Below are positions 1 through 64,000 of a stretch of DNA of 64,000 nt, in pieces. Location: positions 1 to 64,000 of IMG/VR virus record IMGVR_UViG_3300034279_000305; one strand, given 5' to 3'. The DNA comes from a virus. The stretch's first letter is position 1, and each line of letters opens with the position of its first letter. The notes below the pieces were generated by a model. It was not told the origin of the DNA and made no database searches. It saw only the letters and a list, made by a program, of their open reading frames with translations. Made by a program: the position numbers and the translations under genes.

Positions 1-1962
1 CTCTCCTTGCCAGCACTTCTTTAAGTCGCTGGCAAACTTTTTAGCAACTTCCCATTTACCTTCGCGATACAGTTGCAAGAACTTATCATGTTGGAGATGC
101 CCTGCTGCATCAAAGAACGGAAATGCCGTATATATTCTGGCAGGTTCTGTCTTACCTTTAACTGCGATCAGGTCAAGTTCTACTACTTGGTATACATCCC
201 CAACCAATTCGGCAGTTTGCGGTCCGAGGACGAGTTTGACGCCATAAGGTTTGGACTGACCTTCGAGGCGAGCAGCCAAATTAACCCCATCGCCCAAGCA
301 AGTATAATCAAAACGCTGGTCGCTGCCCATATTACCAACAACCACAGTGGCAGTGTTAATGCCAAGACCCATACCGAAAGCGGGAATGCCTTCGCTTTTA
401 ACTTCTTCATTGAAAGTCTCCAAATCTTTGAGCATTTGAAAGGCAGTTTGAACCGCATCTAAAGCATGTTTGTTATTATCTAACGGTGCATTCCAGAATG
501 CCATCTGAGCATCACCAATATACTTATCTAGTGTACCCTTGTTCTCAAGGATTGCTCTTGTCATCACTGTCATATAGCGGTTCATAATCTTAGTAAGACC
601 TTGAACATCTTCGCCATAGTGTTCGGAGATTGTAGTAAAACCGCGAACGTCTGTGAACATGATCGACAGTTCTCGAGAGTCACCACCAAGTGTCAGAAGT
701 TCTGGTTGTCTTTGTAACTGAGCAACGAGATCTGGTGACAGATAGGTTCCGAACTGTTTCTTAATTTGCTGCTTCTGTAGATATTCAGAAATATACTTTG
801 CAGTAAAGATGTGAATATAGATAAGAGCAATAGCAAATATGTTAAATGTTACATCGAACAGAATACCTTTGCTTGCGAACAGATACACAGGCAGATAGAA
901 ATATCCACCGAGAATCGCAGCAATATAAATTATAGAGAATTTAAAACGAGAAAGAATGATCAATGCCAGAGCAAGACAAAGAAAAGCAGCAAGATCCGCA
1001 AGTTGACTCCAAACAGGAATCGACACAGAGTCTCCATTTATCAGAGTTTCAAGAATACTCGCCTGAAGGACGTGGGGATGTTGCGCACCTGATGGAGTCG
1101 CTACAGGGTTCGCAATTCCAGCAGCAGTTACGCCAAGAATTACAATTTTCCCATCAAGACGAGGAATATCAGAACCTAATTCAACAGATGGAAATACGTA
1201 ATTGGGATTGATGAACGTTCTTCCATATTCGTCTGTCTTAATGGTTTCAAAAGAAGGAATTCGTAATGCCTCAACTCCCGTCTGATTTATCTTCGCTTGA
1301 TATGACGGATCTCCAGCAGCAACACGCAGCATCTCTAGAGCAAATGCGGGATAGTATTCGCCAGATGATTGCGCTAGAAGAGGAACTCGCCTTACGACCC
1401 CATCTGTTTCGGGTAAAGTCGATGTTATCCCAACACCGACAGCGGCTTCTTGAAGAACTGAGATATTACTTAGAACGCATGGATATTGAGGAAGAAATTC
1501 AGTTGGTTCTCCATCGCCGACTACGGCAACGCCTGTTCTCCGAATTGTCGCACTTGCCCGTGAACAAGAGTCACTTACCGTCTGACTAAGAACAACTGGA
1601 TACTGATTTAAGGTATCCGCAAGAACTCGATCAGTCCCCATCCGATCAGACTCAGGCATAAGTATAGTGCTACCAACAAGAGTAGCCCCTCTGCCATAAA
1701 TATCGCCAATAATTTTAGCGTGGACTTCGCGAGGGAAAGGCCACTGTCCATATTTTTCAATTGCTTTCTCCCCAATATTAACAGTTACAATTTGTTCGGA
1801 TTGTGTCGGCGAACCGAGCATCAAATAATCATAAAACTTCAATCTTGTGGATTCAACCAAGTATGGGTTTGCTAGTTTTACTGTTAACAATACCGCAAAA
1901 GTAATCAGTGCCAACCAAGGCGAGAGTAGAACTTTTTTAGTTTTTTGTATAAGAGTATCCAT
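1..1962 (-). CDS. CHASE2-domain class III adenylate cyclase (3' end runs off the window; absent from the ORF track)
   Basis: Hand translation of several segments in one frame from ATG at 1962: N-terminal TM (MDTLIQKTKKVLLSPWLALITFAVLL), CHASE2 signature YGQWPFPR, then cyclase motifs LSIMFTDVRGFT, DKYIGDAQMAFWNAP and VGNMGSDQRFDYTCLGDGVNLAARLEG. The frame reaches base 1 without a stop codon in the segments read. Confidence 0.92.
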   Translation of the reverse strand, partial: MDTLIQKTKKVLLSPWLALITFAVLLTVKLANPYLVESTRLKFYDYLMLGSPTQSEQIVTVNIGEKAIEKYGQWPFPREVHAKIIGDIYGRGATLVGSTILMPESDRMGTDRVLADTLNQYPVVLSQTVSDSCSRASATIRRTGVAVVGDGEPTEFLPQYPCVLSNISVLQEAAVGVGITSTLPETDGVVRRVPLLAQSSGEYYPAFALEMLRVAAGDPSYQAKINQTGVEALRIPSFETIKTDEYGRTFINPNYVFPSVELGSDIPRLDGKIVILGVTAAGIANPVATPSGAQHPHVLQASILETLINGDSVSIPVWSQLADLAAFLCLALALIILSRFKFSIIYIAAILGGYFYLPVYLFASKGILFDVTFNIFAIALIYIHIFTAKYISEYLQKQQIKKQFGTYLSPDLVAQLQRQPELLTLGGDSRELSIMFTDVRGFTTISEHYGEDVQGLTKIMNRYMTVMTRAILENKGTLDKYIGDAQMAFWNAPLDNNKHALDAVQTAFQMLKDLETFNEEVKSEGIPAFGMGLGINTATVVVGNMGSDQRFDYTCLGDGVNLAARLEGQSKPYGVKLVLGPQTAELVGDVYQVVELDLIAVKGKTEPARIYTAFPFFDAAGHLQHDKFLQLYREGKWEVAKKFASDLKKCWQGE

Positions 1963-3391
1963 TACATGGTCCAGTCGTGCATGTTATTTCCATTTTCGCA
2001 GAGTCGGCAGTGGTCAAGTTATTTTGCGTGACAGTTACACCAATTCCAGGACTATTTAGTAAAAGTTGAAATTGCTTTGCAGAAGCACCTAATTGAGTAA
2101 CAGATGCAGTAGCGCCACCAAACGGTGCGCTGATATCCAGAAAATGGTTACCAGTCCCTTGTTGCAAGGTACTGATATTATTAGAGTTTCCTAAAGCATT
2201 GATAAACAACGATTTTCCTCCAGCATCTTTTTGTTGCGCTGAGATTTGATTGCCAAGTCCATTGGTAATAATCTCGGCGTATTTACTGCCTTGTTGTTGC
2301 GTCAACGACACTACGTTGTTATTACCTGTAACGGAAACTTCTGCTAAGTTCTTACCAATTGGAGTTGTCGCTGTTCCCTGATTAATAGTTACGCTGTTGC
2401 TGTTGCCGTTAATCGTCATTGCTTGTGCGCCATTCACACCACGAATTTGATTCTGCTTCGAGAACTGTTCAACGTAAACAGAATTACTAGAACCAGTTAC
2501 ATTGATGTAGATAGAGTTTTGTGTAATCGCATTTGTTTGATTAATCTTCAATGATTGGTTCGCGCTGATAGAAGCGAGAGGATATGTTGGAGTAGGAGGA
2601 GCAGGTGGAGGAGGTGGTGGCGCAGAAGAACCAGCATTCGGTTGAACTGGAGTAAATGCTGTTCCATTCAGTGAAGTTGTTCCTTGCATCTGATCAATGA
2701 AAAGAATTGGCGACAATGCAGTATCGCCTAGATTGAATGAGGCAAATCCCAGAAGATAGTTTCCGTCAGCAGGAACTGTGAAGACTGCGACTTGCCAACC
2801 AGTGGCACCGTAAGATCCCACAGAATAATTTCCAGTTCCTTGATTGGTGAATCCCAGAAGCGCGAAGTTTTGAGTTTGCCCGTTGATTGTCGGAGTACCA
2901 TTACCACCAGTAACAGTGATCATCGATCCATCATTGTATGGAACATAATCGGTTGAGACATACTGCCAAGCATAAGTGTATGTTGTACCTGCTTGAAGAA
3001 ACACTGTTCTACTAATAGAAGTCGCATTGGTAGGATACATGCTACCATTAGAGTAAATAGTATTTCTAATTGATGTAATTGTAGAACCTGACAACCCCAA
3101 AGTAGTCATGGCGCCATCAAATCCAGGAGAACCATTTCCTGCCTGTAGCGATACCATGTAAGATCCATACGGAGTTACTGTCCAGCACTTACCGCCACCT
3201 GGACAATAGTTAGTCATACCAGTTGTTACTTGAACACCAGAACCACTATCACTCCACGAAGTTCTTGTGGCAGTTGAACCGTTACTAACAGTCCAACCAG
3301 TATAGTTACCATTTTCGAAACCGTAGTTCGTTACCTGTGCGAACGCTGGTATCGTAAAGAATAGTAAAAATAGAGCAATTAGTTTTTTCAT
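1937..3391 (-). CDS. Secreted protein: N-terminal beta-rich domain, Pro-rich linker, C-terminal curlin-like repeats
   Basis: Signal peptide ending AFA, SSAPPPPPPAPPTPT linker, repeats such as VTGNNNVVSLTQQQG and ALGNSNNISTLQQGTGNH; lies in the csgFG operon. Confidence 0.7.
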   Translation of the reverse strand: MKKLIALFLLFFTIPAFAQVTNYGFENGNYTGWTVSNGSTATRTSWSDSGSGVQVTTGMTNYCPGGGKCWTVTPYGSYMVSLQAGNGSPGFDGAMTTLGLSGSTITSIRNTIYSNGSMYPTNATSISRTVFLQAGTTYTYAWQYVSTDYVPYNDGSMITVTGGNGTPTINGQTQNFALLGFTNQGTGNYSVGSYGATGWQVAVFTVPADGNYLLGFASFNLGDTALSPILFIDQMQGTTSLNGTAFTPVQPNAGSSAPPPPPPAPPTPTYPLASISANQSLKINQTNAITQNSIYINVTGSSNSVYVEQFSKQNQIRGVNGAQAMTINGNSNSVTINQGTATTPIGKNLAEVSVTGNNNVVSLTQQQGSKYAEIITNGLGNQISAQQKDAGGKSLFINALGNSNNISTLQQGTGNHFLDISAPFGGATASVTQLGASAKQFQLLLNSPGIGVTVTQNNLTTADSAKMEITCTTGPCNGYSYTKN

Positions 3392-4533
3392 CTTGCACCT
3401 GTTTCTTGCATCACAGTTATATTACCTTGTGGTCTACCAGTTCCCGATGTTGTCCACTTATCGTCTACAAAGTTGTAAACATCTATCAAACCATTTTGAA
3501 CAGATACAACTTGCGCTTCGTTACCTTTCTCCAACCAGATAGTAACTGCCTGTTGTCTGTCTTCTGACAGTCGAGTATATACCCAACCGACCTGAACGTT
3601 CTTCTTGAATGTTGGTGATACATTAGTATAGACGGTTTCTGCTGGAATACTACCTTCATTATATTCAGCAAAAACTTCTAGTAGTTCTTGTGGTGTTGCT
3701 GCTCGACGCATCGACACAGCAACTTGTTCTGTATTATCATTCGTACCTGCATCGGGATCCTTATTGTCATCCGATGCTGCTTTTGCTGGGTTAGTGAATT
3801 TCTTTAAACTATCTCTGGCAAGTTGTAGTAAACTCTGACCATCATCTGTTTCCAACGGAACAATTTGAACATTGTTGTCTAATGTCTTAATCAAAGGATT
3901 GATGACTACTGGTGGAGCAGGAGGAGCAAAGTTATTTTCTACGACTGTTGCTTGGAATGGTTGGTTCAACGTAACTACACCAGATGCAGTAATAACTTCA
4001 ATCATACCCGTCGGACATTGAGCAGTTTGTTTTGTGATGTCTAATTCGTTATAACATTCGGGAACCAGCACGACCGTAGAACGACCTGCTTCATCAACCG
4101 ACATAACGAAGTCTGTGCCACGAACTGCGATAGTAGCAGTCGGTGTGCGAATGTTTACGCCTCGTGGGTTTGTTTTCGCGACTTTACCTGATGCGTATCT
4201 GACGGTGCCAAGTGCGACCCGAAGTCCAAGTTTGCCCTTCGTCTTCCCTCCCCCATCATACACAAAGTCGTCCACAAGAAGTCGCGAGTTTTCTGTAATA
4301 TTAACCGTAGTCGAGTCATTAAATGTAATCCTAAATCTGCCTTGACTGTTTGTTGAAACAGTGTCCATCTTTTGAACTCGTGCACCCTTAGATGCAACTG
4401 TAGTCTTGGCGCCACGCTTAATAGCACCGCCTCCTCTGAAATCTGTTATCGACCCAATATCCGCAAAGGCAGGAGTCGATAACAGAAATATCAGTAGAAG
4501 ATTAGTGACCAGTTTTGATATTAAACGTGCCAT
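3388..4533 (-). CDS. FecR-domain periplasmic protein
   Basis: Signal peptide; FecR motifs DTVST..GRFRITFNDSTTVNITENS and IRTPTATIAVRGTDF. Confidence 0.85.
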   Translation of the reverse strand: MARLISKLVTNLLLIFLLSTPAFADIGSITDFRGGGAIKRGAKTTVASKGARVQKMDTVSTNSQGRFRITFNDSTTVNITENSRLLVDDFVYDGGGKTKGKLGLRVALGTVRYASGKVAKTNPRGVNIRTPTATIAVRGTDFVMSVDEAGRSTVVLVPECYNELDITKQTAQCPTGMIEVITASGVVTLNQPFQATVVENNFAPPAPPVVINPLIKTLDNNVQIVPLETDDGQSLLQLARDSLKKFTNPAKAASDDNKDPDAGTNDNTEQVAVSMRRAATPQELLEVFAEYNEGSIPAETVYTNVSPTFKKNVQVGWVYTRLSEDRQQAVTIWLEKGNEAQVVSVQNGLIDVYNFVDDKWTTSGTGRPQGNITVMQETGAR

Positions 4534-5275
4534 TTGATCCCACACTATTAATATTGATCACAGTTTCAGATGCACCATACTGTTGTGTTGTTACAGTGTT
4601 TAGCGAACCTGTCAGATTTACATATAGTGAGTGACCGAATGTTCCACCGAGATCGGTTTGTGTAACATCAAAGTCATTATAGTTGCCTGTCACCAGAATA
4701 GTTTGTGACGCATTTGGTGATAGTGCATCCATGTTGATTGTGTTATTGTTACCGTTGAAATCCATAGAGTTACGGATATTAGCACCCGAACCACGGAAAA
4801 CAAACGAGTTGTTATTACCAGTGAACTTGGCATTCATGTCGAGTTGATTACATGAGGAGTCAGTAACTTCAGTTCCGCAACGAATAGTAGCAGTGTTCAA
4901 ATCGCCAATTTGACGAATTGTTACATCGGCGATTCCTTGGGCTCCTGTATCGGATACGACACCCATATAAAGTTGGTTTCCATTGCCTGTCTGTATTGCG
5001 ATAACGCTCTGGTTATCACCACGTAGGTAAATAGGATCAAGAGTAGAACCGATAACGTTAGCAGTACCAGTTTGAACGATGTTAACATCTACGTTACCCC
5101 CTTCTTGATCGATATATACCTTATTTGTTGTTGCAACAGTATTCGCCTCTGTTTCGTTTGGTGAAGTTGTTACGATTGCTGGAGGAGTTGGTGCTGTTGG
5201 CAGCACGGTTTGTGCAATCACAGATGTTCCATAACAAAGAGCAGCGCCAACTAATAAAAACTTACTTAGTTTCAT
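4502..5275 (-). CDS. Curlin-like repeat protein (CsgA/CsgB-like)
   Basis: Signal peptide MKLSKFLLVGAALCYGTSVIA; repeated QxGxxN motifs (IVQTGTAN, IQTGNGN, IRQIGDLN); directly downstream of csgG. Confidence 0.75.
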   Translation of the reverse strand: MKLSKFLLVGAALCYGTSVIAQTVLPTAPTPPAIVTTSPNETEANTVATTNKVYIDQEGGNVDVNIVQTGTANVIGSTLDPIYLRGDNQSVIAIQTGNGNQLYMGVVSDTGAQGIADVTIRQIGDLNTATIRCGTEVTDSSCNQLDMNAKFTGNNNSFVFRGSGANIRNSMDFNGNNNTINMDALSPNASQTILVTGNYNDFDVTQTDLGGTFGHSLYVNLTGSLNTVTTQQYGASETVININSVGSNGTFNIKTGH

Positions 5276-6086
5276 TTGTTGTTTCCTTTTGTTTGAATCT
5301 CCATAGATTCTTAGTTTCACCATCCTTGATCAACTCAACAACGGCCGTTTCTATGGCTGAACGGATCGCATAACTACCTGCTTCATTACTTGTTTGTTGT
5401 CCATCAAATTCAAACGCTTTAGTCGCCATATCGAAGAATGTGAAAGCAGTTACCCCCTCGGAAGTAGAGAGAACAGTTTTCTCTACAGTAACCGAATTGA
5501 GGACTTCACCAGTTTGGACAGAAACTAGGCGAAGACTAACTGTAACTTGGTCTTGTGTGTATTGCTGGTATGGACCGACGCCAAGGAATCTAGCACCAGT
5601 ACCACCAGTTTTAATATTCGAGTTATAATCAATGATACCACCTTCTATGATGATACCTGCAACCTTTAGCGGTGGAAGAGGTTCAGCACCTTCTCCAGAA
5701 ATCTGTTCGCGCATCTGGCGAACAAGTTGACGTTCTTTAATCAGCGAATCGATACCAACACGCTCAACAGGAATAAACCACTTACCATTACCTGTGTCTT
5801 GTAGAGTCTTAATCAGATATGCGTCTGCACCCTGAGTTACCGCAGTCGAGAAACTTGCAAGAGTTGAAGATGGTTTACGTTGACCAGTTCTATCGGTGAA
5901 CGAATATAATGCGATAGGAATTGGTTGTCCGTCTAACTCAGGAAGATCCTTGAACAACTTTGGATTAGCAAAACGTTTGACTTCTGCGTCATCTCTGAAC
6001 AGATATGATTGGTTGGCAGTAGGATGAAGTGCGCCAACACAACCAGAAAGGACGAGCAAAAGCGGAAGGAGAATTAACTTTTTCAT
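5262..6086 (-). CDS. csgG: Curli secretion channel lipoprotein CsgG
   Basis: Lipobox LSGC; FTDRTGQRKP, FSTAVTQGA, WFIPVER, LIKERQLVRQMR, EGGIIDYNSNIKTGGTGARFLGVG, DQVTVSLRLVSVQTGEVL. Confidence 0.93.
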   Translation of the reverse strand: MKKLILLPLLLVLSGCVGALHPTANQSYLFRDDAEVKRFANPKLFKDLPELDGQPIPIALYSFTDRTGQRKPSSTLASFSTAVTQGADAYLIKTLQDTGNGKWFIPVERVGIDSLIKERQLVRQMREQISGEGAEPLPPLKVAGIIIEGGIIDYNSNIKTGGTGARFLGVGPYQQYTQDQVTVSLRLVSVQTGEVLNSVTVEKTVLSTSEGVTAFTFFDMATKAFEFDGQQTSNEAGSYAIRSAIETAVVELIKDGETKNLWRFKQKETTNETK

Positions 6087-6095
6087 AACGTCTCC

Positions 6096-6545
6096 TTAGA
6101 ATGCGAATGTAGCAATAGGAACGACAACAACCGTAGTGTTACCATTCTTATCAACAACTGTCAGTCTAACTTCGGTTCCAGTCTTGACGTAACTTACGGA
6201 GTTACCGTCGAGGTTGAATGTCCCTGCACTGGCATTTCCACCTTCTGCGAACAGATTGTTCGAAAGTTGCGTAGCAAGTTGGGCATATACCTGAGAGGTA
6301 AACAGCGCCATGAATTTAGCGAGTGGCGTATTAGATGCCTCTGCTCTTGCTAGTGCTGCCTTTGCTGCCTCAGCATCTTTAATTGCCTGTTCACGCGAAC
6401 GCTCTTGCGAGTCGATTGATTGCACGTGTGAAGACCACCCATAACCAGTAAAGGAAGGTGATTTAAATTGTTGGACAATAGGATCTGCGTATACTGGACT
6501 ACTTAGACTTAGTAGTGCCAGGAGCATCGTCGCTCGTTTTAGCAT
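6096..6545 (-). CDS. csgF: Curli assembly component CsgF
   Basis: Signal peptide followed by QQFKSPSFTG, VYAQLATQLSNNLF and a C-terminal beta region; adjacent to csgG. Confidence 0.85.
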   Translation of the reverse strand: MLKRATMLLALLSLSSPVYADPIVQQFKSPSFTGYGWSSHVQSIDSQERSREQAIKDAEAAKAALARAEASNTPLAKFMALFTSQVYAQLATQLSNNLFAEGGNASAGTFNLDGNSVSYVKTGTEVRLTVVDKNGNTTVVVVPIATFAF

Positions 6546-6636
6546 CTTTCTCTTCCTTTTTGTTTTTGTTGTCAGAAGAAAAATTTAAATCAAAGGAAAA
6601 TACTTTAAGGATCTCAATCTTTAGATTTAGTGTCAT
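6499..6636 (-). CDS. Small hypothetical protein (45 aa)
   Basis: Hand translation MTLNLKIEILKVFSFDLNFSS...TKSK*; fills the gap between neighbours and overlaps both. Confidence 0.35.
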   Translation of the reverse strand: MTLNLKIEILKVFSFDLNFSSDNKNKKEEKDAKTSDDAPGTTKSK

Positions 6637-6880
6637 TACTGTGATCCTCTTTTATTTGCAAAACTACACTCACCTTCTGGTTTAATCTAATCAAATCGTT
6701 GTCGAGCATACGAACACGATCAATCAACGCAATCAAAATTACGTTTGTCTCACCAATCAACGGCATCAATTTATCAGTTACGAACTTATAAATGAACCAA
6801 ACAAAATATCCCATACCGACAGATGCGACGATTGGGAATCCATATTGTTTAACTAGTTCTGCTACAATTGATGGATCCAT
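6614..6880 (-). CDS. Small membrane protein (YvrJ-like N-terminus)
   Basis: GFPIV TM segment followed by a coiled region; paralog of the upstream gene. Confidence 0.6.
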   Translation of the reverse strand: MDPSIVAELVKQYGFPIVASVGMGYFVWFIYKFVTDKLMPLIGETNVILIALIDRVRMLDNDLIRLNQKVSVVLQIKEDHSNDTKSKD

Positions 6881-7167
6881 TAATCTTTCCGAGCATCGTT
6901 CTTCCCGTCTGCTCGTGCGATTCTGTCTAGATCTGGTTTAAGACCCAAGGCGGAACTAACAACTGCATCAACGCGAATAATATCATGGTTCATTGTCTTG
7001 ACTCGGTTGTCGAGTCCCATAATAATACCCTGCATTCCCTTGAGTGCTTTAACAACGCTCTCGAGAATGTAGTTGATAACAAAATATACGAAGACACCCG
7101 CAAGTAAAGCACCTGCGATTGGGAATCCCACATCTCCGATCAATTTAAATATAGCATCGTATGTCAT
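6880..7167 (-). CDS. Small membrane protein (YvrJ-like N-terminus)
   Basis: IGDVGFPIAG TM segment; LDNRVKTMNHDIIRV resembles IDRVRMLDNDLIRL of the neighbour. Confidence 0.6.
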   Translation of the reverse strand: MTYDAIFKLIGDVGFPIAGALLAGVFVYFVINYILESVVKALKGMQGIIMGLDNRVKTMNHDIIRVDAVVSSALGLKPDLDRIARADGKNDARKD

Positions 7168-7172
7168 ACGAT

Positions 7173-7180
7173 TATTTATA
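7173..7180 (-). promoter_or_regulatory. T4-type late promoter TATAAATA heading the curli-like operon
   Basis: Exact TATAAATA ending 5 nt upstream of the ATG at 7167. Confidence 0.75.
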
Positions 7181-7185
7181 AGAAG

Positions 7186-8301
7186 TTATCTTATAATGTC
7201 AATTTTTCCAATTGAGTCAGCATTCCAAACCTCTAAGTCGCGTCGTAAACGACCTTCTGCAACCAGATTATCATATCTAGACGTTGCCTTACGCTTCCAC
7301 CACGAAATAATATTATCCATATAATGTTTATCAAAGTTTTGTCCAGGAATTAACTTATCCTGCTTACCGAGAATAACTTCTTTGGAATTTTCATACCCGT
7401 ATGTTGAAATATAGAAACGTTTCTTAGTAGTAATGTCTTTATTTAGTTTGAGAGCATCGCAGAATACAGAATAGTATTCGGAGTCATGTTCTTTCAGGGA
7501 TTTACTGATGATGCTATTCATCTTATTCTGCATCTTCATCTTATATGATGCTACACCGTCGCGACCAAACAATGGCGCTCCGCCGTTTTTCTCGTAGAAC
7601 CATTCCATGGTCTCATCCCAGAAATCGTCTGAGAAAGAGAGAACAAAATTACTAAGAGTGTCGCCTGTATAACGAATGAACGGTTTTAGTCCATCATACT
7701 GAGATGCTTGCTTGATGCTGCCATATAATGAAGTGGTTTCAAATAGACAAGTGTCCATGTTATACTTCTTGTTAAACATCTCGCGAAACTCGTGCGAGGT
7801 GCAAAGAAGTGCAAGAAGTTTACCACCCAGATAATTAAATCCGAACGGTTGAGCAGGAACAATGATGAAACCCATCACCGCATGCTTGTTGAACGATTTT
7901 AGATCGGGAACTTGCCCGAACCATTCATTGCGTGGACGTGAATTGATAAAGGGACTGGCGACGCGACAGAATCCTACGTGCTTACCCGTATTCTTTTCTC
8001 TTACGATAAACTTGATTTCCTTCCCGAACGAATTTTCATTACAAAAGGAAGAAGTGATTTCTACCATTGTCGAGAATTCGCTCGGGGAAGGTTCATAGAT
8101 CTCAAGATCCATGTCTTCAGGGTGCATATTAAAGTCGGAGAACAAATTGTTCTCGGGTTCAAACCCTGGAAGAGAGTGTGGAAGGGTTTTTAACCGCTCC
8201 AGTTTTTTCATGCGCATGTGGTCGTCAATACGACCATAATTTGACATGTAGTCAACGAATCGTTTTGCGATGTATTCTGCGTCGTGTTTTTCTAATATCA
8301 T
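7186..8301 (-). CDS. DUF4338/DruA-like protein (possibly GNAT/Mom-related)
   Basis: IVPAQPFGFNYLGGKLLALL and FETTSLYG...SQYDG motifs. Confidence 0.6.
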   Translation of the reverse strand: MILEKHDAEYIAKRFVDYMSNYGRIDDHMRMKKLERLKTLPHSLPGFEPENNLFSDFNMHPEDMDLEIYEPSPSEFSTMVEITSSFCNENSFGKEIKFIVREKNTGKHVGFCRVASPFINSRPRNEWFGQVPDLKSFNKHAVMGFIIVPAQPFGFNYLGGKLLALLCTSHEFREMFNKKYNMDTCLFETTSLYGSIKQASQYDGLKPFIRYTGDTLSNFVLSFSDDFWDETMEWFYEKNGGAPLFGRDGVASYKMKMQNKMNSIISKSLKEHDSEYYSVFCDALKLNKDITTKKRFYISTYGYENSKEVILGKQDKLIPGQNFDKHYMDNIISWWKRKATSRYDNLVAEGRLRRDLEVWNADSIGKIDIIR

Positions 8302-8844
8302 TTAACCAGTATAAAGCATTTTTTTGATAAAGTCAATGATTTTTTGCTGATCATCAAAAGATTCATTAAGAAACTCGGTCATTTCCATCTGAAGAACGAA
8401 GTTGGAACGAATGTTATTGATTTTACTTTCGCGACCCTTCAACCAAGTCTCGTCTTGGTTACTACCACGTTCTGCGTAGCGAACATTTCGAGTTTCCTTC
8501 GTGGTTTGTAGATAAACGATACTGGTGTCATACTTATCGACACATTCCTCTAGGAATGAACCTGTGCAAAGACGATCGCCCTCGAAAAGAACAATATCTG
8601 TAGCAGCGCGAGATGCAAGAAACTTCACTGCCTCTGGTTGAACTGCCATCGACATCTTGTCAGTGCCACCGAAGACTTCACCTTCTTCATACTTACCCAG
8701 AACGTAAATGTTGTCCTTGTTATGATAGGGAACCAACTTTACATCAGTCTTCACTTCACGGGAAATGCCAACCTCGTCTAGCAAACGCTTCATAAGGGTA
8801 GACTTACCGCTTCCAGGTTCACCGAAAATTGCAATTACTTTCAT
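8302..8844 (-). CDS. P-loop nucleotide kinase (5hmU-DNA-kinase-like)
   Basis: GEPGSGKST, LGKY...FGGTDKMSMAVQP, LFEGDRL, RYAERGSNQDETWLKGRESK; coupled to the aGPT-PPase gene. Confidence 0.8.
   Translation of the reverse strand: MKVIAIFGEPGSGKSTLMKRLLDEVGISREVKTDVKLVPYHNKDNIYVLGKYEEGEVFGGTDKMSMAVQPEAVKFLASRAATDIVLFEGDRLCTGSFLEECVDKYDTSIVYLQTTKETRNVRYAERGSNQDETWLKGRESKINNIRSNFVLQMEMTEFLNESFDDQQKIIDFIKKMLYTG
8308..8336 (-). promoter_or_regulatory. Sigma70-type promoter for the DruA-like gene
   Basis: TTGACT-17 bp-TATACT. Confidence 0.65.
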
Positions 8845-9842
8845 CCAAATAAATCCTCTAATCCAACTGATTTCTGTTCAACATCGAACATCCAATTCAT
8901 TCTATCTAGTGTTCCAGATCGAACGTATTCACCACACTTGTCCTTATTAACACCATATCGCGAAAGCAGTCGAGAGTCAAGTGTTTCTTCGCGAGATTGC
9001 CATAAAACATTCCACTCAATACCATACCAACCGTCTGCTGCTACCTTATTGATCTCGTCTGCTTGACGATCTAGATAAAAACCTAGATATCGCGACGACC
9101 TTTCTCGGAAGATTTTCTTGAACGAGCAAAGACAGGTTTCCATAGTAAATGCGTCGAACTGTGGTGCAAGAGTTGGATACCGATGACGCAATTCATCCAG
9201 AATCGACTGAGACTCAGCTTCCAACCACTGGTATTCTTTCGGGGTGAGTTTACCATTAATCCATTCTTCCTTATTAAGAGCATAACAGAGACCATTGCGG
9301 TGCGACTTGCTACCTGAATAGTCATTCAGCATTAGACTGGTAGGTTCAATCTTAATTCCTGCAGTATGCTTTAGATGCTGCATATAGAACCAAGTCGTAT
9401 AACGACCGAACTTGTGATAATTGGTATTGATAACCTTCCAAAGATTATCGAAGTTTTGCTGTTCATTATCGCCGTAGTGAGATTCTAGAACTTCACGCTG
9501 CGATTTCTTGCCCATAAACTTCTGATACGACTCGAACATAGAAGGCAAATGCCCTTTATTGTATTTCGTATCTGTTTGATAACGAAGTCTTTTATAGTTT
9601 TCGTTATTCCACCATGTAATACGGTCTACAGTCGCAAGTTCGTAGTCTGGGAACTCATTCTTGAGCACCCAAGATGTTGGAAGGTAATAGGTGTTACCGT
9701 ATAACCAGCACAACCAAATACGTTCTTCGTCATTGTGTTCATATCGCTTATTGAGGTAGTTGGTCTGCCAGACCGAAGGATCGCAATCCTTGTGACTAAC
9801 AGACCAAGCATACCAGCGAATGAACAATTCGCGATTATTCAT
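8841..9842 (-). CDS. Alpha-glutamyl/putrescinyl-thymine pyrophosphorylase clade 2 / amino acid:DNA transferase
   Basis: DCDP, WLCWLYGNTY, LRYQTDTKYNKG, FGRYTTWFYMQHL, GSKSHRNGL, METCLCSFKK, RYLGFYLDRQ. Confidence 0.8.
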   Translation of the reverse strand: MNNRELFIRWYAWSVSHKDCDPSVWQTNYLNKRYEHNDEERIWLCWLYGNTYYLPTSWVLKNEFPDYELATVDRITWWNNENYKRLRYQTDTKYNKGHLPSMFESYQKFMGKKSQREVLESHYGDNEQQNFDNLWKVINTNYHKFGRYTTWFYMQHLKHTAGIKIEPTSLMLNDYSGSKSHRNGLCYALNKEEWINGKLTPKEYQWLEAESQSILDELRHRYPTLAPQFDAFTMETCLCSFKKIFRERSSRYLGFYLDRQADEINKVAADGWYGIEWNVLWQSREETLDSRLLSRYGVNKDKCGEYVRSGTLDRMNWMFDVEQKSVGLEDLFG

Positions 9843-11380
9843 TCAACATAATCTTCTGCAGCAATCCACTCACCAGTTTCCTCGTCATGATACGAGTCGG
9901 TTTTTTTATCGTAATAGTGCGTAATCTTACCATCATCATATATTGGAGTAATGGTATTGCACTCGTCGTATGCTGGAATTTCCATATCAATTTCTGTCAT
10001 CATGTTTTTGGTAAATGAATCTAAAAGAATAATTTTAAGATTACATCTAGGATTCATTCTTTTAACTGATGCAGTTAGTTTTTTAAAATATGTATCCCAA
10101 TTCTCATAATCTGTTAATCCAGCGTGATGCGTAATGATTACACCATCCCAGATATCCGCCTGTCCCATCTTATTTAGAACACCACCAACACCAGCATTAT
10201 AAATCGCACCAGAGGTTACTGTAATACTGGCATGATTAGGATACTTCAAGTCAATTTCTTTTTGAATGTGAGTTAGATCAGTTTTAGAGTATATCTGGTA
10301 ATTCATCTCAGCAATTGCCTGATCAGTTTTAATTCGCTCAATCGCCTTCTTCAAATTAGATGAAATGACTGCCCGTGTCCAAACAGGATCGAATTGATGC
10401 GTTACGCTTAACTTAAACTTATCGCTCTGCAGTAAAGTAAATTTATCGTCGTCAAGATCCTTGAGTTTCTTCGCATAACTCTGGATGATTGCACGCTGGC
10501 AGTCAGCAGGTGTATTCCCCTTCTTCTTAAATGGTTTATGATTTGCTAGGTTTCCGTAATAATCGATTGTGCAATCATCGTCATCAAAATCACTGCTATT
10601 GATATAGATGACGGGTGCGCTAATCCAACCTGCATCAAGCGCCGCACGAGAAGTATGGTTCCCATCAATAATTAATTTTGTTCCGTCTGGATATACGACA
10701 ACAACAATCGGTTGAACATGTTTTCTCGCCTCAGCAGGATCAGACCGCATCTGGGTTGCAATTTCATCAACATGTGCAGGATCATACAATTCTGCACGAA
10801 CCTGATTGTGTCCAAATTCTGCAATTACGGTAATGGGTTCTTCAATTGTCGTATAATAACCGTTCTTAACCAACTTGAGAATTTTCTTAGCAAGTTTTGT
10901 ATTAGCAAGAGCAAAAACATCAACAGGTTTCGGTGCAGGTTCAATACCATTGATCCAATCGATACCAACCTTAGAATGTTCGACAGTAATTATGGACATA
11001 TCTAAAATACCTCCATCACCACCACCACCATTACTGGAGTTATACCACATATCATTACGACGAGCATCAGCAGATTTTAGTAGATACCGCTCAAGGATAA
11101 TAGCAATTCTGGCAGAACCAAAATAAAGAATTGTTCTACGAAGATGACCTAATGACCATGCTCGTTGAAGTTCTGGATTTTTAGAAGAGAAAATATATCC
11201 ATCATCAACATCTGCGCTCTTACGAAATCCGATATAACGCTTGCCAGTTACAAAGTCATACCAACCATAAACATATCCTTTGGTCTTAGCAGAAATTGTA
11301 GATAATAGTTCTTCTATCTCATAATCACAATCGTCAAAACTAGAAACTTCCTTGATTTGCGGGGTGCGTGTCATTGCCAT
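9839..11380 (-). CDS. GIY-YIG-like N-terminal domain fused to a ParB-like domain
   Basis: GYVYGWYDFVTGKRYIGFRK...DDGYIFSS; PIVVVVYPDGTKLIIDGNHTSRAA. Confidence 0.6.
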   Translation of the reverse strand: MAMTRTPQIKEVSSFDDCDYEIEELLSTISAKTKGYVYGWYDFVTGKRYIGFRKSADVDDGYIFSSKNPELQRAWSLGHLRRTILYFGSARIAIILERYLLKSADARRNDMWYNSSNGGGGDGGILDMSIITVEHSKVGIDWINGIEPAPKPVDVFALANTKLAKKILKLVKNGYYTTIEEPITVIAEFGHNQVRAELYDPAHVDEIATQMRSDPAEARKHVQPIVVVVYPDGTKLIIDGNHTSRAALDAGWISAPVIYINSSDFDDDDCTIDYYGNLANHKPFKKKGNTPADCQRAIIQSYAKKLKDLDDDKFTLLQSDKFKLSVTHQFDPVWTRAVISSNLKKAIERIKTDQAIAEMNYQIYSKTDLTHIQKEIDLKYPNHASITVTSGAIYNAGVGGVLNKMGQADIWDGVIITHHAGLTDYENWDTYFKKLTASVKRMNPRCNLKIILLDSFTKNMMTEIDMEIPAYDECNTITPIYDDGKITHYYDKKTDSYHDEETGEWIAAEDYVE

Positions 11381-11412
11381 AATATAAAAAATCCTTCATA
11401 ATTTAGACAACC

Positions 11413-11441
11413 ATTATACTAAACTTTAGGGGAAAAGTAAA
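11413..11441 (-). promoter_or_regulatory. Sigma70-type promoter for the GIY-YIG/ParB gene
   Basis: TTTACT-17 bp-TATAAT, overlapping the GNAT 3' end. Confidence 0.6.
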
Positions 11442-11971
11442 GGGTTTTCTTCAAGTTTCGCAAATACTTTTACGCATCCGCCTTTACCCTTTCTAAACAC
11501 TGCTTTGTTAATGACAGTATCGTTGATGTCATACAGACCATCTTGGTAGGTTGGACCGTTGAGTTTGAACATGGACAGTTGACTGCCTGATTTCTGCTCA
11601 CCGAGGAAAGTAAATCCACATTTCTCGTAGAATTGGACTGCATCTGCTTCTGCAGAAACTCGGAAGTATGCAGCGTTGTATCGATGCGCCTCAGCAATAG
11701 CAAAGTCACACAACGTCCTGCCAACACCCTTACCACGCGAGGCATAGAATGTGTGAAGTAACTGCAGGTTGGCAATGATGGGAGTTCGCTTAGAGAATGA
11801 TACGATGATAGCGCCGAGAAGATTATCATCTTCCCAGACGCCCATACAGTTATCCCAGAGTTCTTGCATGTCTGCCTTTGCGACAAAAGTCTTTGCAAAG
11901 GAATCTTGCTTCTGAGTTGTAATGTGTTTACTAAATTCTTCGCGACTGGTTCGACGCAACCTAGACAACAT
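11426..11971 (-). CDS. GNAT-family N-acetyltransferase
   Basis: Acetyl-CoA motif LHTFYASRGKGVGRTL and AVQFYEKCGF; start placed at the ATG overlapping the amidoligase 3' end. Confidence 0.85.
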   Translation of the reverse strand: MLSRLRRTSREEFSKHITTQKQDSFAKTFVAKADMQELWDNCMGVWEDDNLLGAIIVSFSKRTPIIANLQLLHTFYASRGKGVGRTLCDFAIAEAHRYNAAYFRVSAEADAVQFYEKCGFTFLGEQKSGSQLSMFKLNGPTYQDGLYDINDTVINKAVFRKGKGGCVKVFAKLEENPLLFP

Positions 11972-12848
11972 CGTGGAATTCTCGCTTCTTCTCACCGCGA
12001 GACTTGTCATACTTGGTATTAATCCAACCAGCGTATTCGTTAAGATCCCAGATGAATGGAGGGAAGTCAAAGTCGTAGTAATCTAGGATTTCCCTTACAC
12101 TCGCCCAACTGCCATTCAATGCAGCATCAATAAACGCAGTCGCGAACTTGAACTGATCTTCAATCTGCTTACGATCGGTAGTTGAACGGAAGCAACGGAA
12201 CTCAATCGTACCAGTATGCTTCATGCAATACATGTTGATCGCATAACGGAAAGGACGACCCATGGAAACGCCATCTTTACCTGCTGCATGCATCTTAATA
12301 AACGAATCGAAGTCAGTTGCAAGGTTAGCAATGTTATCACACATGTAATCAGGCATCTCACGACCACCGTCAAACTTGAGATATGTCGTAGCACCCTTTG
12401 CTGACTTCATACCACCACCATCGCGGAACTGATAACACGCTTCAATAGTGTCTTTCTGGTTTGCCTTGATAAACGCAGTAAGACGCTTCAGTGCATCAAT
12501 GTCATCTTTCAGACCTGGAACAAAAACGTGAAGGTGTCCATGGTTGACGCAGGATGCAGTTGGTTCGTTGCCGAAATCGACAAACAACTCATGAATTTGC
12601 ATGATGCGATCAACCTGCTCCTCCCACGTGCGAGTTGGTTTGGTATTAATCTCGCCACCAAAAGGAGGTTCCACCCCCAATGGGTCACACGCGACAAAAC
12701 GATACGGTTTGTGAATGTTTACAATGTCAGTTTCCGCAAACTCCCATGCACCAAGTTCTTCTGGAATCTCAACACGACGATCTATGTCCCCCCACTCAAT
12801 TTCGTACCCATAAGTGAAGTCTTCAGTATCATATTTCATATTTACCAT
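11961..12848 (-). CDS. Putative amidoligase (COOH-NH2 ligase family)
   Basis: TYGYEIEW, GGEINTKP, HGHLHV, TIEFRCFRSTT; adjacent to a GATase. Confidence 0.8.
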   Translation of the reverse strand: MVNMKYDTEDFTYGYEIEWGDIDRRVEIPEELGAWEFAETDIVNIHKPYRFVACDPLGVEPPFGGEINTKPTRTWEEQVDRIMQIHELFVDFGNEPTASCVNHGHLHVFVPGLKDDIDALKRLTAFIKANQKDTIEACYQFRDGGGMKSAKGATTYLKFDGGREMPDYMCDNIANLATDFDSFIKMHAAGKDGVSMGRPFRYAINMYCMKHTGTIEFRCFRSTTDRKQIEDQFKFATAFIDAALNGSWASVREILDYYDFDFPPFIWDLNEYAGWINTKYDKSRGEKKREFHDVV

Positions 12849-13524
12849 ATTGCAAGTCCTTATTATTAGTATTTACTGCTGTTTCAGTAATTTCACCATC
12901 AGAAACAGTATAAACTATATTCATGTCACAGTCAATAGTTTTTTCTACACCTGCACGATTAAAAATATCATGAGTAGAAGCAACAATTACGCCATTTTCA
13001 GTTCTATACTGTGTAAGTGGGCGTTTACCATTGCGGTAGAAGCGAAAAATCTTGTCAGAATGAACTTCACACGCTGAAATTGACGCATCAGGCCAACGTT
13101 CAAGTGGATTTTCACCATTTTCAACGGTTTTTAGCAAAAGTTCGCTGTCATTTCGGGTTTCAGTCGCGTAAGAACTAATTTTTGACCAATTTTCGGGTAA
13201 TTCTTGTGTAATTACACCGTTATGCACGATTGCAACCTTGTCAGTGAACAATGGTTGGTTAAATTCTAGGTCTGAAGTGCTATAACGACAGTGTGCAACC
13301 ATATAAAGGTTGCCATCTTCATTCAACATGCTATACATGTCAATGCCAGCAAGGAATTCATCCGCTGGAAGTGGTGCTTTGATGGTAAAGATTGTGTTTT
13401 TGCGAACAAACGACACACCTGTTGCGTGTAACCCCCGAATACGAGACTCGGAGATAACACGCTTCAGAAGCATCATGTCTTCAGCGTTGGGATTTTGAAG
13501 AAATGCGCCGACAACACCGCACAT
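12829..13524 (-). CDS. Class II (Ntn) glutamine amidotransferase
   Basis: N-terminal MCGVVG, RGLHATG, HCRYSTS, HNGVI, NDSE, RNGKRPL. Confidence 0.9.
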   Translation of the reverse strand: MCGVVGAFLQNPNAEDMMLLKRVISESRIRGLHATGVSFVRKNTIFTIKAPLPADEFLAGIDMYSMLNEDGNLYMVAHCRYSTSDLEFNQPLFTDKVAIVHNGVITQELPENWSKISSYATETRNDSELLLKTVENGENPLERWPDASISACEVHSDKIFRFYRNGKRPLTQYRTENGVIVASTHDIFNRAGVEKTIDCDMNIVYTVSDGEITETAVNTNNKDLQYGKYEI

Positions 13525-14861
13525 TAGAACAAATCCTCTAGTGAAGACTCCACCTTGAACGCTGCAGGGTGGAACTTTTCTACAATTTCACGACCCATCT
13601 TACCTTCGAGGTATTCATACCACTCAGGTTCGTCCCACATTCCAGGCGAAACGCCATTCCAGAGTGGGCGATAGAACTTGTGGTTGCGATCCATTCGACG
13701 ATCGGTTACAAACTGTTCGCGAGTCTGCTCATATTCCCATGGTCCAAGATCTAGCATTGCTTCGCGGAAATAGCAAACCAACGAAATGCGTTCAGCATCT
13801 GGAGTATCTAGAACAATCTCAGTATTAGCATGCATAATCTCGTGATTGTTAACAAGCAAAAGATCTCCTGGACGAACGTTCACTGCCATACGATATTCTG
13901 GGAATACCAGATAACCACCAGTATAGTTACCCTTACCAACTACCAGAAGATTCGACAATCCGCTATCTAGATCGCCAGCATCTCGGTGACACGCAGTGCG
14001 GAAAGTCTTGTTGACAGTAATGGTGGTAAACACTGTCTCGGGAACGAGGAAGCGAGGGTCCAACTTGTCTGCCGCTGCTCGTTGATTACCCCAACGCCAC
14101 GGTAGGAGTTCCTTAAAACCTCTGTCTAGAGACTGGAGGAACGGGAACGAAAGAGCAAACTTCTCTGGTTCGTCACGAGTATACGAAGTAGCACGACCGA
14201 AGGGAATACGAGGATAACGGTCGAACCAACCAGCAACGCCAGAGAATACTGACTTCGCATAGTTAGTCTGCGAAACCCACTTAGTGGCAATCATCTTCGC
14301 TTCTTCTGCGCACTGCTCCTTGGTCTTATTATGAAGACCGTCGACCCACTTATCGAACCAACCGAAGTATTCGGGATATGTCTTACAGACCTGACTGCGC
14401 AACCAGACCTGTCCTCGAGTCTCGTCCTCGGTAGAACGACCTGCGCCTTCATACTTCTTACGGATAGACTCAATGGAAAGGTCGTCAATCAAACGTCCAT
14501 CGGTATTCATCAGGAAGTCTAGAACCTCGAGTTCGTAACTGGTAACCCAATCACGCCCACCACGACCCTCTACGCCAAGAAGTTCTCCGCGAGGTCCAGC
14601 AGCGAGTCCACGATTCTGGGATTCTTTTGCTGCCTCGCGGAGACCGATGTATGCGGAATCTCGTTCTTCCTGCGTAAACCAGTTCTTACGAAACTTGAAC
14701 GCAATACGCTGTTCGTCGCCAAGACTTGGAGAACCGAATACCGATTCCATGTAGCAGTCTGTGTCTTCATTAATAACAATGTCATAATGACTGTCATCAA
14801 CATATTGACCGAGCAAATGCTCACAGTCAAGTTTAGACTCAGCAACAATAATTTTTACCAT
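13524..14861 (-). CDS. TET/JBP-family 2OG-Fe(II) dioxygenase
   Basis: FTTITVNKTFRTACHRDAGD (HxD), YTGGYLVFPEY, GDLLLVNNHEIMHANT (distal His), RISLVCYFRE (2OG-binding Arg). Confidence 0.88.
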   Translation of the reverse strand: MVKIIVAESKLDCEHLLGQYVDDSHYDIVINEDTDCYMESVFGSPSLGDEQRIAFKFRKNWFTQEERDSAYIGLREAAKESQNRGLAAGPRGELLGVEGRGGRDWVTSYELEVLDFLMNTDGRLIDDLSIESIRKKYEGAGRSTEDETRGQVWLRSQVCKTYPEYFGWFDKWVDGLHNKTKEQCAEEAKMIATKWVSQTNYAKSVFSGVAGWFDRYPRIPFGRATSYTRDEPEKFALSFPFLQSLDRGFKELLPWRWGNQRAAADKLDPRFLVPETVFTTITVNKTFRTACHRDAGDLDSGLSNLLVVGKGNYTGGYLVFPEYRMAVNVRPGDLLLVNNHEIMHANTEIVLDTPDAERISLVCYFREAMLDLGPWEYEQTREQFVTDRRMDRNHKFYRPLWNGVSPGMWDEPEWYEYLEGKMGREIVEKFHPAAFKVESSLEDLF

Positions 14862-14910
14862 AATATCTCCAAAACTTTTCTTACATTATATGTAGGCAAC
14901 TTTAAATACT

Positions 14911-14939
14911 ACTATACTAGATTTCTCGACAAATGTCAA
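14911..14939 (-). promoter_or_regulatory. Sigma70-type promoter heading the TET/JBP operon
   Basis: TTGACA-17 bp-TATAGT. Confidence 0.7.
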
Positions 14940-15496
14940 GTCTTTTTCAGCACATCGTCAAAAGAAATCGGCGTGTAGTTAATCTGCTCCACGCATACAC
15001 ACAGGTAGCGAGGGTCTGGTTCGGTAACAAGTCCAGTCATGTAACCATGAACCATGTTGGTTCTTGTATGCATGATCCGATTACCATGCAGGTGACCGTG
15101 GACGTTGCGCTTGAACCGCTCACCTACACAGTCTGGGTGAAGAGGAATATGAGACAGGATGAACTGATCCACAAACACGCGAACGCCATGAATCTGCTCG
15201 AACCCTGCCCCATAATAATCCTTATCCTTGTAAATGTCATGATTTCCACGGATAAGGATTTTCCGCCCATTCAGACGCTTCACTGTTTCCAGATGGCGTC
15301 GGGCGATTACTACATCCCCAAGATGATACACTGTATCTTGCGGACGAACTGTCTTGTTCCAGTTGTCTACCATTGCCTCGTCCATCTCCTCGGTGGAGGT
15401 GAAAGGACGGAGAGGACTACCATCCTCTAGGGTAAACTTTTCCCATGTGCTGGTATGTCCAAAATGGGTATCACTGATTAGAAATCTAGCTGGCAT
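14936..15496 (-). CDS. Calcineurin-like metallophosphoesterase
   Basis: SDTHFGH, HLGDV, RGNHD, SHIPLH, VHGHLH. Confidence 0.9.
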   Translation of the reverse strand: MPARFLISDTHFGHTSTWEKFTLEDGSPLRPFTSTEEMDEAMVDNWNKTVRPQDTVYHLGDVVIARRHLETVKRLNGRKILIRGNHDIYKDKDYYGAGFEQIHGVRVFVDQFILSHIPLHPDCVGERFKRNVHGHLHGNRIMHTRTNMVHGYMTGLVTEPDPRYLCVCVEQINYTPISFDDVLKKT

Positions 15497-15635
15497 TTTG
15501 CTTTCCGTTGTATATTCGTGTTGCTTCTACACTGAGCGACAATACGGCAGTTGCATTGATACGACAAGCGATGTTCAAAACAATCCACTTAGCGATGTAT
15601 GCAGTGATACGTTCTTTGCGACTTAAATTCATCAT
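15486..15635 (-). CDS. Small hypothetical protein
   Basis: ATG overlaps the upstream stop codon and follows a GGAGG RBS. Confidence 0.5.
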   Translation of the reverse strand: MMNLSRKERITAYIAKWIVLNIACRINATAVLSLSVEATRIYNGKQNAS

Positions 15636-16102
15636 GCTGCCTCCTGTGCTGCACACCACTTGTGATAAAGACCGACTTCGCGACCATATGCCTCGATCTC
15701 CCAAGGAGAATCGAAATAGGCATCTTCCTTGCCCTTTGGTTTCCAGATTTGACCCATCCACTTGCTGTAGATTTTGAGACCACCACGAGCAGCGACCGCA
15801 TGACCAGTCGCGAGTTCGTTCTTCGCGTGTTGCTTGACGTGAACCATCTCGTGACCAAGAACCTTGATCATTTCATTCACGTCTTGGTTCTTGAGACCGA
15901 TCGTGAACCAGCGAGGGTTCTTCGTGCCGTCCTCATCGACGCACTCACCTTCGAGGTCAAAGTTTTTCCAAACTTCGATATCTAGTGTCAGATTTTGAAC
16001 CATACGAGGGTCCATCAGTTGCGCTGCAAAAAACTCTGCTGCTTTAATCAACTTCGCTTTCTCGGCGCGACGACCAATCATTCCCGTTACTGTGATATTC
16101 AT
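15632..16102 (-). CDS. HExxH zinc metalloprotease-like protein
   Basis: LGHEMVHVKQ...SPWEIEAY; RBS and promoter upstream. Confidence 0.75.
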   Translation of the reverse strand: MNITVTGMIGRRAEKAKLIKAAEFFAAQLMDPRMVQNLTLDIEVWKNFDLEGECVDEDGTKNPRWFTIGLKNQDVNEMIKVLGHEMVHVKQHAKNELATGHAVAARGGLKIYSKWMGQIWKPKGKEDAYFDSPWEIEAYGREVGLYHKWCAAQEAA

Positions 16103-16130
16103 ATTCAATTCCTTCATAACCAATACAGAC

Positions 16131-16159
16131 AGTATACCCCAAAACGCAACAGAAGTCAA
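16131..16159 (-). promoter_or_regulatory. Early promoter
   Basis: TTGACT-17 bp-TATACT with TTTTGGGG just before the -10 box. Confidence 0.8.
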
Positions 16160-16365
16160 GCCCCTATTAGGTCGTCGAGCACAATATTAATTATTTCTTC
16201 GAAGTCATCATCAGGGTGAAGGCGAGTTCCTGCCCAGACATTCATCATAAGTCCATCAACATATTCACGGAGTTCTTCACCATGAGTACCAGAGACGCAT
16301 TCATAGATGTAGTCAAAGGCATCAGGTGCAATGGCGAGAGCATCAAGTATTTTTTGTTCAGTCAT
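16156..16365 (-). CDS. Hypothetical early protein
   Basis: AAGGA RBS; lies downstream of a promoter. Confidence 0.65.
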   Translation of the reverse strand: MTEQKILDALAIAPDAFDYIYECVSGTHGEELREYVDGLMMNVWAGTRLHPDDDFEEIINIVLDDLIGA

Positions 16366-16392
16366 ATCAATTTCCTTTTTTATCATATACAC

Positions 16393-16421
16393 AGTATACC
16401 CCAAAACAAGGCAGAAGTCAA
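16393..16421 (-). promoter_or_regulatory. Early promoter
   Basis: TTGACT-17 bp-TATACT, nearly identical to 16131-16159. Confidence 0.8.
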
Positions 16422-16443
16422 GCCCTCATTTGTCTTTTTTCAA

Positions 16444-17196
16444 TTATATTTTGTCCAAAAAACGAGAAGCAACCACTTCGTTCCACTCTCTCCCTGGATG
16501 CATCAGGTCTCGACCCTCAATGCGATTGATCGTTAAATCACCACTAACATTCTCCATTGGCATCTCTATTAGCGGAACGCCAATGCTATTACAGATGGTC
16601 TGAACCCCCATCACGTTCTTCAACTGATTCATCTCTGCGTTAGCAGGGTGCGACAACCAACCATGGTAAAATTCGTTAATCTTGGCAGTAACAGAATCTG
16701 GTAGATACGATGCATTCGGCATAATATTCAGAATATGGTTATCCAACACGATTTCCATCCTCCCTACTTTGGGTGTTAGCATCATAACATACTTCGGACG
16801 CAATAGTGGAATCCAGTGGTGTGCCAAACGAAAACACGTATCCGACGACCCCGCTCCTATACCAAGGTTATAATGACGAAGTCCAAGGCTACTCGCTACT
16901 TTATACGTCCAACTACTTTCTAGATCTACACCTATCCCTGCAGTAAGGGAACACCCAAGGAAAAGCACAGAGTCGTTCGGTTCGTAAGTAAACTCCTCAG
17001 ACCGAAACCCATCTTTATTGAATGTGTAAGAAATACTGTCTCGCGTCCATCCATACTCCTCTAGCAATGCTCGTTTTGCTGGGTCTGCCATGTTGGCATC
17101 AAAACGGTCTTCAGAGTCAGACTGACTCCACTTTACCGTCTTGCCTGCATGTCCGAGGTTTATACTATACCAACTTTGTCCGTAACTCTTAGTCAT
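16444..17196 (-). CDS. SGNH-hydrolase-like protein
   Basis: FLGCSLTAG block, NLGIGAGS, C-terminal DLMHPG. Confidence 0.6.
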   Translation of the reverse strand: MTKSYGQSWYSINLGHAGKTVKWSQSDSEDRFDANMADPAKRALLEEYGWTRDSISYTFNKDGFRSEEFTYEPNDSVLFLGCSLTAGIGVDLESSWTYKVASSLGLRHYNLGIGAGSSDTCFRLAHHWIPLLRPKYVMMLTPKVGRMEIVLDNHILNIMPNASYLPDSVTAKINEFYHGWLSHPANAEMNQLKNVMGVQTICNSIGVPLIEMPMENVSGDLTINRIEGRDLMHPGREWNEVVASRFLDKI

Positions 17197-17730
17197 TTAA
17201 CTCTTCCATTGTTTCCATTCTTCTACTGGAACCCTCTCCCGAGTTGCCATCAATTGGTTATAAACCTCAACGCATCGTTCCAAGTCCTGTAGAGTGTATA
17301 CCGAATTCTCTACATAAACATCTGCTGCAGTTGTAGTATAGTGTCGTGTATTCGTTCGAACAGACTGCTTCTGCATAGTATCTATCCTAGGAATATACTG
17401 CTCGAGGTCATAGAAATCTATAATACGAAAATTAACATCGATAAAGTCAATGGTAAGAAATCTATTTACTTTTAGATTATGTAGATACGGTGCAGAATGT
17501 CGAGCAAACTCCTCGAGTCGTAACTTCGGTGGTCCATTGCATAAGAATGGCATAGAGGAAACAACACGGTCTATAGGGTTACGAAGAACCAATATGGGAT
17601 TGTGGTGCAGCATCCAGTCGCGCATACCAAACCCGTGTGGTGTTTCCTGTTTAAAGTAGTTAAACATGTTGGTAGACCCACAGCGAAGGTTTGCCATGAC
17701 AGCACAATTACGATTGCAATGGATAAACAT
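17197..17730 (-). CDS. Sulfotransferase-like protein (paralog of 19498-19992)
   Basis: RCGSTNM (5'-PSB-like) and LRNPIDRVVS (3'-PB-like). Confidence 0.55.
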   Translation of the reverse strand: MFIHCNRNCAVMANLRCGSTNMFNYFKQETPHGFGMRDWMLHHNPILVLRNPIDRVVSSMPFLCNGPPKLRLEEFARHSAPYLHNLKVNRFLTIDFIDVNFRIIDFYDLEQYIPRIDTMQKQSVRTNTRHYTTTAADVYVENSVYTLQDLERCVEVYNQLMATRERVPVEEWKQWKS

Positions 17731-17934
17731 GTTGAACCTTTTAGAGTCCTAATCTGGCCGCAAAAAAATTAATTCGGCATTATATAGGAAAGTGTGTAGC
17801 GGGAGAGGGAAGTGTTTTTGATCGAAGACTGAGACGATGTTGAAGCAAGTGGGCGCTTAACCCCTCGTGCGGCTCGGGTACCTTGTCCAACTTTCCATAG
17901 CTCACTTTCTCTGGAGAGAGTACTGCTACCTCAC

Positions 17935-18177
17935 TTACACGCCACGTGGGACGCGAAGGAGGCGCATGACGTCTTTGTCAAGATAGTCACCCAGAGCAGT
18001 CCACTGACGGAAAGCGACACACTCGGTCATTCGAGCAGCGCAACGGTCGATGTTGGCACAACCTTCGCAGGGAACATCACGTGTGTTCTCTGGGGTGTTC
18101 AGGGGAAGGAGGGCATTCGCCGACCGACCCTTGAGGTAATCTTGTTCACAACCAACGGAGAAATATTCGGTATTCAT
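17935..18177 (-). CDS. Cys-rich hypothetical early protein
   Basis: CEGC..C..C pattern; strong RBS and promoter. Confidence 0.65.
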   Translation of the reverse strand: MNTEYFSVGCEQDYLKGRSANALLPLNTPENTRDVPCEGCANIDRCAARMTECVAFRQWTALGDYLDKDVMRLLRVPRGV

Positions 18178-18206
18178 AATAACTTTTCCTTTTTAACTAT
18201 ACTACC

Positions 18207-18235
18207 AGTATACCCTATTTTTGGGATAAAGTCAA
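18207..18235 (-). promoter_or_regulatory. Early promoter
   Basis: TTGACT-17 bp-TATACT. Confidence 0.8.
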
Positions 18236-18239
18236 CAAC

Positions 18240-18392
18240 TCATTTGCCTTTTCCTGAATTAATTTCAATTATCCTGTCCCAATTGATATTGTACGGTAAT
18301 TTCATGTCGCGGAACTCAATGAGTTGTGCTACCTTGTCTTCCGCTTGTTGAAATATCTTGTAAACGTCTGCTAGTGTGTATTCGTAAGCCAT
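18240..18392 (-). CDS. Small hypothetical protein (50 aa)
   Basis: Hand translation MAYEYTLADVYKIFQQAEDK...GKGK*; AAAGG RBS; downstream of a promoter. Confidence 0.6.
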   Translation of the reverse strand: MAYEYTLADVYKIFQQAEDKVAQLIEFRDMKLPYNINWDRIIEINSGKGK

Positions 18393-18425
18393 AATTTAAA
18401 CCTTTCTTTCAAAGACGACATAGTC

Positions 18426-18454
18426 AGTATACCTCGATTTGCTGTGGAAGTCAA
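18426..18454 (-). promoter_or_regulatory. Early promoter
   Basis: TTGACT-17 bp-TATACT. Confidence 0.75.
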
Positions 18455-18477
18455 CACTTTTCTTCATCTTATTACAA

Positions 18478-18513
18478 ATAAAATGATCCCCCTGCCATTG
18501 CTGACAGAGGGAC
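18478..18513 (-). terminator. Rho-independent terminator
   Basis: GTCCCTCTGTCA-GCAA-TGGCAGGGGGAT hairpin followed by CATTTTATTT. Confidence 0.7.
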
Positions 18514-18550
18514 CATGGGGTGCACAGAGAGGAAAAGGAAAGGAAACTCC

Positions 18551-18832
18551 CTATGCAGCAAACTCTTGGTCGACCCACTCTTGGCGACGAGCATCAGCAC
18601 GTTTGTTGTATGCATTCGCTTCGACCTGCTGATTGGTGAAGTCGACGATGTGGGTCAGTTCGTCCACACCCTTGTCTGCGATGTCCGCGAGACATGCAGA
18701 GAGATACCCGAGAACGAAGGAGTTGTTGCCATCACCGAGAGTGCGGAGATTGACGAACAACTGGTCGACCAGATCCTTGGTGGAGTAGACACGAGTCACA
18801 GCAGGGTGGCAGTAGTTTACAGAATCAGTCAT
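18551..18832 (-). CDS. Hypothetical early protein
   Basis: ORF in an operon with the upstream gene. Confidence 0.65.
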   Translation of the reverse strand: MTDSVNYCHPAVTRVYSTKDLVDQLFVNLRTLGDGNNSFVLGYLSACLADIADKGVDELTHIVDFTNQQVEANAYNKRADARRQEWVDQEFAA

Positions 18833-18834
18833 AA

Positions 18835-19065
18835 TTACATGCTCCAGTAGGTTTCAGAGGAAGGATCGCAAGCGAGAGGAGTATTGACAGGGATCTTTAC
18901 TTCCTTGCCAGACATCAGCGAGGTGACGGTCTTGGTGGTAAATTGTCCCAGATAGAACGCTTCAGCGAGAGCATCGCGCTTCAGACGGTGGGCATTGACC
19001 ATTTCATTGCCATTCTTCATCACGAGGTAGACGCCATTCATTTTTTCAACGGTAAACATAATCAA
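18835..19065 (-). CDS. Hypothetical early protein
   Basis: C-terminal TPLACDPSSETYWSM; RBS and promoter upstream. Confidence 0.7.
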   Translation of the reverse strand: MIMFTVEKMNGVYLVMKNGNEMVNAHRLKRDALAEAFYLGQFTTKTVTSLMSGKEVKIPVNTPLACDPSSETYWSM

Positions 19066-19086
19066 GTTCCTTTTCTTAGTATTACC

Positions 19087-19115
19087 ATTCTACCCCAAAA
19101 CGTGCCAGAAGTCAA
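19087..19115 (-). promoter_or_regulatory. Early promoter
   Basis: TTGACT-17 bp-TAGAAT with TTTTGGGG. Confidence 0.8.
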
Positions 19116-19282
19116 CACTTTTCTTGCTTCCCGACAACTTTTTTTTGTGCGGGTGTCGCGGTCAGTGGCGAAGTGTGAGTGGACTAAGACGAACCTCGAC
19201 ACACCCCGACACGCCCCATTTCACTCCATTCGATTCAAGAACAGGACTATGCGTAATTTACACTAAATGTTAGTGAAAATCA

Positions 19283-19519
19283 CTAACTTACTCCAAACAG
19301 TTCATCTAATGCTATTTGCTTCTCACTAGGAATTCTTTCTATTGGGTATCTATTCCCTGCAGGAAATCCGATATATGCATTCAGTTTATTGAGAGTGTTT
19401 CTCTCTTCCACCCATGCCTGCATCTTATCATCATCATTTAGCATATCATACGTCCAGTCGTCAATACGCTTCTGTAAATCATCAAATGTTCTAGCAGTCA
19501 TTCTGTTAGATCTTTCCAT
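19283..19519 (-). CDS. Hypothetical protein ending LDELFGVS
   Basis: ORF coupled to the upstream gene; the true start may be the internal ATG at 19501. Confidence 0.6.
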   Translation of the reverse strand: MERSNRMTARTFDDLQKRIDDWTYDMLNDDDKMQAWVEERNTLNKLNAYIGFPAGNRYPIERIPSEKQIALDELFGVS

Positions 19520-19992
19520 TCTTGCACGGATATTCTCTCTTTGGTTCTCATAAATTCGTTATAGATTTTTAGTTCTTCTCGCAGATCCTCCAGAGAATAT
19601 ACATCGTTTGGTACATGCACATCCTCTACTACTGCGGTATCATCTATCCGAGTGTTCGTTCTGGGAGACTGAGACAGTTTACTTCTTGGAATATACTGCT
19701 CGAGATCGTAGAAGTCAATGATTCGGAAGTTGCATCCTAATAGATTATGCATATATGGACGAGAGTGCAGGATATAGATGGTGTTCGGGAAGGATTTGGA
19801 GAGTGGGAGAGAGGATTTCACTCGATCTAGAGGATTGCGAAGGACTACTACAGGATTATGGTGCTCCTTCCAGTTGTCTATAGTGTATTCAGTTGAAGTA
19901 TATGGAGCAATTCCGAAGTAGTGATACATGTTTGTGTGTCCGCAGCGAGTTTCTGCCATCACAGCAAAGGTGTCCGTGCAGAACAGGAACAT
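19498..19992 (-). CDS. Sulfotransferase-like protein (paralog of 17197-17730)
   Basis: RCGHTNM, LRNPLDRV and the shared segment NFRIIDFYDLEQYIPR. Confidence 0.55.
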   Translation of the reverse strand: MFLFCTDTFAVMAETRCGHTNMYHYFGIAPYTSTEYTIDNWKEHHNPVVVLRNPLDRVKSSLPLSKSFPNTIYILHSRPYMHNLLGCNFRIIDFYDLEQYIPRSKLSQSPRTNTRIDDTAVVEDVHVPNDVYSLEDLREELKIYNEFMRTKERISVQEWKDLTE

Positions 19993-19993
19993 A

Positions 19994-20524
19994 TCAGTCT
20001 ATTACAAATGACCAGAGAGATGTTCCAGAGTAGAACGTCGCCTGTTTGCCCAGCATTTCTTCTAGTCGGTTTACATTCAATTTTACGTCTGGGAACATGC
20101 TCAGATAGTCATGTCCGCACAGTAGACCACCACTCTTTAGATTCTTTAGTGCAAACTGGATAATCTCCCAGTCATTGGGATTCTTATGTGCTGCATCGAT
20201 AAAGAATATATCTGCAGGTTTGTCTACGTATCTCGAGTATGGGAAGTATGGGCAGAGGTTTAGAATGGGAGTGATGTTGGGGATATCCTTGGTGTTCTCT
20301 TGGAACTGCGGATAGAAATCTGCACCCGTAGATGGATCATAGAATGCATCCACGCAATATACATTCACGGAGGGATCGCAGGACTTTGCCCACGCGATTG
20401 CACTGCGTCCATACAGACTGCCGACCTCTACGATGACTCCATTCTCTGGGACTGCACTCGCCCATCTCTCGATGCAGCGGAGTTCACTCTCATTCATGTG
20501 TCCGTCAATTGTCGTATCATACAT
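19994..20524 (-). CDS. Class I SAM-dependent methyltransferase (Methyltransf_24-like)
   Basis: IVEVGSLYGRS, YCVD, FFIDAAH, LKSGGLLCGHDY. Confidence 0.85.
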   Translation of the reverse strand: MYDTTIDGHMNESELRCIERWASAVPENGVIVEVGSLYGRSAIAWAKSCDPSVNVYCVDAFYDPSTGADFYPQFQENTKDIPNITPILNLCPYFPYSRYVDKPADIFFIDAAHKNPNDWEIIQFALKNLKSGGLLCGHDYLSMFPDVKLNVNRLEEMLGKQATFYSGTSLWSFVID

Positions 20525-20651
20525 TCTTCAACGCCTCCTCTGCTATATTTGCACAGGTGTATCCGTGTCCATGTCCGTGTGAGTGTCCAAATCTCTCGAT
20601 ACGCTCGAGCGCATCTTTGTATCGCTGGAGAGTCTTTTCCGTCTCATTCAT
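20517..20651 (-). CDS. Small hypothetical protein with a GHSHGHGHG motif
   Basis: Hand translation MNETEKTLQRYKDALERIERFGHSHGHGHGYTCANIAEEALKNV*; fills the gap between neighbours. Confidence 0.55.
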   Translation of the reverse strand: MNETEKTLQRYKDALERIERFGHSHGHGHGYTCANIAEEALKNV

Positions 20652-20652
20652 G

Positions 20653-21069
20653 TCAGATACCAGACTTCTTTACCAGATCCTTGTATCCACGCCACGATGG
20701 ATGGATTTTGTCAGGTTGGACGTAGGAAGTAGAGATAGTGACATCATTGTATTGTGCAGCAATCTGCTTTACGATGGCATTTACCTTGGGTTTACAGAAT
20801 CCGCTGTTACATGGAGGCATAATCCATACGACCTTCACGGAGCGAATACGATATCGAATCTTCTGTAGTTCTTTGAAGGTATTCACACCGTTGTGGTCGT
20901 TGGTGCCCAGACTGATTACTACAGTCTTTGCCTCGAGTGGAGTGCTACCCCAGCGTTTGTTCCACTGCCAGGTGTTGAATCCACCCTTGGAGTAGGATAC
21001 GCACTCAGTGGGTGCAAACATCTTGGTGCCAACTGCGATACTGTCACCCATAATTAAACATTCTAACAT
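20653..21069 (-). CDS. SGNH/GDSL hydrolase-like protein
   Basis: GDSIAVG, SLGTND, DKIHP. Confidence 0.8.
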   Translation of the reverse strand: MLECLIMGDSIAVGTKMFAPTECVSYSKGGFNTWQWNKRWGSTPLEAKTVVISLGTNDHNGVNTFKELQKIRYRIRSVKVVWIMPPCNSGFCKPKVNAIVKQIAAQYNDVTISTSYVQPDKIHPSWRGYKDLVKKSGI

Positions 21070-21215
21070 AATATATTTCCTTTAAAAATGATACTCAACC
21101 CAGTAGTAGGCAGTCTTGCCACTAGACCATGTTACCTTGCTGCCGCGATATCGTTTATACGGAACCAGCGGTGATTCAGTTGGTAGTGGTAGTTTCTTCC
21201 ACTCTTTCTCTGTCA

Positions 21216-21398
21216 TTATTTTACTCCGAACAGTTTGTCTAATGCAGTCTGCTTGTATGTGTCTGCCATGTGCGCATTGAGCGCATCACCTAGATTTTCA
21301 GTGTATTCATCGAGGATGACATAATCTGCCGACCTACCTTGGATATGGTGCGACTGATTCTTGTAATTCACCCATGGATCATCATCATAGTGTCCCAT
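21216..21398 (-). CDS. Small hypothetical protein ending LDKLFGVK
   Basis: ORF coupled to its neighbours. Confidence 0.55.
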   Translation of the reverse strand: MGHYDDDPWVNYKNQSHHIQGRSADYVILDEYTENLGDALNAHMADTYKQTALDKLFGVK

Positions 21399-21685
21399 TA
21401 GATGCTCTGACTGTCACGGTTTTCGTTCATGCGCTTGATGTCAGCAGCACGTTGCTTCTTGAGTTCTTCCGCAGTGGCAACTGCATTCTTCTGCGTGTCA
21501 TATTCAACCAGTTCAGCACTGGTCATGTTGGACTGTAGATCTGCAATGATAGACTGGAATCGTTGGACTTCGCTGCTCGTAGGAGCATAGCGAGTGACCG
21601 ACTCGAGTCGAGTCTCGGCGAGTCTCAACTTATCGAATGCATTAAACGTTTCGGCAGTTTTGGTGTTAATCATAATATCAGGCAT
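21398..21685 (-). CDS. Hypothetical early protein
   Basis: RBS and promoter upstream. Confidence 0.65.
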   Translation of the reverse strand: MPDIMINTKTAETFNAFDKLRLAETRLESVTRYAPTSSEVQRFQSIIADLQSNMTSAELVEYDTQKNAVATAEELKKQRAADIKRMNENRDSQSI

Positions 21686-21717
21686 AATCTAGTTTCCTAT
21701 TCAATCTTAGAATTACC

Positions 21718-21746
21718 ATTCTACCCTATAATTGGGCAGAAGTCAA
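21718..21746 (-). promoter_or_regulatory. Early promoter
   Basis: TTGACT-17 bp-TAGAAT. Confidence 0.75.
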
Positions 21747-21755
21747 TAGTTTTCT

Positions 21756-21998
21756 TCACGTAATGTCAATCTGCACACGCTCAACTTCTGCCCATGGGTC
21801 GCTGTGGTTGAACATACCATCTTGGTCGAAGTAGTGTGTTTGCATTTCGAGTTGAACCTTTACAACACGCATTATCCCATTGTCATCTGTCTTGACATAT
21901 TCCACCACACGGAATTCCTGCCTCTCGGGCATAATGATGGGAATCGGCGGGAGTTGGACAGGTGGTTGGTATGCCCGACGCAGAGGTCTTTGAGTCAT
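21756..21998 (-). CDS. Hypothetical protein
   Basis: ATGA overlap with the upstream ORF. Confidence 0.6.
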   Translation of the reverse strand: MTQRPLRRAYQPPVQLPPIPIIMPERQEFRVVEYVKTDDNGIMRVVKVQLEMQTHYFDQDGMFNHSDPWAEVERVQIDIT

Positions 21999-22372
21999 CG
22001 CTTGTTCTTCCTTTGTTGTTCAATGAAATCTTTGTTACCGACCCATGTGTATGCCTTGTAACGAACAGAGTTGTCTGCGTGGTCCATCTGTTTGGTGAAC
22101 GAGAAATGTCCATCTTCCATCATCTTCTCTGCCAACTTACCAGCAAGTTCTTTCTTGAGATAATTTTGCAAATCTCCCTCAGACATACCAGATGCGAGAA
22201 TCCAATCAAGATCATACTTCATGGTATAGTCTAGCAGTTCTCCAGATAGATTATAATCGTATTTGATCGGAGCAGCAGTGATTGATCCGCCCGAGATGCC
22301 ACTAGACGGAATACGAAGACTGTCCCAGTCCATTGGTCTGAAATTGCTATTGTTATTGTCAATAATTGCCAT
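21995..22372 (-). CDS. Hypothetical protein
   Basis: ORF in a contiguous minus-strand run. Confidence 0.6.
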   Translation of the reverse strand: MAIIDNNNSNFRPMDWDSLRIPSSGISGGSITAAPIKYDYNLSGELLDYTMKYDLDWILASGMSEGDLQNYLKKELAGKLAEKMMEDGHFSFTKQMDHADNSVRYKAYTWVGNKDFIEQQRKNKR

Positions 22373-22528
22373 TATTCTTCAACCCATTCAATCTGGTGTG
22401 ATGCTACCACTCGCTTGTGGATATTACCACCATCGTCCTCCAGAACAAGTGTCACTGCGGTAGAGTTTACCCGATTGTTCAATGCATGCACGAAATATAC
22501 CTTGCCTACATCTTCCCAATCGTCACTA

Positions 22529-22717
22529 TTAATCTTGCATCTCATGTTCTGCCTCCGTATCTACAATATGCAACAGATTAGGTGCAGACGAGGCAAAGAA
22601 TGCTCGATTAAACTGTTGATTGATTGCTGTGTAGTCTGATGATTTTTGTCGCACTACATACTCACTGCGACTGTCATCTGTCCATCTACGTAACTCATAC
22701 CTCATTGGAAACTCCAT
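22529..22717 (-). CDS. Hypothetical protein
   Basis: ORF in a contiguous minus-strand run. Confidence 0.5.
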   Translation of the reverse strand: MEFPMRYELRRWTDDSRSEYVVRQKSSDYTAINQQFNRAFFASSAPNLLHIVDTEAEHEMQD

Positions 22718-23283
22718 CCTCTATCAGTAAATTTCTCTATTCTCTTTGTACTTAAATGGTTTGCATGCTTTGGATTCTTAATCAGCGTCTTGCTCTTGAT
22801 AGCATCGTACTGCTGACGAGAGATAAACAACTGCTGCGTTACCATATCGAAGTATGGCATACAATGCACAAAGTCGAAAGTCTCGCGTTGTTCCTTACCA
22901 GTCATGGTGATTACCTGCAGTCCATTCTTGAACGTAATTGCATTGGGAGTAACTAACTTACCCTTCACCTTTATCTCTGCTATGTATCCAGGAGTAACTC
23001 CTGCGACCTCGTTGAGAGTCGGAGTGTCGCTCATTACGAACCTCTCGGCAGCCTGAGCAGTCACAAAATCCTTTAGGTAGACGTCCCAGTCATGGACTTC
23101 TTCATATAGGAATAGAGACGCGAAACATCCACCAGTCAAGATAGATTCTTTGAAATATGGATAGGTATCGGTTGGTAGGTCGGATAGTAGTTCGCGCAGT
23201 TTCTTCTGCGCGATATCCTTCACGGACTCGATTTCTTTACGTTCAGCGTCAGAGAATGTAGCGATCAAAATAATTTCCTTCAT
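22702..23283 (-). CDS. Pol-beta-superfamily nucleotidyltransferase-like protein
   Basis: ILTGGCFASL...VHDWDVY (hG[GS]..DxD), FDFVHC and a C-terminal RIEKFTDRGW. Confidence 0.65.
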   Translation of the reverse strand: MKEIILIATFSDAERKEIESVKDIAQKKLRELLSDLPTDTYPYFKESILTGGCFASLFLYEEVHDWDVYLKDFVTAQAAERFVMSDTPTLNEVAGVTPGYIAEIKVKGKLVTPNAITFKNGLQVITMTGKEQRETFDFVHCMPYFDMVTQQLFISRQQYDAIKSKTLIKNPKHANHLSTKRIEKFTDRGWSFQ

Positions 23284-23294
23284 AATATAAACAC

Positions 23295-23323
23295 ATTCTA
23301 CCGTAAATTGGTGGAAAAGTCAA
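23295..23323 (-). promoter_or_regulatory. Early promoter
   Basis: TTGACT-17 bp-TAGAAT. Confidence 0.75.
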
Positions 23324-24759
23324 GCGATATTTGGAATAAATCCGAACGTAGATGTTTCTTTTTTGATTGTCGCTGGGATGAGTGCATCTACCAGACTGTT
23401 CATATTGAACACCTGCGGAGCGATGAGTGTGATGACATCACACGCAGTAAATGGATTCTGCCCAGACAGAATCTTGACGATCTTGTCGATGCAGTTAAAT
23501 ACAGTGCCGACGATTGGGATTGCCTTGACAAATCCAGGAGCAGCATCGATGAGAGCATGTATCTGTGCAATCAAACTACCGCGGAAAATGCGTCGCGCCT
23601 TGTCGATGTAGTAATCGAAGGCATCCTCCAGTTGGTGGAACAGATATTCCTTACCGAAGTGCACCTTGTTCTTCTTGAGTTCAGTCGATATATCGCTTAT
23701 GCCAATCATACTACCGACGCTACCGAGAAATGGTATACTGATGCCAAGCACTGTATTGATGCCATCATCCAATAGACTCTGCGCTGATAATATCTTGTCG
23801 TTGATCTGTTGCTGCGCTTCTTCCTTCGCAATCTCGGATAGATTACCGTCAGCAATGGACTCTGCTAATGTCTTTGCGCTGGTAATCTGACTGGCGACAG
23901 ATGTCTTAATAGAATCAAGAGATGCCTTGATGGCAGTCTCGATAGCAATTGTTGGATCGACACCACTTAGCACTGCCTTGATTGCAGTACCAATAACTGG
24001 GATATTCTCTAGCAGACCGACGATTGCATTGATAGCACTACCAATCCAGTCGTTGAGAGTCTTATTCAACCAGTCTTGTGCCTTCTGCCATACCTCTTCC
24101 GCAGTCATCTCTGGAACATTAACGCCAAGTTTACCATCAAATCGATACGACAATCCAAGGATAGATGCTGCTGATGTAATGTTGCTGGCAATTGCTGCCT
24201 TGATGGTAGCATTACCAGATGGCGTGAACATGTCACCAACTACAGCGCCTGGAGCAAATGGTAGTGGTATATCGAGGGGTGTTGGTATACCGAGAACACC
24301 GATGATCTCAGTCAGAATCTCGACAACCTTCTTCTTGAAGAATTGCTCGATGTTCTTGTGGATCTCTCGTGCCCGATACTTTGCCTCCATCTCTTTCGAG
24401 TGCAGGACAGAAAATGGTCGGGGAGATAGGAATGATTGGATTTGGTCGATTAACTCCTCGACCTGCATCATTTTGTCCAGCACATCCAGCACTTGCTCTG
24501 GTGCCAAACGCTCGAGTGCAGTTGTCAGGTTTGCAGCATCAACAGAACTGATGTATCCCTTCGTTCTGATTATAGTACGCTTCTGGTTAGAGATGTCATC
24601 CTCCGCAGCGTTCATTGCTGTTGCCAACTGGGATTTTATCTGTCCTGGAAGTTGCGAGACGCCTCGGAAATACTCGTTTAGATTTCCGAGCGACAAATCT
24701 CCTCCTGCACCTGCACAGTCGAGATTAGATACGATGGGGAGTTGGATCGTTACTGTCAT
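23320..24759 (-). CDS. Hypothetical helical protein, possibly late/virion-associated
   Basis: 479-aa ORF preceded by the late-promoter variant AATAAATA. Confidence 0.6.
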   Translation of the reverse strand: MTVTIQLPIVSNLDCAGAGGDLSLGNLNEYFRGVSQLPGQIKSQLATAMNAAEDDISNQKRTIIRTKGYISSVDAANLTTALERLAPEQVLDVLDKMMQVEELIDQIQSFLSPRPFSVLHSKEMEAKYRAREIHKNIEQFFKKKVVEILTEIIGVLGIPTPLDIPLPFAPGAVVGDMFTPSGNATIKAAIASNITSAASILGLSYRFDGKLGVNVPEMTAEEVWQKAQDWLNKTLNDWIGSAINAIVGLLENIPVIGTAIKAVLSGVDPTIAIETAIKASLDSIKTSVASQITSAKTLAESIADGNLSEIAKEEAQQQINDKILSAQSLLDDGINTVLGISIPFLGSVGSMIGISDISTELKKNKVHFGKEYLFHQLEDAFDYYIDKARRIFRGSLIAQIHALIDAAPGFVKAIPIVGTVFNCIDKIVKILSGQNPFTACDVITLIAPQVFNMNSLVDALIPATIKKETSTFGFIPNIA

Positions 24760-24768
24760 AAGAGATAT

Positions 24769-24975
24769 TTATTCCTTATTCATAAGACTCTTATGTATTT
24801 CCGCCATACGAATTATGAGATTGGCAACAGCAAGTACGAAGCAGATAGGAAGCATCGCAAAGAAGTTGGTCTGTCCAATTGCAGTACCAACGATAATGAA
24901 GTGTGCAGCAGCAATTCCTAGCGCGAGTAGGACTGCGTCTGCCACAACCTTCATGGATAGATTAACAAACATCAT
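24769..24975 (-). CDS. Small membrane protein
   Basis: Two hydrophobic segments. Confidence 0.55.
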   Translation of the reverse strand: MMFVNLSMKVVADAVLLALGIAAAHFIIVGTAIGQTNFFAMLPICFVLAVANLIIRMAEIHKSLMNKE

Positions 24976-25511
24976 CGACCGACCAATATATCTAAACCAC
25001 GCTCCTGCCAGTTATCGCAGATATCGTTCGAGTGTTCCCAGAGCATATCGTAATACTCGTCGCTGTCCTCTTCCAGTTCCTCGAGAGCAGGAACCTCGCG
25101 TCGAATCATTGCTTCGATTTGGTCAGAGTCTAAGGATGAACCAGTGTCTCCGAGAGCAGTGAAAATGTGGTATCCAATGAAGTTCGGACACTCATCCTCG
25201 TATTCGATCTCGAGTCTTGCATCAGGATCGATTGCGATAATCTGGTCTGCCATCCACTGAACAAAATGTTGCGGCCAGTCCCATGCGCTAACTACACGCA
25301 CGCAATTGTCCCATACCGTGTCAACATAGCAATACTTAGATCCGATGTTTTCCAGCATCCAGTCCCAAGTGATGTCTTCCTTGGCGACATCGAACAATGA
25401 GGTTACTGATGCGTGCGGATCAGTATCTATCTTGGCAAACCACTGATTGACAAGATCCATTGCCTGTTCGTTGCAAACGAAAGCAATTCTAGTAGTAACA
25501 TTATTCGCCAT
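24972..25511 (-). CDS. Hypothetical protein (YubB/DUF1281 ferredoxin-like)
   Basis: MANNV start, WDWMLENIGSKY, SAWDWP, YEDECPNFIG. Confidence 0.55.
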   Translation of the reverse strand: MANNVTTRIAFVCNEQAMDLVNQWFAKIDTDPHASVTSLFDVAKEDITWDWMLENIGSKYCYVDTVWDNCVRVVSAWDWPQHFVQWMADQIIAIDPDARLEIEYEDECPNFIGYHIFTALGDTGSSLDSDQIEAMIRREVPALEELEEDSDEYYDMLWEHSNDICDNWQERGLDILVGR

Positions 25512-25536
25512 AACAATCTCCTTATCGTATACACAC

Positions 25537-25565
25537 AGTATACTTCATTTCAGGAGAATTGTCAA
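25537..25565 (-). promoter_or_regulatory. Early promoter
   Basis: TTGACA-17 bp-TATACT. Confidence 0.75.
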
Positions 25566-26221
25566 GCCATTTTTGAGTAATTTTGTGAAGTTTTTTTGAA
25601 GCATGCCCATGCTGCTTCTTGGAACTCGTCTGTCATATGAGAGGAGAGTCCATACTTATCGACTGCGATAGAGATATCTTTATACTTAATCTCGCACCAG
25701 CGCCATACATTGTCCTTGACATATGCATCGTAGTATTCGTTGTCAATCACGTAGTCGTGTGCCATGATAATATCGTCTGTCTTCAGAATACGAGAAAACA
25801 GATTAAACTCAGCAGGTTTATTACCGCCATCGCATAGCACGAGAGTCTGTCCATCACTCTGAATGTAGTCAAAGATGCGATCCAGATCCTCGAATGCATC
25901 CATTACTCGAACATCGACACCTCTGTTGCGCAGTCGATCTGCATGTTGAGTTTCTCTAATGTCATATGTGATGATTGGGGTATCACGGACCTCTGCACCG
26001 TTGGTAAAAATGATGTCTGTAAGTGCAAGTGTGAGTCCACCCTTTGCAGTACCAATCTCTAGGACGCGAGTGATGTTCTCTTGTGCAAATAGTTTATCAA
26101 ATGCAGCGTAGAAGTTCTTGTTCTGTTGCGTGAAGATACCATTATAGATGCCACCACCCCATTGGTGCTTCCAGTTGGGAAACTCTGATTCGAATGCTTC
26201 TTTGGGAATTTCAAACGCCAT
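25562..26221 (-). CDS. SAM-dependent methyltransferase (CmcI-like)
   Basis: VLEIGTAKGG, ITYDI, LCDGG, IMAHDY. Confidence 0.7.
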   Translation of the reverse strand: MAFEIPKEAFESEFPNWKHQWGGGIYNGIFTQQNKNFYAAFDKLFAQENITRVLEIGTAKGGLTLALTDIIFTNGAEVRDTPIITYDIRETQHADRLRNRGVDVRVMDAFEDLDRIFDYIQSDGQTLVLCDGGNKPAEFNLFSRILKTDDIIMAHDYVIDNEYYDAYVKDNVWRWCEIKYKDISIAVDKYGLSSHMTDEFQEAAWACFKKTSQNYSKMA

Positions 26222-26787
26222 CAGAATCCTCCATATGACCAGTGGACGGTGGAGTAACGAATACCCGACGTTAGTTCATCCACTTGGTGTCTAATATATG
26301 AGGGAAATACTAATAGATCCCCCTGATCAAAATCGAATGATGCTCGTTTCTCGTCCACTGTCAATGCAAATTTACCACCTTCGAAGGAACCACGATCAGA
26401 GAGCAGCACGATTGCGCTGATTTTTCTAACTGGTCGAGAAACGTGGTTGGCATAATTTGTCGGGTAGATAATGTCGTGGTGCATCTTAAATTTACCACCA
26501 GCATTGTAACGAATGAAGTTGTTCTCACTACAATGCTCGAAAATATTGATGTTCCACATCTCTTCGTTGAGTTGTGCAACTGCTTGTTTAACTTTAAGAC
26601 AATATGGATTTGTAGGATTAATCATGCACTGCTCAGAGGTGCGTGCATCGTTGACTCCAGAATTATATCCACCAGTGGTTTGACTTGGGGCGAGAGGTTT
26701 CTCGAGTTGCTCTTTAATAAACTCTTCTGCCTCTTGCTTCATATAACCACGCCAGATAAAGGCAGGACCAATTCTCTCAAATGCCAT
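26221..26787 (-). CDS. 2OG-Fe(II) oxygenase (prolyl-4-hydroxylase-like)
   Basis: FKMHHD, RKISAIVLLS..FEGG, LVFPSYIRHQVDELTSGIRYS. Confidence 0.88.
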   Translation of the reverse strand: MAFERIGPAFIWRGYMKQEAEEFIKEQLEKPLAPSQTTGGYNSGVNDARTSEQCMINPTNPYCLKVKQAVAQLNEEMWNINIFEHCSENNFIRYNAGGKFKMHHDIIYPTNYANHVSRPVRKISAIVLLSDRGSFEGGKFALTVDEKRASFDFDQGDLLVFPSYIRHQVDELTSGIRYSTVHWSYGGF

Positions 26788-27110
26788 CAGTAATATATTC
26801 CCTTGAATGCTTCTACTGGAATCTCTCCTTTAGGAATGCGATCATTCACATCGTGTTCCAGGGTGTCCAGTGCGTATTGTGTAATAGATGCTGCCCATTT
26901 TTGTTTATCTCCCAAGGCAGAGGTCAAAATATTTTTGGAGATAACTTGGAGGAATGAACCGATAGCAATTAGATCCTGTGGATCATCGCAATACTGGATA
27001 GATTCACAGATAAAATCGTCAATTTCCTCTATCATAACATGTATTTTCTCTCTCTTCTCAGAGACAGTTAAACGTCGATGCTGACGAGATGGTATGTTTT
27101 CTTCGTTCAT
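26787..27110 (-). CDS. Hypothetical protein
   Basis: ORF following an AATAAATA late-like motif. Confidence 0.6.
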   Translation of the reverse strand: MNEENIPSRQHRRLTVSEKREKIHVMIEEIDDFICESIQYCDDPQDLIAIGSFLQVISKNILTSALGDKQKWAASITQYALDTLEHDVNDRIPKGEIPVEAFKGIYY

Positions 27111-27121
27111 GCATCTATTTA

Positions 27122-27310
27122 TTACCCGTCAATACGACCCAATCTGTGAATCAGGTTAGAGATAATTGCCACATCTGGATGCGGGTCTCGTTCGCTGACA
27201 CCTTCTGTTCGCATGCACTCGATAAGATACGAGTGCAATGCACGCTTAATTACTGGATAATCTGTTGGTGCGAATGTTCCACCTTTTGCTTCTTTAACCA
27301 TTAGTCCCAT
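27122..27310 (-). CDS. Hypothetical protein
   Basis: Translationally coupled ORF. Confidence 0.55.
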   Translation of the reverse strand: MGLMVKEAKGGTFAPTDYPVIKRALHSYLIECMRTEGVSERDPHPDVAIISNLIHRLGRIDG

Positions 27311-27852
27311 AGTCCTCTAAAGTAGACACCAAACAGACGGGTGCCATTGTCAATACGCTTGTTATGTGCCTTCCATCCCTCAACATTGAGGACACCATTT
27401 TTGAAGTAAATATCATCGTTACCATCTTCCACCATCTGTTCGAATGTCCATATCATTTCATCCATGACCCAGTCCCAACGCTTGTGCCAGTTGCTGTCAG
27501 TTTCAAACTCATGTCCTGGATCTTCGGAGGCAGCAAAGCGAAGTTCTTCTGGAACATCTTCATCTGCCACGGCAGGTGAACCATGCTTGGTTGCCTTGAG
27601 TTGCTTTAACATAGGAAGAATAATCATAGCAAGAGTATCGTCCATACTCCATGTGTCATATGGGTCGATACGAATCTCGACTTTCCTCTTATTGAAAAAA
27701 TATGCGGATATTTCGGTAATTGGTGTATGCTTATCCAACCATTCTCCGAATGCAAAAACTGCATCATCGTCCTTGTCTTTCCAGAACAGAATCTTTTCTG
27801 CAATCTGGTATGGACCGAACCAACGTGGATATGGACCAATGTTAATCTTCAC
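27301..27852 (-). CDS. Conserved phage hypothetical protein
   Basis: IRIDPYDTWSMDDTLA...RWDWVMDEMIWTF...LFGVYFRGLWD, a pattern typical of T4-like phages. Confidence 0.7.
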   Translation of the reverse strand: MKINIGPYPRWFGPYQIAEKILFWKDKDDDAVFAFGEWLDKHTPITEISAYFFNKRKVEIRIDPYDTWSMDDTLAMIILPMLKQLKATKHGSPAVADEDVPEELRFAASEDPGHEFETDSNWHKRWDWVMDEMIWTFEQMVEDGNDDIYFKNGVLNVEGWKAHNKRIDNGTRLFGVYFRGLWD

Positions 27853-28039
27853 GAGAATTCTTCGAAAGTTCAGTTAGATACGGATCTTGTCCCCAGTCAA
27901 GTGGAATATCCATACCATCGAGTGATTGTGCGATCTTGGTGATGCCATAAACTGCTAGTGCGGCAACACCAAACACTGCAACATAGGGAATCGCTTCAAT
28001 TGCCTTGTCCTTTAAATCATCCTTGGTCATTGCCATCAA
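27842..28039 (-). CDS. Small membrane protein
   Basis: Single TM segment. Confidence 0.55.
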   Translation of the reverse strand: MMAMTKDDLKDKAIEAIPYVAVFGVAALAVYGITKIAQSLDGMDIPLDWGQDPYLTELSKNSRED

Positions 28040-28304
28040 TTCCTGGAAATATAGTGCTAATGCGGGACAAACCGTAATCTTCTAGTTGCTTGTCAGTGCA
28101 ATACCATGACAGTATAACATCAACTGCATCGATATGCTTCTGAAGTTCGACGTTTTCTGCCTCCTGATCATCCCAGTTAAACACACCACTACCACCAATC
28201 ATAAGATCATTAACCCATGACTGGCGACAACGAATCAGTTCGTCTGCGACAATGCGGTCGACCTGCTCTATATCAAGTTCTACAGTATACTTACTCATCT
28301 TCAT
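28017..28304 (-). CDS. Hypothetical protein
   Basis: Overlapping ORF in the run. Confidence 0.55.
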   Translation of the reverse strand: MKMSKYTVELDIEQVDRIVADELIRCRQSWVNDLMIGGSGVFNWDDQEAENVELQKHIDAVDVILSWYCTDKQLEDYGLSRISTIFPGIDGNDQG

Positions 28305-28686
28305 TTACCTTCTTATAACGATTGAGAGACCCATCTGCTTCGACTACCATAATCTCGCCAAGATTTTGTGCCATTATACGTTGCTCGCCTTCTGCTACGA
28401 TGTGTTCACGTTCGCGCAGAGTGCGCATGACTGCATTGGCAATACCGAACTTGTTGCGCCCAGTGTCCATAGCATTCTGCGCTGCCTCTGCGCATTCTTT
28501 GTAGACGTCGTCGGGTAAAGACCACGAGATATCCATCGCATTACCAAAATCACCTACGCGACGCAGATACTCCTGCCCACCATCTACTGAAACAGCACCA
28601 CACGTGCATGTAACAAAATCGTGGCGATGCTTGGAGACGATCTTATCCCCGCAACTCAAACATAATACTGCATTCTGAACAATCAT
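28291..28686 (-). CDS. Zn-binding hypothetical protein
   Basis: CLSCGD..SKHRHDFVTCTCGAVSVDGG. Confidence 0.7.
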   Translation of the reverse strand: MIVQNAVLCLSCGDKIVSKHRHDFVTCTCGAVSVDGGQEYLRRVGDFGNAMDISWSLPDDVYKECAEAAQNAMDTGRNKFGIANAVMRTLREREHIVAEGEQRIMAQNLGEIMVVEADGSLNRYKKVNEDE

Positions 28687-28910
28687 GATGAAACTTTCTT
28701 ATGGACCATAGTAATGTGCTTACACTTATTATGGAAATTGAACCCCGTGCAATCACAAACCCATCCACTCGGAGTCATAGTGGTATGGTAAGTCTTACCC
28801 TTGCAGTTGGTATAAGGCCAAGCGAATCCAACTAGATGGTGTTCATTACTGAAGTTGATACCAGCAAGAGCAACGGGACGTCGATATGGACTAACACCTG
28901 CAACATTCAT
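28683..28910 (-). CDS. SWIM zinc-finger protein
   Basis: CDCTGF....CKHI. Confidence 0.7.
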   Translation of the reverse strand: MNVAGVSPYRRPVALAGINFSNEHHLVGFAWPYTNCKGKTYHTTMTPSGWVCDCTGFNFHNKCKHITMVHKKVSS

Positions 28911-28970
28911 GGGAACATTTCCTTATCATTTAGCATTTCGTCACGCTCTTCAGCAGTAACCTTATTAGAC

Positions 28971-28999
28971 ACTATACCATATATGGTGACAGAAATCAA
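28971..28999 (-). promoter_or_regulatory. Promoter
   Basis: TTGATT-17 bp-TATAGT. Confidence 0.55.
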
Positions 29000-29027
29000 T
29001 AGAATTACCAAAATAAAAAGAATATTA

Positions 29028-29303
29028 TCACTGTCCATAATTAATCACATTCACGAAATCAAGTTTCTGGTCTTCATCCCAGTCTTTAAGATAGACATTA
29101 TCCTCGTCAAACATACGAAGATATTCTGCGCTAGTAATCTCACGAGTGGATGAAATCATCTCGTCGAGATGGAGTTGTGAGAACTCTTTGAAGTCATCGC
29201 CTACGCACATCGTTACCTCATCCTTAGCATCGGATGCACTGTTTGCCTCAACGACATATCGCATACGGAATACGCTAACTGTTTCTACAAGATATTTTGG
29301 CAT
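29028..29303 (-). CDS. Conserved phage hypothetical protein
   Basis: YLVETVSVFRMRYVVEA...EFSQLHLDE. Confidence 0.65.
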   Translation of the reverse strand: MPKYLVETVSVFRMRYVVEANSASDAKDEVTMCVGDDFKEFSQLHLDEMISSTREITSAEYLRMFDEDNVYLKDWDEDQKLDFVNVINYGQ

Positions 29304-29791
29304 TAGTCCAACTTTCCATCATATGTGCGCAACCATGGTTGCCCAGCGTTTACATTAATCTCTCGTTCTGTCTCGAAAAGCATCACACCTGCCTCTTGGA
29401 ACATCTCACGAGTGACATCCCAATTGAATCCTTCGCCTTCGCGATTTGGTTTGTAACTGACTACCTTCGAAATACCATTTTGGATAATCGACTTAGCACA
29501 CTCGTTACAAGGAAGGAGAGGCACATACATCGTGCAACCTTCTACGCTATGTGGTGCATTGTCAAGAGCATTGCGTTCAGCGTGACAAACAAACAGATGT
29601 TTAGTTGGGCGATCTTCATAACGCTTGACATCATCTTTAACTCCTCGAGGGAAACCATTGTATCCCATAGAGACGACACGCTTCTTATCATCTACGATGA
29701 CTGCGCCTACTTTCGTGCGAGGGTCGTGTGACCACTCAGCGACGTGCTCGGCGAGGTCAAGAAATCGTTGTGACCATTTACTCACTATCAT
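29303..29791 (-). CDS. dCMP deaminase
   Basis: SHDPRTKVGAVI, GYNGFPRG, HAERNA, PCNECAK. Confidence 0.93.
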   Translation of the reverse strand: MIVSKWSQRFLDLAEHVAEWSHDPRTKVGAVIVDDKKRVVSMGYNGFPRGVKDDVKRYEDRPTKHLFVCHAERNALDNAPHSVEGCTMYVPLLPCNECAKSIIQNGISKVVSYKPNREGEGFNWDVTREMFQEAGVMLFETEREINVNAGQPWLRTYDGKLD

Positions 29792-30014
29792 CTTCCCCGA
29801 CGAAATCGTAGGGAACATCTTCGTCCTGCTTACGACCCATATAGTGGTCATCGCTTACGCAATAGAACTGTGCCTGTAGTTGACTATTGATAATGGTGCG
29901 AGTGACATCACCAGCAAAAGCAACGCATTGCTCTTTGTTTGCAGACTCGTAGACATCCTTTGCTACGAACTCACCCTCAGTGGTAAAAAGGAATACAATC
30001 AACCAATAACTCAT
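29778..30014 (-). CDS. Hypothetical protein
   Basis: Translationally coupled ORF. Confidence 0.55.
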   Translation of the reverse strand: MSYWLIVFLFTTEGEFVAKDVYESANKEQCVAFAGDVTRTIINSQLQAQFYCVSDDHYMGRKQDEDVPYDFVGEDDSE

Positions 30015-30244
30015 ACTATAACTCCCACAAGCAAAATACCAACGACGAAAGCATTTACTGCAATCAACGCTTTATCCTTCATAGCGAACCCAGCATAACC
30101 CCAGAGACCAGCACCAGCGATAGAGACCAGAAGATCTACTGTGTGATAATCAAATGCGCGACAGGTCGCAGCGACGACGACACATGCAGTTCCTGCCCAT
30201 TTCACGGTTTCAAGGAACACGTTCTTTTTTACAACTTCACTCAT
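30011..30244 (-). CDS. Small membrane protein
   Basis: Three hydrophobic segments. Confidence 0.6.
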   Translation of the reverse strand: MSEVVKKNVFLETVKWAGTACVVVAATCRAFDYHTVDLLVSIAGAGLWGYAGFAMKDKALIAVNAFVVGILLVGVIV

Positions 30245-30447
30245 GCGAATTCATCATCCTTCAAAACCATCACGCCACCAACAAGCATCATCAGAAAACC
30301 AACAATCATCTGGACGCCGAAAGCAACTGCGCTTGGGGGATCCCCCGCAACACAGTCAGCAGCAGCGCGACATTCGACGTAGAAATCTTCAGCGCCGATC
30401 GTACCAGCAACGAGGAGAAAACCAGCGAGGAGCAAAATATATTTCAT
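30241..30447 (-). CDS. Small membrane protein
   Basis: Two TM segments; RBS and promoter upstream. Confidence 0.6.
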   Translation of the reverse strand: MKYILLLAGFLLVAGTIGAEDFYVECRAAADCVAGDPPSAVAFGVQMIVGFLMMLVGGVMVLKDDEFA

Positions 30448-30474
30448 AACAAATTCCTTTTCAAACTATAACTC

Positions 30475-30503
30475 ATTCTACCCTAAAACGGAGATAAAGT
30501 CAA
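30475..30503 (-). promoter_or_regulatory. Early promoter
   Basis: TTGACT-17 bp-TAGAAT. Confidence 0.75.
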
Positions 30504-30826
30504 GCTTTAATTTCATCAAAACCAAACGTAGCACAACGGAACAGTTTTCCGTCTACCTCGAGGATGTCGCCTACTGACATCGAGGAGCAGGGACCGAGTT
30601 TCTCAACCGTAGCACCTTCCCAAAGATTCATGGCAGCGAATGCTTCTTCCATGTCAGCGGTATCAACGTTAGCAACGTGGGTATAATACTGGAAGTTCTC
30701 TGCCTTGAAGGGGACGGCAAACGAACGGGTGAAGTATGCCTGGATGCGGTCGCTAGTTTCGCCGTTGTTAACAGCAGTGATTTCAGCATCAGTCAGTTGA
30801 ATTTGGTAAACCTTAATCATTTTCAA
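30500..30826 (-). CDS. YodL-like hypothetical early protein
   Basis: KVYQI...YTHVA...SMSVGDI. Confidence 0.6.
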   Translation of the reverse strand: MKMIKVYQIQLTDAEITAVNNGETSDRIQAYFTRSFAVPFKAENFQYYTHVANVDTADMEEAFAAMNLWEGATVEKLGPCSSMSVGDILEVDGKLFRCATFGFDEIKA

Positions 30827-30846
30827 TTCCTTTTCTTATTGTTACC

Positions 30847-30875
30847 ATTCTACCCCAAAACGTGGTAAAAGTCAA
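30847..30875 (-). promoter_or_regulatory. Early promoter
   Basis: TTGACT-17 bp-TAGAAT with TTTTGGGG. Confidence 0.8.
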
Positions 30876-30908
30876 GCCCCTAAATGAAAATAATTGCTTT
30901 TTTTTGAT

Positions 30909-31430
30909 TTAAATTTTAAATTGGGCGAGGCAATCATCGTAAGATTCTCGCATTCCTCCTACTTGGAAGAATATCCTTTGTGCTTTGTTATCTGGCAACC
31001 CATGCACGATGGAGGTGTTGATCAGTGTCGCTTCGCTGGAATAATCATAGTTGCAGACCTCGACGTCATTCTCATACCAGACGATAGGAGCATGAAACGT
31101 TACAAGAGGTATGGATATTACTGCAGTTCTAGTGTCAGTGTGTTGCGGGAGTTTGCCCTCTACAAAGGATACCTGACTCCACTGGTATACGTGATTCGGA
31201 TCACTATACGGAGATTCTGGGACAAATAGGTCACTAATCTTCTTGAAGAGTTGGTGTTCTCTGTAGTCTTCAGTTGCATCTCGGAGAAAATATTGAGAGT
31301 ATTGTTCAATCGTATGACCCTGGACTACGTAATGATATGCCTGCGACTGATAGTTGTGTGACAGAAAATTCATAAATCTCCAATCAGTGCTGTCTAGTGC
31401 CAACCCGAGTGGTTTATAATAAGGGTACAT
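30909..31430 (-). CDS. 2OG-Fe(II) oxygenase-like (cupin) protein
   Basis: LPQHTD..AVISIPL...LINTSIVHG...RIFFQ. Confidence 0.6.
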   Translation of the reverse strand: MYPYYKPLGLALDSTDWRFMNFLSHNYQSQAYHYVVQGHTIEQYSQYFLRDATEDYREHQLFKKISDLFVPESPYSDPNHVYQWSQVSFVEGKLPQHTDTRTAVISIPLVTFHAPIVWYENDVEVCNYDYSSEATLINTSIVHGLPDNKAQRIFFQVGGMRESYDDCLAQFKI

Positions 31431-31431
31431 G

Positions 31432-32073
31432 CTAATATACTCTCATCTTTTTGATAAATTCTTTCATAGTCTCATAGTCAGAAGAAGCCTTAACATTCAA
31501 CACCAACATGGTGCAGTCATCGACATATGAGAACAAAGAATGTGCTTTGGTGGTATTCATAAAATACGTGGTCCCTTCTCTCAGTTGCACAACCTTACCA
31601 TCAAAAATCCAAGACATGCTTGACGAGTGAAAATTGTAGAATGGTACGACGATTCTAAACATGTCATTAGGCAGACCGAAATTGTGGTCTCTGTGTGGCG
31701 GGAAAAAACCACCCTTGTCTAACCGCAGGAAATGTGACCGACCCAAGTCTTCTCCGAAAAAATTTAACAGTTCATTTACTTCAGGTATCTCGCATGACAA
31801 AGGTGTGCGAGTTTTAAAATCAGAATCACGATGTATTATACCAGTTTCGTTATAATATTCTCCCAAACTTTCAAGATCCGGAACACCTGAGTATCCGCCA
31901 TCTAAACTGGTCATCGATAATCCGTAACGATTGTACCCCTGTTTATATGTGTTGTATTGCTTCCATTCTGGATGCCCGAGAATAAGATCTCTATACTTGT
32001 TTACGGGAATATTTGGAAATCCCAGTTCTATTATATCTCCATATGAGATTACGAATTCAGTTAGTGGGTTCAT
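31432..32073 (-). CDS. Aspartyl/asparaginyl beta-hydroxylase-like 2OG oxygenase
   Basis: RSHFLRLDKGGFFPPHRD, YFMNTTKAHS. Confidence 0.75.
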   Translation of the reverse strand: MNPLTEFVISYGDIIELGFPNIPVNKYRDLILGHPEWKQYNTYKQGYNRYGLSMTSLDGGYSGVPDLESLGEYYNETGIIHRDSDFKTRTPLSCEIPEVNELLNFFGEDLGRSHFLRLDKGGFFPPHRDHNFGLPNDMFRIVVPFYNFHSSSMSWIFDGKVVQLREGTTYFMNTTKAHSLFSYVDDCTMLVLNVKASSDYETMKEFIKKMRVY

Positions 32074-32754
32074 TTAATTAGTTCCTGGATCTATTTTGCC
32101 GAGTTGATCAAACGCCCACTGTCTTTCCCTACAATGGTAGCACCTGCCGCATCTGCCATATGTTTGCTGCGTGCAAGTATGAGATATCTCAAGCAATCTT
32201 TCGGTACCATGCATAAAATGTAAATCAATTGTATGCGATTTCATCAATTCATTGAACGGCATGCCCAGATATTCCGGAAATGGATTTGTATCTACTCTAT
32301 ACGGTTTTTCTTCTGGAGTAAGGATCAACTCGGACGTTTCTCTATTGTCCGCTAGATAAACAAACAGTTTCCCACCCGCTGCATATTCGTCGAATACTGC
32401 ACGAACGCTTTGTTGAATTTGTTGTGAGTGGTGTAGTTCTTGGACGTTTTCTGCACCAAAAATAGTAGGCGCAGGTAAGTTTATATCCAGCATCTCATTT
32501 ATGGCAGCGACTATTCCAGGCGAGTGCACCTCTGCACCATCTGTCTTGGGCACCGTAAAGATATACTTTATTTCATCGACACTACGACCCTTCTTGATCA
32601 ATTCTGAACAAATCATATACAATAAAATAGAACTGTCTGCCCCGCTACTCAACATAATCGCAAGGTGTCGGTTTTCGGGTAAAGGTAAAACGAAAGAACG
32701 TCTATCCTCCGTCGGTCCACAAGTAAATACTGAGAAAAAAGAAGTATCAATCAT
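32074..32754 (-). CDS. QueC-like PP-loop ATP pyrophosphatase
   Basis: LSSGADSS PP-loop; C-terminal HTC......CGRCYHCRER zinc site. Confidence 0.75.
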   Translation of the reverse strand: MIDTSFFSVFTCGPTEDRRSFVLPLPENRHLAIMLSSGADSSILLYMICSELIKKGRSVDEIKYIFTVPKTDGAEVHSPGIVAAINEMLDINLPAPTIFGAENVQELHHSQQIQQSVRAVFDEYAAGGKLFVYLADNRETSELILTPEEKPYRVDTNPFPEYLGMPFNELMKSHTIDLHFMHGTERLLEISHTCTQQTYGRCGRCYHCRERQWAFDQLGKIDPGTN

Positions 32755-32809
32755 GCGGTTTCTCCCCGCAATTGCTGGAATTTGTCAACTTTAGCATTAC
32801 ATTTTTTCC

Positions 32810-34444
32810 TTATGTTTCAACATAATCTAACTTTTTCTTTTTATAATCTTCAATGAATGCAACTTTCGTATACTCCGAGGGACGAATACCGCCAAGTTGT
32901 CGAAACGATTTCATCATATCCTCATCAGTTTTTCCATCTACATACCAATCATCCATTCTCCAATGGTCGACTCCGTAATCTAAATAAGAATCATTCGCCC
33001 AGAAATTTTTGATGACCCATAGCACAACGTCCCTTTCTGTCAACCCTGTATTACTTTGCCATCTATTAAATAGGACTGATTCATCCATGTGTCGCATAAA
33101 CAATCTTACCTGATTTTTCATCTCGGGTTCAATCTGATTACTCTGGAATATAGGTAGTAATTCAGGATCATCCTCTGACAATTGATGCCCCTTGATGTCT
33201 ATTAATTTATATCCCTGTTTTTCGTACTGCGTTGACAATACGCTAGGACTGGTATTCTCTAACGTATTACTAGGAATAACCAATGGATGTATAAGTACGT
33301 TGTTGGTTTTCCAGTGTTCTTCGCACCATTTTAGAGTCTCACCCATTGTCTCTTCTGTGTCATACGGTAGTCCTGCGATGAGACTGATTGAACCTCTGTA
33401 ATACCCATTATGCTTTAGAAAGTATGCTTTGGTATCTAGAAGTACTTGTTTAATTTTATCGCTGTCCATACCCTTACCGATTGCAGCAGCACTTGGGCGA
33501 TTAAATGATTCTATACCATAAAATTGTCCGTTAAACTGCATGCGAGCTAAATGCTCTATGTCGCCTGGACGAGTGTGTAACAGATCGGCACGAATATAAC
33601 CGCCAAACAATGGTTTGAAGGAAAACTTTTCAACTTTATCTGCATATTTGATTATCTTATTGGTATAATCATTGAAAGTTTCATCTGCAATAGAATATCT
33701 GTATAACCCCCAGTTGTCATAATTTCGTATAAGATTGTCGCTAAAATCTTCTGCATCACGAGTATGATCATCCTTTACTCCCAGTACAGGATACGTGCAG
33801 AATGAACATTTGAACCGACACCCTCTGGATGTTTCTATGGTTGTATGCTCAAATGGTTGCATGAAATCACGGTTTTCATAATCAACAGATAAATTACGCA
33901 TAGGAAATGCAGGATAGTGTGCAATAGCATCGACAACTTTTCTCTTGTCCCCCTCCTTGTTAATGACTTCTTCTGTCCACTTAGCAGTGCCTTTCAAAAT
34001 CTCAAGCATGGCATGTTCACCATATCCTGTTACCATGTAGTCAGCAGGAATTAAATGTATGTTATGAAACTGCGTTGATCCAGTAATGATAGTAACGTCT
34101 GGATAAGTTTGCTTCAACCATGTAAAACAGCGATATAATGTCTCTGTGTTCATTCTAAACAATGCACCCAATCCAACAAATTTGAACGACGGTGACATTC
34201 GTGAACGTATCAACTGTTGAAATTCGCGAAATGTCCAAGAAGGAGCAAAATCAACAACCTCGACAGAGAGACCATTTTGACGCAAGAATGATGCAATTCT
34301 GTGCGCTCCTGCGCTTCGGCGAACGGAACTATAACTGATTGTTGCATCCTGCCGACGAAAACCCTTACTGTCCGTTGAAGGAGTTTCATCTATATTGATC
34401 ATACCACCAAAGATAATGCCATCAAGCATCAATCCACCTCGCAT
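32810..34444 (-). CDS. Radical SAM enzyme with an N-terminal B12-binding-like domain
   Basis: ETSRGCRFKCSFC, ADETFND, GIESFN, LIAGLPYDT. Confidence 0.85.
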   Translation of the reverse strand: MRGGLMLDGIIFGGMINIDETPSTDSKGFRRQDATISYSSVRRSAGAHRIASFLRQNGLSVEVVDFAPSWTFREFQQLIRSRMSPSFKFVGLGALFRMNTETLYRCFTWLKQTYPDVTIITGSTQFHNIHLIPADYMVTGYGEHAMLEILKGTAKWTEEVINKEGDKRKVVDAIAHYPAFPMRNLSVDYENRDFMQPFEHTTIETSRGCRFKCSFCTYPVLGVKDDHTRDAEDFSDNLIRNYDNWGLYRYSIADETFNDYTNKIIKYADKVEKFSFKPLFGGYIRADLLHTRPGDIEHLARMQFNGQFYGIESFNRPSAAAIGKGMDSDKIKQVLLDTKAYFLKHNGYYRGSISLIAGLPYDTEETMGETLKWCEEHWKTNNVLIHPLVIPSNTLENTSPSVLSTQYEKQGYKLIDIKGHQLSEDDPELLPIFQSNQIEPEMKNQVRLFMRHMDESVLFNRWQSNTGLTERDVVLWVIKNFWANDSYLDYGVDHWRMDDWYVDGKTDEDMMKSFRQLGGIRPSEYTKVAFIEDYKKKKLDYVET

Positions 34445-35075
34445 CTTCTAGAATTTTCTTAAACTGTTCTTTATAGTGTTCATTCCAAATCATATACAAC
34501 ATCCATTGTTTTGTATAGTTAATTTTAAACGGTCCATTGTCGGGTAATGTATATGGGTGTATTCTGAAGTTTGGTTTTCCAAAATGCTTCCCGTCCTCGT
34601 AGTAATACTTAGGATAATTCACAGGATCGTTTATTGCCAGATATCTAAGTAATCTCTTGTTAAATTCATTGGCAGTATTGATTGCTCCATACCTTCCTGC
34701 TTCGATGCTACGATCTATTGCTATCGTATGAATGTCACCGTGTGCTCTTGCGAGTTGCATTCCTGGAATAGTATAACTACGCGAACTCAAATGTGTCATG
34801 TGAGAATCTATGTTCGATTCATGATATCCACCTCCACAAAGTATTTTACCATCTCTTCGGTAGAGAATATATCCATTTCCAAGTCCATCATATCTCTTTT
34901 GAACATACAACGCATGTAGAAACGAAGATCGAGTATTCTCCCAATTAACGGGACTCATGTTTGTTGCTCCAGGTCTTGTATCATCTATTGCATGGTTACA
35001 GAATGGCAACAACTGATCAATGGGATATGTGCTGTCTATCTGTTCAAACATTACCCAATCTCCGCATAATGACAT
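34422..35075 (-). CDS. Hypothetical protein (possible GNAT-like fold)
   Basis: Weak pattern GKILCGGG...SRSYTIP. Confidence 0.45.
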   Translation of the reverse strand: MSLCGDWVMFEQIDSTYPIDQLLPFCNHAIDDTRPGATNMSPVNWENTRSSFLHALYVQKRYDGLGNGYILYRRDGKILCGGGYHESNIDSHMTHLSSRSYTIPGMQLARAHGDIHTIAIDRSIEAGRYGAINTANEFNKRLLRYLAINDPVNYPKYYYEDGKHFGKPNFRIHPYTLPDNGPFKINYTKQWMLYMIWNEHYKEQFKKILEDARWIDA

Positions 35076-36055
35076 TTTCTACAAATCTCATCTCTGGCGC
35101 GAACGATTACCTCAGCATGTGTTTCGGACACCCATATATCACTCAGAGAAGATTTCGAAAGGTCTCCGAAAACATACTCCATGTTGTAATCATTGCAGCA
35201 AAGAAAAGTTTCTCCCAAAGAATTTATATGAATCCATTCAGTAGTTCTATCCGTCTTAACATCTTCAAATCCCCGACAACCTATGACAGTGCCAGTTTTT
35301 AATCTCTCTTCGATCGAAGGTTGGTTTGAAATTAAAGACGACAACAATCCTGCTCTATCATGCAGCACGTATTCCTTGTATGGGATGAAGTTCTTAAACT
35401 TTCTCTTGGCAAATTTGTACGCCTGGAAACGTTCTCCCTTTACTGGATGCATATCAATTTGCAGGTTATTTAATTCCTCGCCTCTGTGAATGTCATTATC
35501 CCAGACCTTATCGTCGACCCCATTAATCAGTATGATCAAATTATCAAAGTCTGCCAGTTCTGTATCTGCATATTCTAAATTTGCTATCAATCTATCGTAT
35601 TGATTGACATGCAACCCAGAACGACTTGCCCAAGTTTCTGGTTCGAATGATGGGATGTTCAGTATAATCTCAGAGATAACATCCTTATTAGACTTGATCA
35701 TGTCTATCTTTTTGGGAGTAAGATTAATCCCATTGCTGAAAATGGTAGTGGTGAAGTTATACTTGCGAAGTAACTCCAGAAATTCTTCGAGATACCTATA
35801 CAATAACACCTCACCGTAGTGTGCAGTGTAGATGTTTCTCATTGAGAGAGATACAACTCCACTCTCGTCGTTACGATGCGATGCCAAATCGGCAAGAATC
35901 TTTTCTACTAGATCTAGAGGCATGTGCACCCTTGTTCGCTCAGGCTGTGGGATATATTTTACTGGACAATACCAGCATGCAGCATTACAGAACCCAAACA
36001 AGTCAAGTTGGACGTGTTGGATCTTTATGTCCCGTAAGTTCTGTAAAAGATTCAT
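35051..36055 (-). CDS. Radical SAM protein with a SPASM/twitch domain
   Basis: CNAACWYCP; C-terminal GETFLCCND..FGDL...ICRKC. Confidence 0.88.
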   Translation of the reverse strand: MNLLQNLRDIKIQHVQLDLFGFCNAACWYCPVKYIPQPERTRVHMPLDLVEKILADLASHRNDESGVVSLSMRNIYTAHYGEVLLYRYLEEFLELLRKYNFTTTIFSNGINLTPKKIDMIKSNKDVISEIILNIPSFEPETWASRSGLHVNQYDRLIANLEYADTELADFDNLIILINGVDDKVWDNDIHRGEELNNLQIDMHPVKGERFQAYKFAKRKFKNFIPYKEYVLHDRAGLLSSLISNQPSIEERLKTGTVIGCRGFEDVKTDRTTEWIHINSLGETFLCCNDYNMEYVFGDLSKSSLSDIWVSETHAEVIVRARDEICRKCHYAEIG

Positions 36056-36696
36056 GATATAATATTAAGACGAATTCGTGCTTCTTCTAAATCTTCATTA
36101 AACAGGTCATCATAATTTTCTGCAAGTAAGAACTTAGCATTCTTCCCTCGTAGATATGCATGTTGGACCATCGACAGATTTTTGTATGTAAGACCATACT
36201 TCAACAAACCAAGCAGACATATCGCGATCCAACCAATTGATTTTGTTTGTGCAAACGAAAATGCAGCAAGGCAAATTTCGCCTGTATCATTTGCAGGATA
36301 TCCTGTCAATGTATGCCAAGTGTCATGTGTGTCGCGATATCTGCGTGCCATCCAATTATACGGATGTTTCGCTTCGATCCATTTACTGTTGTTTGATTTT
36401 CTCCTGCTGAGTTTCAGCAGGATTTCTTGGTTTGGAAATAGTTTGTGGCATTCTCTACCAACAGACCCTTCTGGTCTCTCGGAAAGTGTCGGGAAATACT
36501 CGGAAATTTCTTCAGAGGAGTATGCTATCTCACCACCCGATTCAGTCTTCATTAACTGATCGAGACTCCAGCGTAATGATGGAGGATTTAATGCATGAAG
36601 GATCTCGAAAATGAAAATTGTATTCGCAGGATTTCTACGAAGTTTCTTAAATGCTTTGTATGCACGAAGATAGTCAATTTTGTATTCTAGACTCAT
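36052..36696 (-). CDS. Coq4-like protein
   Basis: PEGSVG, RYRDTHDTWHTLTGY...GEICL (HDxxH..E). Confidence 0.8.
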   Translation of the reverse strand: MSLEYKIDYLRAYKAFKKLRRNPANTIFIFEILHALNPPSLRWSLDQLMKTESGGEIAYSSEEISEYFPTLSERPEGSVGRECHKLFPNQEILLKLSRRKSNNSKWIEAKHPYNWMARRYRDTHDTWHTLTGYPANDTGEICLAAFSFAQTKSIGWIAICLLGLLKYGLTYKNLSMVQHAYLRGKNAKFLLAENYDDLFNEDLEEARIRLNIIS

Positions 36697-37432
36697 TTAC
36701 AATAACCTTCAATTCGCGAAGCACTTTCTTAATTTCAATTGGATTACTTAGGAAGGCATAGAAGTTTCCACTATCTTCCAAGTCATAGACATATAGATGC
36801 TCATCAGTAAGAACATAGTTTATGTCTGGATTATAGTATAATTTATATGATGCTACGACATCCTCTGAACCGAGAAATGTCTCGTCGAAATTGAAGGAAT
36901 TGACAACTTTGTTAGAATACAGTAACATTCTATTTTGCAGAAGATTTGCCGCCAAAAATTTACCAAGTTCGATTAGGCGTAATCCATGCGAACCTTTTAC
37001 GTTCGCGAACTTGTAGATATCAGCGCTGTTGAAGAATGCATTACCAGTGGTATTATTTCCATTATATGTCATAACTCCATCAATCAAACCAACCACATCA
37101 ACATCGGGATTATCGTCCACGATCGTAGCGAGTTTGCTCAATGCATCAGGAGCGAGATAATCATCAGCATCGACTTGCATATAATAGTCATGCGGGCGAG
37201 ATCGGAAAATCTCTAGAACAGAATTCTTTCCCCTCGCAGGTGTCCCGTTAGATTCAGTTACCAGAAACTCTACATTGTATTCCTCTGCAACAGATCTCGC
37301 TTGCTCTACAAATGAAAAATCGAGAGTGTTACATACCACAACCACATCACTGGTTTGAGGTAGAACACTCTCGATACAACGTTTTAATTTTTCAACATCC
37401 CTTGAAGTAAGGAGTGCAACCAATATGTTCAT
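36674..37432 (-). CDS. Glycosyltransferase family 2
   Basis: LKRCIESV, GTPARGKN, QVDADD, SED. Confidence 0.85.
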   Translation of the reverse strand: MNILVALLTSRDVEKLKRCIESVLPQTSDVVVVCNTLDFSFVEQARSVAEEYNVEFLVTESNGTPARGKNSVLEIFRSRPHDYYMQVDADDYLAPDALSKLATIVDDNPDVDVVGLIDGVMTYNGNNTTGNAFFNSADIYKFANVKGSHGLRLIELGKFLAANLLQNRMLLYSNKVVNSFNFDETFLGSEDVVASYKLYYNPDINYVLTDEHLYVYDLEDSGNFYAFLSNPIEIKKVLRELKVIVNESRIQN

Positions 37433-37746
37433 CCGATCAATGAACCTCCTGCTTTCTTCTTCGCCTTGGCAACTGCCTCTTGCGTCTTGACAGTCTTATG
37501 GTCTTTTTTACCATAGTCTTTGGCAAGGGGACTGTTGGGATTCGCGTCTGCAATTTTCGACATCACTTCCTTGAAGTGGTCTGGTGGTTTGACGCCATCA
37601 CCTACACCACCGATAATATTCGGTGCAGTTATACCTTGGATAAGGTGTGGATTTTTCTCTAGAAACTCTTGTAATGCGTCAAATGAACCCCAGAAATCAT
37701 CCTGAGGTTCACGTGTCTCTGCATCTAAAACTGTATATAAGGGCAT
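37429..37746 (-). CDS. Conserved T4-like hypothetical protein (FmdB-like)
   Basis: MPLY...EFLEKNPH...FKEVMSKIADANPNS. Confidence 0.65.
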   Translation of the reverse strand: MPLYTVLDAETREPQDDFWGSFDALQEFLEKNPHLIQGITAPNIIGGVGDGVKPPDHFKEVMSKIADANPNSPLAKDYGKKDHKTVKTQEAVAKAKKKAGGSLIG

Positions 37747-37774
37747 TGTTATCGCTCTCTAATTAATACCAAAA

Positions 37775-37850
37775 TGGTACGGAGTGACGGGCTCGAACCG
37801 CCGACATTCTGCGTGTAAAGCAGACGCTCTACCAACTGAGCTAACCCCGC
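37775..37850 (-). tRNA. tRNA-Val(UAC)
   Basis: Cloverleaf; anticodon loop TT-TAC-AC; CCA encoded. Confidence 0.93.
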
Positions 37851-38278
37851 ACAACGTGGTCCGCTGCATGGGTGGCAGCGAACGAATCAGGTTTGACCTT
37901 GGCATCAATACCAGTCGAACCCTTAACGTATCCCAGTGCTTCTTTCACTGCGATATTACTCTTATACCTTGGATTTGGATTTAAGTCAAGGTGTATTTCC
38001 AATTTTCTTTGACCAACTACGTCTAAAATTGCAGTTGCTGCTTCAATAGCAAATCCTGCTTCAGTAATTAGACGTTGACGTAGATTGCCAAAGTCGCGCA
38101 TCTCTACGTTTCTAGAGAATAAATTACCACCATGCTTAGAATCCTTGTGGAGAATAATAACAGTGGAATACTTAGCAAACCAAAGACCGTTGCGTTTGAA
38201 TCGAATGGAGTCCGCACCTACATAAACAGATGACGTCTCGCTTGAATTTAGAATTGCTTGTCTTGCTTCATCATACAT
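37841..38278 (-). CDS. YkuK/DUF458 RNase H-like protein
   Basis: VYVGADS, LRQRLITEA, EIHLDLN, VKPDSFAATHAAD. Confidence 0.8.
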   Translation of the reverse strand: MYDEARQAILNSSETSSVYVGADSIRFKRNGLWFAKYSTVIILHKDSKHGGNLFSRNVEMRDFGNLRQRLITEAGFAIEAATAILDVVGQRKLEIHLDLNPNPRYKSNIAVKEALGYVKGSTGIDAKVKPDSFAATHAADHVVRG

Positions 38279-38296
38279 AGGTCACCTATTGAAAAT

Positions 38297-38372
38297 TGGC
38301 GGCGGGTGGTAGGAATTGAACCTACTTCTCAAGGTTTTGGAGACCCGTGGATTACCGTTTTCCCTCACCCCC
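38297..38372 (-). tRNA. tRNA-Trp(CCA), with atypical D arm and acceptor stem
   Basis: Loop CT-CCA-AA; T arm GTAGG-TTCAATT-CCTAC; bulged or mismatched acceptor; CCA end. Confidence 0.75.
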
Positions 38373-38387
38373 GTAATACTTATAAAA

Positions 38388-38464
<77 letters not shown>

Positions 38465-38525
38465 AAAGTCAAGTCGCACTGTGACGCCTGACCCCGTACT
38501 GCCCAGAAAAACAGTACGTCGTATA

Positions 38526-38607
38526 TGGTACCCAAGATAGGATTCGAACCTACATCTTACTTCCAGTTACCTTTGGCTCCGTTCGTAGCGGAGAGGGATA
38601 CTTGGGC
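38526..38607 (-). tRNA. Rearranged tRNA-like RNA with Arg(ACG) anticodon and no canonical D arm
   Basis: GCCCAAG/CTTGGGT acceptor plus ACCA; CTCCG-CTACGAA-CGGAG arm only 7 nt after the acceptor strand; canonical T arm. Confidence 0.7.
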
Positions 38608-38612
38608 AAAAA

Positions 38613-38687
38613 TGGAGCGGGAGATCGGGATCGAACCGACGACGAACAGCTTGGAAGGCTGACACTCTACCACTGAGTTACACCCGC
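38613..38687 (-). tRNA. tRNA-Gly(UCC)
   Basis: Cloverleaf; CT-TCC-AA; CCA. Confidence 0.92.
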
Positions 38688-38695
38688 ATTAAACT

Positions 38696-38703
38696 TATTT
38701 ATA
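38696..38703 (-). promoter_or_regulatory. Late promoter TATAAATA inside the tRNA array
   Basis: Exact match between tRNA-Asp and tRNA-Gly. Confidence 0.6.
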
Positions 38704-38704
38704 T

Positions 38705-38781
38705 TGGCGACTCGTACGGGACTTGAACCCGTGGCCTCTAGCGTGACAGGCTAGCGATCTAACCAACTGATCTAACGAGCC
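38705..38781 (-). tRNA. tRNA-Asp(GUC)
   Basis: Cloverleaf; CT-GTC-AC; CCA. Confidence 0.93.
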
Positions 38782-38786
38782 TAAAC

Positions 38787-38872
38787 TGGTGGACAGGGTT
38801 GGATTCGAACCAACGTAGCATTACTGCGGCAGATTTACAGTCTGCTGGTATTAACCACTCACCCACCTATCC
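38787..38872 (-). tRNA. tRNA-Tyr(GUA)
   Basis: CT-GTA-AA; long variable arm; CCA. Confidence 0.93.
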
Positions 38873-38877
38873 AAAAA

Positions 38878-38953
38878 TGGTGCTCCCGAACGGATTCGAA
38901 CCGCTGACACGTGGTTCTTCAAACCACTGCTCTACCAACTGAGCTACAGGAGC
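38878..38953 (-). tRNA. tRNA-Phe(GAA)
   Basis: TT-GAA-GA loop; cloverleaf; CCA. Confidence 0.9.
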
Positions 38954-38959
38954 ATATAA

Positions 38960-39042
38960 TGGTACGCCTAGAGGGACTCGAACCCCCACGCTTTCGCACT
39001 GGTACCTAAAACCAGCGTGTCTACCAATTCCACCATAGGCGC
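38960..39042 (-). tRNA. tRNA-Leu(UAG)
   Basis: TT-TAG-GT; long variable arm; CCA. Confidence 0.93.
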
Positions 39043-39052
39043 ATAAAAGAGT

Positions 39053-39165
39053 GACCACCTAAGTGTGCCTTGATTGCTTACTTCGCGACGTTGCAATCTT
39101 CCCATGTGAAGAAATATATTGCAAATTATTTCCGCACAACTTCTCGAGGTTCAGCATAGGTGGTC
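39053..39165 (-). ncRNA. Candidate structured ncRNA (long interrupted hairpin)
   Basis: Terminal stem GACCACCTA/TAGGTGGTC; inner stems TTGCAAT/ATTGCAA and CTTC/GAAG; lies between tRNAs. Confidence 0.5.
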
Positions 39166-39170
39166 TATAT

Positions 39171-39246
39171 TGGTGGAGAATAACGGGATCGAACCGTTCA
39201 CCTTCTGCGTGCAAGGCAGACGCTCTACCGAATGAGCTAATTCCCC
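39171..39246 (-). tRNA. tRNA-Ala(UGC)
   Basis: CT-TGC-AC; G3:U70; CCA. Confidence 0.93.
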
Positions 39247-39257
39247 GAATCTATAAA

Positions 39258-39410
39258 GCGAAGTGGGAGGATTCAGTTGTACCTCCATGACCCAGTCAAT
39301 TACTATCTGTAATCTCGGTCAACGACTCGTTACTGGTTAAGAGGAGTACCACTCCCCGAGTCTACATTATCCCCACTGACGAGGGGATTATTCAGTCACA
39401 CTTCTTACGC
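39258..39410 (-). ncRNA. Multi-stem ncRNA, possibly manA-motif-like
   Basis: GAAGTG/CACTTC closing stem, four internal helices and potential pseudoknots; the family assignment is from recollection and unverified. Confidence 0.55.
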
Positions 39411-39430
39411 CGACCGTCGCCAGCGATATT

Positions 39431-39509
39431 TGGTTGCAGAGGTTGGATTTGAACCAACGATTTCCGGCTTATGAGACCAGCGAGGACGACCAGACTCCTC
39501 TACTCCGCG
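39431..39509 (-). tRNA. tRNA-Met(CAU), initiator-like
   Basis: C1:A72 mismatch; CT-CAT-AA; TTCAAAT T-loop; CCA. Confidence 0.85.
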
Positions 39510-39515
39510 ATAAAC

Positions 39516-39590
39516 TGGCTCCCTAAGATGGATTCGAACCACCGACCAATTGATTAACAGTCAACTGCGCTACCGCTGCGCCATTAGGGA
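39516..39590 (-). tRNA. tRNA-Asn(GUU)
   Basis: CT-GTT-AA; CCA. Confidence 0.93.
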
Positions 39591-39597
39591 ATAAGAA

Positions 39598-39673
<76 letters not shown>

Positions 39674-39782
39674 AAAACTTATTTAAAGAACACACTATAT
39701 GCCTATTGACACGCATCTTAAGCGGGACTCACAATAATGTGCTCATTAAATAAGTCTCGAAAGACTTATTTTATTATAACAA

Positions 39783-39794
39783 TGTCAAAGAGCA
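39783..39794 (-). promoter_or_regulatory. boxA antitermination element
   Basis: TGCTCTTTGACA, one mismatch from rrn boxA TGCTCTTTAACA, just downstream of the promoters. Confidence 0.65.
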
Positions 39795-39801
39795 GGAACT
39801 T

Positions 39802-39839
39802 TATTTATACATTCTACTACAATTTTTGTAGAAAGTCAA
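39802..39839 (-). promoter_or_regulatory. Tandem early (TTGACT-17 bp-TAGAAT) and late (TATAAATA) promoters of the tRNA operon
   Basis: -35 box at 39839-39834, -10 box at 39816-39811, TATAAATA at 39809-39802. Confidence 0.75.
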
Positions 39840-39868
39840 CACTTATTTTCATTTTTACCAAAATAATT

Positions 39869-39944
39869 TGGTAGGGTCGGTGGGACTCGAACCCACACTG
39901 GAGGGATTTTAAGTCCCTTGTCTCTGCCTTTGGACTACGACCCC
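39869..39944 (-). tRNA. tRNA-Leu(UAA) with a short variable loop
   Basis: AGGGA-CTTAAAA-TCCCT; 5-nt variable region; CCA. Confidence 0.85.
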
Positions 39945-39945
39945 A

Positions 39946-40023
39946 TGGGGTGGAAGACGGGACTCGAACCCGCGACATTCGGCATCACAAGCCGACGCTC
40001 TAACCAACTGAGCTACAACCACC
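39946..40023 (-). tRNA. tRNA-His(GUG) with encoded G-1:C73
   Basis: TT-GTG-AT; begins G-GTGGTTG and ends CTTCCAC-C-CCA. Confidence 0.88.
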
Positions 40024-40024
40024 A

Positions 40025-40113
40025 TGGCGGAACATCAGGGAGTCGAACCCTGTCTACCCTTTACAGGTAGTACGCATTAGCAGTGCGCTGCATTACCGTC
40101 CTGCCCATGTTCC
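40025..40113 (-). tRNA. tRNA-Ser(GCU)
   Basis: CT-GCT-AA; long variable arm; CCA. Confidence 0.9.
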
Positions 40114-40118
40114 AAACC

Positions 40119-40196
40119 TGGAGCGCCGAGTCGGATTCGAACCGACGACTGGAAGGATTTGCAGTCCTTTGCATTTGACCACTCTGCCATCGGCGC
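40119..40196 (-). tRNA. tRNA-Cys(GCA)
   Basis: CT-GCA-AA; U73; CCA. Confidence 0.92.
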
Positions 40197-40197
40197 T

Positions 40198-40269
40198 TGG
40201 TACCAGCAGTAGGTAACGCTCCTACCAAACCAACCTTATGAGAGTCGGTCGGACACTTATCCTGCTGGC
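40198..40269 (-). tRNA. Atypical tRNA-like RNA with CAU anticodon (elongator Met?)
   Basis: GCCAGCA/TGCTGGT acceptor plus ACCA; mini D hairpin GGA-TAAGTG-TCC; CT-CAT-AA loop; T loop AGCGTTA. Confidence 0.65.
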
Positions 40270-40271
40270 AT

Positions 40272-40347
40272 TGGTGCGTCTAGTAGGCTCCGACCCTACG
40301 ACCTCACGGTTATCAGCCGTGTGCTCTACCAACTGAGCTATAGACGC
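40272..40347 (-). tRNA. tRNA-Ile(GAU) with a non-canonical T loop
   Basis: CT-GAT-AA; T arm GTAGG-GTCGGAG-CCTAC; CCA. Confidence 0.85.
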
Positions 40348-40354
40348 ATTAACT

Positions 40355-40549
40355 CTACTTCGAATCTGCCTGCGGAGTTACTGCCGCATCTAGAGGTTTT
40401 TCTGCTGCTTCTTCTGTTGCATTTGCTGTAGCAAGTGCTTCATCTGCTGCAGGACCAGCAGCTTCTGCAACTGATGGCGTTTCTGCGCTGGGAGCACATG
40501 CTGCTGTAAGTGCTACAACTGCTGCTGCCATAAAAGTCTTGATATTCAT
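40355..40549 (-). CDS. Small Ala-rich lipoprotein
   Basis: Signal peptide with lipobox LTAAC; AAGGAAG RBS. Confidence 0.7.
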   Translation of the reverse strand: MNIKTFMAAAVVALTAACAPSAETPSVAEAAGPAADEALATANATEEAAEKPLDAAVTPQADSK

Positions 40550-40626
40550 ATTATTACTTCCTTCGTTAATAGAGTTTGAGAGACTAACCGTGATCTCTCG
40601 CGTGCTTATTAAGTAGCAACCCTAAC

Positions 40627-40702
40627 TGGTGGACACTCTGGGGCTTGAACCCAGGACCTACAGGTTAAAAGCCCGTTGCTCTACCTACTGAGCTAAGTGT
40701 CC
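40627..40702 (-). tRNA. tRNA-Lys(UUU)
   Basis: CT-TTT-AA; CCA. Confidence 0.92.
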
Positions 40703-40707
40703 GAAAC

Positions 40708-40783
40708 TGGTAGACCCTGTTGGATTCGAACCAACGACCTGCGGATTAAGAGTCCGATGCTCTACCGACTGAGCTAAGGGTCC
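40708..40783 (-). tRNA. tRNA-Lys(CUU)
   Basis: CT-CTT-AA; CCA. Confidence 0.92.
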
Positions 40784-40789
40784 ATAAAC

Positions 40790-40865
40790 TGGTAGACGAG
40801 GAGGGACTCGAACCCCCAACCAAACCGTTATGAGCGGTCGGCTCTAACCATTGAGCTACTCGTCT
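40790..40865 (-). tRNA. tRNA(CAU), probably Ile2 (lysidine type)
   Basis: CT-CAT-AA; the body TAGCTCAATGGTTAGAGCCG...TTGGTTGGGGGTTCGAGTCCCTC resembles alphaproteobacterial Ile2 as recalled. Confidence 0.8.
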
Positions 40866-41064
40866 AGATGTAGATTCGATGCTCGAAATCCGGATTCACA
40901 TGAGCGCCAACTACTTGACGCACGATGTAATAATAATCGATGAACCGATCACCGTCACGAGTATACACACCATGGGCATTCCGTGCTTCATCTTCCGACG
41001 CATACACGCCAAGGAGCACAGAACCTGCCATATCGAACTCACCTAGTAATGCAAAAACTTCCAT
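40864..41064 (-). CDS. Hypothetical early protein
   Basis: RBS and promoter upstream. Confidence 0.6.
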   Translation of the reverse strand: MEVFALLGEFDMAGSVLLGVYASEDEARNAHGVYTRDGDRFIDYYYIVRQVVGAHVNPDFEHRIYI

Positions 41065-41091
41065 AACAATTTCCTTTCAAACTATACACAC

Positions 41092-41120
41092 AGTATACCC
41101 CAGATTTAAGAAAAAGTCAA
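41092..41120 (-). promoter_or_regulatory. Early promoter
   Basis: TTGACT-17 bp-TATACT. Confidence 0.8.
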
Positions 41121-41152
41121 GCCCCTATTTTGCATTTTATCAAATTATTTTT

Positions 41153-41229
41153 TGGTGACCCCTACGGGATTCGAACCCGTGATCTTCGCCGTGAAAGGGC
41201 GATGTCCTAGACCGCTAGACGAAGGGGCC
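41153..41229 (-). tRNA. tRNA-Glu(UUC)
   Basis: CT-TTC-AC; CCA. Confidence 0.93.
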
Positions 41230-41231
41230 AA

Positions 41232-41320
<89 letters not shown>

Positions 41321-41326
41321 TAAACG

Positions 41327-41563
41327 TTAGAGACCAATCGCGGTACGATATGTCTCTAGAATCATATCTTCTTCTTGCCGAATATGCGCTTCCTTTTTAC
41401 GGAGACGAATAATCTGGCGAGTCGCTTTAGCATCGTAACCTTCGCCTTTCAACTCAGAATAGACTTCCTTACGATCTGCCTTCCTAGCATCAAGATCCGC
41501 TTCGATATTTTCGATGCGCTCGATGAAGAGGCGATACTTATCAACTGCAATAATGTCACTCAT
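41327..41563 (-). CDS. gapR: GapR/DUF2312 nucleoid-associated protein
   Basis: LFIERIENIE....KEVYSELKGEGYDAKATRQIIRLRKK...EEDMILETYRTAIG. Confidence 0.85.
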   Translation of the reverse strand: MSDIIAVDKYRLFIERIENIEADLDARKADRKEVYSELKGEGYDAKATRQIIRLRKKEAHIRQEEDMILETYRTAIGL

Positions 41564-41580
41564 AATATTCTCCTACAAAA

Positions 41581-41656
41581 TGGATGCCCCGTCAGGTCTC
41601 GAACCTGAACTCTTCTGAATCAAAATCAGACGTGTTGCCAATTACACCACGGGGCA
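41581..41656 (-). tRNA. tRNA-Gln(UUG)
   Basis: TT-TTG-AT; CCA. Confidence 0.9.
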
Positions 41657-41676
41657 AGAACCTCAATAACAAAACC

Positions 41677-41705
41677 AATATACTATAGATTTATAAAATA
41701 GTCAA
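41677..41705 (-). promoter_or_regulatory. Promoter at the head of the tRNA region
   Basis: TTGACT-17 bp-TATATT. Confidence 0.65.
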
Positions 41706-41719
41706 CACTTTTCTTCAAA

Positions 41720-42214
41720 CTATTTGTATGGGTCGTAATTTCTTCCCCATAACCATCCACTCGGTAGACTGAACGATCTTGGGTCGACCAGATGCGTCTT
41801 ACCACTAGGTTCAACACACCACCTTCGCACCCGCATACTTTGCATAAGACTCATCTTGCGACGAGTCTCGTAGGAGTGCCTCCGATTATACATCGGATTA
41901 TTCTCTCCCCGACGAGTTCCCTTCATCGTCCTGCTAATCTTTGCTCGATGCTCGTCTGACAATCCATTGGCATTTGGGTTTTTACTACCCTTCTTTGCCT
42001 CGGCAATTTTCTCTCTGCCTTCTGGAGTGTGCAATCTATTTCGTCGGCGAGTTACCTTGTCAACGACTTTAGAGATCTTTTGTTGCTTAGAAGCAGTTTC
42101 GCGAATCAACTCAATGTTGGTTGTCTGTAGAATCAGTTCGCGAGGTTTTGGGACGATTGTTGGATCTTTTACGATCCACAGTTCCGTTTTATGTTGAAAG
42201 AGGTAAAACCTCAT
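41720..42214 (-). CDS. NUMOD3-repeat DNA-binding protein (homing-endonuclease-derived)
   Basis: HTPEGREKIAEAKKG, SDEHRAKISRTMKG, GENNPMYNRRHSYETRRKMS. Confidence 0.7.
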   Translation of the reverse strand: MRFYLFQHKTELWIVKDPTIVPKPRELILQTTNIELIRETASKQQKISKVVDKVTRRRNRLHTPEGREKIAEAKKGSKNPNANGLSDEHRAKISRTMKGTRRGENNPMYNRRHSYETRRKMSLMQSMRVRRWCVEPSGKTHLVDPRSFSLPSGWLWGRNYDPYK

Positions 42215-42599
42215 TTACAATGCCTTTATCAATCAACGTCAAATCATGTTCCCGATCAATGTATTTAAACTCTACATGGTCTGGATCAAATTCCTGTAGC
42301 GCCTCGAAGACATCCTTCGTATTTAGCGCCGAGCACGTATACACATCCAGTTGCATGAGAGCAGGAGAAACCTCATCCCAAACATGCATAGCAATATGCG
42401 ATGTTTCGATAATAGTAACTGCAGTCAAACCACGATTGCCTTCCATGTCACTGTAAACAGCATATGGACCCATTAGTATCTTCATACCAATTTTATCAAC
42501 CAGAGTCTTCATCCAGTCCTGGATTGCCTCTGCGCATTGTGGTGGATTCTTCAATTCAGCTCTGATAATCAGATGTTTATGCTCAAGAATTTGCCCCAT
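42189..42599 (-). CDS. speD: S-adenosylmethionine decarboxylase proenzyme
   Basis: KHLII, GLTAVTIIETSHIAMHVWDE, LDVYTC. Confidence 0.85.
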   Translation of the reverse strand: MGQILEHKHLIIRAELKNPPQCAEAIQDWMKTLVDKIGMKILMGPYAVYSDMEGNRGLTAVTIIETSHIAMHVWDEVSPALMQLDVYTCSALNTKDVFEALQEFDPDHVEFKYIDREHDLTLIDKGIVNEVLPLST

Positions 42600-42633
42600 C
42601 GATGTTCCTTCTTCGTAGGTGCTGGAAAGATCT

Positions 42634-42641
42634 TATTTATA
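42634..42641 (-). promoter_or_regulatory. Late promoter TATAAATA upstream of speD
   Basis: Exact match. Confidence 0.6.
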
Positions 42642-43137
42642 AGACCGACAAAGACTTTTTTGCTCGAGACTGCTTCTTAACCTCTGGTTTCTTCCATCCA
42701 GGAAGGAATGATTCTAGCACATCTGCTAATGTAGGATACTTATCGAGGAGTTTCTGGTCCTTGACAAGATCGAGCAGTTCTACCTCAGTAGCTACTACGC
42801 CCTGACAGATCTGCATCCAGAGTTCTTCCCTACGCCACTGACCGAGATTCTTTGCGCTTCCATCTGGTAGCAGAGTTAGAAGACGACGAAACTCCTGTGT
42901 GATGGTGGTGTCGCCCATATTTTCGGGGAGACCTTCATCCTTAAAGGGAGTCTTACCTTCTGGTAGATTCCATGGACCTTGTTCGTAACCCACACCCCAT
43001 GCAATAAATCGCATAAGAATAGAGTTGCCGACTGAGATTGCACCAACACGTGCGGAAAGTTCTTCTGTTGTTTTTGCTTCAACTGCCCAGTCAAGAGCCT
43101 CGTTGATTTGCCTAAATTTCTTGGGTACTATTGCCAT
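42637..43137 (-). CDS. Conserved T4-like hypothetical protein
   Basis: WNLPEGKTPF...RREELWMQICQG..EVELLDLVKDQKL. Confidence 0.7.
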   Translation of the reverse strand: MAIVPKKFRQINEALDWAVEAKTTEELSARVGAISVGNSILMRFIAWGVGYEQGPWNLPEGKTPFKDEGLPENMGDTTITQEFRRLLTLLPDGSAKNLGQWRREELWMQICQGVVATEVELLDLVKDQKLLDKYPTLADVLESFLPGWKKPEVKKQSRAKKSLSVL

Positions 43138-44019
43138 TTAAAATTCATCCACTAGTTCAATCAATTGTGTCATACGATTAGCGATAAAGTAGTTCAATAG
43201 ACCAGAACGGTCGCCACCCTTCTGCATCTCGTAACTATCTATAATACTTTCCTTAATATCTTCAGGAATTCTTGATAGATCAACCAGTTCGCGGTTGCGC
43301 TGGTAGTTGCGCCACATTTCATCACTGTTGATAAACTCTTCTGGTTTCTGAGTTTTCCATTCAGCGAGTTTATCTTTACGAATAGGACGCTGACGGTCAC
43401 CATTGATGAAAGTGTCATCACAGGAAAGGATATTCGGAACACCGTCACCCTTATCGCCCATGATAATATGTTCCATGAGCACTGCTTCAGGTGATTCCTT
43501 CAACTTACAGAACTTCTTTTGAACAGGAGCATACTGTTTAACATTGTTCCACTTCTGCAGTTGCTGGAAGTCATGGTCACCAGAAAGAATAAGGAAAGGT
43601 TCAGCACTAGGCATGAGACCATCAGTGTTCATAGTCTGACTATACTCGGCGAGCACTGCGATAACATCATCTGCCTCAGCACCATCAACGTCGATTACAG
43701 GATAAGGGAAATGCTCTGTGAGTTCGGAGCGAACAAGGTGTAGCGCCTCGAAGATAGAGTTCCAGTCGAATCCACTTTCATCACGCGACTTCTTACGGTT
43801 TGCCTTGTAGTTCGGGAAATACTGACGACGCCAGTAGTGACGATTGTCACAGGCGATAACCATATCGCCAAACTCAGGACCAAACTTCTTACGATATGAC
43901 CGAAGCGCATTGATAATCATGTGACGAACGAGAGGGATGTTTACCTCAACGTCACGACGACCCGCCAAATTTGCCATCAGACTGCTGATTGCAGTCTGGT
44001 TATAATCTACAACAATCAC
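43138..44019 (-). CDS. rnh: T4-type RNase H / 5'-3' flap exonuclease
   Basis: VDYNQ, YWRRQYFPNYKANRKK, EADDVIA, SGDHDFQQL, GDKGDGVPNI. Confidence 0.93.
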   Translation of the reverse strand: MIVVDYNQTAISSLMANLAGRRDVEVNIPLVRHMIINALRSYRKKFGPEFGDMVIACDNRHYWRRQYFPNYKANRKKSRDESGFDWNSIFEALHLVRSELTEHFPYPVIDVDGAEADDVIAVLAEYSQTMNTDGLMPSAEPFLILSGDHDFQQLQKWNNVKQYAPVQKKFCKLKESPEAVLMEHIIMGDKGDGVPNILSCDDTFINGDRQRPIRKDKLAEWKTQKPEEFINSDEMWRNYQRNRELVDLSRIPEDIKESIIDSYEMQKGGDRSGLLNYFIANRMTQLIELVDEF

Positions 44020-44369
44020 GTTTCATCATTCCCATCATTTAATTTTGTATCAAGTGCATTACGAATATCAGTTAGTAGATACGTTTCAGGCGTATCAATC
44101 CCACGTTGACGCAAGAACATCCCATATACCAGAACAGAAATTACTGCTGCATCAGCATAGAAACTATCGTGTTTTGTAATGCCAAACTTCTCAGTGCAAA
44201 CCTTGGTGATTCCTGCCATGACTGATCGACCTGCACGTTCGGCGTCTTGATACGAGTTGTAGTCATCAATACCTTCGAGGAAGTATGTAAGAGATTCCTT
44301 ATCTGGATTTGTATCTTCGAACTTCTTCTTAGGATTAAGAAAAGTCACGTTATCATTATCGCTCATCAA
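44016..44369 (-). CDS. Hypothetical protein
   Basis: Translationally coupled ORF. Confidence 0.6.
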   Translation of the reverse strand: MMSDNDNVTFLNPKKKFEDTNPDKESLTYFLEGIDDYNSYQDAERAGRSVMAGITKVCTEKFGITKHDSFYADAAVISVLVYGMFLRQRGIDTPETYLLTDIRNALDTKLNDGNDET

Positions 44370-45487
44370 AACACTTTCAAAATTAATGTAGTCGGAGTCA
44401 GTCGCGCACGAACAGGTGCAGGCTTACTCTTAACGGCTGAGTACCATTTAGTCAAGTCTTTTTTCGCCAGTTCAGCAAATTCTTTTACTTGAGTCTCTGG
44501 TTTACGTAGCAACCGTGAGTTAGAGAAGTTCTCATCAAATCCTACAAGACTTGCACCCTTGACAGTAATGCTACCACTGACTGGGTTATAGTACTTGGAG
44601 ATCTTTCGAGTCTTGGTGTCGAAAGTCCACACTTCACTACAGTTTAGCAGATTGATAGGTTCGACACTGGCGATACCAAGTGCAGTATCTTCCTTGAGGA
44701 ACTTTAGGTTCTGGACCAATTTGGTCTTATCCTTTGGTTTCTTCTTACGAACCTTAGCAACCTGCTTGCTGACATGCGACTTTTTAAGATCGTTGACATA
44801 GGATTCGAGCAACTTGACGATATCCTTGACAATCTTCATACCAGACAGATGTTCGTAACTCTCGAGCAACTGCGATTGCATGTCAGTCAGTTTTGCCTTG
44901 GGTATACGACGAACTTCTACCAATTCAGCAAACTCGGCGAGGATAGGTTGAATCTTTTCGACGCACTCAAGGTAATGTCTGTCTGCCATACGATATGGCA
45001 TAAGAATTTGTGCTATATTCTTTACATCTTCGCCAATGACCAGATTCTCGATCTCGTCATTAACATCAGATACAATGAAGTGACCTGCAATCAACGGTTT
45101 CTTTGCAACCTTGACTACAGGTTCTGGAGAGGTGTCATCCTCTTCGAGTTTGGTACGCTTATTGAAAGTTTCCTCGACCTTCTCCCAGATACGAGAGGTA
45201 TCTCTGTCGTTAAGAGGGAACCCACGCATAGCGATACGAGCTGAATTAGCATAGGTGCGTGGAAGCAACTTGTCAGGAATCTTACTGAGAGTTTTCAGTT
45301 TATCCCTATCACCCTTGAACCAGTCGCTCAAGAATGCACGACAATCCTTAGCATCCACGATGTAATTATACCAAGAGAGAGCATTACCAAACTCTGCCTG
45401 ATAGTTTACAGGTTCGTAGTCGGCAACCCAAATGGGTTCGACACCAACGAATTTCGATTCAGCAATAGGGACTTTCAACTTATGCAT
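44366..45487 (-). CDS. Conserved T4-like hypothetical protein
   Basis: ALSWYNY; C-terminal WTFDTKTRK..VKGASL..LRKPE..LILKVF. Confidence 0.7.
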   Translation of the reverse strand: MHKLKVPIAESKFVGVEPIWVADYEPVNYQAEFGNALSWYNYIVDAKDCRAFLSDWFKGDRDKLKTLSKIPDKLLPRTYANSARIAMRGFPLNDRDTSRIWEKVEETFNKRTKLEEDDTSPEPVVKVAKKPLIAGHFIVSDVNDEIENLVIGEDVKNIAQILMPYRMADRHYLECVEKIQPILAEFAELVEVRRIPKAKLTDMQSQLLESYEHLSGMKIVKDIVKLLESYVNDLKKSHVSKQVAKVRKKKPKDKTKLVQNLKFLKEDTALGIASVEPINLLNCSEVWTFDTKTRKISKYYNPVSGSITVKGASLVGFDENFSNSRLLRKPETQVKEFAELAKKDLTKWYSAVKSKPAPVRARLTPTTLILKVF

Positions 45488-45515
45488 GGGTTCACCTCAT
45501 CAAATTTATAGATTA

Positions 45516-45544
45516 CTTATACCGCATTTCTGCAGAAAAGTCAA
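45516..45544 (-). promoter_or_regulatory. Promoter
   Basis: TTGACT-17 bp-TATAAG. Confidence 0.6.
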
Positions 45545-45798
45545 GCCATAAATTTGACATTTGTGATAGTATCATATCTGAAAGAGCGCCAAGCAGACTT
45601 TTCAGTATCCCAGACAGGTAGAACATCAGGGTTTACCACCTTACTTTCAGCAGGAGTTGTTTTCTTCTCGGGCACTACGCTTTCCTGCAGAGTACATTTG
45701 ATGACTCGAACATCACCATTAAGTTTTGTGAACGTCACTTCGGCGTTCATCTTCTTAAGATTCTTTACGAGCATTTCACGGTCAATTTCCATAATCAC
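45541..45798 (-). CDS. SH3/Sm-like (DUF2693/WYL_2) protein
   Basis: VTFTKLNGDVRVIKCTL...VWDTEKSAWRSFR. Confidence 0.75.
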   Translation of the reverse strand: MIMEIDREMLVKNLKKMNAEVTFTKLNGDVRVIKCTLQESVVPEKKTTPAESKVVNPDVLPVWDTEKSAWRSFRYDTITNVKFMA

Positions 45799-46793
45799 AT
45801 TTTCCTTACATTATTTTCGTCTATAATAATTTTACCATCTCTCCAAGATTTTCTGGGAGGATCTGGTGCGGGTATATCGTGGGTTGATAGATTATTTTTT
45901 TCCATAGCGAAGAAATCAGTGGGGTTTTCTACTACCACCTCAATTTTCTTCTTTGGTTTATGCTTCTTAACAACCTTCTTCGGTGCCACTGTTGGTGGAG
46001 TTGGATCAACCTCATCAACAGCGACAAAGTCTACTATACCCGCTTCTTCCTTTTTAGTCAAGCTTAAAATTGAAATATTTGCTGCAATAACCAAAAGAAT
46101 TGCCAGAGGGTCGAATACGAAGATAAGAACAATAATCATCAAGCGCACTGCTTTGTCGATAGTAGCAGTATCGCCACTACCGTAGAACAGTTCTGCGATA
46201 TATTTTATCGGACCTACTTCTGCTTCGAGTTTGAGATTTTCTGTTTTGAGCGGTATGAGATCAGTCTCAATAGTCTCAATGTCTGCAGTCGCACTCTCAA
46301 TTTCTTTATTGAGAGACGCACGTTCCCGTTTCTGTCTGTTTCGAATGAAATTAGCATCGAGCACATCCTCTGCAGTAGTGAGTCTGTCCAAAGTATCCAA
46401 AGATGTTTGCGCATTTTTGAGTCTCCTTTCTGCAGATGTTTTCTTGCTCTCGAGTTGTTCTATCTTAATTTGCGTGGAACCGCCAACAGTGCTATGTTCG
46501 ATGTGCGCTCCACTTAGATAACCGAATACGCCAATACTTGTGATAAATGATAATACCACAATCGCGATTGTGAAATATGTTTTCAACAGTTTGTTTGCGG
46601 TTTTCCAATTCCTATACACCCAACTCGCAGTAACGAGTTTAGCAAATTCTAAAGATCCACCCATCGCTGCAACAGCAATAGGGGATGCGGGGAAAATCGC
46701 CATCAAACCTAATATCGAAAAGTAACCAGCAACTGATGTAATCGCCAGCGCTGCCAACATTAATAGTGCTATGAATAGCATCCAGGTCTCCAA
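45795..46793 (-). CDS. Membrane protein with a coiled coil
   Basis: Three N-terminal TMs, coiled coil, EVGPIKYIAE, TM with VFDPLA. Confidence 0.7.
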   Translation of the reverse strand: METWMLFIALLMLAALAITSVAGYFSILGLMAIFPASPIAVAAMGGSLEFAKLVTASWVYRNWKTANKLLKTYFTIAIVVLSFITSIGVFGYLSGAHIEHSTVGGSTQIKIEQLESKKTSAERRLKNAQTSLDTLDRLTTAEDVLDANFIRNRQKRERASLNKEIESATADIETIETDLIPLKTENLKLEAEVGPIKYIAELFYGSGDTATIDKAVRLMIIVLIFVFDPLAILLVIAANISILSLTKKEEAGIVDFVAVDEVDPTPPTVAPKKVVKKHKPKKKIEVVVENPTDFFAMEKNNLSTHDIPAPDPPRKSWRDGKIIIDENNVRKM

Positions 46794-47116
46794 TCAGGTA
46801 ATTTTAATTCTTTCAAGTGATCAAGTCTCAGACGCACATTCCACATTTGATTGATGCATCTGTCGTCGAGTCTATGCTCCCATTGCAGGATATGTTCAAC
46901 TGCTTTGGCATGCGATTTGCTGTCGTATTCAGCGACAACTTCCTTGCGCATTTCGCCTTCATAGTTAGTCACATAAGAGGAACTTCCGAAGTATGTTTCG
47001 AAAAGTTTCTCTGTCTTACATGAATACCCAATATAAAATTTGCCGTCGTCGAAGTAAGTGCAATATACTCTATGCACCTTCTTCGGCAACGGCTTACGTT
47101 TTTTTCTAATTACCAT
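46769..47116 (-). CDS. Stand-alone GIY-YIG-like protein
   Basis: RVYCTYFDDGKFYIGYS...YFGSS. Confidence 0.6.
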   Translation of the reverse strand: MVIRKKRKPLPKKVHRVYCTYFDDGKFYIGYSCKTEKLFETYFGSSSYVTNYEGEMRKEVVAEYDSKSHAKAVEHILQWEHRLDDRCINQMWNVRLRLDHLKELKLPDWRPGCYS

Positions 47117-47139
47117 AATCTACTCCGTAAGTAGACTAT

Positions 47140-47298
47140 TTATTCGCTTTCTTGATCGGAATCGAAATCATATTCTTCTTGATCGATCCCTTCGCCGCAG
47201 AAAGGACAGTACAACACTCTATAATATTTACCGTCCATATCATGCTCTACAGAGAATAGAGCATTACAACTAGAACATTCGTGCTCCTCGTCAAGCAT
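47140..47298 (-). CDS. Small zinc-ribbon protein (52 aa)
   Basis: Hand translation MLDEEHECSSCNA...YCPFCGE...ESE*. Confidence 0.7.
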   Translation of the reverse strand: MLDEEHECSSCNALFSVEHDMDGKYYRVLYCPFCGEGIDQEEYDFDSDQESE

Positions 47299-47303
47299 GT
47301 AAA

Positions 47304-47606
47304 TTACACATCAGTAATAGTTGTAGTAGATATAATACCAACGGAATTATGATATTCGTCCATTGCACCACCTAGATTACCCGAGGCAACAAATGCTTCA
47401 AACTCTTCAGCGACTGCATCATCTGTGAACGTATATTCTAATACCTGGACATACATATCATTCAGGATATCGAAATGAAATGTAACAGTATCTCTATTAT
47501 TTTCTAACCATTCATCCAATAAAGAATTCTGCGGGGGATTGGTCTGAAAATACCACAAAGTTTGATGTGACGGTCTAGTATTTGTAATAGTAAGTTTCTT
47601 CGCCAT
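47304..47606 (-). CDS. Hypothetical protein
   Basis: AAGGA RBS before MAKKLTITNTRP. Confidence 0.6.
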   Translation of the reverse strand: MAKKLTITNTRPSHQTLWYFQTNPPQNSLLDEWLENNRDTVTFHFDILNDMYVQVLEYTFTDDAVAEEFEAFVASGNLGGAMDEYHNSVGIISTTTITDV

Positions 47607-47629
47607 GATAGTTTCCTTCTCGTTTAAAT

Positions 47630-48604
47630 TTATGCTGCCACACCCCAAACATCATCCCACTTGCCTGATAGTGCACCCTTGGCATAGTCGGTAGCACGAT
47701 TTTCAAAGAAGTTGGTGTGTGTTGGTGCGTTGATCATTTCCTCGACCCAAGGCAGAGGATTTTTCTTAATCTTAAAGATACCCTTGAGACCGAGACTAAT
47801 TAGTCGACGGTCACAAATATAACGGATATACTTCTTTACATCTGCAGATGTGAGATCTTGCATCTCACCCATCTCGAATGAAAGATCAATAAACTTATCT
47901 TCCAGTTCTACCATTTTCTCGGCGATGGTATAGATACTGGACTTCAATTCATCGTTCCAGAGTTCGCGATTTTCCTCGACATAAGTGCGGAACAACTTGA
48001 TCATCGACTCAGCATGCATCGTCTCATCAACGATTGACCAAGTAACAATCTGTCCCATTCCCTTCATCTTTCCGTGACGAGGGAAGTTGAGGAGCATAAT
48101 GAAGGATGAGAACAGTTGCATACCCTCAGTGAATGCACTAAATGCAGCGATATTGGTCGCGACCGATTCAGGTGTTCCATTTGCATTCGACAAATCCGTA
48201 AAGTAGTCGTGCTTTGCTCGCATTGAGTCGTATTCAAGGAATTCTTGATATGTCGTTTCTGGCATACCCAGAGTTTCAATAAGGTGAGAATACGCTGCAA
48301 CATGTAGTGCCTCCCTTGCCGCAAATCCCATCAACATCATACGAATTTCAGGTTGAGGGAAATACGGTAGATAGTTCTTCACATAACCGCCAGCAACATC
48401 GATGTCACCCTGTGTGAAGAAGCGGAAAATGTTAGTCAGAAAGTGTTTTTCACCATCGGTAAGACGCTTCTTCCAGTCTTGCACGTCTTCGACCATTGGC
48501 ACCTCAGTATGCAACCAATGTGACTGCTCATGCTTTAACCAAGCATCATACGCCCAAGGATAGTTGAACGGTTTGAAATACGATCTTTCACTCATTAATG
48601 TCAT
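47630..48604 (-). CDS. nrdB: Ribonucleotide reductase class I beta subunit
   Basis: FFTQGDIDV, REALHVAAYS, EGMQLFSSF, DETMHAE, NFFENRATDY. Confidence 0.96.
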   Translation of the reverse strand: MTLMSERSYFKPFNYPWAYDAWLKHEQSHWLHTEVPMVEDVQDWKKRLTDGEKHFLTNIFRFFTQGDIDVAGGYVKNYLPYFPQPEIRMMLMGFAAREALHVAAYSHLIETLGMPETTYQEFLEYDSMRAKHDYFTDLSNANGTPESVATNIAAFSAFTEGMQLFSSFIMLLNFPRHGKMKGMGQIVTWSIVDETMHAESMIKLFRTYVEENRELWNDELKSSIYTIAEKMVELEDKFIDLSFEMGEMQDLTSADVKKYIRYICDRRLISLGLKGIFKIKKNPLPWVEEMINAPTHTNFFENRATDYAKGALSGKWDDVWGVAA

Positions 48605-48759
48605 GGACGACCCTGACCCCTATACTTTTTGAAGTTTTGCTTTTTATTTTTATTCATTGTGCTGGTTTTAATCTTCCCATTACCAATCGAAGTACCTCTC
48701 TTATGAGTTTCGTTGATGCTGTTTTTCGTTGTCCCAGTAGACTTGCTGCCTTTTGCCAT
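48601..48759 (-). CDS. Small basic protein (52 aa)
   Basis: Hand translation MAKGSKS...KKYRGQGRP*; overlaps both neighbours. Confidence 0.6.
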   Translation of the reverse strand: MAKGSKSTGTTKNSINETHKRGTSIGNGKIKTSTMNKNKKQNFKKYRGQGRP

Positions 48760-48995
48760 TAATTATTCTCCGCCCATTTGATTAAACCATCATAACCACC
48801 GACGTGATGTCCATTAATCCAAATTTGCGGAACAGTTGTCACCCCAGGAACTGCGGCAACTACATCTTCCCATAATACATCTTCACCCACCACACTTTCA
48901 ATATACTGAATTTCCATACCAGTCATGAATTCCTTTGCCAATACGCAATAGGGGCAATCAGGTTTGGTATAAATCTCTGCAAAAAATTGTGTCAT
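48759..48995 (-). CDS. Glutaredoxin
   Basis: CPYC, TVPQIW, VGGYD. Confidence 0.93.
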   Translation of the reverse strand: MTQFFAEIYTKPDCPYCVLAKEFMTGMEIQYIESVVGEDVLWEDVVAAVPGVTTVPQIWINGHHVGGYDGLIKWAENN

Positions 48996-48998
48996 TTC

Positions 48999-50801
48999 TT
49001 ATCCTTCGCATGCAACACAGGTGTCACCTTCGATCATTGCTTTGAAGTCGAGTTCTTTAATTACTTCTCGTTCAATACGCTTTGATACCTTATCTGCCTT
49101 ACCAATCTTCTCGGAACGGCAATAGTATAGAGTCTTCAAACCTTGCTTCCATGCAAGATAATGGACTGCATGAATATATTTGATATTTGCATCAGGACGG
49201 AAGAATAGATTGAGGGACTGTGCCTGATCAATAAACTTCTGTCTGTCTGCTGCATGTTCAATAACCCAACGCTGATCGATTTCCATCGAGGTTTTGTAGA
49301 CACTCTTAGTAATATCGTCCATCCATGTAAGGTGCTGCACCGAACCATCGTTGGCGATAATCGAGGACCAAACCTCGTCATACCAACCAGCAGGTCTGCC
49401 GAATGCCGCTTCTTCTAGAATAATCGCGTCAAGATATTTATTCTTATTCAAAAATGAACCCGATAGTGTATCTTGACGATATGCATTTGCTCGCCATGGT
49501 TCAATCGACGGACTAGTATTACCCATGATGATTGACGACGATGCGTTTGGAGCAATTGCCTGCATATGTGAGAAACGACGACCAGTGCCAGCAGCATCAG
49601 GTGCTTCGCCACGCTCTGTTCCAAGTTCTAGATTCGCAGTATCTAGACGATTCTTGATTAGTTTGAACATTCGCATGTTCGTTCCCTTAGCGACTGCCGA
49701 CTCCCACGCAATACCCTTGCGCTGAAGATAAGCATGGAAACCTAGTGCACCGATACCAATAGAACGTTCGCGCTTTGCTGAATAGATCGCACGAGCAACC
49801 TGCTTCGGAGCATTGTCAATAAAGTATTGTAACACGTTATCTAGCATTTCCGCCATGTCCTTGAGGAACAACGGATCTTTCGACCATGCATCATAGTATT
49901 CTAGATTAACGGACGAGAGGCAGCAAACCGCAGTACGCTTCCTATCCGTTGGAAGAATGATTTCTGAACAGAGATTTGACTGATGAATCTTTAGACCAAG
50001 ATCCTTCTGGAACTGCGGCATTGCACGATTAGACGTATCAATAAAGTGTAGGTATGGTTCACCTGTCATCATACGAAGTTCGAGAATCTTCTGCCAAAGT
50101 TCCTTCGCTGAAACTGTGTCGCGGATTTCACCCGATTTCGGATCGGTAAGGTTCCAACTGTCGTCGGCATCCTTGTCCGTCATACAACGCTCAACGATTT
50201 CCATAAACGCATCCGAGATGTTGATCCCATGGTGCAGGTTCAGTGCACGCATGTTGGGATCACCCGTCGGTTTGCGCATCTCTAGAAATAACCCAACATC
50301 AGGGTGAGAAATATCCAGATAAGCAGCATAAGAACCACGACGAGTGCGACCTTGACGGTAAGCCATACTAGAAGCATCATAAGTGCGAAGGTGAGGCATA
50401 ACGCCAGTAGACTTATCATCTGCGGCGCGAATGCCAAAACCAATACCAACGCCGCCACCAAGCATAGACAACCAGTTAGTTTCTGAAAGATTTTCAACTA
50501 GACCCTCCGCAGTATCGTCAATGAAGTTTAGAAAACATGAGATTGGCATACCACGCTTCGACCGACCAAACGAGAGGATCGGAGTGGCATATGACAACCA
50601 GTGCTTTGACGCATATTCGTATAGACGCTGCGCATGTTCAGGATTAGAACCGAACGTCTTTGAAACAAAAGCGAACCGATGTTGTGGAGACGTTTCGTCG
50701 TCCTTCATATATGATTCTTGAAGTCGCTGAATACCTAGTTTGTCAAACAGGGAGTCCCGTGATAGGTCAATTTCAATATCCAGATAATTCTCTCTTGCCA
50801 T
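48999..50801 (-). CDS. nrdA: Ribonucleotide reductase class I alpha subunit (no ATP cone)
   Basis: PISCF, QGRTRRGSYA, SNLCSEI, IAPNASSS, C-terminal CVACEG. Confidence 0.96.
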   Translation of the reverse strand: MARENYLDIEIDLSRDSLFDKLGIQRLQESYMKDDETSPQHRFAFVSKTFGSNPEHAQRLYEYASKHWLSYATPILSFGRSKRGMPISCFLNFIDDTAEGLVENLSETNWLSMLGGGVGIGFGIRAADDKSTGVMPHLRTYDASSMAYRQGRTRRGSYAAYLDISHPDVGLFLEMRKPTGDPNMRALNLHHGINISDAFMEIVERCMTDKDADDSWNLTDPKSGEIRDTVSAKELWQKILELRMMTGEPYLHFIDTSNRAMPQFQKDLGLKIHQSNLCSEIILPTDRKRTAVCCLSSVNLEYYDAWSKDPLFLKDMAEMLDNVLQYFIDNAPKQVARAIYSAKRERSIGIGALGFHAYLQRKGIAWESAVAKGTNMRMFKLIKNRLDTANLELGTERGEAPDAAGTGRRFSHMQAIAPNASSSIIMGNTSPSIEPWRANAYRQDTLSGSFLNKNKYLDAIILEEAAFGRPAGWYDEVWSSIIANDGSVQHLTWMDDITKSVYKTSMEIDQRWVIEHAADRQKFIDQAQSLNLFFRPDANIKYIHAVHYLAWKQGLKTLYYCRSEKIGKADKVSKRIEREVIKELDFKAMIEGDTCVACEG

Positions 50802-51344
50802 TTATAGTCCCTGTTCCTTCAACACTTTTTCGATGTCTGGTTTGAAATATGATTCTGGTTTCAGAATCTTACCATCCTCGCGCTTTTTAATCTTACCATT
50901 ATCAGAAACCTTGCTCATGTTAGAAGCACGCACTTCTTTCCACACTTCTTCAAAGTTGATACCAAGAGTTGCAAACAATCCTTGAACAACCCAGACTAGA
51001 TCGGCACCACCGTCAGCAATGTCTCCAATATGACGACGAAGAAACCCATCGCAAAGTTCGCGGTATTCTTCATCGATTAGATTAATATATAGGCTTGCTT
51101 GCGCCATATTATCATCATTTAGATGAGGTTTTACACCAACATATTGATCCGCTGCGGACATAAATTCAGTAACGTCTTCTTGATAATTCATAGTATTTTC
51201 TTTCATTAGTGTAAAACTTCCATCTTCATTGGCAACCCACGTGATAGTATCACCTTCTTTCCATTGCAGTTTTTCGAAACCTTCCCAAACAATATAGTGC
51301 TCGTCTGCGAAAGGATCGTATTCAACTTTAATAGTATCACTCAT
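50802..51344 (-). CDS. MazG-like NTP pyrophosphohydrolase with an AbrB-like N-terminus
   Basis: LIDEEYREL, ADGGADL, EVRASNMSK, REDGKILKP; N-terminal LQWKEGDTITW. Confidence 0.8.
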   Translation of the reverse strand: MSDTIKVEYDPFADEHYIVWEGFEKLQWKEGDTITWVANEDGSFTLMKENTMNYQEDVTEFMSAADQYVGVKPHLNDDNMAQASLYINLIDEEYRELCDGFLRRHIGDIADGGADLVWVVQGLFATLGINFEEVWKEVRASNMSKVSDNGKIKKREDGKILKPESYFKPDIEKVLKEQGL

Positions 51345-52057
51345 TTGCGCACCTCTTCAAGAATGTGATATTTAGGTTCCCATCCGAGTCTGCGCATTTC
51401 ATCGATATTGGCATGAGTGACTTCTCTCTCACCAACAACATCTTTGAAAGGAACATCTCGGTATCCATAGGTATCCAAAACTTCACTGACAGAGATCGGT
51501 TCATCCGACCCAATATCTACTATACCCGAATAATTCGGATTAGTCAATAGAATTTCAATCGCAGAGCAAATATCTTCAACATGCGTCCAGTCTCGAAGAT
51601 GTTCTGTTTTATATTCGATTTTATTATTAAGCATCATATCATAGAACATATCAGGGCGACTGTCTGGACCATAAACTGTATGGAATCTCATACCAATTGA
51701 GGTATATGGCGCAAGTTCTTCCATCGCCTTTTTGCTGGTAGCATATGGATTTTTCCACCACTCATAAATTGAGGAGGAAGATGCATAGATTACCTTTACC
51801 CGATTAATCTCTGCCCATCTAAAGATGCGATTCGATGCAGTCACATTAGTTTCCCAATAACCTTCTGGATCGTCCCAACTTTTGCGAACACCAGCGAGTG
51901 CTGCTAGGTGTAGAACAACATCTGGGTTCCCGTAAGACTCTGTCATCTTCCATTCACGAATATCTCCCTCGTATGGAATTACAGTGTGATTCTTAGAAAG
52001 AATACGAAGCGCATTCCTACCGATAAACCCTTCATGTCCAGTTAGTAGAATTCTCAC
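51341..52057 (-). CDS. NAD-dependent nucleotide-sugar epimerase/dehydratase
   Basis: TGHEGFIG, HLAALAGV, YATSK, RFHTVYG. Confidence 0.9.
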   Translation of the reverse strand: MRILLTGHEGFIGRNALRILSKNHTVIPYEGDIREWKMTESYGNPDVVLHLAALAGVRKSWDDPEGYWETNVTASNRIFRWAEINRVKVIYASSSSIYEWWKNPYATSKKAMEELAPYTSIGMRFHTVYGPDSRPDMFYDMMLNNKIEYKTEHLRDWTHVEDICSAIEILLTNPNYSGIVDIGSDEPISVSEVLDTYGYRDVPFKDVVGEREVTHANIDEMRRLGWEPKYHILEEVRK

Positions 52058-52752
52058 GGGAGTTTTCTTTCAAACTCTGCTTGTGCTGCCATGCTATCTA
52101 GAGCTGCCTTGACATCAGGGAAGTGATGGGCAATTATATCCCAGCACTGCACTGCAACGATACGGTGTTCCTTTTGAGTCGCCTTATCCATGCGCAACTG
52201 ACAGTAGTGAACCCATGACCGAAGCGAACCTGCCATGATGATAGTTGATTCTGTTAGACCTTCAGGGAGAACAGCACGTGCCTGTTCCTTGGCGATACCA
52301 TTTTCAATTGCCCACTCATAAGCATCTACCGCAGCATGAGTTAAGGTTCGTTGTTTCAAATCCCACTCTCCAGCAAGTTCGCTATCTTCAACTTCTACTG
52401 AGTTCTGTCTGTTCTTGGCATCCTGCAGACGTGCTTCCCGTACAACAAATCCCAGATCCTTGGTTGGATCGGCGTAACGCTGACTGTACTCTTGGAATCT
52501 GAAAGAACTATGCCGCAAAATCTGGCGGGCAATATCTCGTGTTGTTTTAATTTCCATTGCGACATGGACCATCTCCAGTGGTGACCAGTGTTGGTTCTTA
52601 ATAAGATACTGAACCAGTTTAGGTGCTGTTGCGGTGTTGTTTTGGTTTGACGGATTAGATACTCTTGCTGCCCATGCAACAAGTTCATTAGCAGTATTAC
52701 ATTCTGTGTAGGCAGAAGGTTTCGACAGACTTACTAGGTTTACTTCACTCAT
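52054..52752 (-). CDS. thyX: FAD-dependent thymidylate synthase
   Basis: HWSPLE, RQILRHSSFRFQEYSQRY, AKEQARAVLP, LRMDKATQKEHR. Confidence 0.95.
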   Translation of the reverse strand: MSEVNLVSLSKPSAYTECNTANELVAWAARVSNPSNQNNTATAPKLVQYLIKNQHWSPLEMVHVAMEIKTTRDIARQILRHSSFRFQEYSQRYADPTKDLGFVVREARLQDAKNRQNSVEVEDSELAGEWDLKQRTLTHAAVDAYEWAIENGIAKEQARAVLPEGLTESTIIMAGSLRSWVHYCQLRMDKATQKEHRIVAVQCWDIIAHHFPDVKAALDSMAAQAEFERKLP

Positions 52753-52946
52753 TAAATGTTTTCCAATGCTTCCAACTTGTCTTTGTATTCAGCGATATGA
52801 CCAAGTTCTAGTTCAATCGCACCCATGAAGTCAGTATGCTCATGAATTGCCATTGGGTTATTCATCATAACACGCACGTTCATTGCATGCTTTTCAATGT
52901 GTGCTTGAAAATGCTTCCGAAGCACATGTTTAATATCATCTTTCAT
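52752..52946 (-). CDS. Conserved phage hypothetical protein
   Basis: IEKHAMNV...NPMAIHEH...ELGHIAEYKDKL. Confidence 0.65.
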   Translation of the reverse strand: MKDDIKHVLRKHFQAHIEKHAMNVRVMMNNPMAIHEHTDFMGAIELELGHIAEYKDKLEALENI

Positions 52947-53488
52947 TCAACTCTCCATGATTTTGTATTCAGTTTAATATTAGTCGGCCAATCACCCTCG
53001 GTAAATGACTTGTCGTGGAACCGTAGTTCATTTGTTGGCATGATACACAGTCTGCCATTGTCTAGTTCTATAAACATAAACTCCTTAGACTGCGATGGAT
53101 GCATACTGTAACCATCGTTCATCGGAATGGCAGTAAACAGATAGCGACCAAACTCTCCAGTGCTCCGTATCTCTGCTCGCTGGGTGTTTAGATAATCATA
53201 ACTGACAACTGAGAATTGATCACCATAACAATCCCATACCTGTGTATCATCAAGTCTCCAAAATGGTTCTGGTTCTACAGAAAATGCCAGAGCATGCGGA
53301 GGAACGCCACGGTAGACTGCACCACATTCCAACATCACATGGCAACCCCATGAATGTCCAGGTTTTGAATGTAATGCAAACCAAACGCAGGGTTCAAAGA
53401 TATAAGGTTCTACATCTTTACGAATGAATGATGATTGCACCCAGCAGTAAATATGATTTGGGATGTTTCCCGATCCAGTATAAAGCAT
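52943..53488 (-). CDS. Conserved phage hypothetical protein
   Basis: HVMLECGAVYRGVP...QVWDCY...YLFT...LDNG. Confidence 0.65.
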   Translation of the reverse strand: MLYTGSGNIPNHIYCWVQSSFIRKDVEPYIFEPCVWFALHSKPGHSWGCHVMLECGAVYRGVPPHALAFSVEPEPFWRLDDTQVWDCYGDQFSVVSYDYLNTQRAEIRSTGEFGRYLFTAIPMNDGYSMHPSQSKEFMFIELDNGRLCIMPTNELRFHDKSFTEGDWPTNIKLNTKSWRVE

Positions 53489-53766
53489 TACTCGACTTCA
53501 AATTCTTTGACAGTCTGGAACTGTGCCTTGCTTACGAAACCAATGCCCAATAGATGGTCTACACGGTCAGTTGCATCGGCATAATTTGCATACCTGCCAT
53601 CATCGAACCACCACCATCGGTCGAGACCAAGAAACCAGCGAGGTTCGCGTCGGTATTCGACCAACCACATATCGTCTGTTCGATGAATACGCAACTTTGT
53701 AATTCTGGTATGACGGATTTCTACGCCATATTCATTAGCGACCAATTCGCTCATACTTTCCTCCAC
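53488..53766 (-). CDS. Hypothetical protein
   Basis: Overlapping ORF in the run. Confidence 0.55.
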   Translation of the reverse strand: MEESMSELVANEYGVEIRHTRITKLRIHRTDDMWLVEYRREPRWFLGLDRWWWFDDGRYANYADATDRVDHLLGIGFVSKAQFQTVKEFEVE

Positions 53767-54782
53767 ATGGCATACTTTGCCTTTGCTGATAGACCTTGAA
53801 ACGTATTATCATTTATAATACTCTGGATTTCACCAGAAGTCAATCCATTTTCAATCATTTCATTAATATCTTTTCCTGGAACATCTGGCCAGATGACCAT
53901 CTTATACCCCATATCAATATACTTATTCATCAACTTACCAACGTCTCTGTTTTTAGGTTGGTTGTCGAAAATAATTGTTATTTTTTCTTTCGGTATCGGG
54001 AGTTGGTCGATTTTTCCGAATGACGTTCCAGCACAAGCGATAGAATTATCCAGAAAAAGGGAGTCAAGGGGTCCTTCGACGACGAGTACTTCTTTTGTAG
54101 GATCGATTTGATCCAAACCGAAAATCGATGGTGCATCTTCATCTACCTTAACATTGATATACCGTAATGACTCACCTCTGATTCCACGAAGACTAACAAC
54201 AAGTAGTTTACCAGCGCCATCAAGAAAAGGAATCGCGAGTCTCGGTTCAGTTGTGATGATCGAATCTTTGTATTTAGCATTAAGTTGAACCACGTCTTTA
54301 ACATTAGGAATGAAATACAACCGATCAAAAGCAGAGCGAGGGATTTTGCGGTCAGTAACATATTGGATTACCTCATGATCATCTGGTAGTGTGTCAAGTC
54401 GATCCATAATCGAGTCGAGTAGTTTGGGTTCAGGTTTCTTGGCAAACTTCGGTTCTTCAAACTTGAGAACTGATTCTACAGTCTTGTGTGATGTCTTATT
54501 ATGAGCGCCATCGGCATAACGCTCTACGACATATTGACTATAAAGATTTGAATCGAAGTTCTTCAGGAAGGTTCCGAAGTGATGACTCGCGCCACATTTA
54601 TGGCACTTGTAATACAGATCGTTCTTCCCGCGATAGAAGTATCCTCGCGCCTTGCGCTTATTACGCTGTGAGTCGCCGCAGAGAGGACACCTGCAGTTAT
54701 ATAGATCTTGTGATTTTTTCTTGAAGTTCTCGAGACGATACGAAACCGAATGGAGATACTTGATATCAATATATAAACTCAT
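53751..54782 (-). CDS. T4 gp61-like DNA primase
   Basis: CRCPLCGDS..KARGY..YKCHKCG zinc finger; TOPRIM motifs VVEGPLDSLF and FDNQP. Confidence 0.95.
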   Translation of the reverse strand: MSLYIDIKYLHSVSYRLENFKKKSQDLYNCRCPLCGDSQRNKRKARGYFYRGKNDLYYKCHKCGASHHFGTFLKNFDSNLYSQYVVERYADGAHNKTSHKTVESVLKFEEPKFAKKPEPKLLDSIMDRLDTLPDDHEVIQYVTDRKIPRSAFDRLYFIPNVKDVVQLNAKYKDSIITTEPRLAIPFLDGAGKLLVVSLRGIRGESLRYINVKVDEDAPSIFGLDQIDPTKEVLVVEGPLDSLFLDNSIACAGTSFGKIDQLPIPKEKITIIFDNQPKNRDVGKLMNKYIDMGYKMVIWPDVPGKDINEMIENGLTSGEIQSIINDNTFQGLSAKAKYAMWRKV

Positions 54783-54788
54783 AATATA

Positions 54789-54817
54789 GTTATACCCGAT
54801 TTCATCGGAGAAGTAAA
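54789..54817 (-). promoter_or_regulatory. Promoter for the primase operon
   Basis: TTTACT-17 bp-TATAAC. Confidence 0.5.
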
Positions 54818-54822
54818 GGCTT

Positions 54823-55290
54823 TTATTGAATAAATTTCATAAGCATTGGAAGTATCTTGGTAATGATAGCACCAAGAACGATACCACCACCAATCATAAT
54901 ATACTTGGTTTTTTCCAATTTGTCAATACGATTTTTATGTTTTTCTTCTTCTTTATCAACTGAACCTTTAAGATCCCTGATAGCAGCAAGCATCTTGTCT
55001 TCAGTCGACTGAATTTTTGCCTCGAGTTCACGAGTGGTTGTCGTGATACGCGAATGTAACTCGGCGTTACTTTCCTTGGTTTCTTGTCTATGCACTTCTA
55101 AACTCGTGTAGATATCTTCGTTGACTGTTTCTTGCGCATCGAGTTTGGTGTCATGGACAGCGAGCATCTTATTGATGCAGTTGGAAACATCACCAATCTT
55201 TTCGATGGCAAGGTCGAGACGACTGAACACGACCTGAATTTGCTTCAGATCGTGTTCGATTACCGCGACTTTTGTTTCCAAAGATTCCAA
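54823..55290 (-). CDS. Coiled-coil protein with a C-terminal TM (possible lysis accessory)
   Basis: Heptad-rich sequence, terminal hydrophobic helix, downstream of the endolysin. Confidence 0.6.
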   Translation of the reverse strand: MESLETKVAVIEHDLKQIQVVFSRLDLAIEKIGDVSNCINKMLAVHDTKLDAQETVNEDIYTSLEVHRQETKESNAELHSRITTTTRELEAKIQSTEDKMLAAIRDLKGSVDKEEEKHKNRIDKLEKTKYIMIGGGIVLGAIITKILPMLMKFIQ

Positions 55291-55461
55291 TTACTTTGCC
55301 TTTGGTTTACGTGCTTTTTTGACAACTGCTTTAACTTCTTCAAACTTGTCTTCTGCCTTGTCAACTGCTGCAGTAATCTCAGCAAGATCGACCTTGCCAT
55401 CCTTGTTAGTGTCAACAAAACCGAAAAGTTTCTTTAGTGCGTCTTTGATTTGATTAAGCAT
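55291..55461 (-). CDS. Small EF-hand-like protein
   Basis: DTNKDGKVDLAE loop; basic C-terminus. Confidence 0.6.
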   Translation of the reverse strand: MLNQIKDALKKLFGFVDTNKDGKVDLAEITAAVDKAEDKFEEVKAVVKKARKPKAK

Positions 55462-55465
55462 ATTC

Positions 55466-56641
55466 TTATCCCCATGCTGCGAATTGTTTGGTTTTCTTAA
55501 TGCGGTCATCTAGACCATGCGTACCACCATTTACACGACGAGTAATCTGACCGATGACTGCATCAGATACACCCTTACCCGCGATTGCGAACAGACCGTT
55601 CTTGTTGAAGAACCATAGTGCTGATTCGAATGCGAGTTCAGTTGCGACGATATCTGGATCTGTTAGAACGTCTGGGCGACCGATGTCTTGGGCGAATTGA
55701 GTGTAGTTGCTCTTACCAGTTAACTGGATCGGACCACGTCCACGGAATTTCCATCCATCACCCGATGACTCTGGACCATTGCCCATACGATTAGCATAGA
55801 CCTTGTTAGCAATCTTCTCTGGTTTGCGAGCATACCCTGCAGTCGATGCGATTGTTGGGAAATACTTCTTGAAGATACCGTTCAGACCCTTGTCTGAGTA
55901 GTTCAGGTTCTCTTGGAATACCTTGAAACCACCCGACTCGTGTGCGCACTGTCCGAAGAAGTGAGCAGCACCAGCTGTCGACAACTTGTAGTAATCTCTT
56001 GCTGCCTTGAATGTTCCTGGACCCCACTTACCATCGGCAGTAATACCGCACTTAGTTTGAAGTGCTGCCATTGGTCCAAGACCAGCAACAGTTGGTGCTT
56101 GGACTGCTGCCTTAGCAACCTGCGCGACTGCTTGAACGGCAGGAGCACCTGCTTCTCTAGTAGTCGATGGATCGAAATCTTTAACAGGAGTATACTTTGT
56201 TCCACCTGCCTTAGACTTGGTAGCAACCAGACGCTGCTTGCGGTTTCCGCCTTCCTTCTTAATGGAAGCATGGACCCAACCAGAGTTCTTATCACCAGCA
56301 GCATAGAATTCTAGGATGACTTGGTCAAACTCTAGATTGTCAGCAACCCAGTCAGCAACCTTCTTATTGTCAACACCCTTTACTTCAAAGTCAATTGCTT
56401 GACCATTAACGTGCTGGGAAGTAGCAGATCCACCAACTGCCTTATTGACAAGTGGTGCACGATACGAAGAGTTGATTGTTACTGGACCAAACTTGGCACG
56501 AACAGGTTCGAGAATCTTTTCACAGCAGTAACGCATGTTCTCAATATGTTCAGCAGTTGGTGTGTTAGGAATGCCAAGACGCTTTGCGGTTGGCGATACA
56601 ATCATTTCTGCGAGAGTAAAATGTTCAGTTAGTTGTGTCAT
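55466..56641 (-). CDS. Endolysin: peptidase M15 + PG-binding-like segment + GH19 domain
   Basis: SSYR..NKAVGGSATSQHVNGQAIDF..WVHAS; ADGKWGPGT; FFGQCAHESGGF, FRGRGPIQLTG, ITRRVNGG. Confidence 0.9.
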   Translation of the reverse strand: MTQLTEHFTLAEMIVSPTAKRLGIPNTPTAEHIENMRYCCEKILEPVRAKFGPVTINSSYRAPLVNKAVGGSATSQHVNGQAIDFEVKGVDNKKVADWVADNLEFDQVILEFYAAGDKNSGWVHASIKKEGGNRKQRLVATKSKAGGTKYTPVKDFDPSTTREAGAPAVQAVAQVAKAAVQAPTVAGLGPMAALQTKCGITADGKWGPGTFKAARDYYKLSTAGAAHFFGQCAHESGGFKVFQENLNYSDKGLNGIFKKYFPTIASTAGYARKPEKIANKVYANRMGNGPESSGDGWKFRGRGPIQLTGKSNYTQFAQDIGRPDVLTDPDIVATELAFESALWFFNKNGLFAIAGKGVSDAVIGQITRRVNGGTHGLDDRIKKTKQFAAWG

Positions 56642-56652
56642 TATCTTACCCC

Positions 56653-57102
56653 TTAAAATGGACCGAAGTCGTCGTCGCTGTCTTTATACTTATCGATAGC
56701 AGCCATTAGTTTGATTTCAGTATCTGCTTCGATCGACTCTGCTTTGGCGTGTTCAGTGTGCGCCTCAGCAAGATGCTTATAGTCAGTCTTACCAAGTTCC
56801 TGAACCTTAACATTTGGATCAAACTCAGTGACCTTCATGCCCATCATCGTTGCAAAAGCACCAACAAAAGCACCAATAATCATCGAGAACGCAGGACCAA
56901 TAATCTTAAAGATCTCATTATTATCGATTAGATCGTTTGGCATGAACATGCCAATAAGGAAGATGAATACAACTGCTAACATGATAGATGCTAGAACAAT
57001 CGTTACCATCTTCATAATGGTAAGTTGGACTTTGCCCTTCTCGAGTTCAAGTTGTTCCAGCGATTCAATCGGTGGTGATGAGAAAAAATTTGACAAATTC
57101 AT
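56653..57102 (-). CDS. Two-TM membrane protein (holin candidate)
   Basis: Two hydrophobic helices; immediately upstream of the endolysin. Confidence 0.55.
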   Translation of the reverse strand: MNLSNFFSSPPIESLEQLELEKGKVQLTIMKMVTIVLASIMLAVVFIFLIGMFMPNDLIDNNEIFKIIGPAFSMIIGAFVGAFATMMGMKVTEFDPNVKVQELGKTDYKHLAEAHTEHAKAESIEADTEIKLMAAIDKYKDSDDDFGPF

Positions 57103-57107
57103 GGGAA

Positions 57108-57647
57108 TTATTTCCTTCTTATAATTTTATTCTTTTTACGCCACTTCTTCTGAGCAGCCTTAGAAACTCCAGGTTCCGCTTGGTTTGGAATACTTGGATT
57201 ATTTATACCGATACCAGCAATAGCACCACCAGCGACGCCCATGCCTTCTTCAGTAACATAGTCTTTAAATGACAACATTGTATTCAATTCCAATTGTTCT
57301 GCAATAGATTTAGTTTCTTCGTGTTCCATTGTCATATAAAGAATTTCTTCTAGGATATCCTCGTCGTATTCGACGTTTTCCTTAACAAGTGCAATAGCAG
57401 CAGCGAAAGAAAGAAACTTACTATTCGCAAATGGAACTTTTTCTATGATTCGCTTCAACTTAAAGACCATACGGTGAAGGAGACTGTATGATTCTCTTTC
57501 TTCTTCCGTTGCAAGATCCTGTTCTCTCTTCAGGACATTACCATGTGCATCGATGATACCGAGACGATATGCATCTGTCTCGGTAAATGAAGTCGTCAAC
57601 ATACGTAAAATGCGGTATGTTATCAGTGCATCGACAAACCTGGCCAT
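57108..57647 (-). CDS. Conserved T4-like hypothetical protein
   Basis: YRILRML...AYRLGIIDAHG...HRMVFKLKRII. Confidence 0.7.
   Translation of the reverse strand: MARFVDALITYRILRMLTTSFTETDAYRLGIIDAHGNVLKREQDLATEEERESYSLLHRMVFKLKRIIEKVPFANSKFLSFAAAIALVKENVEYDEDILEEILYMTMEHEETKSIAEQLELNTMLSFKDYVTEEGMGVAGGAIAGIGINNPSIPNQAEPGVSKAAQKKWRKKNKIIRRK
57200..57207 (-). promoter_or_regulatory. Possible late promoter for the lysis genes
   Basis: TATAAATA about 100 nt upstream of 57102, but inside a CDS. Confidence 0.4.
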
Positions 57648-58000
57648 TAAATCCCTCTTAACTTGTTAACGATCGTCTGATCCATAAAGACATCTGGTAA
57701 CTCATCTTCTGTCATTCGATTTAAGAACAACAGAAACGGTTTAATCAGAGGCATTAGATCCGAAAGTTTATAGACAATCATATCTGTCGCTGCTTGATTG
57801 AACACATTATATAGAACCAACAAATGATTTATAATAAGACGATCGTTTAAAACATTAGTATTTTGATATCGCGTCAACAATCTTCGAAGATAAACAAACC
57901 GCTTTAAATCTTCCTGTAAATCCGAAATACCAGTGCATCCAGGACTATCATAGTGTTTAATTGCGAACATTAAAAAAGTTTCTTCATTCAATACATTCAT
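57647..58000 (-). CDS. Conserved T4-like hypothetical protein
   Basis: FAIKHYDSPGC...EDLKRFVYLRRLL...LIINHLLVLYNVF. Confidence 0.75.
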   Translation of the reverse strand: MNVLNEETFLMFAIKHYDSPGCTGISDLQEDLKRFVYLRRLLTRYQNTNVLNDRLIINHLLVLYNVFNQAATDMIVYKLSDLMPLIKPFLLFLNRMTEDELPDVFMDQTIVNKLRGI

Positions 58001-58001
58001 A

Positions 58002-58454
58002 TTATGTTACCGTTGCTGTGCCTCCAATGAAATACCATCTTCCAGTCAAGCACATCAACGTTGCAGTATCACCCGCTGAATTGAAAACAATTGAAGAATG
58101 ACCAATATTATCATTGATTGTTAGAGCATGACCACCAGTATTACTTGTCATTACAACAACTTTAATCTGCCCGTCAGTTCCATCTACGATAGAAAGAGTC
58201 CCTGCACCATCAGGCGAAGTAATCTTTGTTACCAGTGAAGCGATACTGATGGCGCCAGCAGAAGTCATTGTCTGCACAGCGCCACCAAGAATCAGATCGT
58301 CTTCCAGAACTACAGGAACTGGAATACCACCAAACAGATTAGCAACACTTACCTTGTGATCATATGGAGATGTTGCTGGTTTAACAACATACATCAAGTC
58401 TGTAGCAACAAGCGATGACGCTGTTGTTAGTGCGACAAGTTTGCTATCTGCCAT
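58002..58454 (-). CDS. Putative virion structural protein
   Basis: MADSKLVAL start; beta-rich; DGQIK...FNSAGDTATL. Confidence 0.6.
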   Translation of the reverse strand: MADSKLVALTTASSLVATDLMYVVKPATSPYDHKVSVANLFGGIPVPVVLEDDLILGGAVQTMTSAGAISIASLVTKITSPDGAGTLSIVDGTDGQIKVVVMTSNTGGHALTINDNIGHSSIVFNSAGDTATLMCLTGRWYFIGGTATVT

Positions 58455-58457
58455 TTA

Positions 58458-60041
58458 TTAGTCCTCTGGGAACGCAATATCATCAGAAGCATCGCTAGTG
58501 ATGCCGTTCTTCGAAAGTGCAACTAGAACTTCATACTGGATACGACCAGCATGAGCACCAGTTAGAACCTTGCGATGCACCCAACCAGTGTGAGCAACAG
58601 CACCAGATTCTGCCTCATCAATACCTTGGTTTACACCAAGAGCAGCATTAGCAGTCGCAGTAGTTCCTGCAACAATTTCTAGATACTGAGCATTATTACC
58701 AGTTCCGGAAATGTTAACCAGAGTTCCTGCCTTGTAAGTCAGACCAGTTGGAGTACCAGCAGTTGTAACAATTGCACCACCTTCTTCATCTGTTAGCGTG
58801 AACCCTGTCACACTCGGAGATGTTCCAGTTACTGCCGACACCTTATATACTGTTCCAGTTGTGTAACCAGTAATCGAACCAGTGCCACCAAGAGTTCCTG
58901 TAATCTGAACACGGTCACCTGTAGCAAGAGTCGCATTCGCGCAAGTGAATTGACCACCTGTGCCTGAAATAGCAACAGTACCAAGTGTAGTACCAGCAGA
59001 AAGGACTGACGAAGATGCCAGGCGTAATGCGTTAGCACTTAGACCGATAGTAGAAACGTAGTAAGTTGTGTTATCAGTCAGACCACTAGCAGCAGTGCCA
59101 CCGCCATCTTGGTATTTTAGAGCAGCGCCCTGTGCTTGACCGTGCGCAGTATATTGGATGTAGTCGAATGTTGGACTGACTGTGCTTGTTGGTAGAGTTA
59201 GAACAGGACCAGCAACAGTAACTGTTGGAGCAGTTTCATATGACGAACCGTTGTTTGTTACTGCGATTGCAGTAACTACGCCATCCGCGATTGTTGCTGT
59301 TGCTTCAGCATCAGCGCCGCCGCCACCAGAGAACGAAACACCAGGAACTTCAACGTATCCAGCACCACCCTGAATTAGAGCAACTGCCGAAATATAACCA
59401 CCTGTTTGGTCACCATGGATTTCGTCGCTTCTTACACCGAATACTTGTGTTGATTCGAAGTCAGTTGTCGCAACAGAAGAAACAAAGGTTGGTTTCTCGT
59501 GGATTCTATAACTCTCATCATCAGCAAATGCAGTCAGAGTCGTACCTGGATTCGCGTTAATTACAGTAGCAAGTGTATCGCTAGTAACTGCGATTACAAT
59601 CATTTCCTGATTGCCACCCGTTGCCGAAGCGCGAACAATGTCACCGACAAACAGTTCTTCAGTAAATATGGTGCTGTTAGTACCCGTTAGAGTTCCACGA
59701 CCAAATGCAAGTGGTAGTGTGAATGTATGTGAAGTGCCAATACCATCGGTTGATGCGATTGTGGTTGGGAAATTGTGCAGTGCATCCGCCTCTGTAGCAG
59801 CAACCATGAAAGTGTTTGCTGTTACATTAGTAACATAGTATGTGTTACCAGATGTTAGACCAACGACCGAAGTTCCTCCGCCGTTTGAATAAACAACAGG
59901 ATCACCAAGTTGGAATGGATGACCTGCTGAAGTATAAACGCCAGCAGCGTGACCTGTGGCGCCATTGAATGTGATAGATGGCGCAGTAAGAGTTACCGTA
60001 CCATCTGATGATTTATTATCTGATTTACCCCATGCGGACAT
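58458..60041 (-). CDS. Putative virion fiber/decoration protein
   Basis: MSAWGKSD start, HTGWV...EVLVAL end, Thr/Gly-rich beta repeats (GLTSGNTYYV, GLTDNTTYYV). Confidence 0.7.
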   Translation of the reverse strand: MSAWGKSDNKSSDGTVTLTAPSITFNGATGHAAGVYTSAGHPFQLGDPVVYSNGGGTSVVGLTSGNTYYVTNVTANTFMVAATEADALHNFPTTIASTDGIGTSHTFTLPLAFGRGTLTGTNSTIFTEELFVGDIVRASATGGNQEMIVIAVTSDTLATVINANPGTTLTAFADDESYRIHEKPTFVSSVATTDFESTQVFGVRSDEIHGDQTGGYISAVALIQGGAGYVEVPGVSFSGGGGADAEATATIADGVVTAIAVTNNGSSYETAPTVTVAGPVLTLPTSTVSPTFDYIQYTAHGQAQGAALKYQDGGGTAASGLTDNTTYYVSTIGLSANALRLASSSVLSAGTTLGTVAISGTGGQFTCANATLATGDRVQITGTLGGTGSITGYTTGTVYKVSAVTGTSPSVTGFTLTDEEGGAIVTTAGTPTGLTYKAGTLVNISGTGNNAQYLEIVAGTTATANAALGVNQGIDEAESGAVAHTGWVHRKVLTGAHAGRIQYEVLVALSKNGITSDASDDIAFPED

Positions 60042-61309
60042 TAATTGTCTCCCTTTTTAAATTCTTGATCTACGTGGTTGAAAAATTCTTTTCTCTTTTC
60101 TTCACCAAGTTCCGAGGGAGACTTGATGTTATAATGTTCTAGAGCAGCATCGAACTTCATTTTGTATGACTCGTGCATCGACTTTGCTGTATCAATATCT
60201 TCTTTAGTCAGTTTCTTGACTGCCATTGAAATACCCTTATGGCGCTTTGTGAGTTTTTTCTCTAGCGGATTATTTGATTTATATGGAGTCGATGAAGAAA
60301 TCGCTGTTCCATCTTTTATACCGCTTCTATATGATGTGTTGTCAATCGAGTCTTTTGCCTTGTTAATATAGCGACCCATTGTTGCCTTCGAGATCTCATC
60401 GACCTGTTCGACTTCTTCATTAGTTTTTCTTTTCTGAAGAGATTGAAGACCCTTTTCTCTTTTCATGTTATTCATTGAAGCTTTGAATGAAGTTGACTTA
60501 TCTGTCACATAGTCACGAACCTGATCAGATGCCTTGTTGCCGTATGACTTCAGTGTTGCCTTTGAGAGTTCATCGACCTGTTCGACTTCTTCCTTGGTAA
60601 TTTTATCAACTGCTCTCTTGATGCCTGTCTCACGATTCTTACGGAGACGCTCTGCTTTATCATAAGTTGCTTGGTTGAATCTCTTACCGAAGTGTCCTGT
60701 TTCGCTGTCGCCTTGGTATGCAGCAATCTTTGTCAAAGGAACATTCTTTGGTGACATTACATTCTTTGGTTGCTCAGCGCCTGATGCTTTCTTGACATAA
60801 GAACCCATAGTCTTCTTTGACAGTTCGTCGATCTGCTCTTCGTTCACCTCACCTTGGAGATAGTTAGCAGCAGTTGAGATATAATCTTCAGCAAGAGTAA
60901 TCTTCGACTGAACCCACTCAGGAAGATTTGTATCTTCACTCAACGAGTCATGCATACGCTGCGAGTTGGCAATGATTGACTTTAGTTGGGACATTGCCAT
61001 GTCGCCTTCGTAATCATACTCTTGCTTTTCTTTTGCTTCAGTAGCATAAGTCTTAGCACCAGCACGTGCCTTATTAAAGATTGAATCGTCGCCGAGAACA
61101 ATGAACATCATCGAGTTAATGAAGTTTGCCATGACATCACGTTCTGCGCCCTGAAGTGTCATACCACCTTGCACCTTCGCAATTGCCTTACGAAGAACAG
61201 GAATTGTATTTGATGGCATCAGACCAGCACGAACTAGTTGCTGAAGACGACCATCCAAGTCTTGCGATTCAGCAATGATAGTATCTTTAATTGTTTGCTC
61301 TAGACTCAT
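60041..61309 (-). CDS. Putative internal head polyprotein with repeated acidic linkers
   Basis: Repeated (V/I)DE(L/I)SK(A/K)T units separating basic domains; late promoter upstream. Confidence 0.65.
   Translation of the reverse strand: MSLEQTIKDTIIAESQDLDGRLQQLVRAGLMPSNTIPVLRKAIAKVQGGMTLQGAERDVMANFINSMMFIVLGDDSIFNKARAGAKTYATEAKEKQEYDYEGDMAMSQLKSIIANSQRMHDSLSEDTNLPEWVQSKITLAEDYISTAANYLQGEVNEEQIDELSKKTMGSYVKKASGAEQPKNVMSPKNVPLTKIAAYQGDSETGHFGKRFNQATYDKAERLRKNRETGIKRAVDKITKEEVEQVDELSKATLKSYGNKASDQVRDYVTDKSTSFKASMNNMKREKGLQSLQKRKTNEEVEQVDEISKATMGRYINKAKDSIDNTSYRSGIKDGTAISSSTPYKSNNPLEKKLTKRHKGISMAVKKLTKEDIDTAKSMHESYKMKFDAALEHYNIKSPSELGEEKRKEFFNHVDQEFKKGDN
60396..60592. repeat. Intragenic direct repeat TCATCGACCTGTTCGACTTCTTC (two copies)
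   Basis: Copies start at 60396 and 60570 and encode EEVEQVDE. Confidence 0.7.
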
Positions 61310-61333
61310 TTGATATTCCTCTAATCTTTTCTA

Positions 61334-61341
61334 TATTTATA
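61334..61341 (-). promoter_or_regulatory. Late promoter TATAAATA
   Basis: Exact match between Dps and the 422-aa gene. Confidence 0.7.
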
Positions 61342-61779
61342 TTATTTAGAGGTTGCCCGTAGCATCCATGCATGTTTAGCATGAACATCGAGACGCTCTT
61401 CAATAAGGTTTACCAGACCGCGATTGCTATCTGCATCCGCCAATTTATGTGCAGCATTTAATGCTTCAATTACCGAGGCATTAGCAGTAATAAGATCTGC
61501 AAGCATTCCTGAGACATCAACACCGTAAATATTTGACTCTTTGATTGTAGTCATAGATGCCAATTCGGTCATATTATACGGAGCATACTCATCGAGTGCT
61601 CGAATCTCTTCCGCAATCTTGTCGATCGTAGCAAATAGTTCTTCGTAAATGCCAGCAAAGAAATCATGCATCTGGGAGAAGTCTTTACCTTCTACATTCC
61701 AGTGAAAACCATGTGCCTTAAAATACATTGCATATGTATTCGCAAGAACCACCTTCATTGATGTCTGTAATTCATCCAT
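61342..61779 (-). CDS. dps: Dps/ferritin-like protein
   Basis: KAHGFHWNVEG.DF..MHDFF..IYEE...IDKIAEEIRAL...HAKHAWML. Confidence 0.9.
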   Translation of the reverse strand: MDELQTSMKVVLANTYAMYFKAHGFHWNVEGKDFSQMHDFFAGIYEELFATIDKIAEEIRALDEYAPYNMTELASMTTIKESNIYGVDVSGMLADLITANASVIEALNAAHKLADADSNRGLVNLIEERLDVHAKHAWMLRATSK

Positions 61780-61780
61780 A

Positions 61781-62146
61781 TCAACAATTCCATTTACGTA
61801 GTGCTAGTGCCTTGCGAGTCGGACGACCCTTCTCATCTTTCATTGGACCTTCTACACCAGACATTCTAGCACAGAAAGACTTGCGACGATTCGCTGCTTT
61901 ACTACCTGCCTTCAACTTAGAGGGAGGAGTGGTTACAGGTGCCTTTAGATTACCACCAGACTGTCTGTTATAGTAGTCACGACCTTTTTGTGTGAGTCCG
62001 CCAGTAGAGGACTTATGTCCCTTACCATCAACTGCTGCCTCTTTAATGCACGAACCTTGTGCACACGGTTTAGTTCCTGGTTTGCGTTTGTAACCAGTCC
62101 AACAGGTGCATTCCTTTTCGGCAAGATAATCAAAAAACGAAAGCAT
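61781..62146 (-). CDS. Conserved phage protein (DUF6321-like)
   Basis: CWTGYK, GGLTQKGR, RRKSFCARMSG, ALRKWNC. Confidence 0.7.
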   Translation of the reverse strand: MLSFFDYLAEKECTCWTGYKRKPGTKPCAQGSCIKEAAVDGKGHKSSTGGLTQKGRDYYNRQSGGNLKAPVTTPPSKLKAGSKAANRRKSFCARMSGVEGPMKDEKGRPTRKALALRKWNC

Positions 62147-64000
62147 TACTTTTTCTTTCTTTTATTTCTATTGTTGATTCTCTTGCGGTCGATCATACGT
62201 TCTTTTTGTTGAAGGCGAAGGGAAAGTCTACCGACCATTGGCGCCATGCGCTTTACCATTCCTTCAATTCTTGTTTTCTCAGTAGCAGAGAGTGTAGAAC
62301 GGTCACGACCACGGAGGACTCTGCTATAAACCATGTTACGAGCAGCGCGAACAGATCTTGACTTAATACGATCAGGAGTCGCGACACGCTTCAGTGCAAG
62401 GTTTCTTGCCATGTTACGACGTGATTTACTACGCATCATATTGAAACGCTTCTTCAGACGACCTTGTGGAGTAATACCCTCAGCGATATCTTCATCGGAA
62501 TCTTCGTAGTTTAGATCTTCATCGTCATAATAGAAAACTAGATCTTCCCACTCAGAGTTTTCGATCTGGGCAGCAACATCATTTTCGATTGCGACCATAT
62601 CATATTCATCGTGACGATCGTCGCTATTGTAGTCCGTTATATCATCGCGGACTGGTGGAGTTGGATAGTTAGCAGGAGTGATAGAATCTGTGTTAGGTTT
62701 TTCCTGACTGAAGTCAGCAAATTCTTCGTGGATTGCTTTAAGGAAATCTTCATGCGACTTATGTGCACGCTTGATTAATGATTCCTTTTCGATCGACGAC
62801 TTCAGACCATGATACTTGTTCATAAATTTGTCGTGATGGTTAGGAGCAATCTCATGTTCCTTACCATCATAGAACTTTACCTTGGCATTAATCGACTGAG
62901 ACTTATGAAGTTGGTGAACCAGATTCTTTGGTTCATTAGCAGCTGCCTCTTTCGCCTTCGCCTTTTTTCTTGCAATAACTTTTTTAGCACGTGCAATATT
63001 TGCAGGGTCTGACATAGCACGTTGGATTTTTTGTCTAAATTCGTCCCTAGCAGAAACCCCCTTAGCAGAAATTTCCGTCAGAGTTTCTTCGTTAACATGA
63101 CCATCGTGTTCCGAATCAAGACTTTTAAATCCAGACTTAACACCATGATGGAATCCAGTTGCCTGATACCCTTTTTTGAATTTATATGCAGCGCCTTTAT
63201 CAGAAATGTAGTGTAGTTCACCACCCCACCCCTTTAGATGCTTTTTAAACTCTGGTGAGTTGTGATCTTTACTATCGCCCTTGACATGGACAGAGTAGAC
63301 CTTACCTTCGACTTCTTCTGGAAGAATGCTCGACTTAGTTACCTTCGACTTGAACACCTTGTGATCAACGCCAACTCTCTTTGCAGCAACCTTGTGAGCA
63401 TGAGCAGTGTTCTGCGCCTTAACGTGAACAGAACCAGCAGCGACTGCCTTACCAGCATGTTGCTTAGGGAAGTCTACCTTCCACATGCCATGCGCTTCTT
63501 CAGTCTGTGATGCCTTCAGTGCTGCCGCAGTAGGTGCACCCTCAGATCCAGGTTTGCGCATACGCTCACCCGATCCTGCTTTAATGCGCTTACGCTTGGC
63601 ATGAATGTTATCCCACAGTCCACGCTTTTCTTCGAGTTCTGATTCTTCCTTGACAGCATTCTGACGAAGACTCTTGTAACGACGAATAGCAGATTTACGC
63701 TCAGAAGAACCACCAGGAGTTTTTATAAGATCAGCATATGCTTTCTTGATTTCTGGATTAGTCACACCTTCATCAATTTCAACTTCTTCGTGCATCTCTG
63801 GTTTATATTTCTTTTTAAATTCAGAGAATCTGCTAGTGATGTTTTTATCAGTTGGATTGTCAGCAATATGACGACCATGCGCAGAATCAAGGAAGTGCTT
63901 GACCATTACGTTTGGTTTCTTTGCATCAGAAAGATGTCCAGCAGCACCCACTAGTTTCTTAGCATAACGATGCATGGCAGAATATCTCTTATCTTTCTCA
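62146..64000 (-). CDS. Large modular, possibly internal-head, protein (5' end outside the window)
   Basis: Frame is open past 63975 to the window edge; His/Lys-rich modules separated by EEVEIDE, EESELEE and NEETLTE linkers. Confidence 0.65.
   Translation of the reverse strand, partial: EKDKRYSAMHRYAKKLVGAAGHLSDAKKPNVMVKHFLDSAHGRHIADNPTDKNITSRFSEFKKKYKPEMHEEVEIDEGVTNPEIKKAYADLIKTPGGSSERKSAIRRYKSLRQNAVKEESELEEKRGLWDNIHAKRKRIKAGSGERMRKPGSEGAPTAAALKASQTEEAHGMWKVDFPKQHAGKAVAAGSVHVKAQNTAHAHKVAAKRVGVDHKVFKSKVTKSSILPEEVEGKVYSVHVKGDSKDHNSPEFKKHLKGWGGELHYISDKGAAYKFKKGYQATGFHHGVKSGFKSLDSEHDGHVNEETLTEISAKGVSARDEFRQKIQRAMSDPANIARAKKVIARKKAKAKEAAANEPKNLVHQLHKSQSINAKVKFYDGKEHEIAPNHHDKFMNKYHGLKSSIEKESLIKRAHKSHEDFLKAIHEEFADFSQEKPNTDSITPANYPTPPVRDDITDYNSDDRHDEYDMVAIENDVAAQIENSEWEDLVFYYDDEDLNYEDSDEDIAEGITPQGRLKKRFNMMRSKSRRNMARNLALKRVATPDRIKSRSVRAARNMVYSRVLRGRDRSTLSATEKTRIEGMVKRMAPMVGRLSLRLQQKERMIDRKRINNRNKRKKK

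What the first reader, a model, noticed from the sequence alone, without database searches (positions are those of the whole stretch)
38526..38607. tRNA-Arg(ACG) with the D arm apparently relocated 3' of the anticodon arm
Seen: GCCCAAG-TATCCCT-[CTCCG CTACGAA CGGAG]-CCAAAGGTAACTGGAAGTAAGAT-[GTAGG TTCGAAT CCTAT]-CTTGGGT-ACCA. Acceptor, anticodon and T arms are fully paired, but only 7 nt stand where the D arm should be. The 23-nt variable region contains a D-loop-like hairpin, CCA-AAGGTAAC-TGG, and TCC/CCT of the 5' linker could pair with GGA/AGG in it. It is the only Arg isoacceptor in an otherwise complete set, which argues for function over decay. Known: D-armless tRNAs are a mitochondrial feature, and bacterial ArgRS reads A20 in the D loop. 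Inference: a topologically rewired tRNA that rebuilds the elbow from the variable region, likely to be missed by standard tRNA finders.
Basis: partly seen in the sequence, partly recalled or inferred. Interest (0 to 1): 0.85.

Follow-up and report, generated by a model that had tools for sequence, protein, structure and literature searches.

The report
Rewired phage arginine tRNA gene
This 82-base phage gene is very probably a working arginine tRNA in which half of the D-arm has been moved behind the anticodon arm, a layout that breaks the textbook cloverleaf, is shared by phages of many bacteria including E. coli, and seems undescribed.

Summary
The sequence is exactly as described, on the minus strand at 38526-38607. 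It is one member of a large phage family: my parser found 193 distinct sequences in the DNA fetched. Acceptor, anticodon and T stems covary strongly. 185 of 193 carry arginine anticodons (ACG, UCG, CCG, GCG, UCU, CCU).

The 7-nt linker pairs instead with the bases just 5' of a conserved UAA. On 107 sequences, pair 12:37 is C-G 73, G-C 30, A-U 2, U-A 1, unpaired 1. The following AAYUGGA matches D-loop positions 14-20 of the phage's own ordinary tRNA-Arg at 6 of 7 letters. A 15:48-type pair covaries (A:U 183, G:C 7, G:G 3). The position-20 base is A in 185 of 185 arginine members and U in all 10 non-arginine members.

Best reading: a functional tRNA-Arg(ACG) whose segment 10-20 is transposed into the variable region, keeping a near-normal L-shape. 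Expression and charging are not shown. The contig also has an ordinary tRNA-Arg(UCU) outside the window.

This scan found the same family earlier on other DNA. My assignment of which GG pairs with the linker is tested here. Eight literature searches found no description.

The parts
38601..38607 (-). Acceptor stem, 5' strand (tRNA positions 1-7)
   Evidence: Pairs with 38530-38536. All 7 pairs show changes on both sides across 107 sequences, with 99.3% of cells paired.
38599..38600 (-). U8 and A9 (A9 proposed to sit where A21 sits in an ordinary tRNA)
   Evidence: T and A in every aligned member. My parser required TA, but the model-found divergent members also have it. The A21 role is inference.
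38594..38598 (-). Linker positions 10-14 (UCCCU): descending strand of the D-stem-like helix, equivalent to ordinary positions 22-26, running straight into the anticodon stem
   Evidence: Positions 11 and 12 pair with 38 and 37. Pair 11:38 is paired in 107 of 107 sequences. Pair 12:37 is C-G 73, G-C 30, A-U 2, U-A 1, unpaired 1. Permutation test: 375 observed against 280.8 +/- 6.9, with 0 of 5000 reaching it. In this subfamily the register 12-14 with 36-38 (CCU with AGG) is also possible.
38577..38593 (-). Anticodon arm: 5-bp stem and loop CUACGAA; anticodon ACG at 38584-38586
   Evidence: Sequence. All 5 stem pairs covary, with 97.9% of cells paired.
38573..38576 (-). Four-base bulge (CCAA) between the anticodon stem and the ascending D-stem strand
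   Evidence: Variable in sequence and length across the family. Partial covariation with linker positions 13 and 14 in other subfamilies (mutual information 0.47-0.49).
38569..38572 (-). AGGU: ascending strand of the D-stem-like helix, equivalent to ordinary positions 10-13
   Evidence: Covaries with the linker. Pair types seen include CGG/CCG, CG/CG, CGA/UCG, CGC/GCG, CUC/GAG, CAG/CUG and CACA/UGUG.
38562..38568 (-). AACUGGA: D-loop equivalent, positions 14-20 (A14, A15, C16, U17, G18, G19, A20). The A20 equivalent is at 38562.
   Evidence: Matches 6 of 7 letters of D-loop 14-20 (AGCUGGA) of the contig's own ordinary tRNA-Arg(UCU). The last base is A in 185 of 185 arginine members and U in 8 of 8 non-arginine members. 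In loci fetched with that base left free: 16 of 16 and 2 of 2.
38554..38561 (-). Eight-base tail (variable-loop equivalent) ending in the U48 equivalent at 38554
   Evidence: The last base covaries with the A15 equivalent: A:U 183, G:C 7, G:G 3 of 193. On alignment A3: A-U 104, G-C 3.
38537..38553 (-). T arm: 5-bp stem and loop UUCGAAU
   Evidence: Sequence. 100% of cells paired, and 4 of 5 pairs covary.
38526..38536 (-). Acceptor stem 3' strand (38530-38536), discriminator A (38529), encoded CCA (38526-38528)
   Evidence: Sequence. CCA is encoded in 138 of 186 arginine-type sequences parsed at that step, before one false parse was dropped.

Best explanation
The element is a phage gene for a functional elongator tRNA-Arg. 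Its anticodon ACG is presumably deaminated to ICG by the host, so that it reads CGU, CGC and CGA.

The core is re-threaded rather than lost. Relative to an ordinary tRNA, the segment equivalent to positions 10-20 (5' strand of the D stem plus the D loop up to A20) has been moved from in front of the anticodon arm to behind it, into the variable region.

The 7-nt linker is U8 plus the equivalents of positions 21-26. It runs down as one strand of a short D-stem-like helix and continues without a break into the 5' strand of the anticodon stem. The 3' strand of the anticodon stem continues, after a small bulge, up the other strand of that helix (AGGU). It then runs into AACUGGA (A14, A15, Y16, U17, G18, G19, A20), and an 8-nt tail ending in U48 leads into the T stem.

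The three new chain joints (8 to 21, 44 to 10, 20 to 47/48) link residues that lie next to each other in the ordinary L-shape. The molecule could therefore keep U8:A14, the 15:48 pair, the G18/G19 contact with the T loop, and A20 exposed for arginyl-tRNA synthetase.

Shown here: the sequence, family-wide conservation, stem covariation, the linker helix, 15:48 covariation, and the link between the position-20 base and anticodon identity. Inferred: the three-dimensional fold, processing, charging, inosine formation and use on the ribosome.
For: (1) Family and stems. 193 distinct members were parsed from the loci fetched. All three main stems covary: on 107 sequences, 16 of 17 stem pairs change on both sides and 97.9-100% of cells are paired.

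(2) Anticodons. 185 of 193 members carry arginine anticodons (ACG 81, UCU 69, CCU 16, UCG 14, CCG 4, GCG 1). A scan that placed no constraint on the anticodon gave 55 of 55 arginine.

(3) Linker helix. On the ungapped MAFFT alignment A3, pair 11:38 is paired in 107 of 107 sequences. Pair 12:37 is C-G 73, G-C 30, A-U 2, U-A 1, unpaired 1. Permutation of partners gives 375 observed against 280.8 +/- 6.9, with 0 of 5000 reaching it. Among the 17 divergent members alone, p = 0.0004.

(4) The rival pairing with UGGA fails. Pair 12:44 is C-G 73, U-G 1, unpaired 33, with no change on both sides. Permutation gives 360 observed against 361.8 +/- 4.4, with 3475 of 5000 reaching it.

(5) AACUGGA matches D-loop 14-20 (AGCUGGA) of the same phage's ordinary tRNA-Arg(UCU) at 6 of 7 letters. 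The T arm of that tRNA is nearly identical too.

(6) The 15:48-type pair covaries: A:U 183, G:C 7, G:G 3. The G:C cases occur in members with ACG, UCU, CCU, UCG and UAU anticodons.

(7) The position-20 base is A in 185 of 185 arginine members and U in 8 of 8 members with Ile, Met-type or Lys anticodons. Two further non-arginine members also have U. In loci fetched with that base left free, the counts are 16 of 16 and 2 of 2. A20 is the main determinant for bacterial ArgRS (review PMC9976931, passages read).

(8) Demand. 708 of 995 arginine codons (71%) in 69 long ORFs of the contig are CGU, CGC or CGA. No other tRNA in the contig reads them.

(9) The element sits in register inside a tRNA array. 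It starts 5 nt after the CCA of tRNA-Gly, and it encodes its own CCA.

(10) In 146 of 161 held loci, no ordinary tRNA-Arg with the same anticodon lies nearby.

(11) Exact copies of the 82-84 nt stretch occur in assembled contigs of 2 of the 4 freshwater metatranscriptome runs laid on it. This is weak evidence.
Against: No direct evidence of transcription, end processing, charging or decoding. The metatranscriptome evidence consists of assembled contigs in which carried-over DNA cannot be excluded.

In the register that holds family-wide, the linker helix of the window's own subfamily has only two Watson-Crick pairs (C11-G38, C12-G37). Both are invariant within the ACG subfamily. The covariation comes mostly from UCU, CCU and UCG members.

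RNAalifold on 107 sequences predicts only the three main stems. The fold is no more stable than shuffled sequence (z = -0.69).

The position-20 association is partly ascertained: scans 2, 4 and 5 required UGGA, and my parser required TA at positions 8-9 and TAA or TAG after the helix. The unbiased subset is small (18 sequences). The non-arginine members may be one or a few lineages.

15 of 161 loci also hold an ordinary tRNA-Arg with the same anticodon, for example phage Zooman. So the gene is not always the sole decoder. Some of those 15 are ARAGORN calling the member itself.

Three of ten G15 members have G, not C, at the 48-equivalent.

The three-dimensional argument rests on recalled textbook tRNA geometry, not on a computed model.
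Confidence: 0.7

Rival explanations
1. Same gene and same function, but wired the other way. The linker UCC pairs with the later GGA (of UGGA) as the D stem, and the earlier AAGGUAAC is the D loop carrying G18 and G19.
For: In the ACG subfamily both pairings are possible, because CC and both GG dinucleotides are invariant. U10-A46 can also form in 53 of 107 sequences. I held this idea myself.
Against: When linker position 12 changes, the first GG changes with it in 33 of 34 sequences. The second GG stays G, giving 33 unpaired cells and no change on both sides. Permutation shows no signal (3475 of 5000 shuffles reach the observed value). This wiring also leaves unexplained the 15:48-type covariation and the A/U switch after the second GG.
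Confidence: 0.06
2. A tRNA-like RNA that is made but not used for decoding. It could be a decoy or sponge for a tRNA-targeting host nuclease, or for ArgRS or another tRNA-binding protein, or a regulatory RNA.
For: The non-cloverleaf layout might be poorly accepted by the ribosome. Some phages carry it beside an ordinary tRNA-Arg with the same anticodon (Zooman; at most 15 of 161 loci). Phage tRNAs have been linked to evasion of tRNA-targeting defences (PMC10264068, search listing and start of abstract only).
Against: Anticodons cover all six arginine codons and are kept within arginine in 185 of 193 members. In most loci it is the only tRNA with that anticodon. In this contig 71% of arginine codons would depend on it or on the host. 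Acceptor stem, T arm, encoded CCA, the anticodon loop and the charging determinant are all conserved as in a working tRNA.
Confidence: 0.15
3. A decayed tRNA pseudogene, left after deletion of the D arm and an insertion in the variable loop.
For: It scores marginally with Rfam (30.7 bits against a cut-off of 29) and is missed by ARAGORN. Its folding energy is no better than shuffled sequence.
Against: There are 193 distinct sequences with compensatory changes in every stem. The layout is conserved in phages of Escherichia, Pseudomonas, Xanthomonas, Rhizobium, Maribacter and Microbacterium. The window-type sequence is held at 92% or more of sampled words in 14 lake or freshwater DNA runs from 14 studies.
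Confidence: 0.02
4. One reading: a D-arm-like hairpin (CCA stem, 8-nt loop, UGG) standing in the variable region as a relocated D arm.
For: It is the minimum-free-energy fold of the single window sequence, at -20.6 kcal/mol.
Against: Only 37.4% of cells pair across 93 sequences. The 5' triplet varies (CCA, UGA, CGA, AGA, AGU, ACU and others) against a constant UGG.
Confidence: 0.02

Closest known systems
Ordinary class I bacterial and phage tRNA-Arg (Rfam RF00005), for example this contig's own tRNA-Arg(UCU) at contig 70131-70207(-)
   Same: 7-bp acceptor stem, discriminator and CCA. 5-bp anticodon stem with a 7-nt loop. T arm nearly identical to the neighbour's. U8. D-loop letters 14-20 the same at 6 of 7 positions, including G18, G19 and A20. 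C35 with G36 or U36.
   Different: There is no D hairpin between the acceptor and anticodon arms. The equivalent of positions 10-20 lies 3' of the anticodon arm, so the anticodon arm is enclosed by the D-stem-like helix. The region between the anticodon and T arms is 23 nt instead of 5. Purines sit on the ascending D-stem strand.
D-armless mitochondrial tRNAs (metazoan mt tRNA-Ser(AGY); nematode mt tRNAs). Recalled, and named in review PMC4394434 (search listing only).
   Same: No D hairpin in the usual place. A short connector between the acceptor and anticodon stems.
   Different: As I recall them, those tRNAs have lost the D stem, G18/G19 and the elbow contact, and they work with adapted mitochondrial partners. 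Here a D-stem-like helix, a D-loop equivalent and a canonical T loop are all kept, and the setting is bacterial translation.
allo-tRNAs with 8/4 or 9/3 acceptor/T branches (PMC5389517, search listing and start of abstract only)
   Same: Natural non-standard tRNA architectures, found by mining genomes and metagenomes and partly phage-associated.
   Different: Those keep the cloverleaf order of arms and change stem lengths. Here stem lengths are standard (7/5) but the order of the segments is changed.
Circularly permuted tRNA genes of some algae and archaea (recalled)
   Same: The gene order of tRNA segments differs from the standard order.
   Different: As recalled, in those genes the 3' half precedes the 5' half and processing restores an ordinary mature tRNA. 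Here the 5' and 3' acceptor strands are in normal order, and no known bacterial processing would move an internal 11-nt segment. The mature RNA itself would be non-cloverleaf (inference).
Class II tRNAs (Leu, Ser, bacterial Tyr) with a long variable arm
   Same: A long stretch between the anticodon and T arms.
   Different: Class II tRNAs keep a normal D arm, and their variable region forms its own hairpin. Here the hairpin is not supported (37.4% of cells paired), and the region pairs with the 5' linker instead.

Membership tests
tRNA, canonical cloverleaf (Rfam RF00005) | 7-bp acceptor stem with discriminator and 3' CCA | tested here: met
   99.3% of cells paired and all 7 pairs covary. CCA is encoded.
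tRNA, canonical cloverleaf (Rfam RF00005) | 5-bp anticodon stem and 7-nt loop with U33 and a purine at 37 | tested here: met
   (loop CUACGAA); 97.9% of cells paired and 5 of 5 pairs covary.
tRNA, canonical cloverleaf (Rfam RF00005) | 5-bp T stem and a T loop of the UUCRANY type | tested here: met
   100% of cells paired. The loop is UUCGAAU.
tRNA, canonical cloverleaf (Rfam RF00005) | D hairpin (stem 10-13 with 22-25 closing the D loop) between the acceptor and anticodon arms | tested here: not met
   Only 7 nt stand there. The Rfam alignment deletes 15 model positions at this point.
tRNA, canonical cloverleaf (Rfam RF00005) | Score at or above the family's gathering cut-off | tested here: inconclusive
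   30.7 bits against 29, but not listed in the 5.5-kb search at E<=10. ARAGORN misses it.
tRNA, canonical cloverleaf (Rfam RF00005) | Tertiary-contact residues U8, A14, R15:Y48 and G18-G19 facing the T loop | tested here: met
   Sequence equivalents are present, and the 15:48-type pair covaries (A:U 183, G:C 7, G:G 3). Whether the contacts themselves form cannot be tested with these tools.
Substrates of bacterial arginyl-tRNA synthetase | A20 in the D loop (main determinant; PMC9976931, passages read) | tested here: met
   The A at window 38562 follows the G18-G19 equivalent. A in 185 of 185 arginine members and U in 10 of 10 non-arginine members.
Substrates of bacterial arginyl-tRNA synthetase | C35 with G36 or U36; discriminator A, G or U | tested here: met
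   Anticodon ACG and discriminator A. Discriminators in the family: U 72, G 67, A 45, C 2.
Substrates of bacterial arginyl-tRNA synthetase | Actual charging with arginine | not testable with these tools
   Needs an aminoacylation assay.
D-armless mitochondrial-type tRNAs | Loss of D-stem pairing and of the G18-G19 elbow contact, with a short replacement loop (recalled definition) | tested here: not met
   A covarying D-stem-like helix and a conserved YUGGA motif are present.
Class II tRNAs | The variable region forms its own stem-loop beside a normal D arm | tested here: not met
   The candidate hairpin has 37.4% of cells paired. There is no normal D arm.
   The window copy scores 91.2 bits with R1, against at most about 41 bits for ordinary tRNAs. 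It parses with all of these elements.

The most novel reading that the evidence does not exclude
The re-threaded core is an adaptation, not an accident. By changing chain connectivity while keeping the L-shape and A20, phages from at least three bacterial phyla would make arginine tRNAs that ArgRS, EF-Tu and the ribosome still accept. Host tRNA-targeting defence enzymes, or the phage's own host-shutoff enzymes, that recognise the ordinary D-arm or cloverleaf connectivity would not accept them. This would be a natural non-cloverleaf tRNA class working on bacterial ribosomes. It has already begun to spread to Ile, Met-type and Lys identities by switching the anticodon together with the position-20 base.
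Probability: 0.2. Interest if true: 0.92.

Novelty: new variant of a known kind. Interest (0 to 1): 0.8.

Why it matters
All known cytoplasmic tRNAs of bacteria and their phages are taught as cloverleaves. A conserved tRNA whose segments are in a different order, yet which keeps the residues needed for the L-shape and for charging, has several consequences.

- It would show that the fold, not the cloverleaf connectivity, is what translation requires.
- It would give a natural scaffold for engineering orthogonal tRNAs.
- Many phage genomes would be mis-annotated as lacking an arginine tRNA. In the four cultured-phage records where I checked annotation around an ACG or UCU copy (Zooman twice, RHph_I1_18 twice) none was annotated. 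phi92, PA11, XacN1 and Panino also lack a tRNA annotation there, and some phi92-like records call it 'tRNA-OTHER'.
- Studies of phage tRNA sets against codon usage would be affected by the missing gene.

Members occur in coliphages of the phi92 group that grow on laboratory E. coli (hosts as written). The question is therefore directly testable at the bench.

Tried and rejected
Rejected: 37.4% of cells paired.
- My own first idea, that UCC of the linker pairs with GGA of UGGA (note). Rejected after the divergent members were found.
- RNAalifold on 107 sequences. It returned only the three main stems, so it neither supports nor contradicts the short helix.
- Single-sequence energies do not discriminate. 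The models lie within 3 kcal/mol of each other.
- Scan for more G15 (UAG) variants of the ACG type. It gave only L109 plus one chance match (L176).
- Scan 3. About 25 of its loci were chance matches with no tRNA-like context.
- blastn of the 901-base neighbourhood against cultured phages. No close relative of the window phage was found; only scattered tRNA matches.
- Sequencing runs. Two of the four metatranscriptome assemblies laid (X16, X18) have no contig over the element. The other two have exact contigs, but their flanks differ from the window's, so they come from related phages and do not show transcript ends. Contig depth was not used.
- I could not run tRNAscan-SE. The statement that standard finders miss the gene rests on ARAGORN (any call in 11 of 194 parsed sequences, one of them a false parse; right anticodon in 4) and on GenBank annotations.
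- The metagenome-contig scan, protein tools, structure prediction and complex prediction were not used. The finding is an RNA gene.
- Supplementary files of papers were closed and not consulted. tRNA lists in supplements of phage genome papers could mention such genes.
- Literature searches that found no description. About 1.7 million PubMed Central articles and most subscription journals are not covered by these searches.
Full report
OBSERVATION. It has a 7-bp acceptor stem beginning with a G.U pair, 7 nt where a D arm should stand, and a 5-bp anticodon stem with the loop CUACGAA. Then come 23 nt, a 5-bp T stem with the loop UUCGAAU, discriminator A and an encoded CCA. It starts 5 nt after the CCA of tRNA-Gly, inside an array of 22 ARAGORN-called tRNAs plus a tRNA-Trp seen only by Rfam. 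ARAGORN does not call it. Rfam's tRNA model reaches 30.7 bits against a cut-off of 29 when little sequence is searched, and it does so by deleting the D arm and inserting 20 nt in the variable region. A 5.5-kb search did not list it at all.

THE GENOME. The window is part of an 86,961-base IMG/VR virus contig estimated at about 53% complete. It encodes a ribonucleotide reductase large subunit, a baseplate-wedge-like protein and a Tgt-like protein. The tRNA-array stretch is held almost fully (92% or more of sampled words) in 14 lake or freshwater DNA runs from 14 studies. The contig has one further tRNA outside the window, an ordinary tRNA-Arg(UCU) at 70131-70207(-). So the element is the only arginine tRNA of the window and the only reader of CGN codons in the contig, but not the only arginine isoacceptor. 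In 69 long ORFs of the contig, 708 of 995 arginine codons (71%) are CGU, CGC or CGA.

A LARGE FAMILY. A pattern built from the anticodon loop, the motif after it and the T loop found 47 IMG/VR contigs with the same layout. A second pattern with no constraint on the anticodon found 55 contigs, and all 55 carry arginine anticodons (ACG, UCG, UCU, CCU). A covariance model (R1) built from 76 distinct members scores the window copy at 91.2 bits. Ordinary tRNAs in about 1.28 Mb of fetched loci score at most about 41 bits. Hits between 44 and 77 bits turned out to be divergent members.

My parser found 198 distinct sequences in the loci fetched up to that point. After I dropped five false parses of ordinary tRNAs, 193 remain. 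Of these, 185 have arginine anticodons (ACG 81, UCU 69, CCU 16, UCG 14, CCG 4, GCG 1) and 8 do not (CAU 3, GAU 2, UAU 2, CUU 1). Two more non-arginine members (GAU, UAU) turned up later. ARAGORN made any call on 11 of the 194 parsed sequences, one of them a false parse, and gave the right anticodon for 4.

The family is essentially viral for the window's type. An ACG-type pattern found only 2 places in one genome each of 185,579 prokaryotic species. Both lie in phage-like arrays of 13 and 17 tRNAs.

Cultured phages carry members:
- Microbacterium phage Zooman and Rhizobium phage RHph_I1_18 carry an ACG copy and a UCU copy each. All four copies are unannotated.
- Escherichia phage phi92 carries a UCU copy at FR775895.2 51874-51955, unannotated. 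The same query matched 57 records in all, 46 of them named Escherichia phages, and some annotate the place as 'tRNA-OTHER'.
- Pseudomonas phage PA11, Xanthomonas phage XacN1 and Maribacter phage Panino each carry a copy confirmed with R1 at 60.5, 80.3 and 44.2 bits.

WHICH STRUCTURE. The three main stems covary strongly. Two candidates remained for a helix that encloses the anticodon arm: the linker CC pairing with the first GG (just 5' of a conserved UAA), or with the second GG (in UGGA). Within the ACG subfamily both are invariant, so they cannot be told apart there. The divergent members decide the question. On an ungapped MAFFT alignment of 107 sequences, pair 11:38 is paired in 107 of 107. 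Pair 12:37 is C-G 73, G-C 30, A-U 2, U-A 1, unpaired 1. Pair 13:36 adds 29 paired cells of five types. With the second GG, pair 12:44 is C-G 73, U-G 1 and unpaired 33, with no change on both sides.

Permutation tests agree. Swapping partners among 141 distinct linker and partner combinations gives a summed helix length of 375 against 280.8 +/- 6.9, with 0 of 5000 shuffles reaching it. The UGGA model gives 360 against 361.8 +/- 4.4, with 3475 of 5000 reaching it. Helix types seen include CGG/CCG, CG/CG, CCU/AGG (the window's type), CGA/UCG, CGC/GCG, CUC/GAG, CAG/CUG and CACA/UGUG. RNAalifold does not predict this short helix, and single-sequence energies do not discriminate between the models.

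MAPPING ONTO AN ORDINARY tRNA. After the helix's 3' strand comes UAA or UAG, then 0-2 nt, then NGGA. In the window the seven letters after the U are AACUGGA. The D loop of the contig's own ordinary tRNA-Arg(UCU) reads AGCUGGA at positions 14-20, so 6 of 7 letters match.

Two further observations fit this numbering. First, the second base after the helix (the position-15 equivalent) and the last base before the T stem (the position-48 equivalent) go together as A:U in 183 members, G:C in 7 and G:G in 3. On A3 the counts are A-U 104 and G-C 3. The G:C cases occur in members with five different anticodons. Second, the base after the second GG (the position-20 equivalent) is A in 185 of 185 arginine members and U in all 10 non-arginine members. 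In loci fetched by a pattern that left this base and the anticodon free, the counts are 16 of 16 and 2 of 2, with 32 other matches that are not family members. A20 is the main determinant for bacterial ArgRS and is unique to arginine among the 20 tRNA families. U20 is listed among the bacterial isoleucine determinants (PMC9976931, passages read).

I therefore read the gene as follows:
- acceptor stem positions 1-7, then U8
- the equivalents of positions 21-26 (the rest of the 7-nt linker)
- the anticodon arm
- a 4-nt bulge
- the equivalents of positions 10-13 (AGGU)
- positions 14-20 (AACUGGA)
- a tail ending in U48, then the T arm

In other words, segment 10-20 has been transposed into the variable region.

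HOW IT LIKELY WORKS. The linker strand runs directly into the 5' strand of the anticodon stem, as positions 22-27 do in an ordinary tRNA. The 3' strand of the anticodon stem runs, after a bulge, into the other strand of the helix. In an ordinary tRNA that strand lies quasi-continuous with it in the coaxial stack. The three new joints (8 to 21, 44 to 10, 20 to 47/48) connect residues that are neighbours in the textbook L-shape. This last step is inference from recalled tRNA geometry, not a computation. If it holds, RNase P, the CCA end, ArgRS (through A20, C35 and G36), the host deaminase acting on the unchanged CUACGAA loop, EF-Tu and the ribosome could all treat the molecule as a normal tRNA-Arg.

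Evidence for expression is weak. Two of the four freshwater metatranscriptome assemblies laid on the stretch hold contigs that cover 38525-38608 and 38525-38607 without a mismatch. But these are contigs, their flanks differ from the window's, and DNA carry-over is not excluded.

RIVALS. The alternative wiring is disfavoured. A non-decoding decoy cannot be excluded without experiments. It is made less likely by the restriction to arginine anticodons, by the coupled position-20 switch, and by the fact that in 146 of 161 held loci no ordinary tRNA-Arg with the same anticodon lies nearby (loci are partial, and some of the 15 exceptions are ARAGORN calling the member itself). A pseudogene is excluded for practical purposes by the covariation.

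COMPARISON AND NOVELTY. The element works like, and scores marginally as, a tRNA, but it fails the defining cloverleaf feature of a D hairpin between the acceptor and anticodon arms. It differs from D-armless mitochondrial tRNAs because the D-stem and D-loop equivalents are kept. It differs from class II tRNAs because it has no variable hairpin and no normal D arm. It differs from allo-tRNAs because stem lengths are standard. It differs from permuted tRNA genes because the mature RNA itself would be rearranged.

Eight full-text searches found no description. A 2025 paper on the phi92-like phage BME3 lists 16 tRNAs found with tRNAscan-SE and ARAGORN, none of them arginine (PMC12210895, passages read). 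I did not check whether BME3 itself holds a member.

Earlier notes of this scan describe the same family on other DNA, with the same general reading of a rewired phage tRNA-Arg. The following were tested here:
- that the linker pairs with the first GG and not with UGGA
- the 14-20 numbering
- the 15:48-type covariation
- the A/U switch at position 20
- members in phi92-group coliphages

VERDICT. The best reading is a functional, re-threaded tRNA-Arg(ACG), with confidence 0.7. It is a new variant of a known kind, of high interest, and directly testable in E. coli.

Noticed in passing
window 38301-38372 (-): A tRNA-Trp(CCA) found by Rfam at 43.8 bits but not called by ARAGORN. By eye it has a G.G mismatch in the acceptor stem and a weak D stem.
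   Followed up: no
window 39256-39425 (-): A manA RNA motif (RF01745, 65 bits against a cut-off of 55.2) sits inside the tRNA array, between tRNA-Ala and tRNA-Met.
   Followed up: no
G000:C1:70131-70207 (-) = L001:6131-6207: An ordinary tRNA-Arg(UCU) stands alone about 31.5 kb from the array, outside the window. Its D loop and T arm closely resemble the corresponding parts of the rewired gene.
   Followed up: yes
window 13524-14861 (-): A 445-aa protein matching phrog_24024 (E 2.7e-151), with a weak match to queuine tRNA-ribosyltransferase. It may be a DNA or tRNA 7-deazaguanine transglycosylase.
   Followed up: no
L079:310-390 and 6052-6131; L225, L245, L275, L281, L286, L289, L319, L322: Ten members of the same rewired layout carry non-arginine anticodons (GAU, UAU, CAU, CUU). 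All have U instead of A after the second GG. Discriminator A was checked in the eight parsed, and only one of those eight encodes CCA. The layout has spread beyond arginine.
   Followed up: partly
L052:1470-1544, L053 same place; L302, L308, L313, L318, L324, L328, L349, L351, L352: T5-like phages (Tequintavirus) and several IMG/VR contigs hold a conserved tRNA-like element. It shares the 3' half of the family (CCG, UAA, C, UGGU, tail, T arm, acceptor-like ends), but I could find no anticodon arm. It is annotated as nothing or as a hypothetical protein.
   Followed up: no
L356:1199-1280 (Escherichia phage phi92, FR775895.2 51874-51955): phi92 and dozens of related coliphage records carry a UCU member between tRNA-Leu and tRNA-Ser. 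It is unannotated in phi92 and called 'tRNA-OTHER' in some newer records.
   Followed up: partly
L310 (about 2260-2350, +): A UCG-type member seems to carry a short internal duplication of the anticodon-loop region, so it did not parse.
   Followed up: no
window 39674-39868, 40348-40626, 40866-41152, 41321-41580: Gaps of 190-290 nt inside the tRNA array have no tRNA call and no Rfam match above noise. Model R1 finds no second rewired tRNA there.
   Followed up: partly
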